Assembly (NCBI GenBank): GCA_963805085.1
Contig: CAWDTA010000002.1
Coordinates: forward strand, 256,001-320,000
From: an uncultured Veillonellaceae bacterium
GTDB lineage: Bacteria > Bacillota > Negativicutes > JARBTT01
Reading direction: 5' to 3'
DNA: 64,000 nucleotides
Shown here: positions 1 to 64,000 of the stretch, one piece after another
Layout: each line of letters starts with the position of its first letter
How positions within the stretch are numbered: position 1 is the first letter of the stretch
Notes under the pieces: model-generated
Seen by the model: the letters and a program-made list of their open reading frames with translations, nothing else
Database searches by the model: none
What the model was told of the DNA's origin: nothing
Position numbers and translations under genes: made by a program

Positions 1-3000
1 ACTTCTTTTTCTACGAGCCACACGATATCCGAGGTCAACTGCGCCATCTGTTCGGCGGTCAACGCCACGCCAACCTGTAGATTAAATTCTTTTGCATAAG
101 TTGCGCCATTCGTTAATAGCGCTTTATATTGTTCTTCGGCAGATGAATAACCACTTAAGGTATACCTGCCAGTAAGTTCTGTTACTTGTTCGCGCACCAA
201 CTTTTGTTCATAAAAACCGTCACCTAGACGTTTTGTTGTCTTATCTGGATCAATATTCAATTTTTGCAGCATATAATCGCTGGAAATAAAATTTTCATAG
301 CTAGTGAACCGCGAGTCGGTTTCCACCAAACAATGCGCACTTGGTTCTGTATTGATTTTAAACATCGCATTCGATGGAAGGGTAATTTGAGTAGCAACCG
401 TCTGTTTAGCCGAAGTGGTATTCGTATCCTTAGCTACTGGCAACAAGGTCTGGGTATTTTCAAGGGGAACACTGCTGTTAATTGTCGGGGTATTTACTGG
501 AGAAGTAGTTACATTGTGAATCGTTGTTCCTTGAATGCTAACTGCTTGACCGCCACCTAAGATAGCTGTTGAACCTGGGAGCTGTTCATATGTGGTATCA
601 TCATAGCGCTTATCTATATAAGTCCACATACCGTCACCTTCCCTATTGACGGCTTCTGCAAAATGCCGCGTAGTAACGCGATCATATCCTGTTGCAATGT
701 TGTTGACTATCCCTACTGCACTTAGAGTGCCACCAGCTAAAATCGAGCTATTATCATTGATAACATTATCAGTTTTGAATTTTATATTATTGACGGAAAT
801 AATTTTTCCTTCTGGTGAGTCCTTGATAATTTTTGTTTCTGTTACTGTTTGCCCTAAGAGATATGTTGCATGCTCCACACTCTTTGACACACTTCTATCA
901 TCGTTAACCTCAACTTCAATATACTCAGTCCATTCTGATCCTGGTATTATATACGTTTTAGGCCAACCCCAGAATTTATCCTTATCACCTACGCTGATAT
1001 ACGTCTCATTCGACACAACTTGCTGTCCCGTCACAAATTCTCGTTTCTTATTCGTCAACGTATTTGCACTGATATTGATATCTTTCTCTGCCTCTATTGT
1101 CGCTGATTGATTCAGTACCGTATTCGTTTTATCTATATATTCGCCATTGCTATCCTTTTTTGAACTGCCAGCAATATTTATATTGCCACTGCTATAAAAC
1201 GAAGCACCGTCTTTATTTTCCAGCGATGTCTTGGCATAAATATCTGCTTCTTTTGTTGTCGCAATGACTGCTTTATCACCGTTATTCTGCACCGTATCTG
1301 CTGTCACGGTCAATGTATCACCAAAGACTGCACCGGTATTGGTGATATTTTTTCCAGATAGATTAACATCACTGCTCTGCACAGTGCCACTATTCGTCAC
1401 ATCACCAGCAACACTAATATTTAATTTCGTTCCACCTTTAAGTGTTGCACCAGCGCCATTATTAACATTAGCTGCCGAAACAGTAAGATTGCGCACAGCG
1501 GACATACTACCATCGTTATGAAGATTCGCTACATTAAAATTCAGATCTCTGTTCGCCGTAATACTGGTTCCAGCTCCATAGGTAAAGTCGCCATTCAGGT
1601 TGAAGTTGATATCCTGTCCAGAGGAGATAGCACCTGCACCAAATAGAGTATTACTTGTTAAATTAATATCGCGATTCGCCATCAAATTGCCGCCAGCAAT
1701 ATTAAACGAAGCTGCATTTACTAAGAGATTTTCTCCTGCGCTCATGCTACCCTGCGAAGTTGTTATCATAGAGGTTGCTGCTGTTTTTCCGATATTAACA
1801 TCCTGTTCAGCCGTAATCTTACCATTGGTATTATCTAGGCTATCTGAAATATTTGCATTGATATCTTTTTTCGCAAGTACCTTGCCTGTGTTATTCACGA
1901 GCGAAGATGCTGTCAAGTTCACATCGCCATTGCCGCCGATCGTCCCCGCGGTATTATCCATGGTTTGCAACGCATTCATAACCAAGCCACTATTGTCTAG
2001 ATTGGTCATGCTACCATTTTGGTTAGCAATGTTCTGCGCAGTAACGGTAAGGTTTTTACCTGCTTGCACTACGCCTTGCTGATTGCTCAAATTGTTTTGT
2101 GCATTAATTTTAAGATTGCCGCCAGCAGCCATCGTTCCTTGGTCATTGACTACGCTTGCACTGTTACTATTCATATCCTGTTGAGCAATCATAGTTCCGC
2201 TTGTATTATTTATATCCGCAGCGGTGATGTCCAATTGCCCATTCGTCGTCACTTTACCGCTATTGTTCGTCATCCCGTTCGTAGTGTTTATGGTGAGTTT
2301 TCCACTACCAGCGTGAAGGATTTGCCCTTGTGTATTGTCTATAGAATCAGCCTTCATGGTTACGGATGATCCATTGGTTGTAACTATACCACCAGTATTA
2401 TCTATACTATTCGCAGCCGTCAAAGTAGCTTCACCTGTACCGGACTGTTGCATACTTCCGCCACGGTTACTAATGTTTTGTGCCGTAATGGTAACTGCAT
2501 TTGCCGTAATTTGCCCAGCAGTACCATTTGTATTTTTGTCATTTTTTATAGTTTGGGCAGCCTTTATCGACAGCGCCCCATCGTTTTGCAAAGTAGCTCC
2601 AGTATTGTTAATATCGCCTGCAGTTGCAGTGAGATTGACATTCCCGTCAGCCGTGGTCTTGGCTCCTGACAGGTCAATTGCTGTGCCTTGCACGGACAGA
2701 TTGCCTCCTGCAATATTATTGCCATTCAGCGTAGCAGTTTCTGCTGTGAGGATGGAAAGATTTCCAGTTTCTTTTAGTGTATTATCACTGCTAATTCCAG
2801 CACCGAGATTTCCTGTAGAAAGTAGCGATTTGGCTACGATTACATTGTTGCCCCCAGAGATAACACTCCCCGTATTATTGATTTGCCCTTGGCCGTTTAA
2901 ATTGATATTCTTCTCAGCGCTGACCGTTCCACTCAGATCCATATCATTTTGTGCAGCTAAGTTGATATCTTCTTTGGCAACGGTATTGCCTGTGAGCTTT

Positions 3001-3881
3001 ATTTTTCCGGCAGAACTGATTTCTATATTGTTTTGCGCGGAAAGGTCTCCCCCCAGATTTACACCTACACCGGCATCGGTCCCGATTAACTTGATTTTAT
3101 TGGCATACATACCGCCTAGTGCGCCTACATCAACAGCGACTAGCTCTTGCGGCTGATCAGTTGCTATTTTTTGTGTAGCTAAGGTGTTATGGTCAATTGT
3201 ATTGCTACCTGCGATTACATTGAGATTTTTTGCCCAAATACCTGCATTGACTTCAATTGCTTTACTTAACAGGTCTACTTGATCGGTTTGTCTGGCATCT
3301 AAACCAGCTCCTTGAATCTGTATTTGACCCCTATTTACGTTGAAGGCTTCTAAGCTGCCATCACCGCCAAAGATAGGTTTTCCAGTTGTAAGGATTGCTC
3401 GATTTGCATTGATAAAGCCAAAACCGTCTCCATAAATACCATTGGGGTTGGCGATGATGATTTCGGCATTGCTTCCTGCAACTTCACTGTATCCTTTTAA
3501 ATAGCTGGGATTGGTACTGGTTACTTCATTTAAGATAATCCTAGCCGTTCCGTTTGCTAAGTTTGGGTTTCCTAGGATATAGCCAGCTAGCTGGGTTTTA
3601 CTTATGCCTTGGGAATTGTTAAAAATAAGGCCGATTTTATCGACATTGAATTGTTGATAGTAGTTGTGAGATACCCCTGCGTTAGAGGGCTTAGCAATAT
3701 CTACAATTGGTACACCATTTTGAGCAGTTTGCACTGTCGGCTGATTTTTGCTGGCATTTTTATCGATGATTACTTCCGCTGATACCAGTATTGGCTGCAA
3801 TGTAAAAGTGATTGCTGTGAGTAGGGCAATCACTTTTTTTCTAAAGATTTTCGCTTTATTCTTCGTCATTTGCATTATCAT
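1..3881 (-). CDS. Filamentous haemagglutinin/CdiA-like TpsA exoprotein, 3' part outside the window (not in the ORF track)
   Basis: Minus-strand frame read by hand. ATG 3881 follows RBS GGAGGAG. Signal peptide MIMQMTKNKAKIFRKKVIALLTAITFTLQPILVSA. TPS domain motifs LIFNN, NPNL..ARIILNEV, IIANPNGI..GFIN. Long G/N/T-rich beta-helix repeats. Near the edge: FLVETDSRF, KRLGDGFYEQKLV and LTAEQMAQLTSDIVWLVEKE, typical of CdiA-like proteins. Both ends are in the same frame; not every codon was checked. Confidence 0.9.
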   Translation of the reverse strand, partial: MIMQMTKNKAKIFRKKVIALLTAITFTLQPILVSAEVIIDKNASKNQPTVQTAQNGVPIVDIAKPSNAGVSHNYYQQFNVDKIGLIFNNSQGISKTQLAGYILGNPNLANGTARIILNEVTSTNPSYLKGYSEVAGSNAEIIIANPNGIYGDGFGFINANRAILTTGKPIFGGDGSLEAFNVNRGQIQIQGAGLDARQTDQVDLLSKAIEVNAGIWAKNLNVIAGSNTIDHNTLATQKIATDQPQELVAVDVGALGGMYANKIKLIGTDAGVGVNLGGDLSAQNNIEISSAGKIKLTGNTVAKEDINLAAQNDMDLSGTVSAEKNINLNGQGQINNTGSVISGGNNVIVAKSLLSTGNLGAGISSDNTLKETGNLSILTAETATLNGNNIAGGNLSVQGTAIDLSGAKTTADGNVNLTATAGDINNTGATLQNDGALSIKAAQTIKNDKNTNGTAGQITANAVTITAQNISNRGGSMQQSGTGEATLTAANSIDNTGGIVTTNGSSVTMKADSIDNTQGQILHAGSGKLTINTTNGMTNNSGKVTTNGQLDITAADINNTSGTMIAQQDMNSNSASVVNDQGTMAAGGNLKINAQNNLSNQQGVVQAGKNLTVTAQNIANQNGSMTNLDNSGLVMNALQTMDNTAGTIGGNGDVNLTASSLVNNTGKVLAKKDINANISDSLDNTNGKITAEQDVNIGKTAATSMITTSQGSMSAGENLLVNAASFNIAGGNLMANRDINLTSNTLFGAGAISSGQDINFNLNGDFTYGAGTSITANRDLNFNVANLHNDGSMSAVRNLTVSAANVNNGAGATLKGGTKLNISVAGDVTNSGTVQSSDVNLSGKNITNTGAVFGDTLTVTADTVQNNGDKAVIATTKEADIYAKTSLENKDGASFYSSGNINIAGSSKKDSNGEYIDKTNTVLNQSATIEAEKDINISANTLTNKKREFVTGQQVVSNETYISVGDKDKFWGWPKTYIIPGSEWTEYIEVEVNDDRSVSKSVEHATYLLGQTVTETKIIKDSPEGKIISVNNIKFKTDNVINDNSSILAGGTLSAVGIVNNIATGYDRVTTRHFAEAVNREGDGMWTYIDKRYDDTTYEQLPGSTAILGGGQAVSIQGTTIHNVTTSPVNTPTINSSVPLENTQTLLPVAKDTNTTSAKQTVATQITLPSNAMFKINTEPSAHCLVETDSRFTSYENFISSDYMLQKLNIDPDKTTKRLGDGFYEQKLVREQVTELTGRYTLSGYSSAEEQYKALLTNGATYAKEFNLQVGVALTAEQMAQLTSDIVWLVEKE

Positions 3882-3920
3882 TTCTTCTCCTCCATGAGTC
3901 CCTATTCTCCTGTTAAACCA

Positions 3921-5639
3921 TTAATACTGATAAGTTATTTGAAAACCAAAAGCTTGATTTGCCGTTTTAAAATTTGTTGGTTTTTTGATCGGCCAACCAG
4001 TAAATACATCATAGCTTACTTTGCCTAGGCTTCCTCTAAAGCCCACTGCAGAACCGATCAAGGTTTGCCCGACTAAGGCTTTTGCACTTGGCCCTGATAC
4101 ATGTCCATAATCTAAGCCGATGTACATTTCATGACCTGGTTCTGTCGGTATAGAAAATTCATTTCGTAGATAGATGCCGTTTTCAGCCGTCAACGTTTCT
4201 TCGCCATCAAAGCCTCTAACGGTATATCTATTACCAATGCTGAATTGATCTGTAGTAAACAAAGTGTTATTGGTATATTGTCCTCTGATATTTAAGCTAT
4301 AGCGTCCTTGACTATTGCCAAATTTCATCGGTGTTGTCAGAGTGGTGTCTACTGTCCATATTCGATATTTTGTTGTTGGTTCATCTTGCGCTGCATTTTC
4401 TGTTAATACAGAGTTAAACCAGGGAACAGCCCATTGATAGTCAAGCTCATAGTCAAGCACTGTTTTTCCATAATATTGACGGTGATAAAGGCCAAGTGTA
4501 CTTGAGGTTATCTCTCTTTTATTGTTTAATTCTGTATCTTCTATATAGCTTCTACTGATTTTTTTATTTATCGCCCAGGATAGCTGTGTTTTACTGGTTT
4601 GATTACGCTCAATGATTTTTTGTACTTTGAAGTTAACGTTTTTATTCTCACCTGAATATTTAAATCCTTGATTATATTGCGTTACCGTTTGATGGTAATC
4701 ATTTTGACTCGCCCCTACTGAAAGTGTCCAATATCCATAGGGTATCGAATAGTAAATACTTTTTCCATCGGTTCCTTTTTTATTGCCTTGATGGACAAGA
4801 TCATTATTAATGGATGCATAAAAAAGATCATTATCATTGAATAGGTTATCTATCGATAAATTTGTTGACATTTGAATTTTTCCGGTATCTTTACTACCTG
4901 AGTCGTCGGTTGAGAGCGTTAGTCGCCATGGTTTATCTCGTTTGATGCTAATCACGATATCGCTTTGTCCGATCTTTCTACCTGGGCGTATCTTTATATC
5001 AGCATCTTGCGATGGTACACGTTTGAATTGTTCTAAGCCTTGTTCGATATCTCTAATATTCAGTAAATCTCCTGGTTTTATTGGCAATGCATTATCCCAT
5101 CTGGCAGTTGCCTTGGGATCTTCAAAAACAATCTGTTCAACAAAACCTGGAATGAGTTGTAGTGTCAATACGCCTTTAGAAATATCTTGTTCGGGAATGG
5201 TTATTCTGGTGGTCACATAACCTTTGGCAATAATGGCATTACTGGCTTGTTTTACAAGGATATTGATTCCCTCTTTACCGATCTTTCTGCCTTGATATTT
5301 TTGCAGAAGCTCTTGTACCCAGTGAAATTTTTCACTTTTTTCGCCAATGAGCTTTATTTCTGTTATGGTAAAAGAAACTTTTTCTTCGGGTAATTCTAAA
5401 GTTTCTTCTTTATTTTCAGCTTTATTTAAAAATACATCGGTTTGTTCCTGCTTATTTTGCCTTTCGCGCGCAATTTGTTGATTTCGTTCTCTTAGTTCTT
5501 GCTGATCATTAGGGGGAGGTGTTTGCGCATTAGGAGGCGGTGGCAGTGGTTGAGCAAACCCATTGCCCAATTGCAGCATGAAAACAGCAGCAACGACGAT
5601 AGTACTAAACTTTCTGAGATAATATTTGTTTTTTTGCAT
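3921..5639 (-). CDS. TpsB (ShlB/FhaC/HecB family) outer-membrane two-partner secretion transporter
   Basis: Signal peptide, POTRA motifs (GYVTTR, LNIRDIEQGLEQ), Omp85-type VRGF motif (YTVRGFD), C-terminal aromatic residue. Start moved from ORF-track 5654 to ATG 5639 (RBS GGAG). Confidence 0.95.
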   Translation of the reverse strand: MQKNKYYLRKFSTIVVAAVFMLQLGNGFAQPLPPPPNAQTPPPNDQQELRERNQQIARERQNKQEQTDVFLNKAENKEETLELPEEKVSFTITEIKLIGEKSEKFHWVQELLQKYQGRKIGKEGINILVKQASNAIIAKGYVTTRITIPEQDISKGVLTLQLIPGFVEQIVFEDPKATARWDNALPIKPGDLLNIRDIEQGLEQFKRVPSQDADIKIRPGRKIGQSDIVISIKRDKPWRLTLSTDDSGSKDTGKIQMSTNLSIDNLFNDNDLFYASINNDLVHQGNKKGTDGKSIYYSIPYGYWTLSVGASQNDYHQTVTQYNQGFKYSGENKNVNFKVQKIIERNQTSKTQLSWAINKKISRSYIEDTELNNKREITSSTLGLYHRQYYGKTVLDYELDYQWAVPWFNSVLTENAAQDEPTTKYRIWTVDTTLTTPMKFGNSQGRYSLNIRGQYTNNTLFTTDQFSIGNRYTVRGFDGEETLTAENGIYLRNEFSIPTEPGHEMYIGLDYGHVSGPSAKALVGQTLIGSAVGFRGSLGKVSYDVFTGWPIKKPTNFKTANQAFGFQITYQY

Positions 5640-5833
5640 AGCGACTCCATTCATTCTAACTTATTTATTTTCATAATCCTTTACAATAAATGCAAAACTT
5701 TACTTAATTGACACAGTTCTAAACTATTTTCCATTTTCCTGCTATTATTAAACTGTTTTACAAAATTAGCACTTTAGTCCCATTGATTGTATTTGTAAAA
5801 AAAACTGACATCGTATCAAAACGATGCCAGTTT

Positions 5834-6077
5834 CAGGCTGTCGACAAAACAAAACATTTATATCGATGATTTAGAAAATATCTAAATCCGTTCCACTTAT
5901 AAACTAGTACGAAGATAGGCTGCCGGTTGGTGAGAAGTACTCAGATGCTAGGCACAGTAAGAGACTCTGAAGGAGTCGTACTTTTGTACGTCGACGAGCA
6001 GTACCTTGCTGTAACGACGCAGATGAGTGCTTATCGCCGACCCGCGGCCTGTCTGTCCATAGTTTGTCTACAAGCTG
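5834..6077. mobile_element. 244-bp non-coding MITE-like element with IS1182-like ends, flanked by a 32-bp target duplication
   Basis: Ends CAGGCTGTCGACAAA (5834-5848) and TTTGTCTACAAGCTG (6063-6077) match 12/15 as an inverted repeat. Direct repeats AAACTGACATCRTATCAAAACGATGCCAGTTT at 5802-5833 and 6078-6109 (1 mismatch). Confidence 0.75.
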
Positions 6078-6252
6078 AAACTGACATCATATCAAAACGA
6101 TGCCAGTTTACTGTAATTTGATTATACTTTACGATATTTTAATTTTTACCCGTTAGACCTAGAACGAGCTATACTTTAAAATTATATGGTTTTATTTTCA
6201 ATGACAAAAGGAAAAATTCCAAATGATATGCCCCCTAAAGGTAGACCCGATT

Positions 6253-6389
6253 ATGAAAATGGTACCATGTTCGGTTCCGATGGATCGGACTTTCAACGCA
6301 TAAACATTACCTGCCCACGCACTACCCTTGAACAGGCACTACAAAAACTAGAGACAGCTGTTATAAAAAGGAGCCCGATTTCGAAATGA
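6253..6389 (+). pseudogene. C-terminal remnant of a MalY/PatB-type PLP-dependent aminotransferase/lyase
   Basis: ENGTMFGSDGSDFQRINITCPRTTLEQALQKL resembles the conserved MalY/PatB C-terminus (G..FG..G..F.RIN.ACPR..L.EAL.RL). The rest of the gene is absent. Confidence 0.6.
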
Positions 6390-6421
6390 ATGAGGTGCCC
6401 CCTATAAGTTATCCTTATGGA

Positions 6422-7243
6422 TTATGCAAGCAGTCCACAAGCATAACCGACAATACCAACTGCGAATAACCCGAAAATGATTAGTAGAGGATTCACGTTT
6501 TTCTTTAATAGATACATGCAAGCAAACGTTAATAATAAAGGTACAAGCCCAGGAATCAAGCTATCTAATACGCTTTGAATCGTAGTCACAACTTCTTTTC
6601 CGTTCGCTGCTGTATATTTAGAAAGCACCATTGGCATATTAACACTCGTCCATTTGGAAACCAATGCGCCCATAACTACAAGACCAAGTACGGCAGAACC
6701 TTCGGTAAGATATCTAAGTTTATTACCACCCATATCTGATACAAGTTGGGTGCCTTTTTCGTAACCATAGAAAACACCATACCAGTTTGTTGCCAGACGA
6801 ATAATATTGAAACAAACGAAGAAAATCAATGGGCCAAGAATACTACCGTTCAATGCAAAACCAGCGCCAAGTGCTGCGAGTACAGGACGTAATGTACCCC
6901 AGAATATAGGGTCACCAACACCGGCAAGAGGGCCCATAAGACCGATTTTCACACCACTAATGGAAGCTTCGTCAATATTAGCGCCATTGGCTTTTTGTTC
7001 TTCCATTGCAGCTGTAATACCCATGATTGATGTAGCAACGAATGGTTGGGTATTAAAGAATTCGAGATGTCTTTTCAAAGCGAGTTTTAATTCTTCGCCT
7101 TGGTATAGTTTTTTGAGTACAGGGATTAAACTTACGCAAAATCCGATGGATTGCATTCTTTCAAAGTTGAAGGACCCTAATAAGAAGTTAGAGCGAATGA
7201 ACATTGAGACTAAGTCACTTTTTGTTACTTTTTTTTCAGTCAT
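6422..7243 (-). CDS. manZ: PTS mannose/fructose/sorbose family EIID
   Basis: NFERMQ, RHLEFFNTQP and GLMGPLAGVGDPIFWGTLRP motifs. Confidence 0.93.
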   Translation of the reverse strand: MTEKKVTKSDLVSMFIRSNFLLGSFNFERMQSIGFCVSLIPVLKKLYQGEELKLALKRHLEFFNTQPFVATSIMGITAAMEEQKANGANIDEASISGVKIGLMGPLAGVGDPIFWGTLRPVLAALGAGFALNGSILGPLIFFVCFNIIRLATNWYGVFYGYEKGTQLVSDMGGNKLRYLTEGSAVLGLVVMGALVSKWTSVNMPMVLSKYTAANGKEVVTTIQSVLDSLIPGLVPLLLTFACMYLLKKNVNPLLIIFGLFAVGIVGYACGLLA

Positions 7244-7263
7244 GATAATATCCTCCTCATCAA

Positions 7264-8055
7264 TTATAATAAATCCGAATCGTCAACGGCATCGACGCCA
7301 CTAGCATTAGCTACAGCTGCGTTACCTTGGTTTGCGATTGATTTAATGTGGAATATTGCAGCGATTACACCGACAGCACCAAACCCAATTAAATTGAAGT
7401 TTGTAAAAGCTGCGAGTAAGAAACCGATGAAGAAGAAGGGCATAAGAGATTTTGCGTTCATCATGTTAATAACCATTGCATACCCTACGACAACGATAAA
7501 GCCACCAGATACTTGTAAGCCTCTAGTGATAACTTCAGGGATAGAAGAAAGCATTGCATTCACTGCATCGGTACCGGCAAGTACACCTACGATTGCAGCA
7601 GGAACTGCAACACGAATACCTTGCAGCATAAGACCTAAAAAGTGACACATTTCAATGCCTCTGGTATTTCCCTCAGCGGCGTATTTATCAGCTAAATGTT
7701 GAAAAAATACTGTGATTGTTCTAACAAAAATGGTAAGAACTTGACCAGCAGCAGCAATTGGAATCGCAACTGCGATTCCAGCACCGATGGATTGATGTCC
7801 AACGATAACTAAGATGGCAGAAATAACACTGGCAAGTGCAGCATCTGGCGCCATTGCAGCACCAACGTTCATCCAGCCAAGTGCTAATAATTCTAAAGTA
7901 CCACCAAGAATAATACCTGTTGTCATATCGCCTAATACAAGTCCAACTAAAGTACAAGCAATTAATGGTCTATGTGTTTGTGCTTCATCTAGCACGCTTC
8001 CCATACCAGCAATTGCTGCAACTAATATTAATAAAATAAGAGTCCCTGTTCCCAC
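7264..8055 (-). CDS. manY: PTS mannose family EIIC
   Basis: HRPLIACTLVGLVLGD..G...GGTLEL and NVGAAMAPD motifs. Confidence 0.93.
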   Translation of the reverse strand: MGTGTLILLILVAAIAGMGSVLDEAQTHRPLIACTLVGLVLGDMTTGIILGGTLELLALGWMNVGAAMAPDAALASVISAILVIVGHQSIGAGIAVAIPIAAAGQVLTIFVRTITVFFQHLADKYAAEGNTRGIEMCHFLGLMLQGIRVAVPAAIVGVLAGTDAVNAMLSSIPEVITRGLQVSGGFIVVVGYAMVINMMNAKSLMPFFFIGFLLAAFTNFNLIGFGAVGVIAAIFHIKSIANQGNAAVANASGVDAVDDSDLL

Positions 8056-8084
8056 GAAAATTCCTCCTTTAAAATATAAAATAT

Positions 8085-8576
8085 TTAGATTAATTTCATT
8101 GATTTCATTTTCTCTATAACATCTACTTTAGGATCCTTAACAAGTTGTCTAAGTTCAATCTCAATTCCATTTTTATGTAATTTTTTTAAAGATTCAACAT
8201 CGTTTTTATTTACTGAAACAGCTTGAGAGATTTGTGTTTTTCCTTCTACATATCGCATTCCCCCTAAATTAATGCTTTTAAAGGGCACACCTCCTTCCAC
8301 CATTCGTAATACATCTGTAGGATTTGTAAATAAGAAAAATGTTTTAAAATCATTATATTTGGGGTTTTTATAAGCTTCAATTGCTTTATCAATTGAAATA
8401 ACATACGCTTTCAATCCTGGCGGCGTCACCTGTAGTACTAACTGCTTTCTAAGATCATCCTTTGCTGCCTCATCGCTACAGCACATAATACGATTACAAG
8501 CATATGATTTTACCCATACAGTCGCGACTTGACCGTGAATTAAACGATCGTCAATCCTTGCAAAACTAATTTCCAT
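8085..8576 (-). CDS. PTS mannose family EIIB
   Basis: RIDDRLIHGQV phospho-His motif. Confidence 0.95.
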   Translation of the reverse strand: MEISFARIDDRLIHGQVATVWVKSYACNRIMCCSDEAAKDDLRKQLVLQVTPPGLKAYVISIDKAIEAYKNPKYNDFKTFFLFTNPTDVLRMVEGGVPFKSINLGGMRYVEGKTQISQAVSVNKNDVESLKKLHKNGIEIELRQLVKDPKVDVIEKMKSMKLI

Positions 8577-8679
8577 CGTTGTATCCTCCTCTTAAGATAA
8601 AATAAAAAAAATTGCAGTATAAACTTTGTATAATATCGTATGAAAGACCTTTGTTATGAGCTAAGCACATCTTACGAAA

Positions 8680-9108
8680 TTAAAGTTCATTTTCTACTTC
8701 TTGCATCTCACTTTGATGAAACGTCTGTACTCCCATGGTTCCAGCACTAACTGCTTTTTCCATAACTGCTTGAATTAGAAGTTTTTCTTCAGTCATCTGC
8801 AGAGTTACCATTTCTATCAGCATCGGCAAATTAACACCAGCAACAATCCCATAATTGGGTTCATTCACAGCAATACGGCAAGCCGCATTATATGGACTTC
8901 CGCCAAACAAATCATTAAGAAAGATCACACCATCTGATGTATCTAACTCAGCAAGTACTTGCTGATATTTTATCACTACACTTTCTATACCTTCTCCTGG
9001 AACAAGCGTAACTGTCTTTACATTACTCGTTGTTCCACAAATCATTTCACAAGATTCAACTAATTTTTCTGAAAAATGTCCATGCGTTCCTACAATGATC
9101 CCTAACAT
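8680..9108 (-). CDS. PTS mannose family EIIA
   Basis: THG, DLFGGSPYN and GVNLPML motifs. Start set at ATG 9108 after RBS AGGAGG. Confidence 0.93.
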   Translation of the reverse strand: MLGIIVGTHGHFSEKLVESCEMICGTTSNVKTVTLVPGEGIESVVIKYQQVLAELDTSDGVIFLNDLFGGSPYNAACRIAVNEPNYGIVAGVNLPMLIEMVTLQMTEEKLLIQAVMEKAVSAGTMGVQTFHQSEMQEVENEL

Positions 9109-9184
9109 CAATCTTCCTCCTAAAGTCATTTTGAGCAAAAAAGAAACTATTTCATATTCTCTTTTTCACTTGCTTATATTTAAC

Positions 9185-9200
9185 GCAATTGTCATGCCAA
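9185..9200 (-). promoter_or_regulatory. sigma54 -24/-12 promoter of the Man-PTS operon
   Basis: TTGGCATGACAATTGC on the minus strand fits TGGCA-N6-TTGC and lies between the LevR-like gene and EIIA. Repeated CACACT motifs at about 9255-9303 are candidate activator sites. Confidence 0.85.
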
Positions 9201-9320
9201 CAATGTGTGTTAATAGAAATTATATGTTTCTTCTAGTCTTCCTGCTTATTTTGGCACACTTTCTTTAAAAATTACACACTTATAAGAATTATCGCAACAC
9301 ACTATAATAAAATTTCATAC

Positions 9321-9369
9321 AAAAACAAGGGGTGATTTCTAAAAAAAAGAAATCACCCCTTGTTTTTTT
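9321..9369 (-). terminator. Intrinsic terminator after the LevR-like gene
   Basis: AAAAACAAGGGGTGATTTCT / AGAAATCACCCCTTGTTTTT perfect inverted repeat with A/T tails. Confidence 0.85.
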
Positions 9370-9423
9370 CATCAGCTTCAACATCTACTAAGTAAAGCTG
9401 CCAAGCGATCCATTTTACGTACG

Positions 9424-12207
9424 TTAAATCATTTCAGCAATAAAGCATAACTCATCATCAGTTAAAGTAATATGGATGGAATTTTCAAAAATCACAGCTG
9501 CTTTTTTGACACACTCTAATTTATGTGTGTCAATTTTAGGAAGATCATCATCATAAATCAGACCTTTTCCTATAATCATCCGTTCTAACGCGCATCCGCA
9601 ATGTACAATCAGACGAACCCGTAAAGGATTATTTAAATTTACTTGCAAGCTTTTTTCCAGAATTTGGTCAAAACTTAATAAAGTATCAATTACCTTGGAA
9701 GGATTTAAATAGGTCAAAAATTCTTGCAAACTATCTTCACAAAAATTACGTAATACTAGATTTTTCATTTTCGGCATCTTTTTCACAACACCAATATCAA
9801 GTAAATTATATAAAATTGTTTCAATTTCGCCATTAACAACTTTTTCTAATGGTATAAATGGTACATCAATATTAGGTTTCACAACCCCAACAGTAGCTAA
9901 TATCCGGTAATCTTTTTTTATTTTTCTCAATGATTTTTCAAGGTTATGAACCCCTACTGGTATTACTTGTATTTGACGATTTTCTATATTTATTAAAATA
10001 TCCTCAATCATTTCTTTCAACTTAGCAGCCGCCCCTTGCCCTGAACTACAAACTGTTACAATAGCTTCTAAAAGTTCACCTTTTTCTCTATTTTCAAATT
10101 TTGTACTTGTTTCATAGCCTTTAAAATTTTTCAACGAATCATAAACATCTTGCAAACCTATACCAACAATGTCCACTTTACGCATCGCTTCTAGAACAAC
10201 CGGTGTGGACACCATATCAATCGTTTTCACTGGAACTTTTAAATGTTCCATAATCATTGGTCCGAAATTACAAAGAGATCCCATATCTACTAGTAATAAT
10301 ATTCCTTGTGAATACTTCAAGCCTTGCAACTTTGCAATAATTTTTTCAAAAATTTCTTGTGGGCGAACTTCTAAAGGCATGTCAAAAGCAATTAAATTAG
10401 AATCATCGGTACTAAATAATTTTTTAGCCACTTCAGCCATTGAAGTGGCTGTGTGCATACCATGCATCAAAACTATAATCATGATTTTATCAATGCTAGC
10501 ATCTTCTTCTTTTAAAGAGCTTAACAATATTGCAAAATACCCCACTTCCGAGTCGGGAACTCTTACATGGTAATGCTCTTCAATTTTATTTTTAATTAAC
10601 AATGCTAGCTGAAATTCCTTACCTTCTTGGTCAATCGTACCTTCAATTGCATTTTCCGGCAAAAGCTGGTGCGATTTCAACCGTTTAAAAAATATGCTTA
10701 AATGCAAGCTGAAAGCATACAGAAAACGCTCTTGGGAAATCAGCTTCAAACACTTTTGTACCTCAAAGCTAATTTTTTCCGTGAAATCTATCAAATCACA
10801 ATCAATGATTTTAAGCAGCCTATCTTTCATTGACATATGCATATCATTTTGTTTTTTATAAAACGATTTAATATATGCGTCGACATCTGATGTAAGAATT
10901 TGTTTAATTAAATCATTGCGAATTCCCTCTCCTTTAAGAAGATTGATTTTTTTTTCAATCATTTGATAAAGATTAAAAGGTTCATCATTATTTTCTTTTA
11001 AAAAAAGGCTTCCACCAGTGGGGGTTATATAAATCGACTCATTTATAGCATGGTTTACTACAGCAAGATCTTTGCGATTGGCACTTAAGGTCAAAAGCCC
11101 ATTTTTGATTTGAGCTGGCAGCATTTTAAAATCAATTTCGATATAGTCTGGGTTATCAATTCCATTTAAAAATGCTTGTGCACAAATAAGTTTGACATTT
11201 GATTTCATTTGTCCTACATTACCACTATCAATACTACCAATAAGTGCTTTGATTGCCTCCAGAGAAATTTTTACTGGTTTATTAATTCGTTGTACTTCTC
11301 CAGCGAATAGAAGCTTTGTGATTTCTATTTTTTCATATACAGATCGTTCCGATAATGGTTGAATTTTAATTATATTAGGAATACGCCGAACAAAAGTTTG
11401 TGTTAATACTGAATTAGGATCTTCTGTTGTTGCACAAATAATTAACACTTTTGCCTGATGATTCCTAGTAGTTTCACCCAATCGGTTGAAATTACCGGTA
11501 TCAATGAAATAAAAGATCATCTCTTGACCTTCCGGTGGCAGGCGATGTATTTCATCAAGAAACAAAATTCCACCATTGGCTCTTTCTATCAAGCCAGCTT
11601 TAGAATTATCAGCTCCTGTAAAAGCACCTCTTATGTGACCAAAAATATGCGCTAAAAGAAGTTGTGGATTATTATAGTAGTCCGCACAATTAAACGTAAT
11701 AAACGGAGAATCTTCTGAAAACCGTCCAATCAATTTACCATATTCATACATCATGTGAGCCAATAACGTTTTACCAACACCAGTTTGACCTACAATTAAA
11801 GTATGTAGTCCATCCGGAGGATATAAAATTGCCGCTTTCGCTTGTTCAACCTGCTTTTTCAAACTCCCTTCAGCACCAATTAAAGAATCAAACGGGCTCT
11901 TTTTATCCGTATTTGTCTGCACACATTTTTCTAACGAATCAAAAAGAAGCGGACCTTCGCCAAAAGTTGTGTCACAAAGATCCTCTAATATTTTTTTATC
12001 GAAATATAAGACTGGTCTGCCTGAAAATTTAATAATCTTACTCTGCCGCTGTAAAGCATTAAGTTCGCGACTAACATTGCTACGTAAGACACCTAGATCT
12101 TCAGCAACTTCCTCCGCTCCAATTCCAACTCTACCCTTCAAATCGTCCTTCTTATATAAAGACGATTTCTTTTGAATGTATTGGTAAATTCTATCAATTC
12201 GTCTCAT
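9424..12207 (-). CDS. LevR/ManR-type sigma54-dependent activator (HTH, AAA+, PRD, EIIA/EIIB-like, PRD)
   Basis: GQTGVGKT Walker A, GAFTGA loop, LFLDEIHRL Walker B, PRD histidines; 927 aa; adjacent to the Man-PTS operon. Confidence 0.93.
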   Translation of the reverse strand: MRRIDRIYQYIQKKSSLYKKDDLKGRVGIGAEEVAEDLGVLRSNVSRELNALQRQSKIIKFSGRPVLYFDKKILEDLCDTTFGEGPLLFDSLEKCVQTNTDKKSPFDSLIGAEGSLKKQVEQAKAAILYPPDGLHTLIVGQTGVGKTLLAHMMYEYGKLIGRFSEDSPFITFNCADYYNNPQLLLAHIFGHIRGAFTGADNSKAGLIERANGGILFLDEIHRLPPEGQEMIFYFIDTGNFNRLGETTRNHQAKVLIICATTEDPNSVLTQTFVRRIPNIIKIQPLSERSVYEKIEITKLLFAGEVQRINKPVKISLEAIKALIGSIDSGNVGQMKSNVKLICAQAFLNGIDNPDYIEIDFKMLPAQIKNGLLTLSANRKDLAVVNHAINESIYITPTGGSLFLKENNDEPFNLYQMIEKKINLLKGEGIRNDLIKQILTSDVDAYIKSFYKKQNDMHMSMKDRLLKIIDCDLIDFTEKISFEVQKCLKLISQERFLYAFSLHLSIFFKRLKSHQLLPENAIEGTIDQEGKEFQLALLIKNKIEEHYHVRVPDSEVGYFAILLSSLKEEDASIDKIMIIVLMHGMHTATSMAEVAKKLFSTDDSNLIAFDMPLEVRPQEIFEKIIAKLQGLKYSQGILLLVDMGSLCNFGPMIMEHLKVPVKTIDMVSTPVVLEAMRKVDIVGIGLQDVYDSLKNFKGYETSTKFENREKGELLEAIVTVCSSGQGAAAKLKEMIEDILINIENRQIQVIPVGVHNLEKSLRKIKKDYRILATVGVVKPNIDVPFIPLEKVVNGEIETILYNLLDIGVVKKMPKMKNLVLRNFCEDSLQEFLTYLNPSKVIDTLLSFDQILEKSLQVNLNNPLRVRLIVHCGCALERMIIGKGLIYDDDLPKIDTHKLECVKKAAVIFENSIHITLTDDELCFIAEMI

Positions 12208-12467
12208 ATTCTAGAACCGTCCTTTATTACTTCTACATTTAACATATGGTTATAAAATTCTCTACAACTCGTACAACTTCTTATTTTTGTTTAGTATTGT
12301 TAATTTCATATTACAAGACATTGAAACATCTGTCCAGTATTGAGGTGACTCGTTTCTTGTAAATTCTCTAAATAAAGACAAGCATACGGTTTTTACCATA
12401 TGCCTGTCTTAGCCCTTTAAAATTCTAATTATTTATTAAATTTTTAGATACGAATCAACCTTATTTT

Positions 12468-12875
12468 TTATTTCTTCTTATATCGCCATTCTCTATATTG
12501 CTCATTATAATACCATTCACCGTCTTCAACGCGCTCTTGTGTTGGTGCTTTTTTCATGTCAGCTTGCTGACGTGCGACTGGCACTGCAACTTCTTTTGTC
12601 GTCTCTTTTACCACTACATTTTTTTCTGGCAAACGCTCTTGAAATAACGTTTGATCTATTTGTAACTTTACGTGATGCCCACTGCCTAGAGAAATCGCCT
12701 CGCGATCTGTTTGACCAAGGACTACGTGCAATAAAATAAGTGCTGAGCATACGACGCTTAAACAGGCAACAACTAAATAGACTCTCCACTCTTCCTCTAC
12801 TTGCAAGCCTCTTATGCTAGCAAGCAACTCACGAATCAACGCAACGGGATTCCGATAACCGATCATTTCTATCAC
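12468..12875 (-). CDS. Hypothetical single-pass membrane protein downstream of spoIID
   Basis: 135-aa ORF with one hydrophobic segment (VYLVVACLSVVCSALILLHVVLG) and a C-terminal WYYNEQYREWRY. The start may be ATG 12866. Confidence 0.6.
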   Translation of the reverse strand: MIEMIGYRNPVALIRELLASIRGLQVEEEWRVYLVVACLSVVCSALILLHVVLGQTDREAISLGSGHHVKLQIDQTLFQERLPEKNVVVKETTKEVAVPVARQQADMKKAPTQERVEDGEWYYNEQYREWRYKKK

Positions 12876-12912
12876 CTCATTATCATCATTCCCGTTTTTA
12901 GTAAAATTTATC

Positions 12913-12941
12913 CAATTTATTTGTTTTAAACAAATAAATTG
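12913..12941. repeat. Perfect 29-bp AT-rich palindrome (14-bp arms, 1-nt centre)
   Basis: CAATTTATTTGTTT-T-AAACAAATAAATTG. Confidence 0.8.
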
Positions 12942-13133
12942 TCACCTAAGCAAAGATAATGTTTTGGATAAGAAATTTTTCAATAAAACAACTCATTTAT
13001 AAACTACAAACATATATCCTAGGCACAAGCAGATGGTTTGCATAAGAAAAATATTTCAACTAAGGCAACATAGACGAATATTACTACCACGTAGCTTTGA
13101 AGGCTCATTGTTTGACCGCAGGAAGTTTGATAT

Positions 13134-14129
13134 TTACGCCCCATAAATGTTTTTCAACTTTACCCCCGTATAAAAATACAGCAATATATCCTTATAGCTC
13201 TTGCCCAACTTCGCCATCCCATTTGCTCCGTATTGGCTCATCCCGACACCATGCCCATAGCCTAATGTCTTAAATACCAATTGATCTCCTTGCAAAGCTA
13301 CAGTGAAGTTTTCTGATCTCAGTCCTAATAAGTTCCTAACCTCCTGCCCTTTAAACGTCTTACTGCCAATACGGATCTCATTTACCCGCCCGGATTCAGT
13401 TAAACTAAGCACCTTCGTGATACTTTGATCCCCACTTTGTACTGCCGCCATTACCCCAGCTTCTGGACCTAGAATCGATTCAATATCTGGCAAGGCAATT
13501 GACTTACTATCGCTATAGCGTGGAGATTTTTCATCCCACTTACACTCTACACTTTGTAAATAAGGATAGTCGTAACCCCATACCTCTTTTGCACTGGCGG
13601 TTCGCCCACCACTGGTTGAATGAAATACTGAACTGATGGGTTTGTCCTCATAAACTAAAATTTGCCCATACGTAGCATCTACCGCCTCGCTAATTCGTTT
13701 ATTATACGCCTCATACTTCTTTCCCCAACGTTCTTTTAATACATCTTGGCTTAGCCAAGCTTGATTTTTCGTAAAATCGGTACTTACATCTGCATCCGGG
13801 TGATCACTCACCCCACCGCCGCCAAAGCTACGCATGCTCTTAACTGCATACGTTCTTGCCGCTACGGCTTGCGCCTCTAAAGCTGCCGGTTCAAATTCGG
13901 CTGGCATTTCCGCACCGACTACCCCTTTGATATAGTCTTCCAATGGCATTGCTTCTACTTTATCCTTTTCTTGCAAATATACATTAATCGTCATACTTTC
14001 TAGTTTCGCCACATTTCTTTGTTCTGACACTGTACTCTTGCTAATTCCCATAACAAAGATCAGCACACTTGGCAAAGCAATCACTAACAAAGCTACCAGT
14101 CCCATCACAATGCCTAGTGGCTTTCGCAC
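13134..14129 (-). CDS. spoIID: Stage II sporulation protein D (lytic transglycosylase)
   Basis: EDYIKGVVGAEMPA, AQAVAARTY, FHSTSGGRT and GYGHGVGMSQYGA motifs. Start set at GTG 14129 after RBS GAGGAGG (the ORF track overextends to 14237). Confidence 0.93.
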   Translation of the reverse strand: MRKPLGIVMGLVALLVIALPSVLIFVMGISKSTVSEQRNVAKLESMTINVYLQEKDKVEAMPLEDYIKGVVGAEMPAEFEPAALEAQAVAARTYAVKSMRSFGGGGVSDHPDADVSTDFTKNQAWLSQDVLKERWGKKYEAYNKRISEAVDATYGQILVYEDKPISSVFHSTSGGRTASAKEVWGYDYPYLQSVECKWDEKSPRYSDSKSIALPDIESILGPEAGVMAAVQSGDQSITKVLSLTESGRVNEIRIGSKTFKGQEVRNLLGLRSENFTVALQGDQLVFKTLGYGHGVGMSQYGANGMAKLGKSYKDILLYFYTGVKLKNIYGA

Positions 14130-14163
14130 AAAACCGCCTCCTCTCATCTCTTGTGTCACTTTA

Positions 14164-14192
14164 AGAATATGCTTTAATACCCTTTTATATGA
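14164..14192 (-). promoter_or_regulatory. sigmaE-type promoter of spoIID
   Basis: TCATATA-N14-CATATTCT on the minus strand matches the mother-cell sigmaE consensus; spoIID is a classical sigmaE target. Confidence 0.75.
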
Positions 14193-14233
14193 CAGGCTAA
14201 AGTGCAAAAGAAGACGAGCTAAGCTCGCCTCTT

Positions 14234-15682
14234 TCATTCGTATTGTATTGCACTCAATTGCCAGAGTTTCAATTCGTTGATTCGGGCTGCTGAGGCACTA
14301 CTGATTGCAAAGTTCATCACTTCTGTTTTAGGGAAATACATCAATGTTGTAACTTCCAGGCCATCCTGGTAATAAATTTCTATTACCGAACGATCAATAA
14401 ATAGCTGTAACTTTAATTCATTTTGCACAGCAAGGGTAAACTTCCGCACGCCTTTGCCACCTAACTTCATATAATTACGATCAATCGTTACGATTTGACG
14501 TACTTTATCATAGTGTAATGTCATGTATTCTTGTTCACAAGCAAGGGTAATCAAAATTTCATCATTTTGCCTAAGATCTAAATCTAACAGTATCTCCGCA
14601 GAGCGATTTGGCACATCAACGGCATAATGATCACAAACTATAGGTTTAACCTGCAGCGCGGGCTCCCCACGTAGCCCCAATAGCTCTCGTACTGGTCGTT
14701 GATAAAGTACCCCATCTCGATATACCAAGACCCGTGGCATCGTTAACGCATAAAGCCAGCCATCTTTTGCCGTTGGATATTCATGATCTTTATCTGGCAT
14801 GCCAACCCAACCAATCAATAACGTTCTACCATCGTGCGTGAAAACTTGCGGTGCATAGAAATCAAACCCCATATCGAGTTCTTTGAATTCATTATGGTTC
14901 AGTGCTGGTACTGTAACATCGAGTTGACCAATCACATAACCAGATTGATAAATATTTTGATATTTCACCTCTTCGGCTTCTAATCCTTGTGGTGAAAAGA
15001 TAAACGCATACTTGCCTTCACTGACTTTAACCAGATTGGGACATTCCCACATATAGCCAAAGTCTGGCATTGAGGTTTTAAGTTCACCAACCAATGTCCA
15101 ATCTTTAAACTCTTTCGACTGATAAAGTAGGGCTCTTCCTTGTAAACTGTTTGTCTGCACACCAAGAATCATATAAAACATTTCATTTATTTGAAATACA
15201 AACGGATCTCTAAAATGCGCAGTATAGCCCTCTGGTTGATTTTTTATGAGAATAGCATCTTTGGTAACTGAACCATCTTGATGATAGGTCGCTACACATT
15301 GATAGGATTCACGATTGTTATTTTTGTCTTTGACATTTCCCGTATAAACAAGTTTAATCGCATCATCTTTGATGAACCCACTGCCAGAATAGCAGCCATC
15401 TTTGTCAAACCAATCCTTTGGCTTTAAAACAATTTTGGGTTTACTATAATGAATAAAATCGGTTGTTGTTACCAGTGCCCAGTGTTTATTTTTATGTTCG
15501 CAACCAAAAGGATTCCATTGATAAAAAATATGGAATTTTTGATTATAATAACTAAGTCCATTTGGATCATTTACTAAACCAAATGGCATTTCAATATGAA
15601 ACTGATTACGCCAAGGATGTTCGTGTTGTTCAGCATAATATTTTTCTATTTTTTTATCAAGCTCTTCATATTGTCCAAGCAT
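14234..15682 (-). CDS. scrB: Sucrose-6-phosphate hydrolase (GH32)
   Basis: NDPNG, FRDP and MWECP GH32 catalytic motifs. Confidence 0.92.
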   Translation of the reverse strand: MLGQYEELDKKIEKYYAEQHEHPWRNQFHIEMPFGLVNDPNGLSYYNQKFHIFYQWNPFGCEHKNKHWALVTTTDFIHYSKPKIVLKPKDWFDKDGCYSGSGFIKDDAIKLVYTGNVKDKNNNRESYQCVATYHQDGSVTKDAILIKNQPEGYTAHFRDPFVFQINEMFYMILGVQTNSLQGRALLYQSKEFKDWTLVGELKTSMPDFGYMWECPNLVKVSEGKYAFIFSPQGLEAEEVKYQNIYQSGYVIGQLDVTVPALNHNEFKELDMGFDFYAPQVFTHDGRTLLIGWVGMPDKDHEYPTAKDGWLYALTMPRVLVYRDGVLYQRPVRELLGLRGEPALQVKPIVCDHYAVDVPNRSAEILLDLDLRQNDEILITLACEQEYMTLHYDKVRQIVTIDRNYMKLGGKGVRKFTLAVQNELKLQLFIDRSVIEIYYQDGLEVTTLMYFPKTEVMNFAISSASAARINELKLWQLSAIQYE

Positions 15683-15694
15683 CGTTACCTCTTT

Positions 15695-16687
15695 CTAGTT
15701 TATATCCATTACGCTTTCACGTTCAATTAATTGTAGCGGTACATCCTTATTTAAGATTATTTCCTTGCCCTCAATTAAGTCTAAAATACCTTGTGCGATT
15801 CTTACGCCAATCAAATCAAAGTCAAAGGCTACCGTCGTCAAACGAGGATAAGAAACCGTACCGACATCATAACCACCAAAACCGGCAACTGAAATTTGCT
15901 TAGGTACTTTCATTTGCTGTTCGTGTAAATAACGAATGATACCCAAACTGATATTATCGGTAGCACATACGATAGCAGTTGGCTGATACTTAAGAACTTC
16001 GCTACCTCGATCATAGGCTTTCATAAAGGAAAAGCCTGCTTCTACAAAATGCACATTACAATCTGGATTATGATTTGTTACAGCATCAATAAAACCTTGT
16101 TTACGTTCCACACCTACGGCATAATCCTTCTCATGAACGCCAAGAAAAACAATCTTCTTATGACCTTTTTCTTTCACATAGTTCCCCATGATTTGACCTG
16201 CTTGATAATCATCGACTTTTACATAATTGACAAACTCACTTTTTTGCCCTGTAAAAACAATAGGAAGCTCTAGCGATTTCATTAGCTCAATATGCCGTTT
16301 GGTAATCGCAATTGAATTGACGATGATTCCATCCACGCCTTGCTGATGCAAATTGTTGATATTAGCCAATTCTTTTGCCACGTTCAGCTCACTGCTTAAG
16401 ATCAGGCCCTGATACTGATCTTCATCTAAACGCCGATTAATTCCCGTAAGTAATTTTCCCACCGTAACGGAATCAATCCGCGGTAATACGATACCGATTA
16501 GCTTGCTCTGTTTAGTCTTCAATCGTTTTGCAAAAAAATTAGTTTGAAATCCCGTTTTTTCAATAGCCTCTTTTATTTTATCGGCATTTTCTTTACTCAC
16601 ATAGCCATTGTTTAAATAGCGAGAAACACTGCTCTTAGATACATTGACCATATCGGCAACATCTTGTATTGTAATTTTCCTCTCCAT
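15695..16687 (-). CDS. scrR: LacI-family repressor of the sucrose operon
   Basis: TIQDVADMVNVSKSSVSRYLN HTH; lies between the PTS and GH32 genes. Confidence 0.88.
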   Translation of the reverse strand: MERKITIQDVADMVNVSKSSVSRYLNNGYVSKENADKIKEAIEKTGFQTNFFAKRLKTKQSKLIGIVLPRIDSVTVGKLLTGINRRLDEDQYQGLILSSELNVAKELANINNLHQQGVDGIIVNSIAITKRHIELMKSLELPIVFTGQKSEFVNYVKVDDYQAGQIMGNYVKEKGHKKIVFLGVHEKDYAVGVERKQGFIDAVTNHNPDCNVHFVEAGFSFMKAYDRGSEVLKYQPTAIVCATDNISLGIIRYLHEQQMKVPKQISVAGFGGYDVGTVSYPRLTTVAFDFDLIGVRIAQGILDLIEGKEIILNKDVPLQLIERESVMDIN

Positions 16688-16708
16688 ACCTGCCTCCCAA
16701 TCGATCGG

Positions 16709-18571
16709 TCATTCTTGTGGCTTATATAAAACATAAGTTAAGCCAAAGGCTACCCCAAAACCAACCGCATTTACTATGATATATTGTACCATATGATTGA
16801 TATATAGGAGTGTACCTGGTAATACCGTAATCCCCATACCAGTACCGGAGAGCTGAAAAATACTTGCACACATTCCAGCACAAGCCCCACCAATTAAGGC
16901 ATAAATAAACGGTCTCATAAATCTTAAATTAACGCCGAAAATCGCGGGCTCCGTAATACCCAAAAATGCCGGAATGGCCGATGAAATATAAAGCGAACGT
17001 TTTTTCTTGTCCTTGGTTTTGAGTGCTACCGCAAGCGCTGCCGCCCCTTGGGCAATAATTGCGCCAGTCATGATAGCATTGAACATATTTGTGCCAGTCG
17101 TCGCAAGTAATTCTACCTCTAGTGCATTAAAGGCATGATGTACACCGGTGACAACGATCAACTGGTGCAAGCCGCCCACAACAAAACCACCAATACCAAA
17201 CGGAAGGTATAAAAAAGTTTTAATTGCACCAAAAACCAAAATTTCAATGCTATGCATGATTGGACCAACAACAAGTAATCCTAAAACCATGGATATTAAG
17301 AGTGTCAAAAATGGTGTAACAATTAAGTCCAGTACATCTGGCACTATCTTCCTCAAGGCTTGCTGCGTTTTTGCCGCAATGATACTGAGTACCAACGCTG
17401 GCAATACCGATCCTTGATAACCGACGATAGAAATATCAATACCAAATAATGAAAGTCCAATTGGCATCGCTTCACCCGCGGCAACTACATACGCATTGGG
17501 AAGTTGTGGTGCCACGAGCATCAGACCTAGTACTATCCCAATAACCGGCGTACCACCAAATTTTTTCATCGTTGACCAAGCAACCAGCGCTGGCAAAAAA
17601 GCAAAAGCCGTATCGGTTAAAATTTGTGACATCAGTATAAAATTCTTACCAAGATCAACTCCCAGATTTGTCATCAGGCCTCTAATGCCCATAAATAAAC
17701 CAGTGGCAACGAGTACTGGAATTATTGGTACAAAAACATCACCAAAGGTTCTCGATATCTTTTGCAGCACAGACATTTCATCATAAGCGGCTTCTTTATG
17801 ATTGCTATTCCTAAGTTCTGCCGAATCGTTTACGATAACATCATAAACTTTATTTACAAAGCCAGTTCCTAAGATAATTTGATATTGTGCTGCTGCAAAG
17901 AATTGCCCCTTTACCCCATCAATTGCTTCAATTTCTTTTTCCTTAATTTTTTCTTTATATTTTAAAATCAATCGCAGGCGTGTCGCACAATGCTCGACTG
18001 ACCTAATATTTTCTCTTCCACCAACATGTAATAAAATCTGTTCGGCAACTGTATACTCTTTTGCCACCACTCCTGTTGCTACACCTGGTTTTACCATAGT
18101 GGAAGAGCTGCTTGTACTGCCAGCTACACTATTTTGTTCTGCCTGCGTGATGTCTAGTTCTTGTTTGATAGAAACATTGCCATATTGATCGGCGTTGGTT
18201 ACCACAACAGGCGTCGTAACATCATAACCACTTTTAACGATGGCATCCTTATCGAATTCAACCAGTAACTCACCTTTTTTGATTCTATCCCCTTGCGTTA
18301 TGTAAGCAGTAAAATAGTTACCACCTAAATTTACCGTATCAAAACCAATGTGAATTAATAGCTCTACACCATCGGTTGAAACCAATCCGATTGCATGTTT
18401 TGTTTCAAATAAAGCCGATACTATACCATCAAATGGTGCCACGACTTTGCCATCACTCGGCATTATCGCCGCTCCTTTACCCAAAGCTCCACTTGAAAAA
18501 ACAGCATCTTTTACTTCACTTAAAGAAATCATTTCACCCTTTATTGGGCTAGTAATGATAATATCTTTCAT
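16709..18571 (-). CDS. scrA: Sucrose-type PTS enzyme II, domain order EIIA-EIIB-EIIC
   Basis: N-terminal EIIA (LLIHIGFDTV), central EIIB (HCATRLR), C-terminal EIIC (GITEPAIFGVNL). Confidence 0.88.
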   Translation of the reverse strand: MKDIIITSPIKGEMISLSEVKDAVFSSGALGKGAAIMPSDGKVVAPFDGIVSALFETKHAIGLVSTDGVELLIHIGFDTVNLGGNYFTAYITQGDRIKKGELLVEFDKDAIVKSGYDVTTPVVVTNADQYGNVSIKQELDITQAEQNSVAGSTSSSSTMVKPGVATGVVAKEYTVAEQILLHVGGRENIRSVEHCATRLRLILKYKEKIKEKEIEAIDGVKGQFFAAAQYQIILGTGFVNKVYDVIVNDSAELRNSNHKEAAYDEMSVLQKISRTFGDVFVPIIPVLVATGLFMGIRGLMTNLGVDLGKNFILMSQILTDTAFAFLPALVAWSTMKKFGGTPVIGIVLGLMLVAPQLPNAYVVAAGEAMPIGLSLFGIDISIVGYQGSVLPALVLSIIAAKTQQALRKIVPDVLDLIVTPFLTLLISMVLGLLVVGPIMHSIEILVFGAIKTFLYLPFGIGGFVVGGLHQLIVVTGVHHAFNALEVELLATTGTNMFNAIMTGAIIAQGAAALAVALKTKDKKKRSLYISSAIPAFLGITEPAIFGVNLRFMRPFIYALIGGACAGMCASIFQLSGTGMGITVLPGTLLYINHMVQYIIVNAVGFGVAFGLTYVLYKPQE

Positions 18572-18600
18572 CTACATTTCCTCCTTAAATCCGCAAGGTA

Positions 18601-18652
18601 TGGAACCGATTCCACAAAACATATCATACCAGTTGTAAAATTGCCCTGTCAA
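18601..18652 (-). promoter_or_regulatory. sigmaA promoter and LacI-type operator of the scr operon
   Basis: TTGACA (18652-18647)-N18-TATGAT (18628-18623) with TG extension; near-palindrome TGGAACCGATTCCA at 18601-18614 just downstream. Confidence 0.75.
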
Positions 18653-18802
18653 CAGTTTTTATTATCTAAATATTCAATATATCATGTCTTTTTTACGAAA
18701 GAATATTTTTATTTACTTGTTTTAGCCTTTATCACTTGCCACGAGCCTTAGTTCTTCAATATAATAAAGGAGTATATTATAAAAAGGAATCAGGCTGATA
18801 TC

Positions 18803-20674
18803 ATGGAAAAAAGCACTATCAAAATGTTTGATTTAGAGACCTATCGTACGTTAACAGAATATAATGGTGATATCCTATTTGAATGGGACTTAGAAACAGA
18901 TCGTTTTTTCGTTACGCCTAACTGGTTTGATATTTTCGGCTATATACCCTCTAGCTATCATTTTAGTAATGAGCTTGAGAAGAAGGCAATGATTCATCCT
19001 GATGATATTCACTTGTTTAAAGAATATATTGAAACCATTCATTATAATCAGCATGATTTAGCGAATAAAAAACTGTATTCTAAATTAGAACTACGGTTTC
19101 GCAATGTTTATCATCAATATATCTGGTGTAAACTCAGATTAGCAACTGCTTTTTCTAGTCGCAATCTTCCCTATAAAATATCGGGAATGATTACAGATAT
19201 TGATTTTGATAAAAAACACCGTGAAACTTTACTCGATCAAGCACAAAAAGACTTATTAACGGGTCTTTATAATAAAGTTACTACCCATACACTCATTGAG
19301 AAGTACCTGCATAGTTCCCCCACCACGAATAAACACGCCTTAATGATTATCGACCTTGATGGCTTCAAAGCAATCAATGATAACTTTGGCCATTTATTTG
19401 GTGATGCTGTCATCTGTGACTTGGCAACCAGTATCAAAAAAAACTTTCCAGATTCCGATATTGTCGGACGTGTTGGTGGCGATGAATTTGTTGTCTTAGT
19501 TAAAAATGTGACAAAAGGCGAATGGTTACGCAATAAGGCTCTGGCCTTAAACATTGCCCTACGCCGATCGTATATCACAGATCAGAAAGAGTATAAAATA
19601 TCGGGCAGTATTGGCATTGCCATTTATCCCATCCACTGTGAAAAATTCAACGATTTATTCAAAGCTGCCGACCAAGCATTATATTATGCAAAAGAAACGG
19701 GCAAAGATAAATATGTCATTTATTATCCGCAATTGCCGAAAGTAGAGTATCAAAACCCGCGGACAAATAGCGAAGATAATTTATCTCAAGGCAAAAAATC
19801 TTTTCATGATAATTTAACCGAATATATTTTTAGATTACTCTATAGCTCCGTAGACAGTACCGCTACAATCAAAATAATTTTGGAAGTGCTCGGCAAACGG
19901 TTCAATGTTAGCCGTGCTTTTATCTATGAGCGTAGCACCGATGGCAATCATTATTCGATTGCATTTCAATGGTGTAACCGAAATATTTCACCCATTGAAC
20001 ATTCGCTGAAACTCTTAGCCGCGGATAAGGTTGAAAAACTCTATGCTCAATTAAATCATCAAAATATGCTCAATTGTAGCAATGTTAACATGCTTAACGC
20101 AAACCAGCGAGAATTCTTCGAAATAGAAAATATTCAGGCTTTCTTGCATAGTAGAATCATTGACAGTGGTATTCCGAAAGGGTGCATTGGCTTTGATGAG
20201 TGTACCTCGCCTCGTAATTGGACGGTGGAAGAAGTTGACATCTTGGTCTTTATCTCCGAGATGCTCACTACTTTTTTACTCAAAAAAAATGCAGTTAAAA
20301 AAAGCAAGGAGATAGAAGCCAGCCTAGTCAATATTCTGCATCATGTTGATGCCTGGCTCTACGTCGTCGATAAGTATACCTATGATGTACTATTCGTTAA
20401 TAAAAAACTCAATGCAGCTATTGGTCAAAATGGCGACAGCTTTAAATGCTATCATGTTTTCCACAATAGCGAAGCCCCATGTTCTGATTGTCCAATGAAA
20501 GATATCTCATTAAACTCTAGGCATTCTGTCAAAGAATTCTATGATAAAACTAAAAATATCTGGGTAAAAATGAACGCCTCAAAAATCAGCTGGAATGATT
20601 CCTCTGATGCCTGCCTCATTCAAGTTGATGATATCTCAGCGCGAAAACAGTTGGAATTTTTGCCGATGAATTAA
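18803..20674 (+). CDS. Diguanylate cyclase (PAS-GGDEF-GAF-PAS-like)
   Basis: IHPDD PAS motif, DLLTGLYN, DLDGFKAINDNFGHLFGD, RVGGDEF, then a GAF-like segment (GCIGFDEC..RNWT). Confidence 0.9.
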   Translation: MEKSTIKMFDLETYRTLTEYNGDILFEWDLETDRFFVTPNWFDIFGYIPSSYHFSNELEKKAMIHPDDIHLFKEYIETIHYNQHDLANKKLYSKLELRFRNVYHQYIWCKLRLATAFSSRNLPYKISGMITDIDFDKKHRETLLDQAQKDLLTGLYNKVTTHTLIEKYLHSSPTTNKHALMIIDLDGFKAINDNFGHLFGDAVICDLATSIKKNFPDSDIVGRVGGDEFVVLVKNVTKGEWLRNKALALNIALRRSYITDQKEYKISGSIGIAIYPIHCEKFNDLFKAADQALYYAKETGKDKYVIYYPQLPKVEYQNPRTNSEDNLSQGKKSFHDNLTEYIFRLLYSSVDSTATIKIILEVLGKRFNVSRAFIYERSTDGNHYSIAFQWCNRNISPIEHSLKLLAADKVEKLYAQLNHQNMLNCSNVNMLNANQREFFEIENIQAFLHSRIIDSGIPKGCIGFDECTSPRNWTVEEVDILVFISEMLTTFLLKKNAVKKSKEIEASLVNILHHVDAWLYVVDKYTYDVLFVNKKLNAAIGQNGDSFKCYHVFHNSEAPCSDCPMKDISLNSRHSVKEFYDKTKNIWVKMNASKISWNDSSDACLIQVDDISARKQLEFLPMN

Positions 20675-20722
20675 CAAAAACTCACTTTTCAAATCCGTTT
20701 AGGACTGAAAAGTGAGCTTTTG
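20675..20722. terminator. Bidirectional terminator between the convergent DGC and BglG genes
   Basis: CTCACTTTTCA...TGAAAAGTGAG stem with A/T tails. Confidence 0.7.
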
Positions 20723-20738
20723 TTTTTAACGAATCGAT

Positions 20739-21575
20739 CTACTTGTTTTTAACCACTTTTTCAATATGTATAATCAAATACATTTGTTCTTCTTTTGTTA
20801 ATTCATATTCATATTCTGCGGCAATCATTGTTTTGATGTTCTTGACGCATTCATATGTATTGACGTATTTTTCGCTCATTGCATCAAACATTTCATCGTC
20901 TTTATCTTCATAGACTTTCCCACTAAACAAGCGCTGTGCAAGCGATTTCAAATGGGTTACAAAACGACTGTAATTAAGAGACTCTTCATCATATTCAAAT
21001 TTATAGTGAGTTTTTACCATATTCAAAATGCCTTGAATCATCTTTGTCACATCAACAATACGATCTAAATCTCCATTTAACTCTGCATTGACGAAATGCA
21101 AAGCGATAAAAGCTGCTTCATCTTCTTTTAAACTAACACTGCACTGCCGCTGTAATAAAGCCAGAGCCTTCTGACCGATGATAAACTCATCTTTATAAAT
21201 GTGTCTAATTTCCCAGCGCAATGCATTTTTCAATTGAAAGCCATAGCTTTCTCTGCCAATCACCCGATAAATATGTTCAGTCAACGTAACATAAATACTA
21301 TCATCAAATTTTTTGACATAGGTCTCTTTCGCATAATCAATGATTTTTGTGCTTAATAGGATGTATTCTAATGGAATTTCCAGCGCAACTTTTTTAAACA
21401 ACGCAAATACATCTGGATTCAAAAAAGTAAAAATTTTCTGTATTTTTTTGGCATCTACAAGTGAGTCACCGCTGTTTAAGCGAAAAGCAATACCTCTCCC
21501 TACCACAATCACTTCTTGTGATTTTTCATTGAAACACACAATAGCGTTATTATTCAGGACTTCTTCAATCTTCAT
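20739..21575 (-). CDS. BglG/LicT family transcriptional antiterminator (CAT-PRD-PRD)
   Basis: VLNNN..GRGIAF CAT domain; PRD histidines LTEHI, IALHF, FVTHL, LIIHI. Confidence 0.92.
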   Translation of the reverse strand: MKIEEVLNNNAIVCFNEKSQEVIVVGRGIAFRLNSGDSLVDAKKIQKIFTFLNPDVFALFKKVALEIPLEYILLSTKIIDYAKETYVKKFDDSIYVTLTEHIYRVIGRESYGFQLKNALRWEIRHIYKDEFIIGQKALALLQRQCSVSLKEDEAAFIALHFVNAELNGDLDRIVDVTKMIQGILNMVKTHYKFEYDEESLNYSRFVTHLKSLAQRLFSGKVYEDKDDEMFDAMSEKYVNTYECVKNIKTMIAAEYEYELTKEEQMYLIIHIEKVVKNK

Positions 21576-21617
21576 ACATACCCCTCTTACAATATTATTT
21601 TAAAAATATACTGCAAT

Positions 21618-21693
21618 AAAAAGGCAAACCCTATAACGTTACCATTATAGGTTTCACCTGTATTCCTACTACTTTGTTAACCGGTAACTATTC
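21618..21693 (-). promoter_or_regulatory. Terminator with overlapping degenerate RAT-like sequence upstream of the antiterminator
   Basis: Minus strand GAATAGTTACCG-N21-CAGGTGAAACC overlaps the stem AGGTGAAACCTATAA/TTATAGGGTTTGCCT, which is followed by a T tract. Confidence 0.5.
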
Positions 21694-21750
21694 GATCGTA
21701 TAACAATGCTTTATTGTCCAGTACTTTTTTCCAGTTATATTCATTATACT

Positions 21751-22803
21751 TTATTTTCTTTTCAATACGCAACGTATTCCTGGTTTTATTCTCGGTAAAG
21801 CAAAACATTTGCTACAATTTAGGCACTTTGATTTTTCTTGTCCATTAAGCAAGCGCTGAATAATATCTGGCTCACAAATAAATGGACGGCTAAGCGACAC
21901 CATATCAATACCACTTTCCAAGACTTGATCCATATCAGCCAAGGAACGCACCCCACCGACTAAGATGATCGGAAGTTCAGGAACGGCTTTTTTTATTTTT
22001 CTAATCCGTTCTACATAATAATTGGTTGCCGTACGAGGTTGTGAAATAAAATCAACACCACTAAGTTCCACCGCTTCAACACCAAGCTTAGCAAGTTCTT
22101 GTAACATATATAGCAAATCTTGCTCATATGCAAGATCATCTGTCCGTGAATCATTATTTATTTTAATGAATAATGGAAATTGTTCGCCACATTTTTCCTT
22201 TATACCAACGACAATTTCCCGAATCAAACGAAAACGATTTTCCACTGTACCGCCATAAGCATCAGTCCGGTGATTAAATGTTGTATCAATGAATTGAGAT
22301 AGCAAATAACTGTGGGCAACATGTAGTTGCACGCCATCAAGACCACTTTGTTTTACTCGATAAGCCGCATTAATAAATTCGGTCTTAATCTGCGCAATTT
22401 CTTCGATCGTAAGTTCACGTGATACTTTACCCTTTTTAAGCTCAGCTGCCGAAACGCCGGCCAAATCCTCATGATTGACTGCCCGCGGCCCCGCATGGTT
22501 AATTTGGGCAACAATTTTTGCACCATATTTATTTACAAGAGTATGTAGTTTTTTTAATTGTGGAATAAACGCATCATCATAGATGGCCGTCTGATCTTCA
22601 TTGGCCATGCCTGTAGGCGAAACACTGCAGTGACCTGTAATAATAAGTCCCACATCATTTGCGGCAAGTTCTTGATACATAGCATACTCTGCCTCTGACA
22701 TTGCCCCTTCTTTCGTACCCAAGAAACAATGCGTTGCCGAGCGCACAATTCTATTTTTTATCTGCATATGTTTTAAATCAATTTCTTCTAATATTTTTGT
22801 CAT
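21751..22803 (-). CDS. NADH:flavin oxidoreductase (old yellow enzyme family)
   Basis: KNRIVRSAT, QINHAG, DGVQLHVAHSYLLSQF, NHRTDAYGG..ENR, C-terminal CLNCSKC. Confidence 0.9.
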   Translation of the reverse strand: MTKILEEIDLKHMQIKNRIVRSATHCFLGTKEGAMSEAEYAMYQELAANDVGLIITGHCSVSPTGMANEDQTAIYDDAFIPQLKKLHTLVNKYGAKIVAQINHAGPRAVNHEDLAGVSAAELKKGKVSRELTIEEIAQIKTEFINAAYRVKQSGLDGVQLHVAHSYLLSQFIDTTFNHRTDAYGGTVENRFRLIREIVVGIKEKCGEQFPLFIKINNDSRTDDLAYEQDLLYMLQELAKLGVEAVELSGVDFISQPRTATNYYVERIRKIKKAVPELPIILVGGVRSLADMDQVLESGIDMVSLSRPFICEPDIIQRLLNGQEKSKCLNCSKCFALPRIKPGIRCVLKRK

Positions 22804-22945
22804 AGGTTGCTTCAGCCCTCCAAAACTAAATAATCATATCAACTCTATTATAGCATAATTAAGCGACTGCATAGTCATCTTTTTTTCCTTATTAATAAAA
22901 AGAAGAGGAGCTGTTGTAAAATAATCACAATAGCTCCTAAATCTA

Positions 22946-24205
22946 TTATTTTACTGTTCGTCTAATATCGGCACCTAGTCCACAAAGTTTGCTGACAAGC
23001 TGATCATAGCCACGATCGATATGATGAATATAGCCCACTTGCGTTTCTCCATCAGCCACCAAACCAGCAAGCACCATTGCGGCACCTGCACGAAGATCAG
23101 TTGCTTTCACCTGACACCCCGTTAAAGTCCCTACGCCTTCAACAACAGCACTGCGGCCTTCAATTTTGATATTTGCACCCATACGTTTGAGTTCATCTAC
23201 GTGCATAAAACGGTTTTCGAACACCGTTTCTGTAACAACGCTAGTACCTTCTGCTATTGTTTGCATAGCCATAAATTGCGCTTGCATATCGGTTGGAAAC
23301 CCAGGATAAGGTAGCGTTTTAATGTCAACGGCTTTGATTGGACCATCACAGCTTACACGTATACCGCTAATCTCTTCTTCTATTGTGACACCTGCTTCTT
23401 TTAATTTCGCAATCACAGGTTTTAAGTGTTCACTAATTGCATTTTCAATATAAACATTACCCCTTGTCATTGCTGCTGCAACCATGTAAGTCCCAGCTTC
23501 AATACGGTCAGGGATAATTGTATAGTTTTTACCTTCTAAGCGTTCCACGCCTTCAATTTTAATGACATTTGTTCCAGCACCGCGAATATTCGCACCCATA
23601 ACATTTAAATAATTTACTAAATCAATAATTTCAGGTTCATGGGCTGGATTTTCGATGATGGTTTGACCTTTCGCCATACATGCTGCCATAATAATATTTT
23701 CTGTTGCCCCTACGCTTGGAAAATCAAGATAAATTCTAGCACCAGTTAAACCATTTGGTGCTGTTGCTTCAATATAGCCATGTCCAGTTTCTATTTTTGC
23801 CCCAAGTGCTTCAAAACCCTTTAAGTGTAAATCTATTGGTCTTGTCCCAATGGCACAGCCTCCTGGCAAAGAAATTTTGGCATGTCCACAACGTGCTAAT
23901 AATGGTCCCATAATTAAGAATGATGCCCGCATTTTTCTCACAAGTTCATAAGGAGCTTCACAAGATACGATATTCGTACTATCAACATTGAGCGTATTAT
24001 CGCCATTATTCACAACTTTCACGCCCAATTGGCATAACACTTCCGAAATCGTGCGTACATCTTCTAGGTCTGGTACTTCTTCCAGCATGCTCGGTGTTTG
24101 CCCTAGTAGTGTTGCCGCAATAATCGGTAAAACCGCATTTTTTGCCCCACTAATCTTTACCGATCCCTCTAATCTCTTGCCACCATTTATAATCAGCTTT
24201 TCCAT
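22946..24205 (-). CDS. murA: UDP-N-acetylglucosamine 1-carboxyvinyltransferase
   Basis: [29 protein letters not shown]. Confidence 0.98.
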
Positions 24206-24281
24206 TAATATCCTCCTGAAATCCGTATACTACTAAGAATAATCCTTTTGATCTGCAGCTAGTTGAAATCCCTTGTCCATA

Positions 24282-25034
24282 TTAATACTCAATTGAAATT
24301 ACTGGCGAACCAATAATCACGTAAGTACGACCATCGTATTCATTATACCGCATTACCATATTAAGATTGACTATATCTTTACCTGCAATAACGCGCTCCT
24401 CTATCGTTGGGGCAAAACCTACATAACTAAAATACGTTTTAGCATCTGTCTTTTTCATCGGCGTTGCACCAATGGAGTCGAAGGCATCTTGCAAGCGTAA
24501 TGACCATTCATCATTCCTTAGTTTACCATCAAGATACCCCTTCAAGCAAGTGCTAATCGTCGGAGATGAATGGAATTTTTTCATAATATTTTTTAATTTT
24601 GCTTTTGTTTGGATAATTTTATCTTCCTCTGCTGATTTTTCCATGTAATTCACCGATAAAAAGGTAGTATTCTTGGATGTATCCTGCTCCACCATATTGC
24701 AAATCGCAATGCTCATTTTCTTATTTTCGATCTCAACTTTCGCTTTGACATCAATTTTTTCCGTGTCTTCTATAACTTCAATCGTATACTGATCCTCTGT
24801 AAATCCCAACTCTTTTAACATATCTTTTTCAATCTTCATAAATATAGCAACATTTTCAAACTCTTCTGGCAATTTTTCCCATGCGTAAATATAAAAGCTA
24901 TCTACTTCTGCACCGGTGGCTTGCATAGCAGCGCTTAACGGCTCCGATAGCGTCACCGGTACGTTTTGCGCTTTACTAATAAATACAATATTAATCATAA
25001 GAACTAAAAAAATACCAACTATAACTTTTCTCAT
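24282..25034 (-). CDS. YwmB family protein
   Basis: Position between atpC and murA; C-terminal NLNMVMRYNEYDGRTYVIIGSPVISIEY. Start set at ATG 25034. Confidence 0.75.
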   Translation of the reverse strand: MRKVIVGIFLVLMINIVFISKAQNVPVTLSEPLSAAMQATGAEVDSFYIYAWEKLPEEFENVAIFMKIEKDMLKELGFTEDQYTIEVIEDTEKIDVKAKVEIENKKMSIAICNMVEQDTSKNTTFLSVNYMEKSAEEDKIIQTKAKLKNIMKKFHSSPTISTCLKGYLDGKLRNDEWSLRLQDAFDSIGATPMKKTDAKTYFSYVGFAPTIEERVIAGKDIVNLNMVMRYNEYDGRTYVIIGSPVISIEY

Positions 25035-25096
25035 TTTGTTAACCTCCACTAAACTCTTATTAATTTCATTCTTACCAGATTTTAGCTTTGATATAC

Positions 25097-25135
25097 AAAA
25101 AGGGTGTAATCAAAAGAGTTCTTTTGATTACACCC
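25097..25135 (-). terminator. atp operon terminator
   Basis: GGGTGTAATCAAAAG/CTTTTGATTACACCC 15-bp stem followed by a T tract on the minus strand. Confidence 0.85.
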
Positions 25136-25150
25136 GCTCTATGATTTCTA

Positions 25151-25564
25151 TTACTTATTCGAAAACTTATTCGTAGCCATTAAACGTGCTTTGGCACGAT
25201 TTAAAGCGGCTTGAGCACGATTCATATCAACATCAGTTTTCTCTGTATTGATGCGCGCTAAAGCTCTATCATATGCTTTTTGCGCACGATCTACATCAAT
25301 TTGTTCAGGTAACTCTGCATTCGTTGCAAGCACTGTGATTTTTTTTGGTTGAACCTCAATAAAACCACCGCTTACTGCGATTAAGTGCTCACCTTCATCT
25401 GTTAATACTCTCATTGGCGCTGGCACAAGTCCGGCGATTAAAGGAGCATGGTTAGGCAAAATACCGAGCTCGCCATCCGTACTTCTTACAATAAGCATAT
25501 TAATATCTGTTGTATAAACGACTCTTTGTGGAGAAACAATTTCTAGCTTAATTTTGTTAGCCAA
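25151..25564 (-). CDS. atpC: ATP synthase epsilon
   Basis: GELGILPNHAP, VSGGFIEV. Confidence 0.97.
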   Translation of the reverse strand: MANKIKLEIVSPQRVVYTTDINMLIVRSTDGELGILPNHAPLIAGLVPAPMRVLTDEGEHLIAVSGGFIEVQPKKITVLATNAELPEQIDVDRAQKAYDRALARINTEKTDVDMNRAQAALNRAKARLMATNKFSNK

Positions 25565-25567
25565 TTG

Positions 25568-26992
<1,425 letters not shown>

Positions 26993-27844
26993 TTAATTCA
27001 AGGCTTCGGCACCACTCACGATTTCATTGATCTCAGTAGTAATACCAGCCTGACGAATTTTATTATAAGTTAAGACTAATTTATGAATTAAATCTTGTGC
27101 ATTATCTGTTGCACTACTCATTGCTGTCATACGAGAACCAAGTTCACTCGCAGCTGCTTGCAATAGTGCAGCGTAAATCATAGTTTCTAGATATTGTGGC
27201 AATAAGTGCCCAAGCACTTCACCAGCAGATGGCTCATAAATATATTCGCCATTTTGTCCAGCCTCTTGTCCTTCAATACCTGTAAACGGTAATAATTTTA
27301 CCGTTGTTGGAACGACGTTAATGGTAGAAATAAATTTGGTATACACCATATAAATTTCATCACATTCGCCTTTTGTGAACATATCAATTATTTTAGATGC
27401 AATACCTCTTGCATCTTCATAAGTCGGTCTTTCACTAAACCCTGCATACTCAGCAGTAATAGAATAGCCACGATTTCTAAAATATTCGTTAGACTTTCTA
27501 CCTACAGTGACGAGATCCGCCTCGCTTTTGCTTGAAAGATTTGCCACAACTTCTTTGAAGACGTTGCTGGCATAAGCCCCAGCCAAACCTTTATCAGAGG
27601 CTAATACGACATAAACTTTCTTGTCGACTTTCCGTACTTCAAGTAGTGGATGACTTACTTCACCTGCATTTGCAGCGACATCATTCAATACTTGACGCAT
27701 TTTATCTGCATATGGTTTGTTTGCCGAAGCATTTTCCTGAGCTCGGCGCAGACGAGCTGCAGCAACCATTTTCATGGCTTTAGTGATTTGCTGAATGTTT
27801 TTTACACTCTTTATCCGCCGACGGATATCTTGTAAATTAGCCAA
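26993..27844 (-). CDS. atpG: ATP synthase gamma
   Basis: ITKAMKMVAAARL, RMTAMSSATDNA, RQAGITTEINEI. Confidence 0.98.
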   Translation of the reverse strand: MANLQDIRRRIKSVKNIQQITKAMKMVAAARLRRAQENASANKPYADKMRQVLNDVAANAGEVSHPLLEVRKVDKKVYVVLASDKGLAGAYASNVFKEVVANLSSKSEADLVTVGRKSNEYFRNRGYSITAEYAGFSERPTYEDARGIASKIIDMFTKGECDEIYMVYTKFISTINVVPTTVKLLPFTGIEGQEAGQNGEYIYEPSAGEVLGHLLPQYLETMIYAALLQAAASELGSRMTAMSSATDNAQDLIHKLVLTYNKIRQAGITTEINEIVSGAEALN

Positions 27845-27867
27845 TTAAAATCACCTCGCAGCTTCAA

Positions 27868-29397
<1,530 letters not shown>

Positions 29398-29416
29398 TCA
29401 CCCCAATCTTAACAAT

Positions 29417-29956
29417 TTAATTTGTCAATAATTGTGCTTTTAACACTTGCATTCTACGCGTTACACTGCCATCAATCAGCTTATCACCGATTTTCACAAC
29501 AACGCCGCCTAAAATACTTTTATCTATTTTTGTTTTGATAACAACCGTTTTACCAGTTGTCACGCTTAATTTTTTCACTAATTGAGCTTCTTGCTCGGTG
29601 CTTAATGCACATGCAACAGTAACTTCTGCTTCGACAATATCTTGCGCAGCATTCGCTAGTACTGTGTATTCACCAAGGATCTGTTTTAATAAACTTTCGC
29701 GACGTTTATCTACTAATAGCAATAAAAAATTATAAACAACTTTAGCTAGCTTACCTTGAAATAATTTAGCAATCACTTCTTTTTTCGCTTCTGGTTTGAT
29801 GCGCGGATGATTGATGAAATTCGTCAAATCAGCTTGACTATACACAGTATCTGTTACTTCCACCAATTGCTCGCCAAACTGTGTTAATTGCTTTTCTTCA
29901 AGAGCCACTTCATAAATCGCCCTTGCATATTTCTGTGCTAACTGAGTGGTTAGCAT
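29417..29956 (-). CDS. atpH: ATP synthase delta
   Basis: YARA..., DKSILGGVVVKIGDKLIDGS; operon position. Confidence 0.96.
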   Translation of the reverse strand: MLTTQLAQKYARAIYEVALEEKQLTQFGEQLVEVTDTVYSQADLTNFINHPRIKPEAKKEVIAKLFQGKLAKVVYNFLLLLVDKRRESLLKQILGEYTVLANAAQDIVEAEVTVACALSTEQEAQLVKKLSVTTGKTVVIKTKIDKSILGGVVVKIGDKLIDGSVTRRMQVLKAQLLTN

Positions 29957-30453
29957 GGTAGGCCACCTATTTTCTCTGCATCTAATTTATCGATGAATTC
30001 GCTCACTAATTGTTCGTTTACTTTTTCATCAATATTACTATTAATAATTTTAGCAGCTGCTGCCATCGATAAAGCTACTACTTCACCCTTAAGTTTAGCT
30101 ACTGCAAGTTCACGGTCGCGATCAATATCAGCTTGAGCGGATTTACGCATGCGTTCAATCTCAGCTCTTGTTTCGGCTATACCAGCTTCTCTTTCCTCAG
30201 CAGCAAGTTTCGTCGCTTTATCAACGATTTCTTGTGCTTCAATCCGAGCAGAAGCCAATTGTTTTTGATAATCTACTAATAATTTTTTTGCTGCAATTTC
30301 ATCTTGTTCAGCGGATTTAATGCTATTGGCGATTTTTTCTTCACGTTCTGCTAATGCTTTCATTAGCGGCTTATAAGCCACTTTTGTTAAGATTACAACT
30401 AATATGAGAAAATTTAAAATTTGAGCAACTAACGTCATATTAATATCAACCAT
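29950..30453 (-). CDS. atpF: ATP synthase subunit b
   Basis: N-terminal TM (QILNFLILV..YKP) followed by a coiled coil; operon position. Confidence 0.96.
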   Translation of the reverse strand: MVDINMTLVAQILNFLILVVILTKVAYKPLMKALAEREEKIANSIKSAEQDEIAAKKLLVDYQKQLASARIEAQEIVDKATKLAAEEREAGIAETRAEIERMRKSAQADIDRDRELAVAKLKGEVVALSMAAAAKIINSNIDEKVNEQLVSEFIDKLDAEKIGGLPC

Positions 30454-30492
30454 TTTTGAACCTCCTTATCTAGCGCGTATCTCGTATAAATT

Positions 30493-30519
30493 GGGCGACG
30501 GCAAAGGATGCTGTCGCCC
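30493..30519 (-). promoter_or_regulatory. Intercistronic stem-loop between atpE and atpF
   Basis: GGGCGACAGCA-TCCTT-TGCCGTCGCCC on the minus strand with no long U tract; probably affects mRNA stability or stoichiometry (inference). Confidence 0.5.
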
Positions 30520-30536
30520 CATACATCAATCGTCAA

Positions 30537-30788
30537 TTATTTAATTAGTGGATTTGCATATAACATAACGATAGCGATAACTGCTGCGATAATAGGCACA
30601 GCTTCAATTAAACCTACGGAAATAAGAGTGTTAATGAATAATACATTTTTAGCTTCTGGTTGACGAGTTAAACCTTCGATAAATTTTGAAGTTACAAGAC
30701 TGTTACCAATACTTGCACCTACTGCTGCTAATCCAATTGCTAAACCTGCTGCTAATAAAGCTGCTACTACCATAATTGAGTGTTCCAT
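30537..30788 (-). CDS. atpE: ATP synthase subunit c (H+-type signature)
   Basis: RQPEA loop and LIEAVPII, lacking the E-S/T Na+ motif. True start is ATG 30788 (MEHSIM), not the ORF-track 30947. Confidence 0.96.
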   Translation of the reverse strand: MEHSIMVVAALLAAGLAIGLAAVGASIGNSLVTSKFIEGLTRQPEAKNVLFINTLISVGLIEAVPIIAAVIAIVMLYANPLIK

Positions 30789-30841
30789 TAATAAAATCCC
30801 CCTTAAAATAAATAAGTTTTTAATTTTTTTGATGATATCAT

Positions 30842-31516
30842 TTAATCGTGGTGATCGTCTTTTACAGCGTTCGCCAAATATGACATAGATAACATCGTGA
30901 ATATAAAGGCTTGAACAACACCAACAAAGATACTGAAAGCAAGCCAAACGACACTAGGCACTGGCATCCAAATTGGCACTAACATCAACAAGATAATAAT
31001 CAATATTTCCCCTGCTAAAATATTACCAAATAGACGAAAGGCAAGAGTAATCGGTTTTGCTACTTCTTCAATGATATTGATGATGACAAATAGGGCAAAC
31101 GGTTGAAAGAAATGTTTGATATAATTCATTCCTTTAAAATAAACGCCCAAGATATGTAACATCAAAACTATCATCAACGCTAAACCAAATGTAGTGTTCA
31201 CATCACTTGTAGGCGATGTGAGGGTTGGTATTAGACCCAACCAATTTGAAATGAGGATAAACAAGAATAAGGAGATAATCAGCGGTGCCAATTTTCTACC
31301 CTTTGGACCCATAGTTGCATCGATCTGATCGAGCAATGCAGACATAATCATCTCAAGCACACTTTGCCAGCCTGTCGGAACTAACTTCAAATTGCGCGTA
31401 GCTATAAAAGCTATAAAGATAACGACTGCCATTGCCAGCCAGGTCATGTACAACGTATCCATGTTGAAGCTGAACCCAGCTATCTGTGCTACGTGATGAG
31501 CACCGATTTCATGCAT
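30842..31516 (-). CDS. atpB: ATP synthase subunit a
   Basis: AFRLFGNILAGE, QAFIFTML. Confidence 0.97.
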   Translation of the reverse strand: MHEIGAHHVAQIAGFSFNMDTLYMTWLAMAVVIFIAFIATRNLKLVPTGWQSVLEMIMSALLDQIDATMGPKGRKLAPLIISLFLFILISNWLGLIPTLTSPTSDVNTTFGLALMIVLMLHILGVYFKGMNYIKHFFQPFALFVIINIIEEVAKPITLAFRLFGNILAGEILIIILLMLVPIWMPVPSVVWLAFSIFVGVVQAFIFTMLSMSYLANAVKDDHHD

Positions 31517-31540
31517 ACATACCACTCCCAAGTTATGTAA

Positions 31541-31927
31541 TCATTTTTTATTATTAGCATTACTATTGTAGGCAAATACAATAGCATTTACCATCATGAT
31601 CACAGAAATTAAAAAGAGCCCTATAACAACCGCCCAAAACATCTCTACCGATATGCGGATTGCCATAATTAAGGTTCCAAGAATGAGAAACAGTCTGATT
31701 ACCCAACCAAATTGCATACTCTTTTTTGCTTCGTCTCCACTTAGATCGGCACTCTTTGTTATTCTGTAAGCAATGATAAACCAACAAGCCCCACCAACGA
31801 TACAGCCAGTAATTATAGGCATAACAAGATATGCCTTTCCTAATACATACGCACCAAGGCCACATAAAAGTAAGCTAATTACAGTCTGAGTCAATATACA
31901 CTTCATGCACGCTAATAAATCTTTCAT
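31541..31927 (-). CDS. atpI: ATP synthase protein I
   Basis: Four-TM 128-aa protein directly upstream of atpB. Confidence 0.8.
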   Translation of the reverse strand: MKDLLACMKCILTQTVISLLLCGLGAYVLGKAYLVMPIITGCIVGGACWFIIAYRITKSADLSGDEAKKSMQFGWVIRLFLILGTLIMAIRISVEMFWAVVIGLFLISVIMMVNAIVFAYNSNANNKK

Positions 31928-32254
31928 ATTCCTCCTACAAACAGTTTTTCCAAACTATAATAGTAAAGAATACCCTGCCTAAATAAAATGAAATATACCT
32001 ATAGTCCTAAAAAATTCGAACAGTACTTTACTCTTAAACTAACCCCTTTTCCTATTCGATAATAGATAGAACTTTCCTGCTGATTTCTCGCAGTTTTTGC
32101 TAAAAAAAGCAGATACTTATAGGACTTTTTATGAATTTTATATTTTACTTAACATTCCATAGCCAACATTATATAATACGATAGCCATTAGTTATGTTTA
32201 TATAATGCTTCGTAAAATATAAAACCATTTATAACAATGCCTTATTATAACACA

Positions 32255-32497
32255 TTATTTATTTTTGCCAAGTAGTTTTTGGTAAGTTGTCCACATTGCT
32301 GTAATAAAACCTAAAATAATTCCGATTATTGTCGCTAACGGACTTGTAGATAACTGTTCATCGATATAAATTCCCGCATAGAGGCACACCCCAATCATCA
32401 CTGCAAAACTAATGCCTATCCCCGAAGCAAAGCTAAGAGCCTGTAACGTGGATTGTGTTTCGCCTTTATTTTTTCCTTTTTTATCCACATTATTCAT
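32255..32497 (-). CDS. AtpZ/AtpI-family small membrane protein
   Basis: G.Y.G.YID...T.P...I.G pattern; upstream of atpI. Confidence 0.8.
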   Translation of the reverse strand: MNNVDKKGKNKGETQSTLQALSFASGIGISFAVMIGVCLYAGIYIDEQLSTSPLATIIGIILGFITAMWTTYQKLLGKNK

Positions 32498-32574
32498 CCT
32501 CCCATAGAATCTTTGATTTTGAACTAAAAAAGCTGCCGCAAATTCAATTTTGCTAGCAGCCTTTACGATCTATA

Positions 32575-33729
32575 TTATACTTCAAATGAATCTGGCTTAT
32601 TTGCAATTAAACCATGTTTCCATAAAATCGCTTCCACAATACGTCTTGAAGCTTGTCCATCACCATAAGGATTGCAAGCATTCGACATTTTATGATACGC
32701 AGCTTCGTCTGTAATCAGCAACTTAGCTTCGCTATATACACGCTCTTTATCCGTACCAATTAATTTTACCGTACCCGCATCAATGGCTTCTGGACGTTCG
32801 GTTGTATCGCGCAGAACCAAGACTGGTTTGCCTAGCCCAGGTGCTTCTTCCTGAATCCCCCCGGAATCCGTTAATACCAAATAAGAACGTGCTAGTAAAT
32901 TTGCAAACGGTTGATAATCAAGTGGATCGATCAGATGTACTCGATCAATTCCACCTAGTTCACTTTCCACAACTTCACGCACTTTAGGATTTTTATGAAC
33001 TGGAAAGACGATTTCAACATCAGCAAATTCATTGACGATATCGCGTAATGCCTGATATACATGGCGCATTGGTTCGCCCAGATTTTCTCGACGATGTGTT
33101 GTCACGAGCACCACTTTTTTATTTTTATAATCAATACTTTTTAAGAGCTCATTTTCAAAGACAAAATTTTCATCTACTGTTTTTAAGAGGGCATCAATCA
33201 CGGTGTTACCAGTAACAAACACGCTTTCACCTTTGATATTTTCCTGCGCCAAATTATCACTTGCCGTACTCGTTGGTGCAAAGTGCAGATCAGTTAATGA
33301 TCCCGTTAATTTACGGTTCATTTCCTCCGGGAACGGTGAATATTTATTATGCGTTCTCAGACCTGCCTCTACATGACCAACCTCTGTTTGATGATAATAA
33401 GCAGCAAGCGCACCAGCAAAGGTTGTCGTCGTATCCCCATGTACCAATACGATATCCGGTTTTTCTTGCTCTAGCACTGCGTTTAACCCTTGCATCGCCT
33501 TGCAAGTGATATCAAATAAAGTTTGGCCTTGCGCCATAATATCAAGGTCATGGTCTGGTTTAATATGAAATAAGTTTAGCACTTGATCCAGCATATCCCG
33601 ATGTTGTGCCGTTACTGTTATCACAGGTGTGATCATCTCTGGATATTTTGCTAGTTCTAAAACGACTGGCGCCATTTTAATCGCTTCCGGGCGAGTGCCA
33701 AACACAGTCATCACTTTGATTCGTTTCAT
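32575..33729 (-). CDS. wecB: UDP-N-acetylglucosamine 2-epimerase (non-hydrolysing)
   Basis: FGTRPEAIKMAP, HVEAGLR, TDSGGIQEEAP. Confidence 0.97.
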   Translation of the reverse strand: MKRIKVMTVFGTRPEAIKMAPVVLELAKYPEMITPVITVTAQHRDMLDQVLNLFHIKPDHDLDIMAQGQTLFDITCKAMQGLNAVLEQEKPDIVLVHGDTTTTFAGALAAYYHQTEVGHVEAGLRTHNKYSPFPEEMNRKLTGSLTDLHFAPTSTASDNLAQENIKGESVFVTGNTVIDALLKTVDENFVFENELLKSIDYKNKKVVLVTTHRRENLGEPMRHVYQALRDIVNEFADVEIVFPVHKNPKVREVVESELGGIDRVHLIDPLDYQPFANLLARSYLVLTDSGGIQEEAPGLGKPVLVLRDTTERPEAIDAGTVKLIGTDKERVYSEAKLLITDEAAYHKMSNACNPYGDGQASRRIVEAILWKHGLIANKPDSFEV

Positions 33730-33846
33730 AAATAAATCTACCCCTCTCTTACACTTTGGGAACTTCTATTAGCTTCATTGTCTATTGTAAAACAGGCAGG
33801 CATTATGCCTGCCTTCAATAATAATTTTTCATTAGATTATCAATGT

Positions 33847-34875
33847 TTAATTCGTTCCAACTGACTTTTTGTGTTTTAAAATACCAAGTTTTCTTGCACC
33901 CAAAAAGACTACAAGCATAACAATGATAATAATGGCAATCGCAAAACCACTGCTTACTTCCGTTAAAGCGATCGCACTGAGTCCCAGGACACCGCTAATC
34001 ACATACATGAGTAGTACCGCTTGTTTTTGCGTAAAGCCTAAATCAAGCAAACGATGATGTAGATGTCCTCTGTCTGGTTTGAAAATTGGTTTACCGCTCA
34101 TATAACGTCTAACAATCGCAAACGTAGTATCTAAGATCGGTAATCCCAATGCAAAAATTGGTACAATCAGAGCAACCGTTGCTGCCGATTTAACCGCACC
34201 AATAACCGAAATACCAGCCAGCATAAAACCTAAAAACATACTACCAGTATCCCCCATAAATATTTTCGCGGGATTAAAATTATACTGTAAAAAGCCAAGT
34301 GCCCCACCAGCAATTGCTGCCGTTAACACAGCTATTAGTATGTAATTTTGTTGCAACGCTACTAACAGAATGGTTATCGAAGCAATCGTAGAAACACCAG
34401 CTGCAAGTCCATCAAGTCCATCGATCAAATTAACCGTATTTGTCAGACCGACAATCCAAAATAGTGTGATTGGAATAGCTAAGTATTCTAAATAAATCAT
34501 ATCACCAAACGGGTCACTCACCCAGTCAATACGGATGTCAAAAAGCACCAGTACTAACGCAGCCAAAATTTGCCCCGCCAACTTTACCTTTGCCGGCAAA
34601 TTTTTTAAATCATCAATAACTCCTACAATTAAAATAATTGTACCACCGATTAATAATCCTACAATCTCAGTAGTTAAATCAACCGTAAAAAAAACTGCTA
34701 CCATAAAGGCAACATATATAGCAAGACCACCCATTCTAGGAATAGGAGCAGTATGCACTTTGCGTTCATCAGGAGCATCCATCGCTCCGGCTTTCTTGGC
34801 CAAAGAAATAATTTTCGGCGTCAAAACATACGCTACCACGAGCGCAATCAAAAACGACAAAATATAATCTGGCAT
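33847..34875 (-). CDS. Undecaprenyl-phosphate GlcNAc-1-phosphate transferase (TagO/WecA)
   Basis: NLIDGLDGLA, IFMGDTGS, HLHHRL. Confidence 0.94.
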   Translation of the reverse strand: MPDYILSFLIALVVAYVLTPKIISLAKKAGAMDAPDERKVHTAPIPRMGGLAIYVAFMVAVFFTVDLTTEIVGLLIGGTIILIVGVIDDLKNLPAKVKLAGQILAALVLVLFDIRIDWVSDPFGDMIYLEYLAIPITLFWIVGLTNTVNLIDGLDGLAAGVSTIASITILLVALQQNYILIAVLTAAIAGGALGFLQYNFNPAKIFMGDTGSMFLGFMLAGISVIGAVKSAATVALIVPIFALGLPILDTTFAIVRRYMSGKPIFKPDRGHLHHRLLDLGFTQKQAVLLMYVISGVLGLSAIALTEVSSGFAIAIIIIVMLVVFLGARKLGILKHKKSVGTN

Positions 34876-34970
34876 AAAATTAAGCACCCCTTTTCTATGC
34901 AACAAGACAATTGTACCTCACCAAAACTAGACTGTCAATGAAATAACGCGCTACCAAACCTTGTCATTTA

Positions 34971-35630
34971 CTACTTGCAATACCCTTTACGCTTTAATTT
35001 ACACACATGCAGCTTCACCAACGCATCGATATCCACCTCATACCGTTGCGTTAATAAATACATCATCGTAAAGCAACATTGCGCTACATCCAAGAGTTCC
35101 TCGGCACTGCCAATCACGACTTCTTTTTCCTTTAATGTATCATTTTCTCCCGATGCACCAGCTTTCTTCCCTAAATATTGCGTCAATTCACCAAGTTCTT
35201 CTTGGATTTTACACACCGTCGTAAGCAGAGTTACTTCTGGTAAATCTAGCTTCGGCAATGCCAAATATTTATAATTACCTTCTGTATAAATACGATATTG
35301 ATTATTTTTATTAAAATGATACCCTTTATTTTCAAGTTTATTCAAATGACGTTGAATTAACTCAGCGATCTCAATACTATAACTTTCTTCCATTACAAAA
35401 ATCATCGTAACACAAGTTTGCGCTACATCCAAGAGTTCTCCATTCACCTCAGCCAAGGCCCCTTGCGCCACAGATAATTCAGCAATTTCAGAGCCTTTGA
35501 GTCGCTCATAAGGCAAAAAGGTCAACGTTGCCCTAGCAAGTTCCCCTGCTTCTTCAATAATCTTCAGCAACGTTGAATTAAGTGTTGGCGCCAACTGGTT
35601 CAACTTTGGTAAAGCAACTACTTCAAACAT
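34971..35630 (-). CDS. MazG-like NTP pyrophosphohydrolase with two tandem domains
   Basis: Two copies of K..EE.GEL ... ELLDVAQ.C.TM. Confidence 0.75.
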   Translation of the reverse strand: MFEVVALPKLNQLAPTLNSTLLKIIEEAGELARATLTFLPYERLKGSEIAELSVAQGALAEVNGELLDVAQTCVTMIFVMEESYSIEIAELIQRHLNKLENKGYHFNKNNQYRIYTEGNYKYLALPKLDLPEVTLLTTVCKIQEELGELTQYLGKKAGASGENDTLKEKEVVIGSAEELLDVAQCCFTMMYLLTQRYEVDIDALVKLHVCKLKRKGYCK

Positions 35631-35718
35631 GTTAACTCCTTATCAATCAATTAAAAATCATTACTAATTTTATTATTATACAAGATTTTTTACCGTTTGT
35701 ATGCTGTTTCTAAATGAT

Positions 35719-36510
35719 TTATGACTTAATTTCTCTCCTTGCATGTTTACCAACACGTCTCCAGCGTTTAAAAAAACTTGCTATTATCACAAAAATATTA
35801 ACACCAATCAAAACCATCGTCAGCATGATTGTCATTACAATTAGCTCTCTTTGATAACGTACTTGCTCCACCCTAGCGTCGGTTTGCTCATCGAGTAAGG
35901 TTATTATTTGATTTAACATCGTCACAAATGTTTGCTTTAATTGTTCATAAGAATCATCATTGATAATACGCGCTGAAAAATCCTTGCTCGTTTCGCCAAT
36001 GAGTAACTTCTTCTGATTGTCGACCGAAATTACGCCGTTACTTGCATCAATTGCAATTTGTTCAGTGATAGTCAATTCATCCGCTAACTTTTCTGCTTTT
36101 TGTAATAACCTCAGTTCCTCTAATGAAAAATGATTCGCTTCGATTAACGCATGTAAGGACACCTGCTGTCCCGCGCTATGTAAGCTAGCTTGTTCAACAA
36201 TACCATACTGCCAATAAACACCCTCATATTCCTTCGGTCTGGGCTTTTCACCAGCTCTAATCGCAATAATATCATGATAGTATTGTTCATATCTTGGATC
36301 GTTTTTCTCAATATAATGACGGGTGTGTAACATCAAAACAAACGTTGATTGTCTAAGTTCATTTACCAATAAATACGACGGATACCGCTTCTGATAAACA
36401 TTTTCCAACCTCTGATTGATTTGATCAAGCGATTTCACTTGAAAATTCAAGAGAAATGACAAGAAAATGACGCACCCACACATGATCAGTTTATTCTTTT
36501 TCTGTTTCAC
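35719..36510 (-). CDS. Membrane protein with an extracytoplasmic sensor-like domain and no output domain
   Basis: TM, then a soluble domain (YEQYYHDIIAIRAGEKPRP..Y..VYW; FSLEELRLLQKAEKLADEL), then TM and a short basic tail. Start set at GTG 36510 (RBS GGGGGA). Confidence 0.6.
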   Translation of the reverse strand: MKQKKNKLIMCGCVIFLSFLLNFQVKSLDQINQRLENVYQKRYPSYLLVNELRQSTFVLMLHTRHYIEKNDPRYEQYYHDIIAIRAGEKPRPKEYEGVYWQYGIVEQASLHSAGQQVSLHALIEANHFSLEELRLLQKAEKLADELTITEQIAIDASNGVISVDNQKKLLIGETSKDFSARIINDDSYEQLKQTFVTMLNQIITLLDEQTDARVEQVRYQRELIVMTIMLTMVLIGVNIFVIIASFFKRWRRVGKHARREIKS

Positions 36511-36780
36511 ATAGTATCCCCCGCGAATTAATTCACATTTTATGAACCTGATTTCCAGCAAATAACCAAACCAGACTATTATCGAAATATTTTCCTTTAT
36601 TATAACATAATTCATAGTATTATTTAGGATAAATACATATAATAGAGGCGACCTGCCGAAGAATCAAGGCTACAATATATTTTTTTATTTACATGATAAA
36701 AAAATATCTACTTGCTATTTTTTGTAATTAATATTATCGTTAATATGTATTGAAATTTAAATTCAGGAGGATATTTTCTT

Positions 36781-37653
36781 ATGCTCAATAAATATATTAT
36801 TGGCTTTATCGGTATTGGTGTTATGGGGAAAAGCATGACACGTAATCTGATCAAGGCAGGTTATAAAGTCAACGTATACAATCGTACCAAGGAAAAAGCT
36901 GCTGAGCTAGTCGCAGAGGGGGCAACTTGGCAAAACTCACCAAAGGAAATCGCAGAGTCGTGCAATGTGATCATTACAATGTTAGGTTATCCGAAAGACG
37001 TCGAAGAAATTTATTTTGGTGACCAAGGGCTCATTGAAAATTCAAAACTCGGCACTTACCTGATTGATATGACAACCTCTAGTCCACTTCTAGCAAAACA
37101 AATTGCCCAAGTTGCCCAAAGCAACGGTCTTTATACGCTTGATGCCCCCGTTTCTGGTGGTGACATCGGTGCAAGAGAAGCGAAGCTATCCATTATGGTT
37201 GGTGGCGATGAAAAAGCTTATAACGCAATGAAACCAATCTTTGAAGCATTAGGAACAAACATTCAGCACCTTGGCTTAGCTGGCGCTGGTCAAGATACGA
37301 AAATGTGCAATCAAATCGCTATCGCTTCTAATATGATGGGTGTATGCGAAGCAATGGTTTATGCAAAAAAAATGGGACTAGACCCAACGAAAGTCTTGGG
37401 TAGTATCTCAACTGGTGCAGCAGGCTCTTGGTCTTTATCAAACCTCGCACCCCGCATGATCAAAGGTGATTACGAGCCTGGTTTTTATGTAAAGCATTTC
37501 ATCAAAGATATGGGGATCGCGATCGAATCCGCCAAGGAAGCGCACTTAGAATTACCGGGCTTGACCTTAGCAAAAAAACTTTACGAAGAATTATCTGCTA
37601 GCGGTGGCAGCCATTACGGTACACAAGCTTTAATCAAAATTCTCGAAAAATAA
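36781..37653 (+). CDS. NAD(P)-dependent beta-hydroxyacid dehydrogenase (3-hydroxyisobutyrate dehydrogenase family)
   Basis: GFIGIGVMG, DAPVSGGDIGA, KMCNQ. Confidence 0.92.
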   Translation: MLNKYIIGFIGIGVMGKSMTRNLIKAGYKVNVYNRTKEKAAELVAEGATWQNSPKEIAESCNVIITMLGYPKDVEEIYFGDQGLIENSKLGTYLIDMTTSSPLLAKQIAQVAQSNGLYTLDAPVSGGDIGAREAKLSIMVGGDEKAYNAMKPIFEALGTNIQHLGLAGAGQDTKMCNQIAIASNMMGVCEAMVYAKKMGLDPTKVLGSISTGAAGSWSLSNLAPRMIKGDYEPGFYVKHFIKDMGIAIESAKEAHLELPGLTLAKKLYEELSASGGSHYGTQALIKILEK

Positions 37654-37726
37654 ATAACAAAAGACTCGATGAAAATGTTCCAATAGCGGTCATTTTACCG
37701 AGTCTTTTCTATTAATATATCTTAGA

Positions 37727-38179
37727 CTATTCAATGTCCTTGGGATCACATTCTACGACTGAACCATCCGTTTCTAGATAGACCACTTTGGCAATCATCG
37801 CATTTCTGATCATCCGCCGGCAAAGTAGGCATGGTTTCCCCGAGGCCAGCGATCCATCGGCATTATAACCGACAATATAAATTGTAGCATCTTTCATTCT
37901 ATGAGGTTCAGCATTGATGATTGCATTTTGTTCCGCATGCACTGCTTCACAAAGTTCATAACGCTCACCCTTTGGGATATTGAGTTCTTCACGTTTACAA
38001 TAGGATAGATCTGCACAACTGATTGCCCCGCGCGGTGCACCATTATACCCAGTACTAATAATGCTATGATCTTTTACAATGATCGCCCCATAAACACGGC
38101 GCAAACAAGTCGCTCGCCTTCCTACCGCTTTTGCGATATCTAAAAAATACTCTGTCCAAGTCGGACGTACATGATTCAC
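37727..38179 (-). CDS. dCMP deaminase (ComEB family)
   Basis: RATC.R, TGYNG, HAEQNA, PCLLC. Confidence 0.9.
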   Translation of the reverse strand: MNHVRPTWTEYFLDIAKAVGRRATCLRRVYGAIIVKDHSIISTGYNGAPRGAISCADLSYCKREELNIPKGERYELCEAVHAEQNAIINAEPHRMKDATIYIVGYNADGSLASGKPCLLCRRMIRNAMIAKVVYLETDGSVVECDPKDIE

Positions 38180-38195
38180 CGTCTCACCCCCTGTT

Positions 38196-38229
38196 AAAAA
38201 TAGAGATACCGCAGGGTATCTCTATTTTT
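38196..38229 (-). terminator. Terminator after upp
   Basis: AAAAATAGAGATACC-GCAG-GGTATCTCTATTTTT. Confidence 0.8.
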
Positions 38230-38244
38230 CTATGTAACGAAAAC

Positions 38245-38880
38245 TTATTTTGTACCAAAGATTCTATCGCCAGCATCACCAAGACCAGGAACGATATAAC
38301 CGTGGTCATTGAGACATTCATCTAAACTTGCTGTATAGATTTCAACATCAGGATGTTCGTCGTTTACCACTTTAACACCTTCTGGTGCTGCAACTAAGCA
38401 CATCAAAATAATTGATTTTGCGCCTTTTTCTTTTAGCATCGTAAGTGCTGCCGCTGAAGAACCGCCAGTTGCAAGCATTGGATCAACAACAACAAGTGTA
38501 CGTTCACCAACATCACTAGGTAATTTACAATAATATTCTACTGGTTTTAACGTTTCTGGATCACGATATAACCCAATATGACCAACTTTTGCTGTTGGAA
38601 TTAGCGTCACTACCCCACCAAGCATACCAAGACCAGCACGAAGGATTGGTACGATTGCAAGTTTTTTACCAGTTAATACTTTACTCTTACAAGTTGTTAC
38701 TGGAGTTTTGATTTCAACTTCTTTTAGTGGCATATTTCTCGTAATTTCGTAGGCCATGAGCATTGATATTTCTTCTAATAATTCACGAAAATCTTTTGTA
38801 CCCGTGTTTTCTTTCCGCATAATCGTCAATTTATGTTGGATCAATGGATGATCAATTACGTTTACTTTTAAACCTGTCAT
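38245..38880 (-). CDS. upp: Uracil phosphoribosyltransferase
   Basis: [27 protein letters not shown]. Confidence 0.98.
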
Positions 38881-38895
38881 GTATTAAATTTCCTC

Positions 38896-40140
38896 CTAGT
38901 ATAATGGATATTTAGCGCAAAGCTCAGCAACCATTTTTTCTGCTTGTTTTTTCACAGCAGCATCTTCTGGCTTATCTAGAACTATTGCAATAATTTCAGC
39001 TACTTTTTTCATATCGTCTTCTTTAAATCCACGAGTCGTTAATGCAGGCGAACCAAGACGTAAACCACTTGTTACAAATGGACTAAGCGGCTCAAATGGA
39101 ATGGTATTTTTATTCACAGTAATACCGATATCATCCAATACTTTTTCCGCTACTTTACCAGTTAAATCTTTAGAACGAAGATCAACCAGCATCAAATGAT
39201 TATCTGTACCACCAGAGACAATCGTAAACCCTTTTTCAATTAATGTTTTTGCCAATGCCTGTGCATTTTTAATGATTTGTTCCTGATATTGTTTAAATTC
39301 ATCAGATAACGCTTCTTTTAAAGCAACTGCTTTTGCCGCAATAACATGCATCAATGGACCACCTTGGATACCTGGGAATACAGCTTTATTAAATTGCTTG
39401 CCGAATTCTGCATCCTTAGTCAAGATCAGACCGCCACGAGGACCGCGTAATGTTTTATGCGTAGTCGTTGTAACAACATCAGCAAAAGGAACAGGATTTT
39501 GATGAAAACCAGCTGCAACCAAGCCAGCAATATGTGCCATATCAACCATTAAGTAGGCGCCAACTTTTTTCGCAATTTGGCCCATTTTTTCAAAATCAAT
39601 GCTTCTTGCATAGGCACTCGCACCAACGACGATCATTTTAGGTTTACATTCCACCGCTATTTTTTCTACTTCTTCATAATCAATACGGTTTGTATCCTCT
39701 GTCACACCATAAGGAACAATATTGAAATATTTACCAGACATATTAACAGGGCTACCATGTGTTAAATGTCCGCCATCTGTCAAATTCATCCCCATAACCG
39801 TATCACCTGGTGTTAACAAAGCAAAAAATACTGCCATGTTTGCTTGTGCGCCGGAATGTGGTTGTACGTTAACATACTCTGCCCCAAAAAGTTCTTTGGC
39901 ACGGTCAATCGCTAATTGTTCTACTACATCGACACATTCGCAACCACCATAATAACGTTTGCCTGGATATCCTTCCGCATATTTGTTTGTTAGCACCGAC
40001 CCTTGTGCTTCCATTACCGCTGCACTAACAATATTTTCAGAAGCAATCAATTCTAATTTGTTACGTTGACGACTAAGCTCCGCATCAATTGCCTTTTTAA
40101 CCTCTGGGTCAACAGTTGCCAAATTGTCTAGTAAACTCAT
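38896..40140 (-). CDS. glyA: Serine hydroxymethyltransferase
   Basis: [33 protein letters not shown]. Confidence 0.99.
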
Positions 40141-40180
40141 GTTAAAATCCCTCACTTTTCTTTCTTAAACTATGTATCTA

Positions 40181-40726
40181 TCAAGCTTGATATACAGCTC
40201 GACTCCCACCAATGAATTTTGGCCGAGTTCTTGCTGCAATCAGTATTGCTTGTCCGATCGTTTTCGTTTGAAGGCGAACCGGCACAGCCACGCGTTTTAA
40301 ATGCATCCCAATCAGCGTCGCTCCAATATCCAGTCCAGCATGAGCAATAATTGTTTCTACCACCACAGGATCACTATAGCTTTTCATCGCCTGCGCGGCA
40401 AGCGCACCACCAGCCGTTGGCGCTGGCATTACTTCAACCTGCTCCAAATGATACTCATGCATTACCGCACGTTCAACTACGAGTGCACGATTCAAATGCT
40501 CACAACATTGAATCGCCAAGAAAACACCAGCTTGACTCGCGATTTCCTGCAAAGAATGCATAAGTGTCTCTGCTGCTTCTTTCGAACCAGCCGTGCCAAT
40601 TTTTGAACCAACGACTTCACTTGTTGAACAACCAACAACGATAATTTGTCCAGCCTTAATACCAGAAACGTCGATAAGTTCAGTGATAGCTGCCTGCGAC
40701 TGCTTTCTGATTGCTTCTAAATCCAT
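40181..40726 (-). CDS. YwlG/UPF0340 (TIGR01440-like) protein
   Basis: GCSTSEV, QCCEHLNRALVVE, LIGMHLK; conserved position before glyA. Confidence 0.9.
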   Translation of the reverse strand: MDLEAIRKQSQAAITELIDVSGIKAGQIIVVGCSTSEVVGSKIGTAGSKEAAETLMHSLQEIASQAGVFLAIQCCEHLNRALVVERAVMHEYHLEQVEVMPAPTAGGALAAQAMKSYSDPVVVETIIAHAGLDIGATLIGMHLKRVAVPVRLQTKTIGQAILIAARTRPKFIGGSRAVYQA

Positions 40727-40744
40727 AACGCAAGACTCCTAGCT

Positions 40745-41182
40745 TTATTTTTCTAGTGCCATAATTTTATTTACACGACGCGCATGACGATCACCAGTAA
40801 ATTCTGAAGTCAACCAAGCTTTTACGATTTCGCAGGCTGGCCCGACGCCAATGACACGTTCACCCATCGCTAAAATATTTGCATCATTATGCTCCCTGGA
40901 CATTTTGGCCGAGAAAACATCATGACAAAGTGCTGCACGCACCCCTTTGATTTTATTCGCAGCAATAGAAATGCCAATTCCAGTACCGCAAAGTACGATA
41001 CCTTTATCAGCTCTACCATTTACTACGCTATCAGCAACTTTTTCAGCGATATCTGGATAATCAACTGCTTCATTACCAAATGTACCAACATCGTCAATTT
41101 CAATCTTCATTTCAGCTAAAACTTTTTTGATTTCTTCTTTTAGATTTACTGCACCGTGGTCACTACCAATTGTTACTTTCAT
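40745..41182 (-). CDS. rpiB: Ribose-5-phosphate isomerase B
   Basis: GSDHG, DYPD, CGTGIG, HNDAN. Confidence 0.96.
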   Translation of the reverse strand: MKVTIGSDHGAVNLKEEIKKVLAEMKIEIDDVGTFGNEAVDYPDIAEKVADSVVNGRADKGIVLCGTGIGISIAANKIKGVRAALCHDVFSAKMSREHNDANILAMGERVIGVGPACEIVKAWLTSEFTGDRHARRVNKIMALEK

Positions 41183-41225
41183 GTCTGCTACCCCCATCAA
41201 AAACATCTTATGATATCCTTTTATT

Positions 41226-41696
41226 TTAAAGTTTTTTTGCCGATAAAGCTACCACTTTAGGCCATATTTTCTCTAGATATTTCTGAATACTTTTTGCACA
41301 ATCTTGATAAACGGCTTCATTCCCACCAAAAGGATCCATCACATCTACTGTTTCGCCTGCATACTCGGGCAAAGTAAAGACTTTCCCCTCCGCCTGCCCA
41401 GTTCCATTTAAGATCGCTATTTTGTGTCCCTTGGTCATCGTTAGCACCAAGTCTGCTGACGCAATACAATCACCAGTTACTTGCCTTGCTAAATGATTAT
41501 CTAATCGCAATCCACTGGTCTGCATCGCCAGACAAGAATTTTTCGAAGCGCGGCTTCCCGGCATCGCAGACATACCAGCCGAAGATACCGTTATAGTATC
41601 TTCTAATTTATTTTTTACTATTCGTGCGCGAAATAAAACCTCGGCCATTGGACTACGGCAGGTATTCCCTGTACAAACAAATAAAACTTTAAACAC
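41226..41696 (-). CDS. Low-molecular-weight protein arginine/tyrosine phosphatase (YwlE-like)
   Basis: VCTGNTCRSPMAE, DPFGG. Confidence 0.93.
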   Translation of the reverse strand: MFKVLFVCTGNTCRSPMAEVLFRARIVKNKLEDTITVSSAGMSAMPGSRASKNSCLAMQTSGLRLDNHLARQVTGDCIASADLVLTMTKGHKIAILNGTGQAEGKVFTLPEYAGETVDVMDPFGGNEAVYQDCAKSIQKYLEKIWPKVVALSAKKL

Positions 41697-41763
41697 CGAA
41701 CTTCACCCTCTAATAGCAAAATCTACTACTATTTTAACACAAATTTTGTATGAATAAAAACCA

Positions 41764-42372
41764 TTACGAGATTAAATGCCAGAACATATTTCCCCCTAGC
41801 AAAATCAGAACGATTCCGCCTACTTGCTCCGAACGCTCACCCAATAATTTGCTAGCCTGCTTACCGAGGCTTAAACCAATGGTCGAAATAGCAAAAATAA
41901 CACTACCAAGAATGACATTGAGCTTGATCAGATCAACTTCCATCATCCCAAAGCTAAAACCTGCTGCCAGTGCGTCAATACTAACGCTAAACGACAGCAC
42001 AATTAACGTCCAGCCTTTTAACGGATTCTTCTTTTCGTGCTTTAATTTGTCTTCCTTACTAAAACCTTCCTTTAACATCAAGATCCCCAAACCGACGAGT
42101 ACACCTGCGCCAACAATACTCGCACAATTTTCCATAATTAACACAGGAGAACCGCTGTACACGCCTAGTCTATCGACAAATCCACCTAAAAATCGGCCAA
42201 TATTATATCCTGCAAGCAGCATCACAATGTGAAACATCGCAAAAACAAAGCTTGCCTTAACAATAACACTATGCTTGATACGATTCATGCCAATTAAAAT
42301 TGCTACTGAAAATAAATCCATTCCCAATGCTACGCTTAAAATGAAAATCTCTGCACTTCCCAAAAACGTCAC
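41764..42372 (-). CDS. Manganese efflux pump MntP family
   Basis: ALGMDLFSVA and SVSIDALAAG repeats; multi-TM. Confidence 0.88.
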   Translation of the reverse strand: MTFLGSAEIFILSVALGMDLFSVAILIGMNRIKHSVIVKASFVFAMFHIVMLLAGYNIGRFLGGFVDRLGVYSGSPVLIMENCASIVGAGVLVGLGILMLKEGFSKEDKLKHEKKNPLKGWTLIVLSFSVSIDALAAGFSFGMMEVDLIKLNVILGSVIFAISTIGLSLGKQASKLLGERSEQVGGIVLILLGGNMFWHLIS

Positions 42373-42416
42373 CTCGCTCTTTCATTTATCTGAGCTTCAA
42401 GCATAACTTATACACT

Positions 42417-43460
42417 TTATAGATTTATTATTCGATAGCCACTCGCCTTATGCATGCGATTCATAATTGCTAGCCCAAGCCCGACCTCTGCTGTACCTTC
42501 AGCAAAAATCACATCCACCTCAGTTTGGTCAAATTTACGCAAAGATTCGTAAAGATTCGTCGCAATTTCGCTCAATTCTTCACGACTGCCATAAACTGCA
42601 ATAACAACATCCGCTGGTAATTCTTTAGCCGTTTCACTACTGACAACAGCACCAATTCTCTTTCCTTCGGCTTTTGCTTTTGCAATTTGTGCAAGTAAAC
42701 CTGCAATCATTTTTTCTTTTGCACCCTCGAGCATAATCATCGGTGCTTTTGGTGCATAGTGTGTATATTTCATCCCCGGTGCTTTAGGAATACTGTTTTC
42801 CCCAACTAAAGCCGGATCCAGTTTTACTTCACCGACAACCTCTGCTAACATCTCTAACGTAATCGCGCCAGGGCGAAGTACCGTTGGAACTAAACTGGTA
42901 CAATCGACAATCGTAGATTCCAAACCGAACTTACAGCTGCCATTATCAACAACTGCACCAATTTTACCCTGTAGATCCGCCAAGACAGCTTGCGCTGTGG
43001 TCGGACTAGGTCTACCCGAGGTGTTGGCACTTGGTGCCGCTAGTGGAACCCCAGCCAAACGAATCAGCTCACGAGCAATTTCATGATTCGGCATCCGGAT
43101 GCCAACTGTATCCAGTCCACCCGTTACTGCATCTGGTACAATTCGATTGCGATTTAAAATAATCGTAATTGGGCCAGGACAAAATGCCACGATGATTTTG
43201 CGCGCTGCATCACTGATATCATGGGCTAATTTATCTATTTCAGCAAAATCAGCTACATGCAAAATCAGTGGATTATCGGAAGGTCTACCCTTTGCTGCAT
43301 AAATCGCTTTTACTGCCTCTGCATCAAGCCCATTTGCCCCCAAGCCATACACAGTTTCGGTGGGAAACGCAACCAAGCCACCCTTTTGCAATATTTCTGC
43401 CGCTGGCAATAAAGCCAAAGCATCTGATTTTTCTGTGATAGTAATTACTTTTGTTTCCAT
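42417..43460 (-). CDS. Threonylcarbamoyl-AMP synthase (Sua5/YwlC)
   Basis: FPTETVYGLGA, KGRPSDNPLI, APSANTSGRPSPT, PGMKYTHYAP. Start set at ATG 43460. Confidence 0.96.
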   Translation of the reverse strand: METKVITITEKSDALALLPAAEILQKGGLVAFPTETVYGLGANGLDAEAVKAIYAAKGRPSDNPLILHVADFAEIDKLAHDISDAARKIIVAFCPGPITIILNRNRIVPDAVTGGLDTVGIRMPNHEIARELIRLAGVPLAAPSANTSGRPSPTTAQAVLADLQGKIGAVVDNGSCKFGLESTIVDCTSLVPTVLRPGAITLEMLAEVVGEVKLDPALVGENSIPKAPGMKYTHYAPKAPMIMLEGAKEKMIAGLLAQIAKAKAEGKRIGAVVSSETAKELPADVVIAVYGSREELSEIATNLYESLRKFDQTEVDVIFAEGTAEVGLGLAIMNRMHKASGYRIINL

Positions 43461-43467
43461 ATCAAAA

Positions 43468-44337
43468 CTACTCCCGTTTATTGATGATGACGACCCGTTC
43501 AATCCCACCATAATCTTTTAATATACTCACTTCACCAAGTTCAGCAAAACCATCAGCTAGTTTAGCCACCGCTGCCGCTTGATGAATCCCCACTTCAAAG
43601 GCCATAAATCCACCTAATTTCAGTAAGCTTACACCCTCACGCACCAATTTACGATAAAAATCTAAACCATCCGCGCCACCCGCCAGTGCGCCATGCGGTT
43701 CACATTTCACCTCTGGCTCTAAACCTTCGATATCGCTATCTGGAATATACGGTGGATTGGAAATAATCGCATCAAACAATTGTTCCTTTACAGGGCTATA
43801 AACATCGCCATGAAAAAAGCTTACCCTGCTTGTCACACCGAGCTTTTCGGCATTTTCTTTTGCTACCAGGATTGCCGCTTCGGAAATATCTACCGTACAT
43901 CCTACGGCTTGCGGTAAATTTGCTAGTAATGACAATACAATCGCTCCACTACCAGTGCCAACATCAACAAAATTTACACTTTCTTTTTCCTTGAGCCGTT
44001 CAATTACCGCTTCTACTAATATTTCAGTATCTGGACGAGGGATCAATACCGCTGGTGATACGGCAAAGTCCAGTCCCATAAATTCTTTATAACCAATGAT
44101 ATAAGCAACAGGCATTCGTAGAACACGTTTCTTGATCATGTCTTTATACCTTGCCATCTCATCCACTTGGAGTGGCTCATCAAAATGCACATATAAGTAA
44201 ATCCGTTCTTTTCCCAAAACGTGGGAAAGCAGTACTTCCGCATCAAGGCGCGGAGATTCCACGCCCTTTTCTGCAAAGTACTGCCCTGTCCATTTTAAGA
44301 TACTGCCAATCGTCCATACTTCGTTTGGCCTTTCCAC
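43468..44337 (-). CDS. prmC: Release factor glutamine methyltransferase
   Basis: LIPRPDTE, DVGTGSG, NPPY. Confidence 0.97.
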   Translation of the reverse strand: MERPNEVWTIGSILKWTGQYFAEKGVESPRLDAEVLLSHVLGKERIYLYVHFDEPLQVDEMARYKDMIKKRVLRMPVAYIIGYKEFMGLDFAVSPAVLIPRPDTEILVEAVIERLKEKESVNFVDVGTGSGAIVLSLLANLPQAVGCTVDISEAAILVAKENAEKLGVTSRVSFFHGDVYSPVKEQLFDAIISNPPYIPDSDIEGLEPEVKCEPHGALAGGADGLDFYRKLVREGVSLLKLGGFMAFEVGIHQAAAVAKLADGFAELGEVSILKDYGGIERVVIINKRE

Positions 44338-44338
44338 C

Positions 44339-45406
44339 TTAATTAACCTGCTTCAATTTTTCACTTTGATCTGCGGTAACCAAAGCATTAATTAATTCGT
44401 CAAGCTCACCGTTCAAGACGAAATCTAATTTATGAAGTGTAAGACCGATACGATGATCCGTTACCCGCCCTTGTGGGAAGTTATAAGTACGGATACGTTC
44501 ACTACGATCCCCTGTACCAACTTGACTCTTCCGATCTGCGGCAACTTCACTGCGTTGCTCTTCTCGCGCAATTTCTAATACCCGTGACCGAAGTACACGC
44601 ATCGCTCTATCCTTATTTTTCAGCTGTGATTTTTCATCCTGGCACTGCACCACGACACCAGTTGGTAAATGCGTAATTCGCACCGCCGATTCAGTTCTAT
44701 TAACATGTTGACCACCAGCTCCACTTGCACAATACGTATCAATACGCAGATCGTTTTGCTTGATATCAACATCCACTTCTTCCGCTTCAGGGAGCACTGC
44801 TACCGTAACCGTAGATGTATGAATACGTCCGCTAGATTCCGTTGTTGGTACACGTTGCACACGATGTACACCACTTTCATATTTCAACTTACTATATGCG
44901 CCATACCCATCAATCGCAAAAGAAACTTCCTTGAACCCGCCGAGTTCTGTATCGTTAGAATCTAAAACTTCCGCGCGCCAGCCTTGCATTTCAGCATAAC
45001 GCGTATACATTCTAAACAAATTTCCTGCAAACAGTGCCGCTTCATCGCCACCAGCACCGCCACGAATTTCCACGATAACACTCTTATCATCGTTTGGATC
45101 CTTTGGCAATAACATAATCGGCAACTGAGCTTCCAAAGCTTCTTTTCTTACTCTCAGCTGCGCAAGTTCACTTTCGACCATCTTCCGAAAATCGTCCTCT
45201 AATTGCTCTTCAAACATTTCCTTTGCATCGTCAATGCCCTTACGAACTTCTTTATATTCACGAAACTTTTCTACAATCACACCAAGATTAGCATGTTCAC
45301 GGCTATATTTCTGCCATTTTGTCATATCCGCAATAACATCCGGATCACTAATCATAGACTCCAATTGCATATATTTATCTTCAACTGCCTGTAATTTGTC
45401 AAGCAC
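44339..45406 (-). CDS. prfA: Peptide chain release factor 1
   Basis: GAGGQHVN and P-x-T (PTT) anticodon-like motif; adjacent to prmC. Confidence 0.98.
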
Positions 45407-45430
45407 TCTTCTTCACCTCTAACATCAGTA

Positions 45431-46303
45431 TTATGAATTATCTACTGGTGCTGGCCTTACTGCTTCTAACGCTTGTATAGCCACTTCCACTTGATCGTTG
45501 TCCGGTTGGTTTGTCGTGATTTTTTGCAGCCAAAGGCCTGGTAAAATCGCAACCTTTACAAAAGAATTTTCACTGCGCCCAGCAAAACGAATAATCTCAT
45601 ACGAAATCCCCGCCACAACTGGTAACAATACGATTCTAGACAATATTCTAACCCATAAATCGGGCCATCCTAGAAAAGCAAACATAATAATACTGACAAC
45701 CATTACGATCAATAAAAAAGCCGTACCACAACGCGGATGAAGCGTACTATACCTTTGGACATTCTCTACTGTAAGTTCCACCCCTGCTTCATAGGCATGA
45801 ATGGTCTTATGTTCAGCACCATGATATTGAAATACTCTTTGAATATCCTTCATCCGTGAAATTCCATAGACATAGCCCAAAAAAATCAACATTCTGAGGG
45901 CACCTTCAGCAAGATTCAACCATAGTGGATCATTGATCACACCATGAATATATTTTGCCGCCGCCGTTGGAATGATCACAAATAAAACTATCGCCAATCC
46001 TAGTGAGAACATCATCGTCATCATGATTTCACGATTCGATAGTTCTTCGCCCTCTTCACCAGCACGTTGCGCTGAATAAGATAACGATTTCAATCCTAGA
46101 ATAAGCGATTCTCCTAAAGCTATAACCCCACGCAACATCGGTTTTTTCAATATAGGATATCGCTGAGTTATAGACGAAACTTTTTCTTTTTTTACACTTA
46201 TTTCACCAGACGGTTCGCGTACTGCTGTAGACACATACTCAGGGCCACGCATCATTACGCCTTCAATAACCGCTTGACCGCCAATTGATGGCTTTACTTC
46301 CAC
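45431..46303 (-). CDS. DUF1385 family membrane protein
   Basis: GGQAVIEGVMMR, YHGAEHK, HPRCGT. Confidence 0.9.
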   Translation of the reverse strand: MEVKPSIGGQAVIEGVMMRGPEYVSTAVREPSGEISVKKEKVSSITQRYPILKKPMLRGVIALGESLILGLKSLSYSAQRAGEEGEELSNREIMMTMMFSLGLAIVLFVIIPTAAAKYIHGVINDPLWLNLAEGALRMLIFLGYVYGISRMKDIQRVFQYHGAEHKTIHAYEAGVELTVENVQRYSTLHPRCGTAFLLIVMVVSIIMFAFLGWPDLWVRILSRIVLLPVVAGISYEIIRFAGRSENSFVKVAILPGLWLQKITTNQPDNDQVEVAIQALEAVRPAPVDNS

Positions 46304-46380
46304 GGTATTTCCCCCTATCTAGAAAACTCTCCCCTAAGTACAAATGAAGCAGAGCATTTCTGCTCTGCCAGTCATTCATA

Positions 46381-46578
46381 TTATTGGTTATAACGTTTAT
46401 TGAATTTTTCAATTCTACCGCCAGCTGTGATATCGCGTTGACGACCAGTAAAGAACGGATGGCATTTTGAACATACATCTACATGAAGTTCTGCTTTAAC
46501 GGAACCAGTTGTAAAAGTATTGCCACAACCGCAAACTACTTTAGCTTCTTTGAATTCTGGATGAATTCCTTGTTGCAT
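46381..46578 (-). CDS. rpmE: 50S ribosomal protein L31 (Zn-binding C+ form)
   Basis: [18 protein letters not shown]. Start set at ATG 46578. Confidence 0.97.
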
Positions 46579-46737
46579 AATTTTGTGCACCTCACTCTTA
46601 TCCCAAAATAGGGCTATAATATTTTAAATGCCGAAGCATTTAGATAAGACTTAGCTTCCCATTTTTGGAGGTAAAGCAAGTCGCTCTTGAAAGATAACTA
46701 ATAATGTAACAAACATACTCCTGTTTATTACCAGACA

Positions 46738-46766
46738 ATTATAGCATAACGCAATATTTAGTGCAA
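46738..46766 (-). promoter_or_regulatory. sigmaA promoter of rpmE
   Basis: TTGCAC-N17-TATAAT with a TG extension on the minus strand. Confidence 0.75.
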
Positions 46767-46876
46767 TATACATGTATGAAATAAAAAAAATAAATAATAA
46801 GCACTCTTTCCCATAAAACATAAAATTTTAACAATCTTTTATGCCACTGCTTGATGAAACAAACTAAAATCGTACT

Positions 46877-47140
46877 TTACTTATTTTTTAGTTTATCTAA
46901 TGCTTCCTTAATCTTTAATGCAACCTTTATTGATTCCCACGAGCTAGTTACGATATAGAACGTACCCAGAATCCTAACCCATGAGTTAGTAGCTATCGCT
47001 ATTTCATTTGTCCACTCCGTGATCTGCTTTATCATTGCCTCACTTAACAGTGTATCTGTTTCACTTTCAATTAAGTTAATTATCTCATTTGCTACAGCAT
47101 CTGTATCAGCATCCGTTGCTATTATCTTTGAATCACTCAT
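46877..47140 (-). CDS. Small hypothetical protein (87 aa)
   Basis: Open frame with RBS GGAG 8 nt before ATG 47140; tightly linked to the upstream small ORF. Confidence 0.6.
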   Translation of the reverse strand: MSDSKIIATDADTDAVANEIINLIESETDTLLSEAMIKQITEWTNEIAIATNSWVRILGTFYIVTSSWESIKVALKIKEALDKLKNK

Positions 47141-47154
47141 ATCGAACACTCCAA

Positions 47155-47403
47155 TTATTTATTTAGTAATGGAAGAAGAAGATATAGATTAAATAACCCC
47201 GTTACTGCAGATGTTGCGATAAACGCTGCTACAGGTGCTGATACACCATGATTAACAAGTAATTGCTTGCTAAAACCAATTGCTTTATCTTTTAAATCAT
47301 CCGTACACTCCGTCGTAGATTCTTCCGTTGATTGATGTTCTAATATAATAGCCTTTAACTCCCCCTTAGTCATTGCCTCCAATTGTTCCGCAGTATACTT
47401 CAT
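47155..47403 (-). CDS. Small hypothetical protein (82 aa) with a hydrophobic C-terminus
   Basis: Strong RBS AAAGGAGG before ATG 47403. Confidence 0.7.
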   Translation of the reverse strand: MKYTAEQLEAMTKGELKAIILEHQSTEESTTECTDDLKDKAIGFSKQLLVNHGVSAPVAAFIATSAVTGLFNLYLLLPLLNK

Positions 47404-47524
47404 TCGTAAGCCTCCTTTTTAAGTCTCAACATAAATAAATCATAGTATACCTTATTATATATACTACGATAGCAAGGGGTTACGTTGTTTTGCTATTGGC
47501 TTGATTTAGGAAAGGATTTAAAAT

Positions 47525-47556
47525 ATTTCAATCCATGCATCCGTGAAGGGTGCAAC
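47525..47556 (-). CRISPR. Solitary type I-C-like repeat at the trailer end of the I-B array
   Basis: Minus strand GTTGCACCCTTCACGGATGCATGGATTGAAAT (32 bp) has the I-C hairpin plus TGGATTGAAAT tail; it lies 32 bp from the last I-B repeat. Confidence 0.8.
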
Positions 47557-47788
47557 TAAGTGAGGGGAGACAACGCCAAAAAGCATTTCTTTACATTTCA
47601 TTATGAGTCAATTCGAAGTCATACCCCCATTGAATAATAAGCCCATTAGAAAACTATTTACATTTCATTATGAGTCAATTCGAAGTTGTTGTATTGGATT
47701 ATGCCAATATACAGAATATACCAGATTTACATTTCATTATGAGTCAATTCGAGGTCATAATTAATCAGTATCCTTATATAATAAATTT

Positions 47789-48030
47789 AGGTTAATAAAG
47801 GCAACCTATAATCCTTTATTAACTGACTAATTATACAAACTAATTGTATAATTGGTTTATAGGTAGAGTGATGTCGTTTGTCTCCTTGAGATTTTATCTC
47901 GTTATCGAAAGACTGACGCCTCTGTCTGTCTAACTGTTTACGAATAAGTTGGATGTTGGCTTTTATTTGAAGCACTTCGTATCTGCGATAAGTCGGTAAC
48001 GTTATTCAGATTAGAGGAACCTATCTAAAT
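47789..48030 (+). ncRNA. Putative IS110 bridge RNA
   Basis: Non-coding left end downstream of the junction -10 (47777-47782). Contains 5' hairpins (GTTAATAAAGG/CCTTTATTAAC; AATTATACAA/TTGTATAATT) and two internal loops with segments matching the target and donor junction. Boundaries approximate. Confidence 0.65.
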
Positions 48031-48051
48031 AAATTCTTTTAGGTGATTTTT

Positions 48052-49227
48052 ATGTTCTATCTCGGTATTGATATTGGTAAAAATACACATGTTGCTTCTC
48101 TCATGGACGAGAACGGTAAAACTGTCTTCAAAGCCTTTAGCTTCCCCAATTCAACTGATGGCGGTAACAATCTTTTAGATAAAATTGCTTCAGTTTCTTC
48201 TGTTGAAATCGGTATGGAAGCTACGGGCCATTATTGGCTTTCTCTTTACTCTTTTCTTGTTGAACACGGTTTCGTTGTCCATGTTATCAATCCGATCCAA
48301 ACAGACGGCTGGCGCAAAGGTACTGAAATCAGAAAACGTAAAACAGATATCATTGATTCTGTTTTAATTGCCGACTTCATCCGCTATGGTAAGTTCCTGG
48401 AAACATCCTTAGCAGATGAAAATATGCTTTCTTTACGCAATCTTTCCCGCTTTAGAAATTATCTTGTCAGTTCTATCGGCGATTTAAAAAGAAAAGCCAT
48501 CTGCGTTTTAGACCAAATTTTCCCTGAGTATCAAACTGCATTTTCTAACGTCTTTGGAAAAACTTCTAAGGAAATTCTTTTGCAGTTAAGCTCTCCTACC
48601 GAGTTTGAAAATGTTACGTCTACTCAGCTTGAAGATATTCTCTCTCAAATTACTTTCAAACGGTTTGCAGCTAAGAAAATCAACAGTATATCTACTTTGG
48701 CTAAAACTTCTTTTGGTATTACTTTCTACTTGGAAAGTCTAACTTTTAAACTTAAACTTCTGATTGAGCAAATTAATTTTATTGAAAAACAAATTATAGA
48801 TGTTGAAGCTCAAATAAAAGTGCTGCTAGAAAAAATTAATTCACCTATTACTACAGTCCCCGGAATAGGGGTGGTAAATGCCGCCACTATTCTTGGTGAA
48901 ATCGGTGACATTAACAAATTCAGCAATCCCTCTAAACTTGTTGCTTATGCTGGCATTGATGCGTCTGTTTGTCAATCTGGTGAATACCAAAGTACGACCA
49001 ATAAAATGAGTAAACGAGGTTCGCCCTATTTGAGAAAGGCGTTGTTTCAATCTGCCTTGATTGCAGCCACTCACGATCCTGTATTTAAGGCTTATTACCA
49101 AAAGAAACGTTCTGAAGGTAAACATCATTTAACTTGCCTTGGAGCAGTTGCCCGTAAACTTTGTTATACGATTCATGCTATTCTAAAAAATAACTGTGCT
49201 TACGAGGTACAGTTGCCTAGAGAGTAA
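48052..49227 (+). CDS. IS110 family DEDD recombinase/transposase
   Basis: GIDIGK, GMEATG and KTDIIDS (D-E-D-D); C-terminal domain with VPGIG, AYAG, QSG serine and SKRG...LR. Confidence 0.96.
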   Translation: MFYLGIDIGKNTHVASLMDENGKTVFKAFSFPNSTDGGNNLLDKIASVSSVEIGMEATGHYWLSLYSFLVEHGFVVHVINPIQTDGWRKGTEIRKRKTDIIDSVLIADFIRYGKFLETSLADENMLSLRNLSRFRNYLVSSIGDLKRKAICVLDQIFPEYQTAFSNVFGKTSKEILLQLSSPTEFENVTSTQLEDILSQITFKRFAAKKINSISTLAKTSFGITFYLESLTFKLKLLIEQINFIEKQIIDVEAQIKVLLEKINSPITTVPGIGVVNAATILGEIGDINKFSNPSKLVAYAGIDASVCQSGEYQSTTNKMSKRGSPYLRKALFQSALIAATHDPVFKAYYQKKRSEGKHHLTCLGAVARKLCYTIHAILKNNCAYEVQLPRE

Positions 49228-52200
49228 TACAACTTTCAAGTATTTCTTTTTCGGCCTGCAAAAACAGGTCTATTTGTTTTGCATAAATATTGATGTTACT
49301 TCCCTAATTTTTATCGATTTTCTCTATTGACTTTTTATAGTTGGTCTTTCTCACATATAGCCCACATTTACATTTCATTATGAGTCAATTCGAAGTGGTG
49401 AAAAAGAAGAGAATGACCTCTATCCCGGTACTATTTACATTTCATTATGAGTCAATTCGAAGTGGCGCACGGAGCGCACACCATACTTGAAAGAACCAAA
49501 TTTACATTTCATTATGAGTCAATTCGAAGTGAGGTAATACTCCAGTGAAGCAGTAGTAACTGGTACATTTACATTTCATTATGAGTCAATTCGAAGTATC
49601 GTTAACATCTACTAAGCCTTCATTTATTATCCAATTTACATTTCATTATGAGTCAATTCGAAGTTGAAAGAGCTTGGGCTGTTTGCGACAGATCCAGACG
49701 AATTTACATTTCATTATGAGTCAATTCGAAGTGTGTCAAAGTTGTTTTTAGTTATAATAATCACTCCTATTTACATTTCATTATGAGTCAATTCGAAGTT
49801 TTGTTTCCTTTTATCGAAATATGTATTAATTGGGTAAATTTACATTTCATTATGAGTCAATTCGAAGTTGCTGATCTAGTTCATCCCAAACTCTTTGAGT
49901 ATCATTTACATTTCATTATGAGTCAATTCGAAGTTATCTTTTCCACCGCTAAATGCTACATAGTAACCCTCATTTACATTTCATTATGAGTCAATTCGAA
50001 GTGTCCTTTGAGTAACACGAGCGATAACCTTTGAGTAATTTACATTTCATTATGAGTCAATTCGAAGTGCTATACTTAAACAAAAATGAGAGGTGATTTA
50101 ATTAATTTACATTTCATTATGAGTCAATTCGAAGTCGGTGCAGTGACATGGCGCATACGTGATTTGAAAAGATTTACATTTCATTATGAGTCAATTCGAA
50201 GTAATGCGAGTATTCAGCCTACTATTACGATTAGACCTATTTACATTTCATTATGAGTCAATTCGAAGTGCTACTGATGCTCATGCAAAAGCAGAAGCTA
50301 CAAGATTTACATTTCATTATGAGTCAATTCGAAGTCGGTAGCCGCAATAGCGTTAATATGTTCCCTTCGGCAATTTACATTTCATTATGAGTCAATTCGA
50401 AGTCAGGTTTAATAAAATGTCCTAATTGCGGTAAAACCAATTTACATTTCATTATGAGTCAATTCGAAGTTTACGTATTCGACTGGCGCTAATGGATCTT
50501 TATCTACATTTACATTTCATTATGAGTCAATTCGAAGTTCCGCCAATCGGTTTGCATAATCCCGAATAATCATATTTACATTTCATTATGAGTCAATTCG
50601 AAGTTTCTTTTGCTTCTCTGACTTGCACCTGGCAAAACCTATTTACATTTCATTATGAGTCAATTCGAAGTAAGGCTGGAAACACGATTGAAGTAACCGA
50701 CTATGTATCATTTACATTTCATTATGAGTCAATTCGAAGTATTGTATGGAGATTCAACGACGGGAACGATTTATTTATTTACATTTCATTATGAGTCAAT
50801 TCGAAGTAGGAATGGCAACTGGCTTGGAGGGATTGTTCCCTAATTTACATTTCATTATGAGTCAATTCGAAGTGTCTAAATCTAAATTACCTAGCATTTT
50901 CTTTCCTCCATTTACATTTCATTATGAGTCAATTCGAAGTCTGCTGGAGCAACAAGAACAATGGCTGTTGGGCAAATTTACATTTCATTATGAGTCAATT
51001 CGAAGTCTTCTGCTGTAGGTAGTGACCAAGGCTTTTGTTCTATATTTACATTTCATTATGAGTCAATTCGAAGTTATGCAATCAAATACATCACCGCAAG
51101 CGGAATCCTCATTTACATTTCATTATGAGTCAATTCGAAGTGCCATGACCGACCCATTAAACAAGACTGCTTATGCTGATTTACATTTCATTATGAGTCA
51201 ATTCGAAGTGTACTGGTTCTCTAGCACCTAAATCAACCATAGCTCATTTACATTTCATTATGAGTCAATTCGAAGTAGGGTCAAAACGAATGAATCTGAG
51301 AACACGTTGGTCATTTACATTTCATTATGAGTCAATTCGAAGTTAGACAAGGTAAGGACGCTATGCAACAAGTATCGAAATTTACATTTCATTATGAGTC
51401 AATTCGAAGTTGGCGGCATAAATGCCCAAATTGCGGAGAGTTTCACATTTACATTTCATTATGAGTCAATTCGAAGTTTGTCTTTCTCTGATTGCCCATT
51501 CAGGCAATTTAATATTTACATTTCATTATGAGTCAATTCGAAGTGGGGAATTTGTCTTAGCACTTGATTGTAGTATTGCGATTTACATTTCATTATGAGT
51601 CAATTCGAAGTACTAGGGTTAATTGTAAATTCGACATTATTCATTGATTTACATTTCATTATGAGTCAATTCGAAGTCTGGTCAACAGTAAATACAAGGA
51701 TTGATATTCCAGCATTTACATTTCATTATGAGTCAATTCGAAGTCTTTAGCGCATTACACCGATTTACAAGGGGTGTCGAATTTACATTTCATTATGAGT
51801 CAATTCGAAGTCAAACAAGGGGAAACAATTGCACAATATTTTCACAAATTTACATTTCATTATGAGTCAATTCGAAGTCAAATAATTCACTAATTTTAAT
51901 GGTTTTTCGTTCTTCATTTACATTTCATTATGAGTCAATTCGAAGTTTTATTGATGCGCGAGATATTGCAAAGTTTGCTTTATTTACATTTCATTATGAG
52001 TCAATTCGAAGTGGCTGGATGGAGTATCATACCCCACGGTAGTTCCAGATTTACATTTCATTATGAGTCAATTCGAAGTTTTATGTTGGACAACCGATTG
52101 GTGGTACAGGTATTCATTTACATTTCATTATGAGTCAATTCGAAGTAGCACCGACTATTATTATATCTGATGAGTTTCACCAATTTACATTTCATTATGA

Positions 52201-55200
52201 GTCAATTCGAAGTGGATTTAAAAACTACTAAATCAATCATAGAATTTGCAATTTACATTTCATTATGAGTCAATTCGAAGTAGGACTTGTCCAATCCTTG
52301 GGAGGGATAATAGTAGGATTTACATTTCATTATGAGTCAATTCGAAGTTCAACTACTTCTCCAGCAAACTCTTTGATTTTTTCATTTACATTTCATTATG
52401 AGTCAATTCGAAGTTCGTTATCTAATGTAACCTTCGCTTTTGACTCCTTGATTTACATTTCATTATGAGTCAATTCGAAGTATATGGTGGTGGCGGTGGT
52501 GGTGTAGCAGCTTTAAAATTTACATTTCATTATGAGTCAATTCGAAGTCAGATGTGATCCTGGTTATTATCATTTTACCAAAGAAATTTACATTTCATTA
52601 TGAGTCAATTCGAAGTTTAACCGATGAAACCATAAAACACTATCGAATTGGCATTTACATTTCATTATGAGTCAATTCGAAGTAAGATAAGAAAAATAAT
52701 CCACCGCTACGATATCTATATTTACATTTCATTATGAGTCAATTCGAAGTACCGACCCCACAGAAATCCCAGGATTCCACATTATCATTTACATTTCATT
52801 ATGAGTCAATTCGAAGTTATTTCTTTATTTTTGCTTGTATTCCCTTCGTTACTTATTTACATTTCATTATGAGTCAATTCGAAGTCCGCTTGTAATCCAT
52901 TCATTGTATTTTTGTTCGAGCATTTACATTTCATTATGAGTCAATTCGAAGTTTTACATTGCTATAGCCAACAGCATAATAAGCACCAATTTACATTTCA
53001 TTATGAGTCAATTCGAAGTCTATACCCCCGAAGCCCAAAACCTAATCCTAAACCAATTTACATTTCATTATGAGTCAATTCGAAGTCTGAGGAAGGGAAC
53101 ACAGTTAAATGCAAGTTAGATTGATTTACATTTCATTATGAGTCAATTCGAAGTCTTGTAATCACTCGCTGCTTTTGTTTTTCTGATTTCATTTACATTT
53201 CATTATGAGTCAATTCGAAGTAATATTCAAAAGATACTAAAGCAATCAGATGAAATCATTTACATTTCATTATGAGTCAATTCGAAGTTTTTTCGATTGG
53301 TGGTTCGCCGCGAACGATACGGACATTTACATTTCATTATGAGTCAATTCGAAGTTAATGTCACACTCAAAAACGCAACAATATTATCCGTATTTACATT
53401 TCATTATGAGTCAATTCGAAGTTTAAAAAAGGCAACCACTTTCTAATCTCACTAACCAAATTTACATTTCATTATGAGTCAATTCGAAGTGGGTGATTCG
53501 GTTGTAATCAATGATGAAGGGCGTCCATTTACATTTCATTATGAGTCAATTCGAAGTACATCAATAAACGTCAATTTAAACATATTTAATAAACATTTAC
53601 ATTTCATTATGAGTCAATTCGAAGTGAAAGAAGGTGAAGCGATGTTAAGAGAGCAGAAAACATTTACATTTCATTATGAGTCAATTCGAAGTCAAGTGCA
53701 TTTTTCCATACGGATTTGTTTTCTACATTTACATTTCATTATGAGTCAATTCGAAGTATTTGGGATGTTGTTTAATTCCACGTTAGAAAGTACATTTACA
53801 TTTCATTATGAGTCAATTCGAAGTTGAAGATTGTTTGAAAGGCATGAAAAAGATTGATGAATTTACATTTCATTATGAGTCAATTCGAAGTTCCTGTATT
53901 GCTACTGCCTGACTGTACTCCGGTATATTTACATTTCATTATGAGTCAATTCGAAGTTCAACCGTTAAGTTGTCGCTTGGATGCAAGTTAGTAACATTTA
54001 CATTTCATTATGAGTCAATTCGAAGTTACATCTTTTAAAACTTCCTCTATATCTCTTTTCAAATTTACATTTCATTATGAGTCAATTCGAAGTGTAGTTA
54101 CTGCGTTTAAGTATCATATCGACGTAAGATTTACATTTCATTATGAGTCAATTCGAAGTTGTCACTCGTAGCAATGCCTTACTATCTGTTGCAACATTTA
54201 CATTTCATTATGAGTCAATTCGAAGTCCTACGAAAGGAGCTGAATAAATGAGTGAAATAAATTTACATTTCATTATGAGTCAATTCGAAGTATTTGGAAC
54301 AAGTGAAGATAGATTTTTGCACATAGATTTACATTTCATTATGAGTCAATTCGAAGTCCAGGCTGCTTTTCTTATGACCGCCTCATTAAGCTCATTTACA
54401 TTTCATTATGAGTCAATTCGAAGTCTCCGTATCTAGACAATGTCCTAGGCTGATAATTAATTTACATTTCATTATGAGTCAATTCGAAGTACCGTCACGT
54501 TGTACAGGTGCTAGTCCTACTTTTTCATTTACATTTCATTATGAGTCAATTCGAAGTGTACGTGCTGTATAACCCAAGTATTGATAATACACATTTACAT
54601 TTCATTATGAGTCAATTCGAAGTGCGTCTTTACCGTTTCTTTGTTTGGCTTGGTTCCATATTTACATTTCATTATGAGTCAATTCGAAGTATGGTCAACG
54701 CGAAGTATTTAAACTATTGATAATCGAATTTACATTTCATTATGAGTCAATTCGAAGTCCCGATGCCATCCATATCGGCTAACTGTTGATACTATTTACA
54801 TTTCATTATGAGTCAATTCGAAGTAATTAAAGAATCACAGAAAATTCCAAGCGTTTCTCATTTACATTTCATTATGAGTCAATTCGAAGTTATTGTTGTT
54901 GTTTATATTAGTATCATTAGCTTTCACATTTACATTTCATTATGAGTCAATTCGAAGTTTCCGAAAAAGATGCAGTGGCGCAAGCAGTATATACAATTTA
55001 CATTTCATTATGAGTCAATTCGAAGTCCTATCAAAATCAGTTAAATCAATCAATGCATGATCATTTACATTTCATTATGAGTCAATTCGAAGTATACAGA
55101 AATTATTCATTTGCGCCGTCACTTTAACCGCATTTACATTTCATTATGAGTCAATTCGAAGTTAAAATGCTTTGTGAAAGCTCCTTAATTTCTACTTGAT

Positions 55201-57259
55201 TTACATTTCATTATGAGTCAATTCGAAGTAAGTGACCATATAGAAGCAAACCCGACTATCTCACATTTACATTTCATTATGAGTCAATTCGAAGTCATCG
55301 GTTTTCACCTTACGCTTGATTGTAATATTTATATTTACATTTCATTATGAGTCAATTCGAAGTAACTTAACAATAATATAGTCTAATTTACATAATACAA
55401 ATTTACATTTCATTATGAGTCAATTCGAAGTTTGTAATTTTTTCCCCATATAATCACCTCTTTAAGGCATTTACATTTCATTATGAGTCAATTCGAAGTT
55501 GCATCGGTATTAACAACTAAATTCCTTCCAACTAAATTTACATTTCATTATGAGTCAATTCGAAGTACAATGCAAAAGATGATGTATTCTGTGTCATTAC
55601 TAGATTTACATTTCATTATGAGTCAATTCGAAGTGATACAAGTGTAATCATCTTTTCTAAATCCATAACAATTTACATTTCATTATGAGTCAATTCGAAG
55701 TTCAGTTTCTTTGATCTTACTGGTAAGGGTTGCAACTTCATTTACATTTCATTATGAGTCAATTCGAAGTGGTCCACCTTTAGGCAATAAAAACGCACTT
55801 GGTAATAAATTTACATTTCATTATGAGTCAATTCGAAGTCCTTACCAGTAAAAGCACAAAAAGCAATATTTTCTCATTTACATTTCATTATGAGTCAATT
55901 CGAAGTAAAATCTTCGTAACATTCGCGGTCATCGGCACACACATTTACATTTCATTATGAGTCAATTCGAAGTGTTTAGGATATTCAGCCGATGAACTAG
56001 TTTCTATATTTACATTTCATTATGAGTCAATTCGAAGTTTGATAAAGAAAAATTCAAGGAATCGGTTGAACGCGGATTTACATTTCATTATGAGTCAATT
56101 CGAAGTCAGGTGGAACAAAGTGCATGAATCGGATATTATCCACATTTACATTTCATTATGAGTCAATTCGAAGTAGTAGTTGCAGGCATTCCGCGTTGTC
56201 GCATAACCAGATTTACATTTCATTATGAGTCAATTCGAAGTTTGAATACCAGTATTACCAGTAGCACCTTGTATTCCTATTTACATTTCATTATGAGTCA
56301 ATTCGAAGTGTATGTTTGGATTAGCTCAAGGTGTTTCGAATAAAACATTTACATTTCATTATGAGTCAATTCGAAGTGCAATTATCACAGGGATTTCACA
56401 AGCAAATAAATTATCATTTACATTTCATTATGAGTCAATTCGAAGTTTATCTTGTGTACCGTCTCGGACTTCGTAATACTCATTTACATTTCATTATGAG
56501 TCAATTCGAAGTCCAACAGGAAATGTTATTGCGTAGCCACCAGCCTTATTTACATTTCATTATGAGTCAATTCGAAGTGCAACCCATACTTGCGAAGTAT
56601 TCACTAAATTTAAATTTACATTTCATTATGAGTCAATTCGAAGTTTTATAATGTGTGTCGACAAATTAATACTTTTATCAATTTACATTTCATTATGAGT
56701 CAATTCGAAGTGCCCCAATCTTCAGCGATGAAACCTGTGTCTCCATCATTTACATTTCATTATGAGTCAATTCGAAGTTCTGATAGCCAAGATAATATTT
56801 AAAGCCCTTCTGAAATTTACATTTCATTATGAGTCAATTCGAAGTTCGATTAAATTGATTGTTGAAGAACTCGGACCTAAATTTACATTTCATTATGAGT
56901 CAATTCGAAGTTGAAAAACATCATAAACCCCACGTTCACGTGTATTAATTTACATTTCATTATGAGTCAATTCGAAGTTCCAGGCTACCGTAGCTTTGGT
57001 AATAGCCTGTAGCGTATTCATTTACATTTCATTATGAGTCAATTCGAAGTAACGGCTTTCGCGATTGTAGAAATGTGTTTTCCGCCATTTACATTTCATT
57101 ATGAGTCAATTCGAAGTTTTACTTGCCCATAACTATAGTTATAAACGCTAATATATAAGTGAGCCACTAAAGCATAAAATGCTCACGAAAAAATGAGCCA
57201 CCTTAAATAAAATAACCTTTAAAATAGACTTAATGAAGTTTATTTTGGAGGGATAAAAG

Positions 57260-58693
57260 GTGGTAATCACATTGGAAGACTATGCTGAAATACGCAGGCT
57301 TTTTAATTCCGGTATCAGCAAACGCGCCATCGCCAGAAAGCTTGGTATATCCAGAAATACAGTAGATAAATATTGCCAAGGCGATACGGTTCCGTGGAAC
57401 AGAAAAATATACACTCGTCAGTCTTCAATCATCAGTGATGAAGTAATGGATTTCATTCGCCAATGCTTAGAAGATGATGAACGCGAAGGCATTCGTAAAC
57501 AGAAACATACCGCCAAGCGAATATTTGATCGTCTAGTTGATGAATGTAACTTTACCGGCGGTGAAAGCACTGTTCGGCGAACTGTCAATCAGCTAAAAGT
57601 GCAGGTGCAAAAGCCTTTTATTCCCCTAGAATTTGCTCCTGGTGAGGCACTTCAAATTGATTGGGGTATTGCTAAAATATATTTAAATGGGCACAAAATG
57701 GACATAAATTTGTTTTGTGCTAGACTCTGTTCCAGTGATGCGCCTAGCGTTTTTGCTTTTGAAAGGCAAAATGAAGAAAGTTTTCTTGAAGCTTTGGTAC
57801 GTACCTTCCAGTATTTTGGCGGAATTGCCAGACGTGTATTCTTTGATAATGCAAAAGTAGCTGTAAAAGAAGGATTTGGCTCACGTGCTATTAAACAAGC
57901 CCGGTATGCAGCTCTTGCAGCGCATTATGGATTTGAAACTGTTTTTTGCAATCCAGCGGAAGGGCACGAAAAAGGTTTAGTTGAAGGACTAGTCGGCTGG
58001 GCTAGGCGCAACATCTTAGTGCCCATTCCAAAAGTTGAAAGCCTTGGAGAATTAGATGCTCTGCTCTTAGAGCGGTGTAATACATACCTGAATCACACAG
58101 TTAGAGGCAAAACGTCCAATGTTGGAAAGTTGCTTGCATTTGAAAAGAATGCGCTGCTGAAAATGCCAAGTTATGTATTTGATACAAGCCGCAGTATTAC
58201 TACAAATGTAGATAGTTATTGTACTGTTCGTTTTGACACGAATAACTATTCTGTACCAATCTCCCATTGCGGTCACGAAGTGGCGGTAAAAGGTTATGGT
58301 ACAAAAGTTGTAATCTACTACCACAATGCAGTGATTGCCAAACACAACCGCTGTTATGGCAAGAAACAAACAATTTATGAACTAGCTCATTATCTTCCTC
58401 TTCTGGAGAGAAGACCACGTTCTATCTTAAATGCAAAACCAGTAAGACATGCTTTACCACAGGATATATTGGAATGGTTAGCTAGTTTACCAGTAAAAGA
58501 AATTATGAAAGCATTAAATCTTTGTGTTGAGCTTGGCGTAAATGCGATTGTAGACGCCAAACGCCAAGGGATACCGCTTGATGCTGTATGCACTAAAAGA
58601 GAACCAGCAACTACGATCATTGATAAAATCACCGTGAAACCAACAGATTTATCATTGTATGATCGTTTGTTAAGAACAGAGGCTGCCTTATGA
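57260..58693 (+). CDS. istA: IS21 DDE transposase
   Basis: N-terminal HTH (SKRAIARKLGISRNTV), QIDWG, FDNAK, EKGLVE, NNYSVP. Confidence 0.95.
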   Translation: MVITLEDYAEIRRLFNSGISKRAIARKLGISRNTVDKYCQGDTVPWNRKIYTRQSSIISDEVMDFIRQCLEDDEREGIRKQKHTAKRIFDRLVDECNFTGGESTVRRTVNQLKVQVQKPFIPLEFAPGEALQIDWGIAKIYLNGHKMDINLFCARLCSSDAPSVFAFERQNEESFLEALVRTFQYFGGIARRVFFDNAKVAVKEGFGSRAIKQARYAALAAHYGFETVFCNPAEGHEKGLVEGLVGWARRNILVPIPKVESLGELDALLLERCNTYLNHTVRGKTSNVGKLLAFEKNALLKMPSYVFDTSRSITTNVDSYCTVRFDTNNYSVPISHCGHEVAVKGYGTKVVIYYHNAVIAKHNRCYGKKQTIYELAHYLPLLERRPRSILNAKPVRHALPQDILEWLASLPVKEIMKALNLCVELGVNAIVDAKRQGIPLDAVCTKREPATTIIDKITVKPTDLSLYDRLLRTEAAL

Positions 58694-59433
58694 ATAGTAC
58701 AATTCATGAGAGCATTAAACTATATGCCAAGCTATTAAAATTGCCCAGTTTTACGCAATATCAAGATGTGATTCGTCAGCTAAAACCCAATATGGGATTA
58801 GATGAAATGCTCTTGGAACTTATGAAAAAAGAATACCATTCACGGCAAGACAACCAATTAAAAAGGCGAATTCATACCGCGCATTTTCCTGTAACCAAAA
58901 CATTGGAAGAACTGAATATGTCTTGCTTCGAAAACATAAAACCGATATTTGTTCAGCAGTTGGCATCCTGTGACTTTATTAAAAAACGAAGAAATATCAT
59001 AATGATTGGACCGCCTGGAACCGGTAAAACTCATCTGGCAATCGGTCTGGGGATGAAAGCCTGTGCATGTGGTTTTCGCGTGATGTTTCGTAGCGCTGCG
59101 ACGATCTCCACTGAACTTTGTGAAGCCAAAGATGCCTACAAACTATCTAAATTAGAAAAGACTATTGAAAAAACAGATTTACTCATACTTGATGAACTAT
59201 CCTATCTAAGCTTTAACCGCCACCAATCTGATCTACTATTTAAGGTCGTTTCAGAGCGCTCTGAGCGAGCTAGTATCATAGTTACCACAAACCTAGAGTT
59301 TTCACGTTGGACGGAGATGTTCGAAAATGAAACAATGGTAGCGGCCCTGGTTGACCGGCTTACATTTCGATCACATTTATTGGATATGAACGGTTCCTCG
59401 TACAGAGTAAATCATGCTATTGCTAACGATTAG
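58690..59433 (+). CDS. istB: IS21 AAA+ helper ATPase
   Basis: GPPGTGKTHLA, LLILDEL, VTTN, ALVDRL; overlaps the istA stop by 4 bp. Confidence 0.96.
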   Translation: MNSTIHESIKLYAKLLKLPSFTQYQDVIRQLKPNMGLDEMLLELMKKEYHSRQDNQLKRRIHTAHFPVTKTLEELNMSCFENIKPIFVQQLASCDFIKKRRNIIMIGPPGTGKTHLAIGLGMKACACGFRVMFRSAATISTELCEAKDAYKLSKLEKTIEKTDLLILDELSYLSFNRHQSDLLFKVVSERSERASIIVTTNLEFSRWTEMFENETMVAALVDRLTFRSHLLDMNGSSYRVNHAIAND

Positions 59434-62045
59434 GTGGCTCAAATATTCATGAGCACAAGTGGTTTAAAATTTCATGAGCGAGTGGCTCACTTTTTCATTG
59501 ACGTTTATACTATAGTCTTAAAAATAAAGCATTTACATTTCATTATGAGTCAATTCGAAGTTTTAACGCTTGATTCAGAACAAGAAAGTTACTATAACAT
59601 TTACATTTCATTATGAGTCAATTCGAAGTCAAATTGGACGTAGTTTGACGCAAGTATTAGATACATTTACATTTCATTATGAGTCAATTCGAAGTCAATG
59701 ATTAATGTTTGCCATTTGTGTATTTCAGGGTAATTTACATTTCATTATGAGTCAATTCGAAGTGCCTGCACCTGGATTAGAACCATTCATAACAAACTCA
59801 TTTACATTTCATTATGAGTCAATTCGAAGTTCACAGCTGGAGTTGCAGCAAATCCACCGTTGCTAATTTACATTTCATTATGAGTCAATTCGAAGTTTAA
59901 TAATATTCTTCATATAGGTTTCCCCTTTTCTAATTTACATTTCATTATGAGTCAATTCGAAGTCGTATATTTTAATGTCGTTCCAAGTATCTTTGCTGCA
60001 TTTACATTTCATTATGAGTCAATTCGAAGTTTGAAAATAGAAACATTACTTCTATTGAGTTTAAAAAATTTACATTTCATTATGAGTCAATTCGAAGTGC
60101 CAATATACACCATCAAGCTGACCTAAGATGCCGACATTTACATTTCATTATGAGTCAATTCGAAGTGTTGCTATTGCAGTAAAACAATATGTAATTCGCA
60201 AATTTACATTTCATTATGAGTCAATTCGAAGTTGAATACAGCAAGAGCACAGTTTCGTGATATTTATAAATTTACATTTCATTATGAGTCAATTCGAAGT
60301 GTCGATGGCCATATTCCATCAGGACACGACATTCTTCATTTACATTTCATTATGAGTCAATTCGAAGTTATGATAGGTGAAGCTATTGTAATTAGTCCTC
60401 AGAAATTTACATTTCATTATGAGTCAATTCGAAGTCGATGGCATTTTGTTTTGTGGTGCTAGTCGCGTACTGATTTACATTTCATTATGAGTCAATTCGA
60501 AGTATACAATCAACTATATTATCAGCGCATTGATACATTAATTTACATTTCATTATGAGTCAATTCGAAGTGCTGACAGCCAACGACTGTGTAATGTGCC
60601 ATCAAAAATTTACATTTCATTATGAGTCAATTCGAAGTGATATATATTTCTGCCAAGCACAAGACATTATATCCATTTACATTTCATTATGAGTCAATTC
60701 GAAGTTCTATATTTTGCAAGTATAATACCGCCATAGAATAAATTTACATTTCATTATGAGTCAATTCGAAGTCGTATGGGAAGATATTGTCGAGATTGCA
60801 AAAGGTACATTTACATTTCATTATGAGTCAATTCGAAGTTGCCGCGCTCGTTTCTTTTGTATTGTAAACACGCCCATTTACATTTCATTATGAGTCAATT
60901 CGAAGTGACATCCGCTCTTGATACTTTGATATCAACATCCTCATTTACATTTCATTATGAGTCAATTCGAAGTGAAACAATAAAAAAATCTATATCAGTG
61001 AATGATACAAATTTACATTTCATTATGAGTCAATTCGAAGTTTGAGAACCCCAGAAGAGCGTGCAGGAATATTGAATATTTACATTTCATTATGAGTCAA
61101 TTCGAAGTACGTACATATTGTTAATTAAAAGAGAAAATCAACCATTTACATTTCATTATGAGTCAATTCGAAGTTTGAACTGCGGTAATAACGGAATTAT
61201 AGATATCTTGATTTACATTTCATTATGAGTCAATTCGAAGTGTTTGAGTATTCGGAGCTGTAAGCATCCGAGATAAATTTACATTTCATTATGAGTCAAT
61301 TCGAAGTCTAATTGTGACTACTACGTCTACCACGTCATTTAAATTTACATTTCATTATGAGTCAATTCGAAGTATTACTTCGCCCGCAAGAAACAGACTC
61401 TGTTATTAAATTTACATTTCATTATGAGTCAATTCGAAGTCGGGCAAGCAAAGCCAATACCTTTATGGGCTGGCAAATTTACATTTCATTATGAGTCAAT
61501 TCGAAGTAAAGACACTATTTGTTATGGCTCTTATCCTATAGACATTTACATTTCATTATGAGTCAATTCGAAGTACAGTATTTCGCTGAATAGTATGTTA
61601 AGCGCTGCTATATTTACATTTCATTATGAGTCAATTCGAAGTGCTGGTGCAGTGATCTTACCAATGAATGAACATTCATTTACATTTCATTATGAGTCAA
61701 TTCGAAGTGTGTTTCTTCGGGGTCATAACCACCAGACAATCTACATTTACATTTCATTATGAGTCAATTCGAAGTATATCCGTTGTACCATAAACCGTAT
61801 AAGGTGAATAAATTTACATTTCATTATGAGTCAATTCGAAGTAGATAAAAGAAAAATGAAAGCGGGGCGGAATTATGAATTTACATTTCATTATGAGTCA
61901 ATTCGAAGTTTGGCGTAGCTGTCTGGAACGCATCTTGGGTAAATAAATTTACATTTCATTATGAGTCAATTCGAAGTTCCGGGAAATCGAATTGATTACC
62001 ATGTGATTACAAACATTTACATTTCATTATGAGTCAATTCGAAGT

Positions 62046-62235
62046 CTTTGCGTAGACAAAGCCTTATTTTTCAATACATAATTTATCATTTTCTGTCTAT
62101 CAGTTATTATATATCATGTTCGTGTATAAATCTGTAAAAATATTTTATCATATATCATCTATATTTCAGTAAATACCTATCACTACTCGTGTCTGTCGTA
62201 CCTCCTACAAAACTGCATTATTAGAGATCGACAGA
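62046..62235 (-). promoter_or_regulatory. CRISPR leader
   Basis: AT-rich 190 bp between cas2 and the first repeat, with the TCTGTCGATCTC...GAGGTACGACAGA inverted motif reminiscent of type I-B leaders. Confidence 0.85.
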
Positions 62236-62514
62236 TCATACAAAGTTTGAGGTTTTATCCTCTTCTTTTATGATAAATTCTTTTTTCATCCATATATTAT
62301 TTCGCCCCGTAAAAATTATACAAGAATCAATCTCTTCCCGCAAATGTTCTTTAACTTCTACCTTTAAATTCATCAATTGACTTTCTGATAACTCTCCTTC
62401 AAACACCGAATTTTGGATATGCGTCAAATATTTCTTGCAAATTTTAAAAACACGTCTTAATACTTTCTGTCCACCTTTATCCAACTTTATATCATATACC
62501 AGCACCATATACAA
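62236..62514 (-). CDS. cas2: CRISPR-associated Cas2
   Basis: LVYDI, KKYLTHIQNSVFEGE. Confidence 0.97.
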   Translation of the reverse strand: MYMVLVYDIKLDKGGQKVLRRVFKICKKYLTHIQNSVFEGELSESQLMNLKVEVKEHLREEIDSCIIFTGRNNIWMKKEFIIKEEDKTSNFV

Positions 62515-62521
62515 AGTAATA

Positions 62522-63514
62522 TCACCACCAAATCCTAAAAGCCTTATATGTATCAGCGCCCATCACATGTTTAATTAGTTTGTATACTTCCAAACGAATC
62601 AAGTGATTGTAGGAAACTTCACGATTTAAGCTTCTATGTTTAATACTTGTCTTCAATTTAGCATCCAATGCTTCCATGATTTTTTTCGCAACAGAATCTT
62701 TCATGCGAATACAATCTACATCTTTGTCAAAATCATTTTCATCAATAATCTTTTTATTTAGCAATGAAAAAATTAAACGATCTGCGAGCAACGGTTTAAA
62801 AATTTCCGCAACATCCAATGCCAAAGAAAAGCGTTTTACCGACGGTTCATGCAAATAGCTAATTGTTGGATTTGCCTGCGTTTTGTAAATTTCACTTAAT
62901 ACCTTTGTATAAATAATTGAATTAACAAAAGAAATCAAGGTATTGATCATATTATCTGGTGGTCTTTTCGTCCGTTTTTCAAAATCAATTTCTACATCAA
63001 TAATCGTGTCCCATGCACTATAATATATTTTTCTAATATTTCCCTCTATCCCCATAAGTTCTTGTACGTCTTTACAATAAGGAATATGCGTACTTAATAC
63101 TTTTATCTCATCCATATACGAAGATAAATCTTTTCCTCGTGCATTATAGTAGCGCAAATTTCGATAGATATTATCATAAGCACCGGATATAAATTCTCGC
63201 GCAATTTCCATTCTTTTTTCGTTGTCGGTATAATGCTCAACCTGTTTTACTAATAGTGAACCCGATACATGTTTTTCCCTCGGGCAAAAACTTCCGGTAT
63301 AAAATTCATAATAATTAAAGAAATGTACCATTACACCATTTTGCGCCAAAAAATCAAGCAATTTTGTATTTAACGTCATTTCTGAAAAAATGTAAATATC
63401 CTTTACACGCTCTATCGGAATATCCTTATTCATTCCATCCTCACGACATAGCTGCAATGAATTATCTTTACGTTTGATGTGTCCATTAGAAAAAACATAA
63501 TAAGATTGTTTCAT
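62522..63514 (-). CDS. cas1: CRISPR-associated Cas1, type I-B-like
   Basis: HFFNYY..Y.GSF, LMGIEG, RPPDN..N..ISF.N, ISYLHEP..RFSLALDVAEIFKP, YKAFRIWW. Confidence 0.97.
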   Translation of the reverse strand: MKQSYYVFSNGHIKRKDNSLQLCREDGMNKDIPIERVKDIYIFSEMTLNTKLLDFLAQNGVMVHFFNYYEFYTGSFCPREKHVSGSLLVKQVEHYTDNEKRMEIAREFISGAYDNIYRNLRYYNARGKDLSSYMDEIKVLSTHIPYCKDVQELMGIEGNIRKIYYSAWDTIIDVEIDFEKRTKRPPDNMINTLISFVNSIIYTKVLSEIYKTQANPTISYLHEPSVKRFSLALDVAEIFKPLLADRLIFSLLNKKIIDENDFDKDVDCIRMKDSVAKKIMEALDAKLKTSIKHRSLNREVSYNHLIRLEVYKLIKHVMGADTYKAFRIWW

Positions 63515-63539
63515 GTAAGCTGCCTCATTTCAAGATATT

Positions 63540-64000
63540 TTAGATATAACAAAATTCATAGTATGCACATGATTTACATGCAGGTTTATCAATGATCTGC
63601 GGTAAATTTGCTTCTGCTAAAATTTCTTTTATCAATTTCAAGTTAGTTTCTACTGTTTCCATGTCCTCTTCTGTCAAAAAAACTTCTTCCGTTAAATGCT
63701 CCTTCGGAACAGCCAGCATCCCCTTAATATCTTTCAAACCGTGTTTATGTAAAACATAGAGATAATATTTAATCTGATTAATCGCCATCTGTTTTTCTTT
63801 TTTACTTTTCTTCACTTCATAAACAATACCATTGTGAATATAGTCAATGTTAATACAATCATCTACCAGAATATGTTTTCGTTCGCGACTATAAGAAGTC
63901 TCATCAATGATTTTGCCAATCTGCACATGTTCATTCTCATCTTCTAAGCTAATATCATGTGCATATAACCACATTTTGCGTGTACATAAAAAATAGTAAG
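63540..64000 (-). CDS. cas4: CRISPR-associated Cas4, 5' end outside the window
   Basis: The frame continues upstream as YYFLCTRKMW; EVKKS, QIKYYLY and C-terminal CKSCAYYEFC Fe-S cluster motif. Confidence 0.95.
   Translation of the reverse strand, partial: YYFLCTRKMWLYAHDISLEDENEHVQIGKIIDETSYSRERKHILVDDCINIDYIHNGIVYEVKKSKKEKQMAINQIKYYLYVLHKHGLKDIKGMLAVPKEHLTEEVFLTEEDMETVETNLKLIKEILAEANLPQIIDKPACKSCAYYEFCYI

Follow-up and report, generated by a model that had tools for sequence, protein, structure and literature searches.

Lone degraded repeats near CRISPR loci and solitary repeat units are both well described, the former in PMC10120712 and the latter in PMC10651486, going by the sections of the two papers drawn on here. 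In those sections of the first study, degraded or standalone repeats that are non-conserved and targetless are treated as non-functional remnants (Shmakov et al. 2023, PMC10120712). The same sections report type I-B mini-arrays located directly before cas6 (PMC10120712). The sections used from the second study describe solitary repeats which mimic type I-C repeats and can inhibit I-C systems, e.g. RacrIC1 (PMC10651486). A narrow literature search revealed no description of two subtypes within one array frame. Here we describe a locus in which a single decayed type I-C repeat stands at the trailer end of a type I-B array, in the same sense and at a spacer-like distance.

The window, i.e. the whole stretch of 64,000 nt that was analysed, represents positions C2:256001-320000 of genome G000; L002 coordinates, which are used beyond it, are converted to C2 coordinates by adding 320000. 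The window harbors a type I-B CRISPR array at 47589-62045 on the minus strand, which was delimited by repeat search and column conservation and contains 157 copies of the main repeat in a single orientation. Judged by the conservation of the flanking columns, the true repeat is 31 nt long and reads ATTTACATTTCATTATGAGTCAATTCGAAGT on the plus strand. The 154 uninterrupted spacers measure 34-41 nt, mostly 36 nt, and according to a k-mer scan this is the sole array in the assembled genome. Pfam assigns cas2 (62236-62514), cas1 (62522-63514) and cas4 (63540-63974) on the minus strand, and the ~190 nt between cas2 and the first repeat (62046-62235, minus strand) are regarded as the leader region by position only. 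The genes cas3, cas5, cas7, cas8b and cas6 are located beyond the window (L002 38-6436; Pfam), with Cas8b exhibiting a CXXC_CXXC domain. Together with cas4, cas1 and cas2 they form a type I-B gene set that adjoins the array. Since cas2, cas1, cas4 and the leader all lie on the minus strand at 62046-63974, the array is read on this strand and its low-coordinate end is the trailer, that is the oldest end. The terminal repeat at this end (47589-47619, minus strand) carries one change, C for A at 47589.

Two insertion elements are found within the array. One belongs to the IS110 family (47756-49365, plus strand; transposase at 48043-49227; Pfam DEDD_Tnp_IS110 and Transposase_20) and coincides with a 1.6-kb break between repeats, the other to the IS21 family (57118-59530, plus strand; istA 57260-58693, istB 58690-59433; Pfam Mu-transpos_C_2/rve and IstB_IS21) with a break of 2.4 kb. 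The genes of both are encoded on the strand opposite to array transcription. As to the spacers, the one at 54094-54128 matches the genome's own cas6 (L002 5751-5785, corresponding to C2:325751-325785) in 35/35 bases. This protospacer has the 5' flank ...CTAAA, and 26 bases also match cas6 of the Propionispira record introduced below. Such a perfect self-target in an own cas gene points either to inactive interference or to a flank that does not serve as a PAM. The odd 41-nt spacer at 56979-57019 is a second perfect self-target (41/41 bases). It matches a chromosomal ferredoxin-nitroreductase protein gene on contig C4 (L051 3677-3717, corresponding to C4:22676-22716), with the 5' flank ...ATAA.

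At the trailer end of the array and in the same sense we found the 32-mer GTTGCACCCTTCACGGATGCATGGATTGAAAT (47525-47556, minus strand; unit 1 in the following). It is present in a single copy in the window if up to 3 mismatches are allowed, with 0 copies expected in 100 shuffles. Covariance model, identity and hairpin fold all mark it as a solitary, decayed type I-C repeat. The covariance model (R1) was built from 7 I-C repeats of 7 genomes of the same class (G003, G018, G033, G043, G074, G104 and G150) and scores unit 1 with 44.3 bits (E 4.1e-9; 96 kb searched, filters off). Compared to GTCGCACCCTTCACGGGTGCGTGGATTGAAAT, the repeat of G104 and G150, 29/32 positions are identical (90.6%). A degenerate pattern search detected arrays with near-identical repeats in 4/60 other genomes sampled as relatives (G003, G018, G033, G043), and in each of these four a Cas8c gene (PF09709) is located a few kb from such an array, which doubles as a positive control for the family search. 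When the sample was enlarged to 400 genomes of the same class, 4 gave matches (G003, G074, G104, G150), all belonging to one genus. Rfam returned no match for 47400-47800 at E <= 10, a result that is uninformative as even the living I-C repeats of G003 score no more than 17-18 bits with CRISPR-DR9, for which the cut-off is 45.

That this likeness to I-C repeats arose by chance is hardly conceivable. It is refuted by the model score (E 4.1e-9) and the 29/32 identity, and with a reversed-consensus control the best matches genome-wide have 10 mismatches. Unit 1 thus matches living repeats in sequence and structure, and on this basis it is a real type I-C CRISPR repeat. The sequence-only reading of this locus had recognised an I-C repeat unlike the main repeats but on the same strand, which score, identity and orientation confirm. 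It had also asked for a match to I-C repeat families; this is provided by the model (E 4.1e-9) and by the living repeats in same-class genomes.

All three differences between unit 1 and the G104/G150 repeat are C>T or G>A transitions. Those at positions 3 and 21 convert a C-G pair to U-A and keep the pair, and the one at position 17 turns pair 7-17 into a C.A mismatch. This agrees with the stem as described from the letters alone, with a compensatory U-A for C-G at pair 3-21 and one internal mismatch (7-17). The 7-bp stem preceding the 11-nt 3' handle is therefore interrupted in unit 1 by the C.A at pair 7-17. The predicted hairpin has -5.7 kcal/mol compared to -10.4 to -13.8 kcal/mol for four living I-C repeats. 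Between 47400 and 47800 the minus strand showed no promoter-like site, and terminator-like sites were not detected either. Overall unit 1 looks dead and appears to decay by ordinary G/C-to-A/T mutation.

Unit 1 and the terminal I-B repeat are separated by a spacer-like gap of 32 nt (47557-47588, minus strand), which was assessed by its length and by database searches. With 32 nt it is below all 154 local I-B spacers, but within the range of 32-37 nt seen in the I-C arrays of relatives (derived from start-to-start periods). The gap length hence fits I-C better than I-B, which supports an I-B repeat standing at the place of the second-last I-C repeat. In searches of the gap, matches of at least 14 nt were absent from the own genome, 50,697 phage records (E >= 0.3) and 72,556 plasmid records (E >= 9) gave chance-level matches only, and C2:300000-350000 (blastn-short, word size 7, E <= 50) returned nothing but the gap itself, thus no partial promoter target. 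Neither is there complementarity of 11 nt or more to the region of the small ORFs downstream. The target in phages or in promoters of cas genes and small ORFs which had been considered, with partial matches allowed, therefore does not emerge above chance.

Two further statements of the sequence-only reading on this junction are borne out, namely the 32-bp spacer-like distance to the terminal I-B repeat (47557-47588), though it lies outside the local range, and the mutated state of this repeat (C for A at 47589). Its suggestion that ATTTC at the junction is the start of a second I-C repeat is rejected on 5-mer frequency, I-B match and spacer length: the 5-mer occurs 2.6 times per kb on the plus strand of the non-array part of the window (1-47500), CATTTC (47583-47588) fits positions 6-11 of the I-B repeat equally well, and a second I-C repeat at this site would leave a spacer of only 27 nt. 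We also rejected that unit 1 belongs to an I-B spacer which had been acquired from a foreign I-C array, as 34-41 nt past the terminal repeat end inside unit 1 and no I-B repeat follows.

The genome was then searched for other traces of an I-C system. Neither Cas8c nor Cas5d (PF09709, TIGR01876) was found in G000, whose completeness is estimated at 83%, while PF09709 was positive in 4/4 control genomes. I-C genes could thus be located in the unassembled part. A tblastn search with Cas3, Cas5d, Cas8c and Cas7c of G033 against G000 (E <= 10) matched only the I-B cas3 and no I-C cas pseudogene fragment; the ORF list used contains no I-C Cas4, Cas1 or Cas2. Accordingly, of the traces that the sequence-only reading proposed to look for, cas5d and cas8c are missing from the 83%-complete assembly, and other I-C repeats are present in the form of two further decayed units.

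The full-length relic ATCGCACCTTTCGCAAGTGCGTAGATTGAAAT (unit 2; C2:337766-337797, L002 17766-17797, minus strand) was identified by fuzzy search and reaches 34.0 bits (E 2.3e-6). Unit 3 (C2:332618-332641, L002 12618-12641, minus strand; 16.1 bits, E 0.14) is a partial relic consisting of the 3' 23 nt only, 21 of which match the living repeat. The two relics share the strand of unit 1 and lie within 34 kb of it (unit 3 at 29 kb, unit 2 at 34 kb). Unit 2 is located upstream of cas6 at a distance of 11 kb and is flanked by a Cro/C1-type HTH gene with a hairpin terminator and by an ORF of 129 aa; apart from the HTH, the ORFs around it show no informative Pfam or PHROG family. Units 1 and 2 differ at 9/32 positions, exclusively by transitions. 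In unit 2 a double change keeps pair 9-15, and pair 8-16 is broken. The probability that a pair is kept by chance was calculated as ~0.12 for unit 1 (pair 3-21) and ~0.37 for unit 2 (pair 9-15), jointly ~0.04. This is a weak hint that the hairpin is or was under selection, possibly at the time when the repeats were in use. No I-C-like sequence above a reversed-sequence control and no tandem I-C repeats with spacers were detected in the rest of the genome. The location of all three units on one strand within 34 kb would fit a single old I-C array that was torn apart by insertions. The idea that units 1 and 2 represent island ends or att sites was discarded, given that high-identity synteny with the sister genome G001 resumes at or beyond ~C2:349100, ~11 kb past unit 2, and that the two units differ at 9/32 positions.

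The neighbourhood of unit 3 shows some further peculiarities. An element of 72-84 nt is present in two copies in G000 (L002 7561-7632 and 16681-16764) and recurs in the Propionispira record (88% identity), where it immediately precedes cas6. The ~9 kb between the two copies contain, besides unit 3, a CAAX protease gene and three TctC-family genes in tandem. At L002 8650-11973 three ORFs of 339 aa are arranged head to tail with equal length and spacing; the one that was scanned is a TctC-family solute receptor.

On its other side unit 1 is close to the edge of a variable island. The same-genus sister G001 matches the flank, which includes a DUF1385 gene, rpmE (46381-46590) and two small ORFs, at 98% and diverges at 47491/47492. 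Its continuation past 47491 has no match in G000, and G001 contains neither I-C units nor I-B repeats. Contigs of 4/4 metagenome runs likewise match the flank (95-99% identity) as far as 47491 and then diverge. Since G001 and all four runs depart at 47491, this site is the edge of a variable island, and unit 1 belongs to the island and not to the conserved flank; 33 nt (47492-47524) lie between the edge and unit 1. Among the metagenome continuations, X3 and X4 run as G001 or nearly so, and X1 is different. At least three different sequences are hence seen after 47491, those of G000, of G001 with X3/X4, and of X1. No contig of the four runs spans 47520-47763, which is to be read as a blank and not as absence. 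Scanning metagenomes with a pattern of 24 nt derived from the conserved flank gave nothing. In the short loci around the I-C arrays or cas8c of G003, G018, G033 and G043, a limited sample, tblastn matched none of rpmE, DUF1385 and the small ORFs. An I-C system next to rpmE, for which the sequence-only reading had proposed to inspect relatives, is found in none of the relatives examined.

The nearest relative found for the I-B system is a record of Propionispira raffinosivorans DSM 20765, with a Cas8b that is 86% identical and near-identical repeats in two arrays. Three metagenome contigs carry the same I-B repeat family. Within the sequence covered, an I-C unit is present at 0/5 of the trailer ends of these arrays (two of Propionispira raffinosivorans DSM 20765, three metagenome contigs), which show progressively degenerate I-B repeats or unrelated sequence instead. 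In the Propionispira record rpmE and the CRISPR arrays are on different contigs, and I-C units are absent from this genome. Right before its cas6 a single degenerate I-B-like repeat is visible (L037 ~1914-1943, G061:C27; by eye, unscored). G000 has no I-B-like repeat copy directly before cas6.

Taken together, unit 1 is probably a fossil: it would be the last repeat of an I-C array that has since been lost, with the I-B array joined to the remaining stump by recombination. Unit 1 would then have been the trailer-end repeat of the vanished array, and the 32-nt gap is most likely the last spacer of that array. The joining event would have taken place in or beside an I-C repeat, and subsequently the I-B array would have gained repeats at its leader end until it reached 157. 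Either G000 itself or the donor genome of the island may have been the place of the join. Because there is no I-C cas fragment, unit 1 lies in a variable island and no relative examined has an I-C locus here, the junction may predate the arrival of the island. Today unit 1 would lack a cognate nuclease and partner genes and could at most form the passive 3' end of I-B read-through transcripts. Family membership, decay, the I-C genes and other arrays missing in the assembly, the non-conservation and the nearby relics are observed; this recombination history and the lack of function are inferred. One option of the sequence-only reading was a fossil I-C locus replaced in place by an I-B system. 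An I-C fossil is indeed best supported (family member, decay, no I-C cas genes, two relics), the replacement in place is not.

Several functional roles of unit 1 were weighed against this. It might be a working chimeric unit with an I-B 5' handle released by Cas6 cleavage, a 32-nt guide and an I-C hairpin that protects or terminates the last crRNA. The same strand, the spacer-like distance, a hairpin that is weakened yet still folds at -5.7 kcal/mol and the two changes preserving a base pair would fit such a unit. Nevertheless we regard it as decidedly unlikely: the 32 nt have no target in genome, phages or plasmids, the gap length is outside all 154 local spacers, none of the five related arrays ends in this way, two IS elements are inserted between the leader and the trailer end, and 47400-47800 offers no terminator-like site. 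Cross-type processing or a chimeric crRNA, as the sequence-only reading had put it, receives no support either, with no Cas5d, no target of the gap and 0/5 related arrays. A graft in register, in which the I-B array replaced the second-last I-C repeat and a single transcript combines I-B handle, I-C-length spacer and I-C hairpin, appears improbable as well. Its hairpin would be retained by weak selection, at which the compensatory pairs of units 1 and 2 hint, either as a 3' end structure or as a decoy for I-C systems that the island encounters in other hosts. A role in regulating the two small ORFs downstream (82 and 90 aa; 47155-47403 and 46877-47149, together 46877-47403, minus strand), another earlier option, is very improbable and has only proximity in its favour, as unit 1 precedes the first ORF by 121 nt on the same strand. 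These ORFs, without Pfam or PHROG match, are part of the conserved flank outside the island. In G001, where the unit is missing, they and the region upstream of them show 98% conservation, they also occur in the contigs of the four metagenome runs that depart before unit 1, and no stretch of 11 nt or more in the gap is complementary to this region.

It is also unlikely, though less so than the small-ORF role, that the three units are solitary repeats of the Racr type or crRNA-like decoys on mobile DNA of the island, blunting an I-C system of the present or a former host. For the present host this presumes an I-C system in the missing 17% of the genome. The inhibition described for RacrIC1 (PMC10651486, sections drawn on) provides a precedent, unit 2 sits between the Cro/C1-type HTH gene and a hairpin terminator, and unit 1 has kept 90.6% identity to a living repeat. 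On the other hand no I-C system was found in the host, whereas 83% of such units match the host subtype according to the sections used of PMC10651486. Moreover a phage context is missing, as PHROGs yielded just a weak regulator match and one ORF with phage-family matches 3 kb from unit 2. Promoter-like sites do not exceed chance expectation, the hairpins are weakened, and no viral contig with either decayed variant (units 1 and 2) was found. The regulatory or anti-CRISPR role once suggested for unit 1 remains unsupported, with no I-C proteins found, no gap target and a weakened hairpin. The sole viral match is a GC-rich contig (L050 5-102, minus strand) that ends in two canonical I-C repeats of this family, 34 nt apart; this pair is either a mini-array or an array cut at the contig end.

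The fossil last repeat, too, has points to be set against it. A relic left by chance would not have to be placed at spacer distance and in the I-B sense, such that an additional, hypothetical recombination step is needed. The kept pairs in units 1 and 2 (joint ~0.04) hint weakly at selection, there is no surviving I-C cas pseudogene fragment and no relative with an I-C locus at this site, and at 83% completeness the I-C genes could sit in the unassembled part.

As a fossil, unit 1 would be a natural record of CRISPR subtype turnover, with a dead I-C repeat, along with what is probably its last spacer, at the old end of a very active-looking I-B array, carried on an island that varies among closely related strains. 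Array callers and subtype predictors can be misled by stumps of this kind, which would also demonstrate that recombination inside or beside repeats is able to join whole arrays. If unit 1 were functional, it would constitute a new kind of cross-subtype element, but the evidence points the other way.

Among the known systems, living I-C repeats, located in arrays beside cas3-cas5d-cas8c-cas7 operons (G003, G018, G033, G043, G074, G104, G150), are the direct counterpart of unit 1. It shares with them the length of 32 nt, the recognisable 5' GTCGCACCC and 3' GGATTGAAAT handle and a 7-bp stem in the same register. In contrast to them it is a single copy with three transitions and one stem mismatch in a genome without detected I-C cas genes. 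Racr elements such as RacrIC1 (Camara-Wilpert et al. 2023, PMC10651486), as depicted in the sections drawn on, are likewise solitary, I-C-like and without cas genes beside them. Unit 1 differs from RacrIC1, as described there (PMC10651486), in not being located on a recognisable phage or plasmid, in its host lacking the subtype, in showing no promoter-like site directly upstream and in its weakened hairpin. As to a mobile-element location, it resides in a variable island with IS elements, with no phage genes adjoining; a matching subtype was not found in the host.

The crRNA-like mini-arrays (CreA, crlRNAs), as presented in the sections used of PMC10120712, share the layout of a repeat, ~32 nt and a degenerate second repeat. 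Here the second repeat is of a foreign subtype, and in contrast to what these sections report for CreA and crlRNAs (PMC10120712) the gap has no partial promoter target and the arrangement is conserved in 0/5 related loci. Searches for both hallmarks, spacer-promoter complementarity and conservation in related loci (0/5), were thus negative at this locus. Unit 1 resembles the remnants of Shmakov et al. 2023 (PMC10120712, same sections) in being lone, partly degraded and beside a CRISPR-cas locus. According to these sections such remnants are copies of the repeat of their own locus (PMC10120712), whereas unit 1 is of another subtype, an I-C repeat beside an I-B array.

Follow-up and report, generated by a model that had tools for sequence, protein, structure and literature searches.

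Introduction

IS621 of E. coli is an IS110-family bridge recombinase with a 177-nt bridge RNA (PMC11208160; PMC11208158), in which, as described, handshake pairing modulates strand exchange (PMC11208158; PMC13626964). Excision of IS621 is reported to have needed read-through transcription into its left end, and the same work raises the question of how bridge RNA is supplied for the excision of integrated copies (PMC13626964). A second point of reference is CazIS110-1 of Caloranaerobacter azorensis, an experimentally tested IS110-group element from Clostridia with many genomic copies, for which abundant transcripts holding only the target-binding loop and a copy-out route are reported (bioRxiv 10.1101/2025.10.25.684509).

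Against this backdrop, we analyzed a stretch of 64,000 nucleotides (the window) in which one spacer of a 157-repeat CRISPR array is split by a mobile element. We consider it very likely that this is a complete IS110-group (bridge-RNA) element, inserted by RNA-guided recombination at a CT core into a spacer near the trailer end of the array and antisense to it. The element adds an unremarkable new member to a known family; the array it entered is very long and the spacer an old one, and the CRISPR location itself is probably of little importance. Its interest lies rather in being a well-anatomized natural bridge-RNA element, every guide of which is mapped by covariation; of practical use are a corrected donor-guide assignment and an alignment of 64 distinct left ends for the lineage. 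An earlier sequence-only reading had already proposed that an element of the IS110 group sits mid-spacer, with its bridge RNA in the left end, a core of CT and a promoter across the joined ends, and this is supported by the protein, the RNA structure and covariation.

An IS110-Group Insertion in a CRISPR Spacer

The insertion and its surroundings comprise the following features:

47756..47772, + strand: left part of the split spacer, ending in the left target (LT), GTATC (47768-47772)
47773..47774, + strand: CT core of the left junction (LT-CT-RD), from junction comparison across loci
47775..49345, + strand: IS110-group insertion sequence proper, right donor to left donor, from ends conserved in relatives
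48052..49227, + strand: recombinase gene, 391 aa, with D7, E56, D99, D102 and S309, from Pfam, NCBIfam and IS621 alignment
49253..49270, + strand: terminator-like hairpin and then a T-run, 3' of the recombinase stop codon, from a consensus scan only
49346..49347, + strand: CT core of the right junction (LD-CT-RT), from junction comparison across loci
49348..49365, + strand: right part of the split spacer, whose first bases, TTC, are the right target (RT)

The ends were delimited with nhmmer in 73 of 82 related loci, which show precise junctions and conserved ends. The interrupted unit, between the repeats at 47725-47755 and 49366-49396, measures 1610 nt; subtraction of the 1573-bp insertion (47775-49345 plus one CT core) leaves a reconstituted spacer of 37 nt, and the other spacers are 34-38 nt long with one of 41 (36 nt in 78, 37 in 36, 35 in 28, 38 in eight and 34 in three). 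The repeat coordinates and this tally bear out the empty site of 37 bp, a normal spacer length, that had been put forward from the sequence, and the motifs named along with it are present where they had been placed. Both window junctions read CTT (47773-47775 and 49346-49348). However, the core is CT rather than CTT, because the right flanks of two related loci (L013 and L074) start with A; CT borders the window element on either side, and the same holds for nearly all loci that could be delimited, with no target-site duplication. Only the three trailer-most spacers of the array lie beyond the insertion, which is oriented opposite to the inferred transcription of the array, and the ORFs adjoining it on the left are on the - strand.

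Within the element, a left end of 276 nt and a right end of 121 nt surround the recombinase gene. The protein matches Pfam PF01548 (N-terminal DEDD RuvC-like domain; 8.9e-45) and PF02371 (C-terminal Tnp domain with the catalytic Ser; 7.4e-26), and scores 248.1 bits against a cut-off of 140 with NCBIfam NF033542, 'IS110 family RNA-guided transposase'. D7, E56, D99, D102 and S309 align with D11, E60, D102, D105 and S241 of IS621 (chain 8wt6_A); the ORF is intact, and all five catalytic residues (DEDD + Ser) are present. Judged by these matches, the gene product is a DEDD (RuvC-like) plus Tnp recombinase.

The exact window element occurs once in its genome. A second intact copy, at 83% identity, is located between narJ-like and narI-like genes, and its own guide, CTCTCCTT, matches its own flank at 8/8 positions. 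Contigs from soil and wetland metagenomes carry an element of about 97% identity, with no fewer than three different sequences on its right flank; these contigs match just 47771/47772-49351/49353 and diverge beyond. Both the second copy and this element speak for mobility of the lineage. Neither a circle junction nor an empty site was seen in the metagenome contigs examined, and none of the runs listed held RNA. The IS-in-spacer arrangement might also be an assembly artefact, namely a repeated IS contig misjoined into the CRISPR array of a metagenome-derived genome. The source genome is 83% complete with 6% contamination, and IS copies are often found on contigs of their own, about 1.6 kb long. 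Nevertheless, we regard this as highly improbable: both junctions display the exact anatomy of the family (a guide-like LT, the CT core and TTC as RT), the spacer pieces sum to a length that is normal here and that a chance mis-join would not give, and 42 positions set the window copy apart from the abundant metagenome variant.

Predicted Structure of the Bridge RNA

Folding of the 276-nt left end gives a pair of 5' hairpins followed by two larger stem-loops, one target-binding (TBL) and one donor-binding (DBL); the pairing percentages are taken from the alignment of 64 distinct left ends:

47788..47808, + strand: 5' hairpin 1, TAGGTT/AACCTA (helix 1; 91.8% paired, compensatory changes in 2/6 pairs)
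47825..47857, + strand: 5' hairpin 2, a 14-bp stem in the window copy (fold; helix 4)
47865..47923, + strand: TBL (helices 5-7; 98.4-98.8% paired, compensatory changes in 8/13 pairs)
47925..48010, + strand: DBL (helices 8-10; 94.1%, 100% and 84.9% paired, compensatory changes in 14/18 pairs)

The TBL has outer stems at 47865-68/47920-23 and 47872-75/47915-18 and an inner hairpin at 47887-91/47897-901, the latter being where it had been placed from the sequence alone. The outer stems of the DBL are at 47925-28/48007-10, 47931-34/48001-04 and 47938-41/47996-99, and its inner hairpin is at 47958-63/47969-75. The GAATAA/TTATTC helix formerly proposed to close the donor loop finds no support, with 57.0% of cells paired against 56.9% in shuffles and no compensatory change. 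For helix 4, which falls in a stretch of poor alignment, pairing is 61%, with compensatory changes in 10/14 pairs.

Taken as a whole, the named structure is 83.9% paired versus 72.5% in shuffles, none of 500 being as high, and pairing falls to 39-47% when helix partners are slid by 1-3 columns. Compensatory changes among the relatives occur in 40 of its 59 pairs, and in 19/28 pairs of the consensus structure; the single-sequence fold has z = -4.88. The architecture with two internal loops is conserved among relatives, and all structural helices are intact in the window copy.

Target Guides

Two guides are located in the TBL:

47880..47886, + strand: left target guide (LTG), GTCTC plus core CT, from covariation with the left flank
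47907..47911, + strand: right target guide (RTG), GAAAG, complement of core CT plus TTC, from covariation with the right flank

Covariation between guides and flanks was computed over about 60 related insertions. Across 61 distinct guide-flank pairs, identity between LTG and left flank at the four variable positions is 0.59/0.79/0.87/0.92, as against 0.29/0.32/0.66/0.74 in shuffles, with 0/2000 shuffles reaching the observed identity. For the RTG, the 58 distinct pairs include few variants: identity at positions 3-5 is 0.95/0.91/0.93 versus 0.88/0.85/0.82 in shuffles, reached by 2, 5 and 0 of 2000, with no signal past position 5, and these values are to be read bearing in mind that all the shuffles ignore phylogeny and that the signals of the RTG and of both donor guides come from few variable columns and probably few evolutionary events. 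The sequence-only reading had suggested comparing guides and targets across other copies; the target-loop bases do change with the flanking DNA (0-5/2000 shuffles), in keeping with its left guide, GTCTCCTT (47880-47887), and its right guide, GAAAG, each found in the place it had given. T47887 is the first base of the TBL inner stem and falls outside the LTG. LT in the window has one mismatch to the LTG (A at 47770, where the guide has C). As far as these sequences tell, only a short stretch of target is effectively recognized, namely about 4-5 nt, CT and a further 3 nt.

Alternatively, the left-end non-coding region could be a structured 5' leader regulating recombinase translation, with the target being chosen by the protein. 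The stretch directly before the recombinase ATG forms, in a single-sequence fold, a hairpin that includes the AGGTG ribosome-binding site, and a search of 46000-51000 against Rfam gave no family at E <= 1. However, a leader does not predict loop bases that covary with the flanks and the element ends, at the positions and with the polarity expected from IS621; the conserved pair of internal loops and the filing of the protein by NCBIfam as an RNA-guided transposase also speak against it, and we give this explanation very little credence.

Donor Guides and Handshake Bases

The bridge-RNA reading further assigns four short elements:

47947..47952, + strand: left donor guide (LDG), AGTTGG, equal to donor positions 1-6 (49339-49344), from covariation with the right end
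47988..47992, + strand: right donor guide (RDG), ATAAG, complement of core CT plus TAT, from covariation with the donor right half
47912..47913, + strand: candidate TBL handshake guide, AC, complementary to donor positions 6-7 (GT), by analogy with IS621
47993..47994, + strand: candidate DBL handshake guide, TC in the window and GC or GT in relatives, from comparison with relatives

The donor guides have just one variable column each: the fifth base of the LDG (G or A) agrees with the right end in 68/68 rows and 19/19 distinct pairs (0/2000 shuffles), and position 4 of the RDG (A/G; base 2 of the donor right half, window 47776) matches in 43/43 distinct pairs versus 0.53 when shuffled (0/2000). 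Three of the four guides proposed from the sequence stand, namely the left and right target guides and the right donor guide ATAAG, whereas the left donor guide has to be moved. It had been placed at GTTGGCTT (47955-47962), the 3' part of which (47958-47963) is the 5' arm of the DBL inner hairpin (helix 10), while the base that covaries with the right end in the 19/19 distinct pairs sits in AGTTGG; the sequence-only reading had itself flagged this assignment as its weakest part.

The AT that follows the LDG matches neither donor position 7 nor the C of the core, and donor position 7 is unpaired with the LDG in 19/19 distinct pairs. The donor GT at positions 6-7 is invariant in the same 19/19, and the equivalent of 47912-47913 is AC in 46 and AG in 18 of the 64 distinct left ends; by analogy, this AC is a candidate handshake guide of the target loop. 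In the donor loop, the base at 47993 is G in 63/64 distinct left ends, with T only in the window copy, and target position 7 is C in 59/61 left flanks. The unpaired donor position 7 and the near-invariant G after the RDG both fit the handshake model.

By the IS621 paradigm, we advance the following mechanism of action. The element would excise as a circle, and a promoter across the joined ends would then drive the bridge RNA and the recombinase. AGUUGG and AUAAG would hold the donor junction, and a recombinase tetramer would exchange strands at CT through Ser309. By this analogy, the element may be programmable and active. The earlier description of it as intact holds for the ORF and the catalytic residues but not for position 47993, where the private T occupies a conserved handshake position. 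This leads to the question of whether the copy, while a genuine IS110 member, is stranded and no longer mobile on account of an imperfect site, later drift and the absence of sense transcription. We consider this unlikely, though not negligible. It is favored by the single copy in the genome, the other being just 83% identical, by the T at 47993, which is G also in contigs from four metagenome runs, by the one LTG-LT mismatch, and by the orientation antisense to the array with - strand ORFs on the left, given the read-through needed for IS621 excision (PMC13626964). Against it stand the intact ORF with all catalytic residues, the intactness of every structural helix, the tolerance of IS621 for single mismatches, as described (PMC11208160), and a conserved internal promoter-like site that could supply RNA without read-through.

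Promoters

The promoter-like sequences are:

49327..49332, + strand: -35 box TTGACT of the junction promoter (47 joined ends compared)
47777..47782, + strand: -10 box TATAAT of the junction promoter, the latter whole only once the ends are joined in a circle (47 joined ends compared)
47823-47852, + strand: internal promoter-like site CTGACT-18-TATAAT, overlapping 5' hairpin 2 (promoter scan, 10/12 matches)

The proposal that circularization sets TTGACT and TATAAT 17 bp apart is confirmed in the window. When ends were joined in silico, 46/47 distinct joined ends of relatives had TTGACT or TTGACC at a spacing of exactly 17 bp to the -10 box; the -10 hexamer itself is TATAAT in 38, TATATT in seven and another hexamer in two of the 47 distinct junctions. 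From the position of the -10 box alone, the junction-promoter transcript is predicted to start at about 47789. A -10-like hexamer is present at the internal left-end site in 64/64 relatives.

Insertion beside Shine-Dalgarno Sites

The family consensus target, (T/C)CTC-CT-TTC, is the complement of GAAAGGAG, a Shine-Dalgarno site, and is presumably in the sense of the anti-Shine-Dalgarno tail of the 16S rRNA. Therefore, relatives usually land just 5' of a Shine-Dalgarno site and antisense to the gene: in 37/58 distinct left flanks, versus 422/2650 random positions, an ORF of 60 codons or more begins at a start codon situated 5-18 nt from the junction. The present spacer was probably hit because it contains the Shine-Dalgarno-like GAAAGGAT, beside which an ATG lies 17 nt from the junction on the - strand.

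These observations suggest a wider reading, which we offer tentatively and whose chances we put slightly below even: a Bacillota-wide IS110 lineage with a target loop tuned to ribosome-binding sites, antisense insertion, its own left-end promoter, and spacers bearing such sites as collateral targets. Insertion antisense to the gene would leave AAGGAG intact at the junction. Since this orientation denies sense read-through, the lineage may carry its own conserved left-end promoter (47823-47852). The internal promoter might yield a short bridge RNA with its 5' end a few bases upstream of the target loop, and the junction promoter a long form; CRISPR spacers with a captured phage ribosome-binding site would then be collateral targets. 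If true, the internal promoter may explain the bridge RNA for excision of integrated copies, and short guides homing to Shine-Dalgarno sites would mean a class of targets that is natural, abundant and close to genes, and operon polarity would be affected. Were this to hold, it would be of interest to those studying or engineering bridge recombinases.

Comparison with Known Systems

The natural target of the window lineage, a Shine-Dalgarno-like sequence, is unlike that of IS621. IS621 targets REP-type repeats. The protein shares with IS621 the two domains and the DEDD + Ser residues (PDB 8wt6 match, E 3.9e-23), yet the similarity is distant, in two local matches of 31 and 53 bits. The transposase of ISCro4 (PDB 9t56; E 2.5e-21) is a second solved relative by sequence and as distant as IS621.

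In the RNA, the likeness to IS621 as described extends to encoding in the left end upstream of the gene, to the order of 5' hairpin(s), target loop and donor loop, and to left guides in the top-strand sense with right guides complementary to the top strand. Further shared features are the CT core, the lack of target duplication and a sigma-70 type promoter across the joined ends. The nucleotide that follows the RTG complements donor position 7; in relatives of the window copy, the one that follows the RDG complements target position 7. The LDG leaves donor position 7 unmatched, a position described as mismatch-tolerant in IS621. In contrast, the window RNA is longer, about 222 nt from predicted start to donor-stem end, and has two hairpins 5' of the target loop, unlike the IS621-type consensus with one (Durrant et al., PMC11208160). 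The guides also differ from those described for IS621: the LTG is 5(-6) nt plus CT as against 9 nt in all, the RTG CT plus three rather than CT plus two, the RDG a contiguous CT plus three rather than a split guide, and the LDG 6 nt without a core match rather than 8 nt.

The IS1111-group seekRNA elements, as described by Siddiquee et al. 2024 (PMC11187229), resemble the window element in transposase type, RNA-guided targeting, circular intermediate and junction promoter; however, IS1111 members have their non-coding region downstream of the gene and subterminal inverted repeats, whereas the window RNA is upstream. The 121-nt downstream end holds just the terminator-like hairpin and the -35 box, and not an IS1111-type guide RNA. 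With a long non-coding region of 276 nt upstream of the gene and just 121 nt at the right end, the element is thus of the IS110 rather than the IS1111 type. Like the window RNA, the bridge RNA of CazIS110-1 (about 170 nt) is described as having target- and donor-binding loops (bioRxiv 10.1101/2025.10.25.684509).

Context and identity of the element

The insertion sequence interrupts one spacer of a long CRISPR array, which comprises 157 copies of a 31-nt repeat, where chance would yield none, separated by spacers of 34-38 nt and one of 41 nt. The features of this neighborhood are as follows.

47589-62045, CRISPR array
47775-49345, IS110-group element, followed by one CT core
48052-49227, recombinase ORF of the element (391 aa)
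57118-59530, IS21-type element
57260-58693, IstA-like ORF (Mu-transposase C-terminal and HTH domains)
58690-59433, IstB ORF (PF01695, 5.5e-60)
62236-63974, minus strand, cas2, cas1 and cas4 genes, directly to the right of the array

The array's effector genes fall outside the window. All repeats are perfect except the first and third, counted from the left (47589 and 47725); we infer a leader on the right, with the array read on the minus strand and its old, trailer end on the left. Of the array's units two are interrupted, one measuring 2413 nt and containing the IS21-type element, the other measuring 1610 nt and containing the IS110-group element. The latter unit, bounded by the repeats at 47725-47755 and 49366-49396, runs from a spacer piece ending in GTATC through CTT, 1.57 kb ending in GTTGGT and a second CTT to TCTCAC. 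Subtracting 1573 bp leaves a spacer of 37 nt, the second most common length in the array and the empty site that the sequence-only reading had reconstructed. A DNA search with 47560-47775 across 41 genomes (the element's own and 40 relatives) found no uninterrupted version of this spacer, matching only CRISPR repeats in the own genome and in that of one relative (G004).

The IS21-type element splits another spacer, whose pieces sum to about 36 nt; it has CTATAG on either side and divides the array into 38 repeats on the side of the cas genes and 119 on the other. Just to the left of the array, 47519-47552 resembles what we take to be the repeat of another CRISPR type; it occurs once in its own genome in a search allowing up to 5 mismatches, and the resemblance is therefore probably nothing.

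The recombinase combines PF01548 and PF02371, passes the NCBIfam model NF033542 ('IS110 family RNA-guided transposase') with 248 bits against a cut-off of 140, and matches the solved recombinases of IS621 (E 3.9e-23), the Escherichia coli reference system, and ISCro4 (E 2.5e-21). Its D7, E56, D99, D102 and S309 align with the IS621 residues identified as catalytic in PMC11208158. A sister copy on a different contig of the same genome is 83% identical, with an intact ORF. Matches to PF01548 (the IS110 DEDD domain) number nine in this genome and fall on three contigs; those at C1:356159, C3:48079 and C3:104761 have identical scores and 447-aa frames, so the genome contains several copies of a different IS110-family element.

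A scan of one genome per species recovered at least 562 relatives among 600 candidate stretches, of which the best 80, almost all from Bacillota and with 59-78% protein identity, were kept. Profiles built from each end (nhmmer) located the left end at 73 of the 82 loci compared; at 68 both ends could be delimited. A plasmid collection held only distant IS110 relatives of 60-80% identity (92 records, mostly from Bacillus and Enterococcus), all labelled 'IS110 family transposase', with no named IS found among them.

Junctions, core and junction promoter

Nearly all loci read CCTT|(A/G)TATAAT at the left junction and AGTT(G/A)GTCTT|TC at the right. Two loci (L013 and L074) have an A after the CT of the right junction, with the RNA changed to match; hence the two junctions have only the core CT in common, and the T after it is part of the donor's right half. 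Comparison of the delimited loci revealed no target duplication at the junctions. Joining the ends would place TTGACT (49327-49332) 17 bp from TATAAT (47777-47782), and TTGAC(T/C) stands at exactly this distance in 46 of 47 distinct joined ends, bearing out the junction promoter proposed from the sequence alone; the -10 box is TATAAT in 38 of the 47, TATATT in seven and another hexamer in two. Such a promoter agrees with the IS110-family descriptions of Durrant et al. (PMC11208160) and Siddiquee et al. (PMC11187229). At one locus (L071:1215-1228) a right end of the same IS directly precedes the element on its left (TGATAGTTGGTCTT, then the left end), and this is either two copies in tandem or a circle junction captured in the assembly; another flank (L061:547-560) is similar to the right end but imperfect.

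A conserved predicted bridge RNA

The left end of the window copy folds with a z-score of -4.88 (200 shuffles), and RNAalifold on 64 distinct left ends predicts 28 pairs, 19 of them with compensatory changes. A structure of 59 pairs that we specified is paired in 83.9% of cases; shuffles give 72.5%, with 0 of 500 reaching the observed value, and displacing the 3' partners by 1-3 columns gives 39-47%. Its elements are:

47788-47808, 5' hairpin 1, preceding the target stem-loop (92% paired)
47825-47857, 5' hairpin 2, preceding the target stem-loop (61% paired, in a poorly aligned stretch)
47865-47923, target stem-loop
47925-48010, donor stem-loop

Pairing in the helices of the target and donor stem-loops amounts to 85-100%, and 22 of their 31 pairs show compensatory changes. 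From its predicted start (about 47789) the RNA would extend about 222 nt to where the donor stem ends. With two hairpins 5' of these stem-loops, the 'extra 5' hairpin' of the sequence-only reading was a reasonable call. Its GAATAA/TTATTC helix closing the donor loop is rejected: it pairs no better than shuffles and has no compensatory changes. A candidate H-type pseudoknot in the leader (47794-47801 with 47813-47820, interleaved with hairpin 1) was not adopted; the alignment is poor there, and its helices, at 62-78% paired, leave many cells unpaired. An Rfam scan of 46000-51000 (E <= 1) returned no match and no bridge-RNA family, and is uninformative on this RNA.

Guides that follow their targets

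For each element, the loop bases were set against its own flanks, with the flanks of other elements as the control. For the left target guide, the four variable positions before C-CT agree at 0.59, 0.79, 0.87 and 0.92 in 61 distinct pairs, against 0.29, 0.32, 0.66 and 0.74 in shuffles, none of 2000 of which reached the observed identity. One position further out the signal is marginal (0.44 versus 0.34, reached by 64 of 2000 shuffles), and beyond it these pairs show none. Covariation thus confirms the guide GTCTCCTT predicted earlier, the final T of which already opens the inner stem; the sister copy has the guide CTCTCCTT and the flank CTCTCCTT. For the right target guide, also foreseen, the complement of GAAAG matches CT and three further nucleotides (identity 0.95, 0.91 and 0.93 versus 0.88, 0.85 and 0.82 in shuffles, with 2, 5 and 0 of 2000 reaching the observed values) and does not match past them.

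On the donor side, the right guide is ATAAG or ACAAG as the second base of the donor's right half is A or G, in 43 of 43 distinct pairs; the earlier assignment of ATAAG thus tracks the element's own end. The left donor guide proposed with it, GTTGGCTT, fails, and its 3' part is the 5' arm of an inner hairpin (helix 10). The left donor guide is instead AGTT(G/A)G at 47947-47952, identical to the last bases of the right end, with its variable base agreeing with that end in all 68 rows (all 19 distinct pairs). In all sequences the two bases after it (AT) differ from donor position 7 and from the core C. In IS621, the left donor guide is 8 nt (PMC11208158) and donor position 7 is described as tolerating mismatches (PMC11208160).

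Seven copies in one metagenome-derived genome (L047 and L063-L068) share a single guide (..GCCTCCTT) and occupy seven different sites, all with CCTCCTT, the G of the guide being matched at only one; this suggests that effective left-side recognition extends over about 4 nt plus the core.

Handshake positions were assigned by analogy with IS621 (PMC11208158). The base after the right target guide is A in all 64 distinct left ends, complementing an invariant T at donor position 7, and that after the right donor guide is G in 63 of 64, complementing the C found at target position 7 in 59 of 61 flanks. Only the window copy departs from this, having T at 47993. In contigs from four metagenome runs, an element about 97% identical to it (in run X1, 42 differences across 1581 nt) has G at the equivalent position. 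T47993 is therefore a private change of the window copy at a conserved functional position; this copy also has one guide-to-target mismatch.

Apparent homing to Shine-Dalgarno sites

By column counts, the consensus target, (T/C)CTC-CT-TTC, is the complement of GAAAGGAG. Among distinct left flanks of at least 200 nt, 37 of 58 have an opposite-strand start codon at 5-18 nt from the junction, opening an ORF of at least 60 codons, against 422 of 2650 random positions in the same flanks, a crude control. Insertions in the family thus tend to lie immediately 5' of a Shine-Dalgarno site and in antisense to its gene; AAGGAG is recreated by the junction. None of 61 distinct left flanks resembles the end of a 16S rRNA gene, as judged by eye. 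The sister copy (locus C1:297524-302101) lies antisense between nitrate-reductase delta (NarJ-like) and gamma (NarI-like) genes; the NarJ-like ORF now terminates within its right end, and the insertion is therefore likely to be polar on narI. The split spacer itself reads AAGGAT on the minus strand, then ATG 17 nt from the junction, and is probably a captured gene start, hit for that reason. Targeting of Shine-Dalgarno or ribosome-binding sites by IS110 elements is not stated in the accessible text of 10.64898/2026.10.21.760802, PMC11187229 and PMC11952509.

Expression and mobility

Chromosomal excision of IS621 depended on read-through transcription into the left end (PMC13626964). The present element is antisense to the array, and the ORFs adjoining it on the left are on the minus strand. 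Its left end contains a further promoter-like sequence:

47823-47852, CTGACT-18-TATAAT, within the left end (10 of 12 matches)

A -10-like hexamer is found there in all 64 relatives (TATAAT in 31, GATAAT in 27, TATACT in four and GAAAAT in two). The best -35-like hexamer at 16-18 nt matches at five of six positions in 22 relatives (all at 17 nt), at four in nine and at fewer in 33, with a mean best match of 3.58 against 2.44 at control offsets; these bases also belong to hairpin 2. Hypothetically, a transcript from this internal promoter would start a few bases before the target stem. A promoter scan near 47776-47860 gave no outward promoter on the minus strand to drive a downstream host gene.

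Three different contigs of run X1 are alike over no more than the final 30 nt of the right end and CTTTCT, after which they diverge; X3 has one more such contig, and an opposite-strand ribosome-binding site and ATG occur in a left flank from X2. The lineage therefore occupies several sites in environmental samples. The contigs of the four runs showed neither an empty site nor a circle junction, their uncovered parts carrying no weight, and the listed sequencing runs include no RNA run.

Comparison with known systems

In every sequence-level respect the element belongs to the IS110 group of bridge-RNA elements, and it does not fit the IS1111 group. Bridge RNAs were predicted in 85.7% of IS110s by Durrant et al. 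(PMC11208160), and the protein family is already named RNA-guided by NCBI; therefore, the element belongs to an already known kind. What is worth following is the apparent homing to Shine-Dalgarno sites, the possible internal promoter and the private handshake change. Compared with IS621, the element has a longer 5' leader, shorter guides, a contiguous right donor guide and a different natural target.
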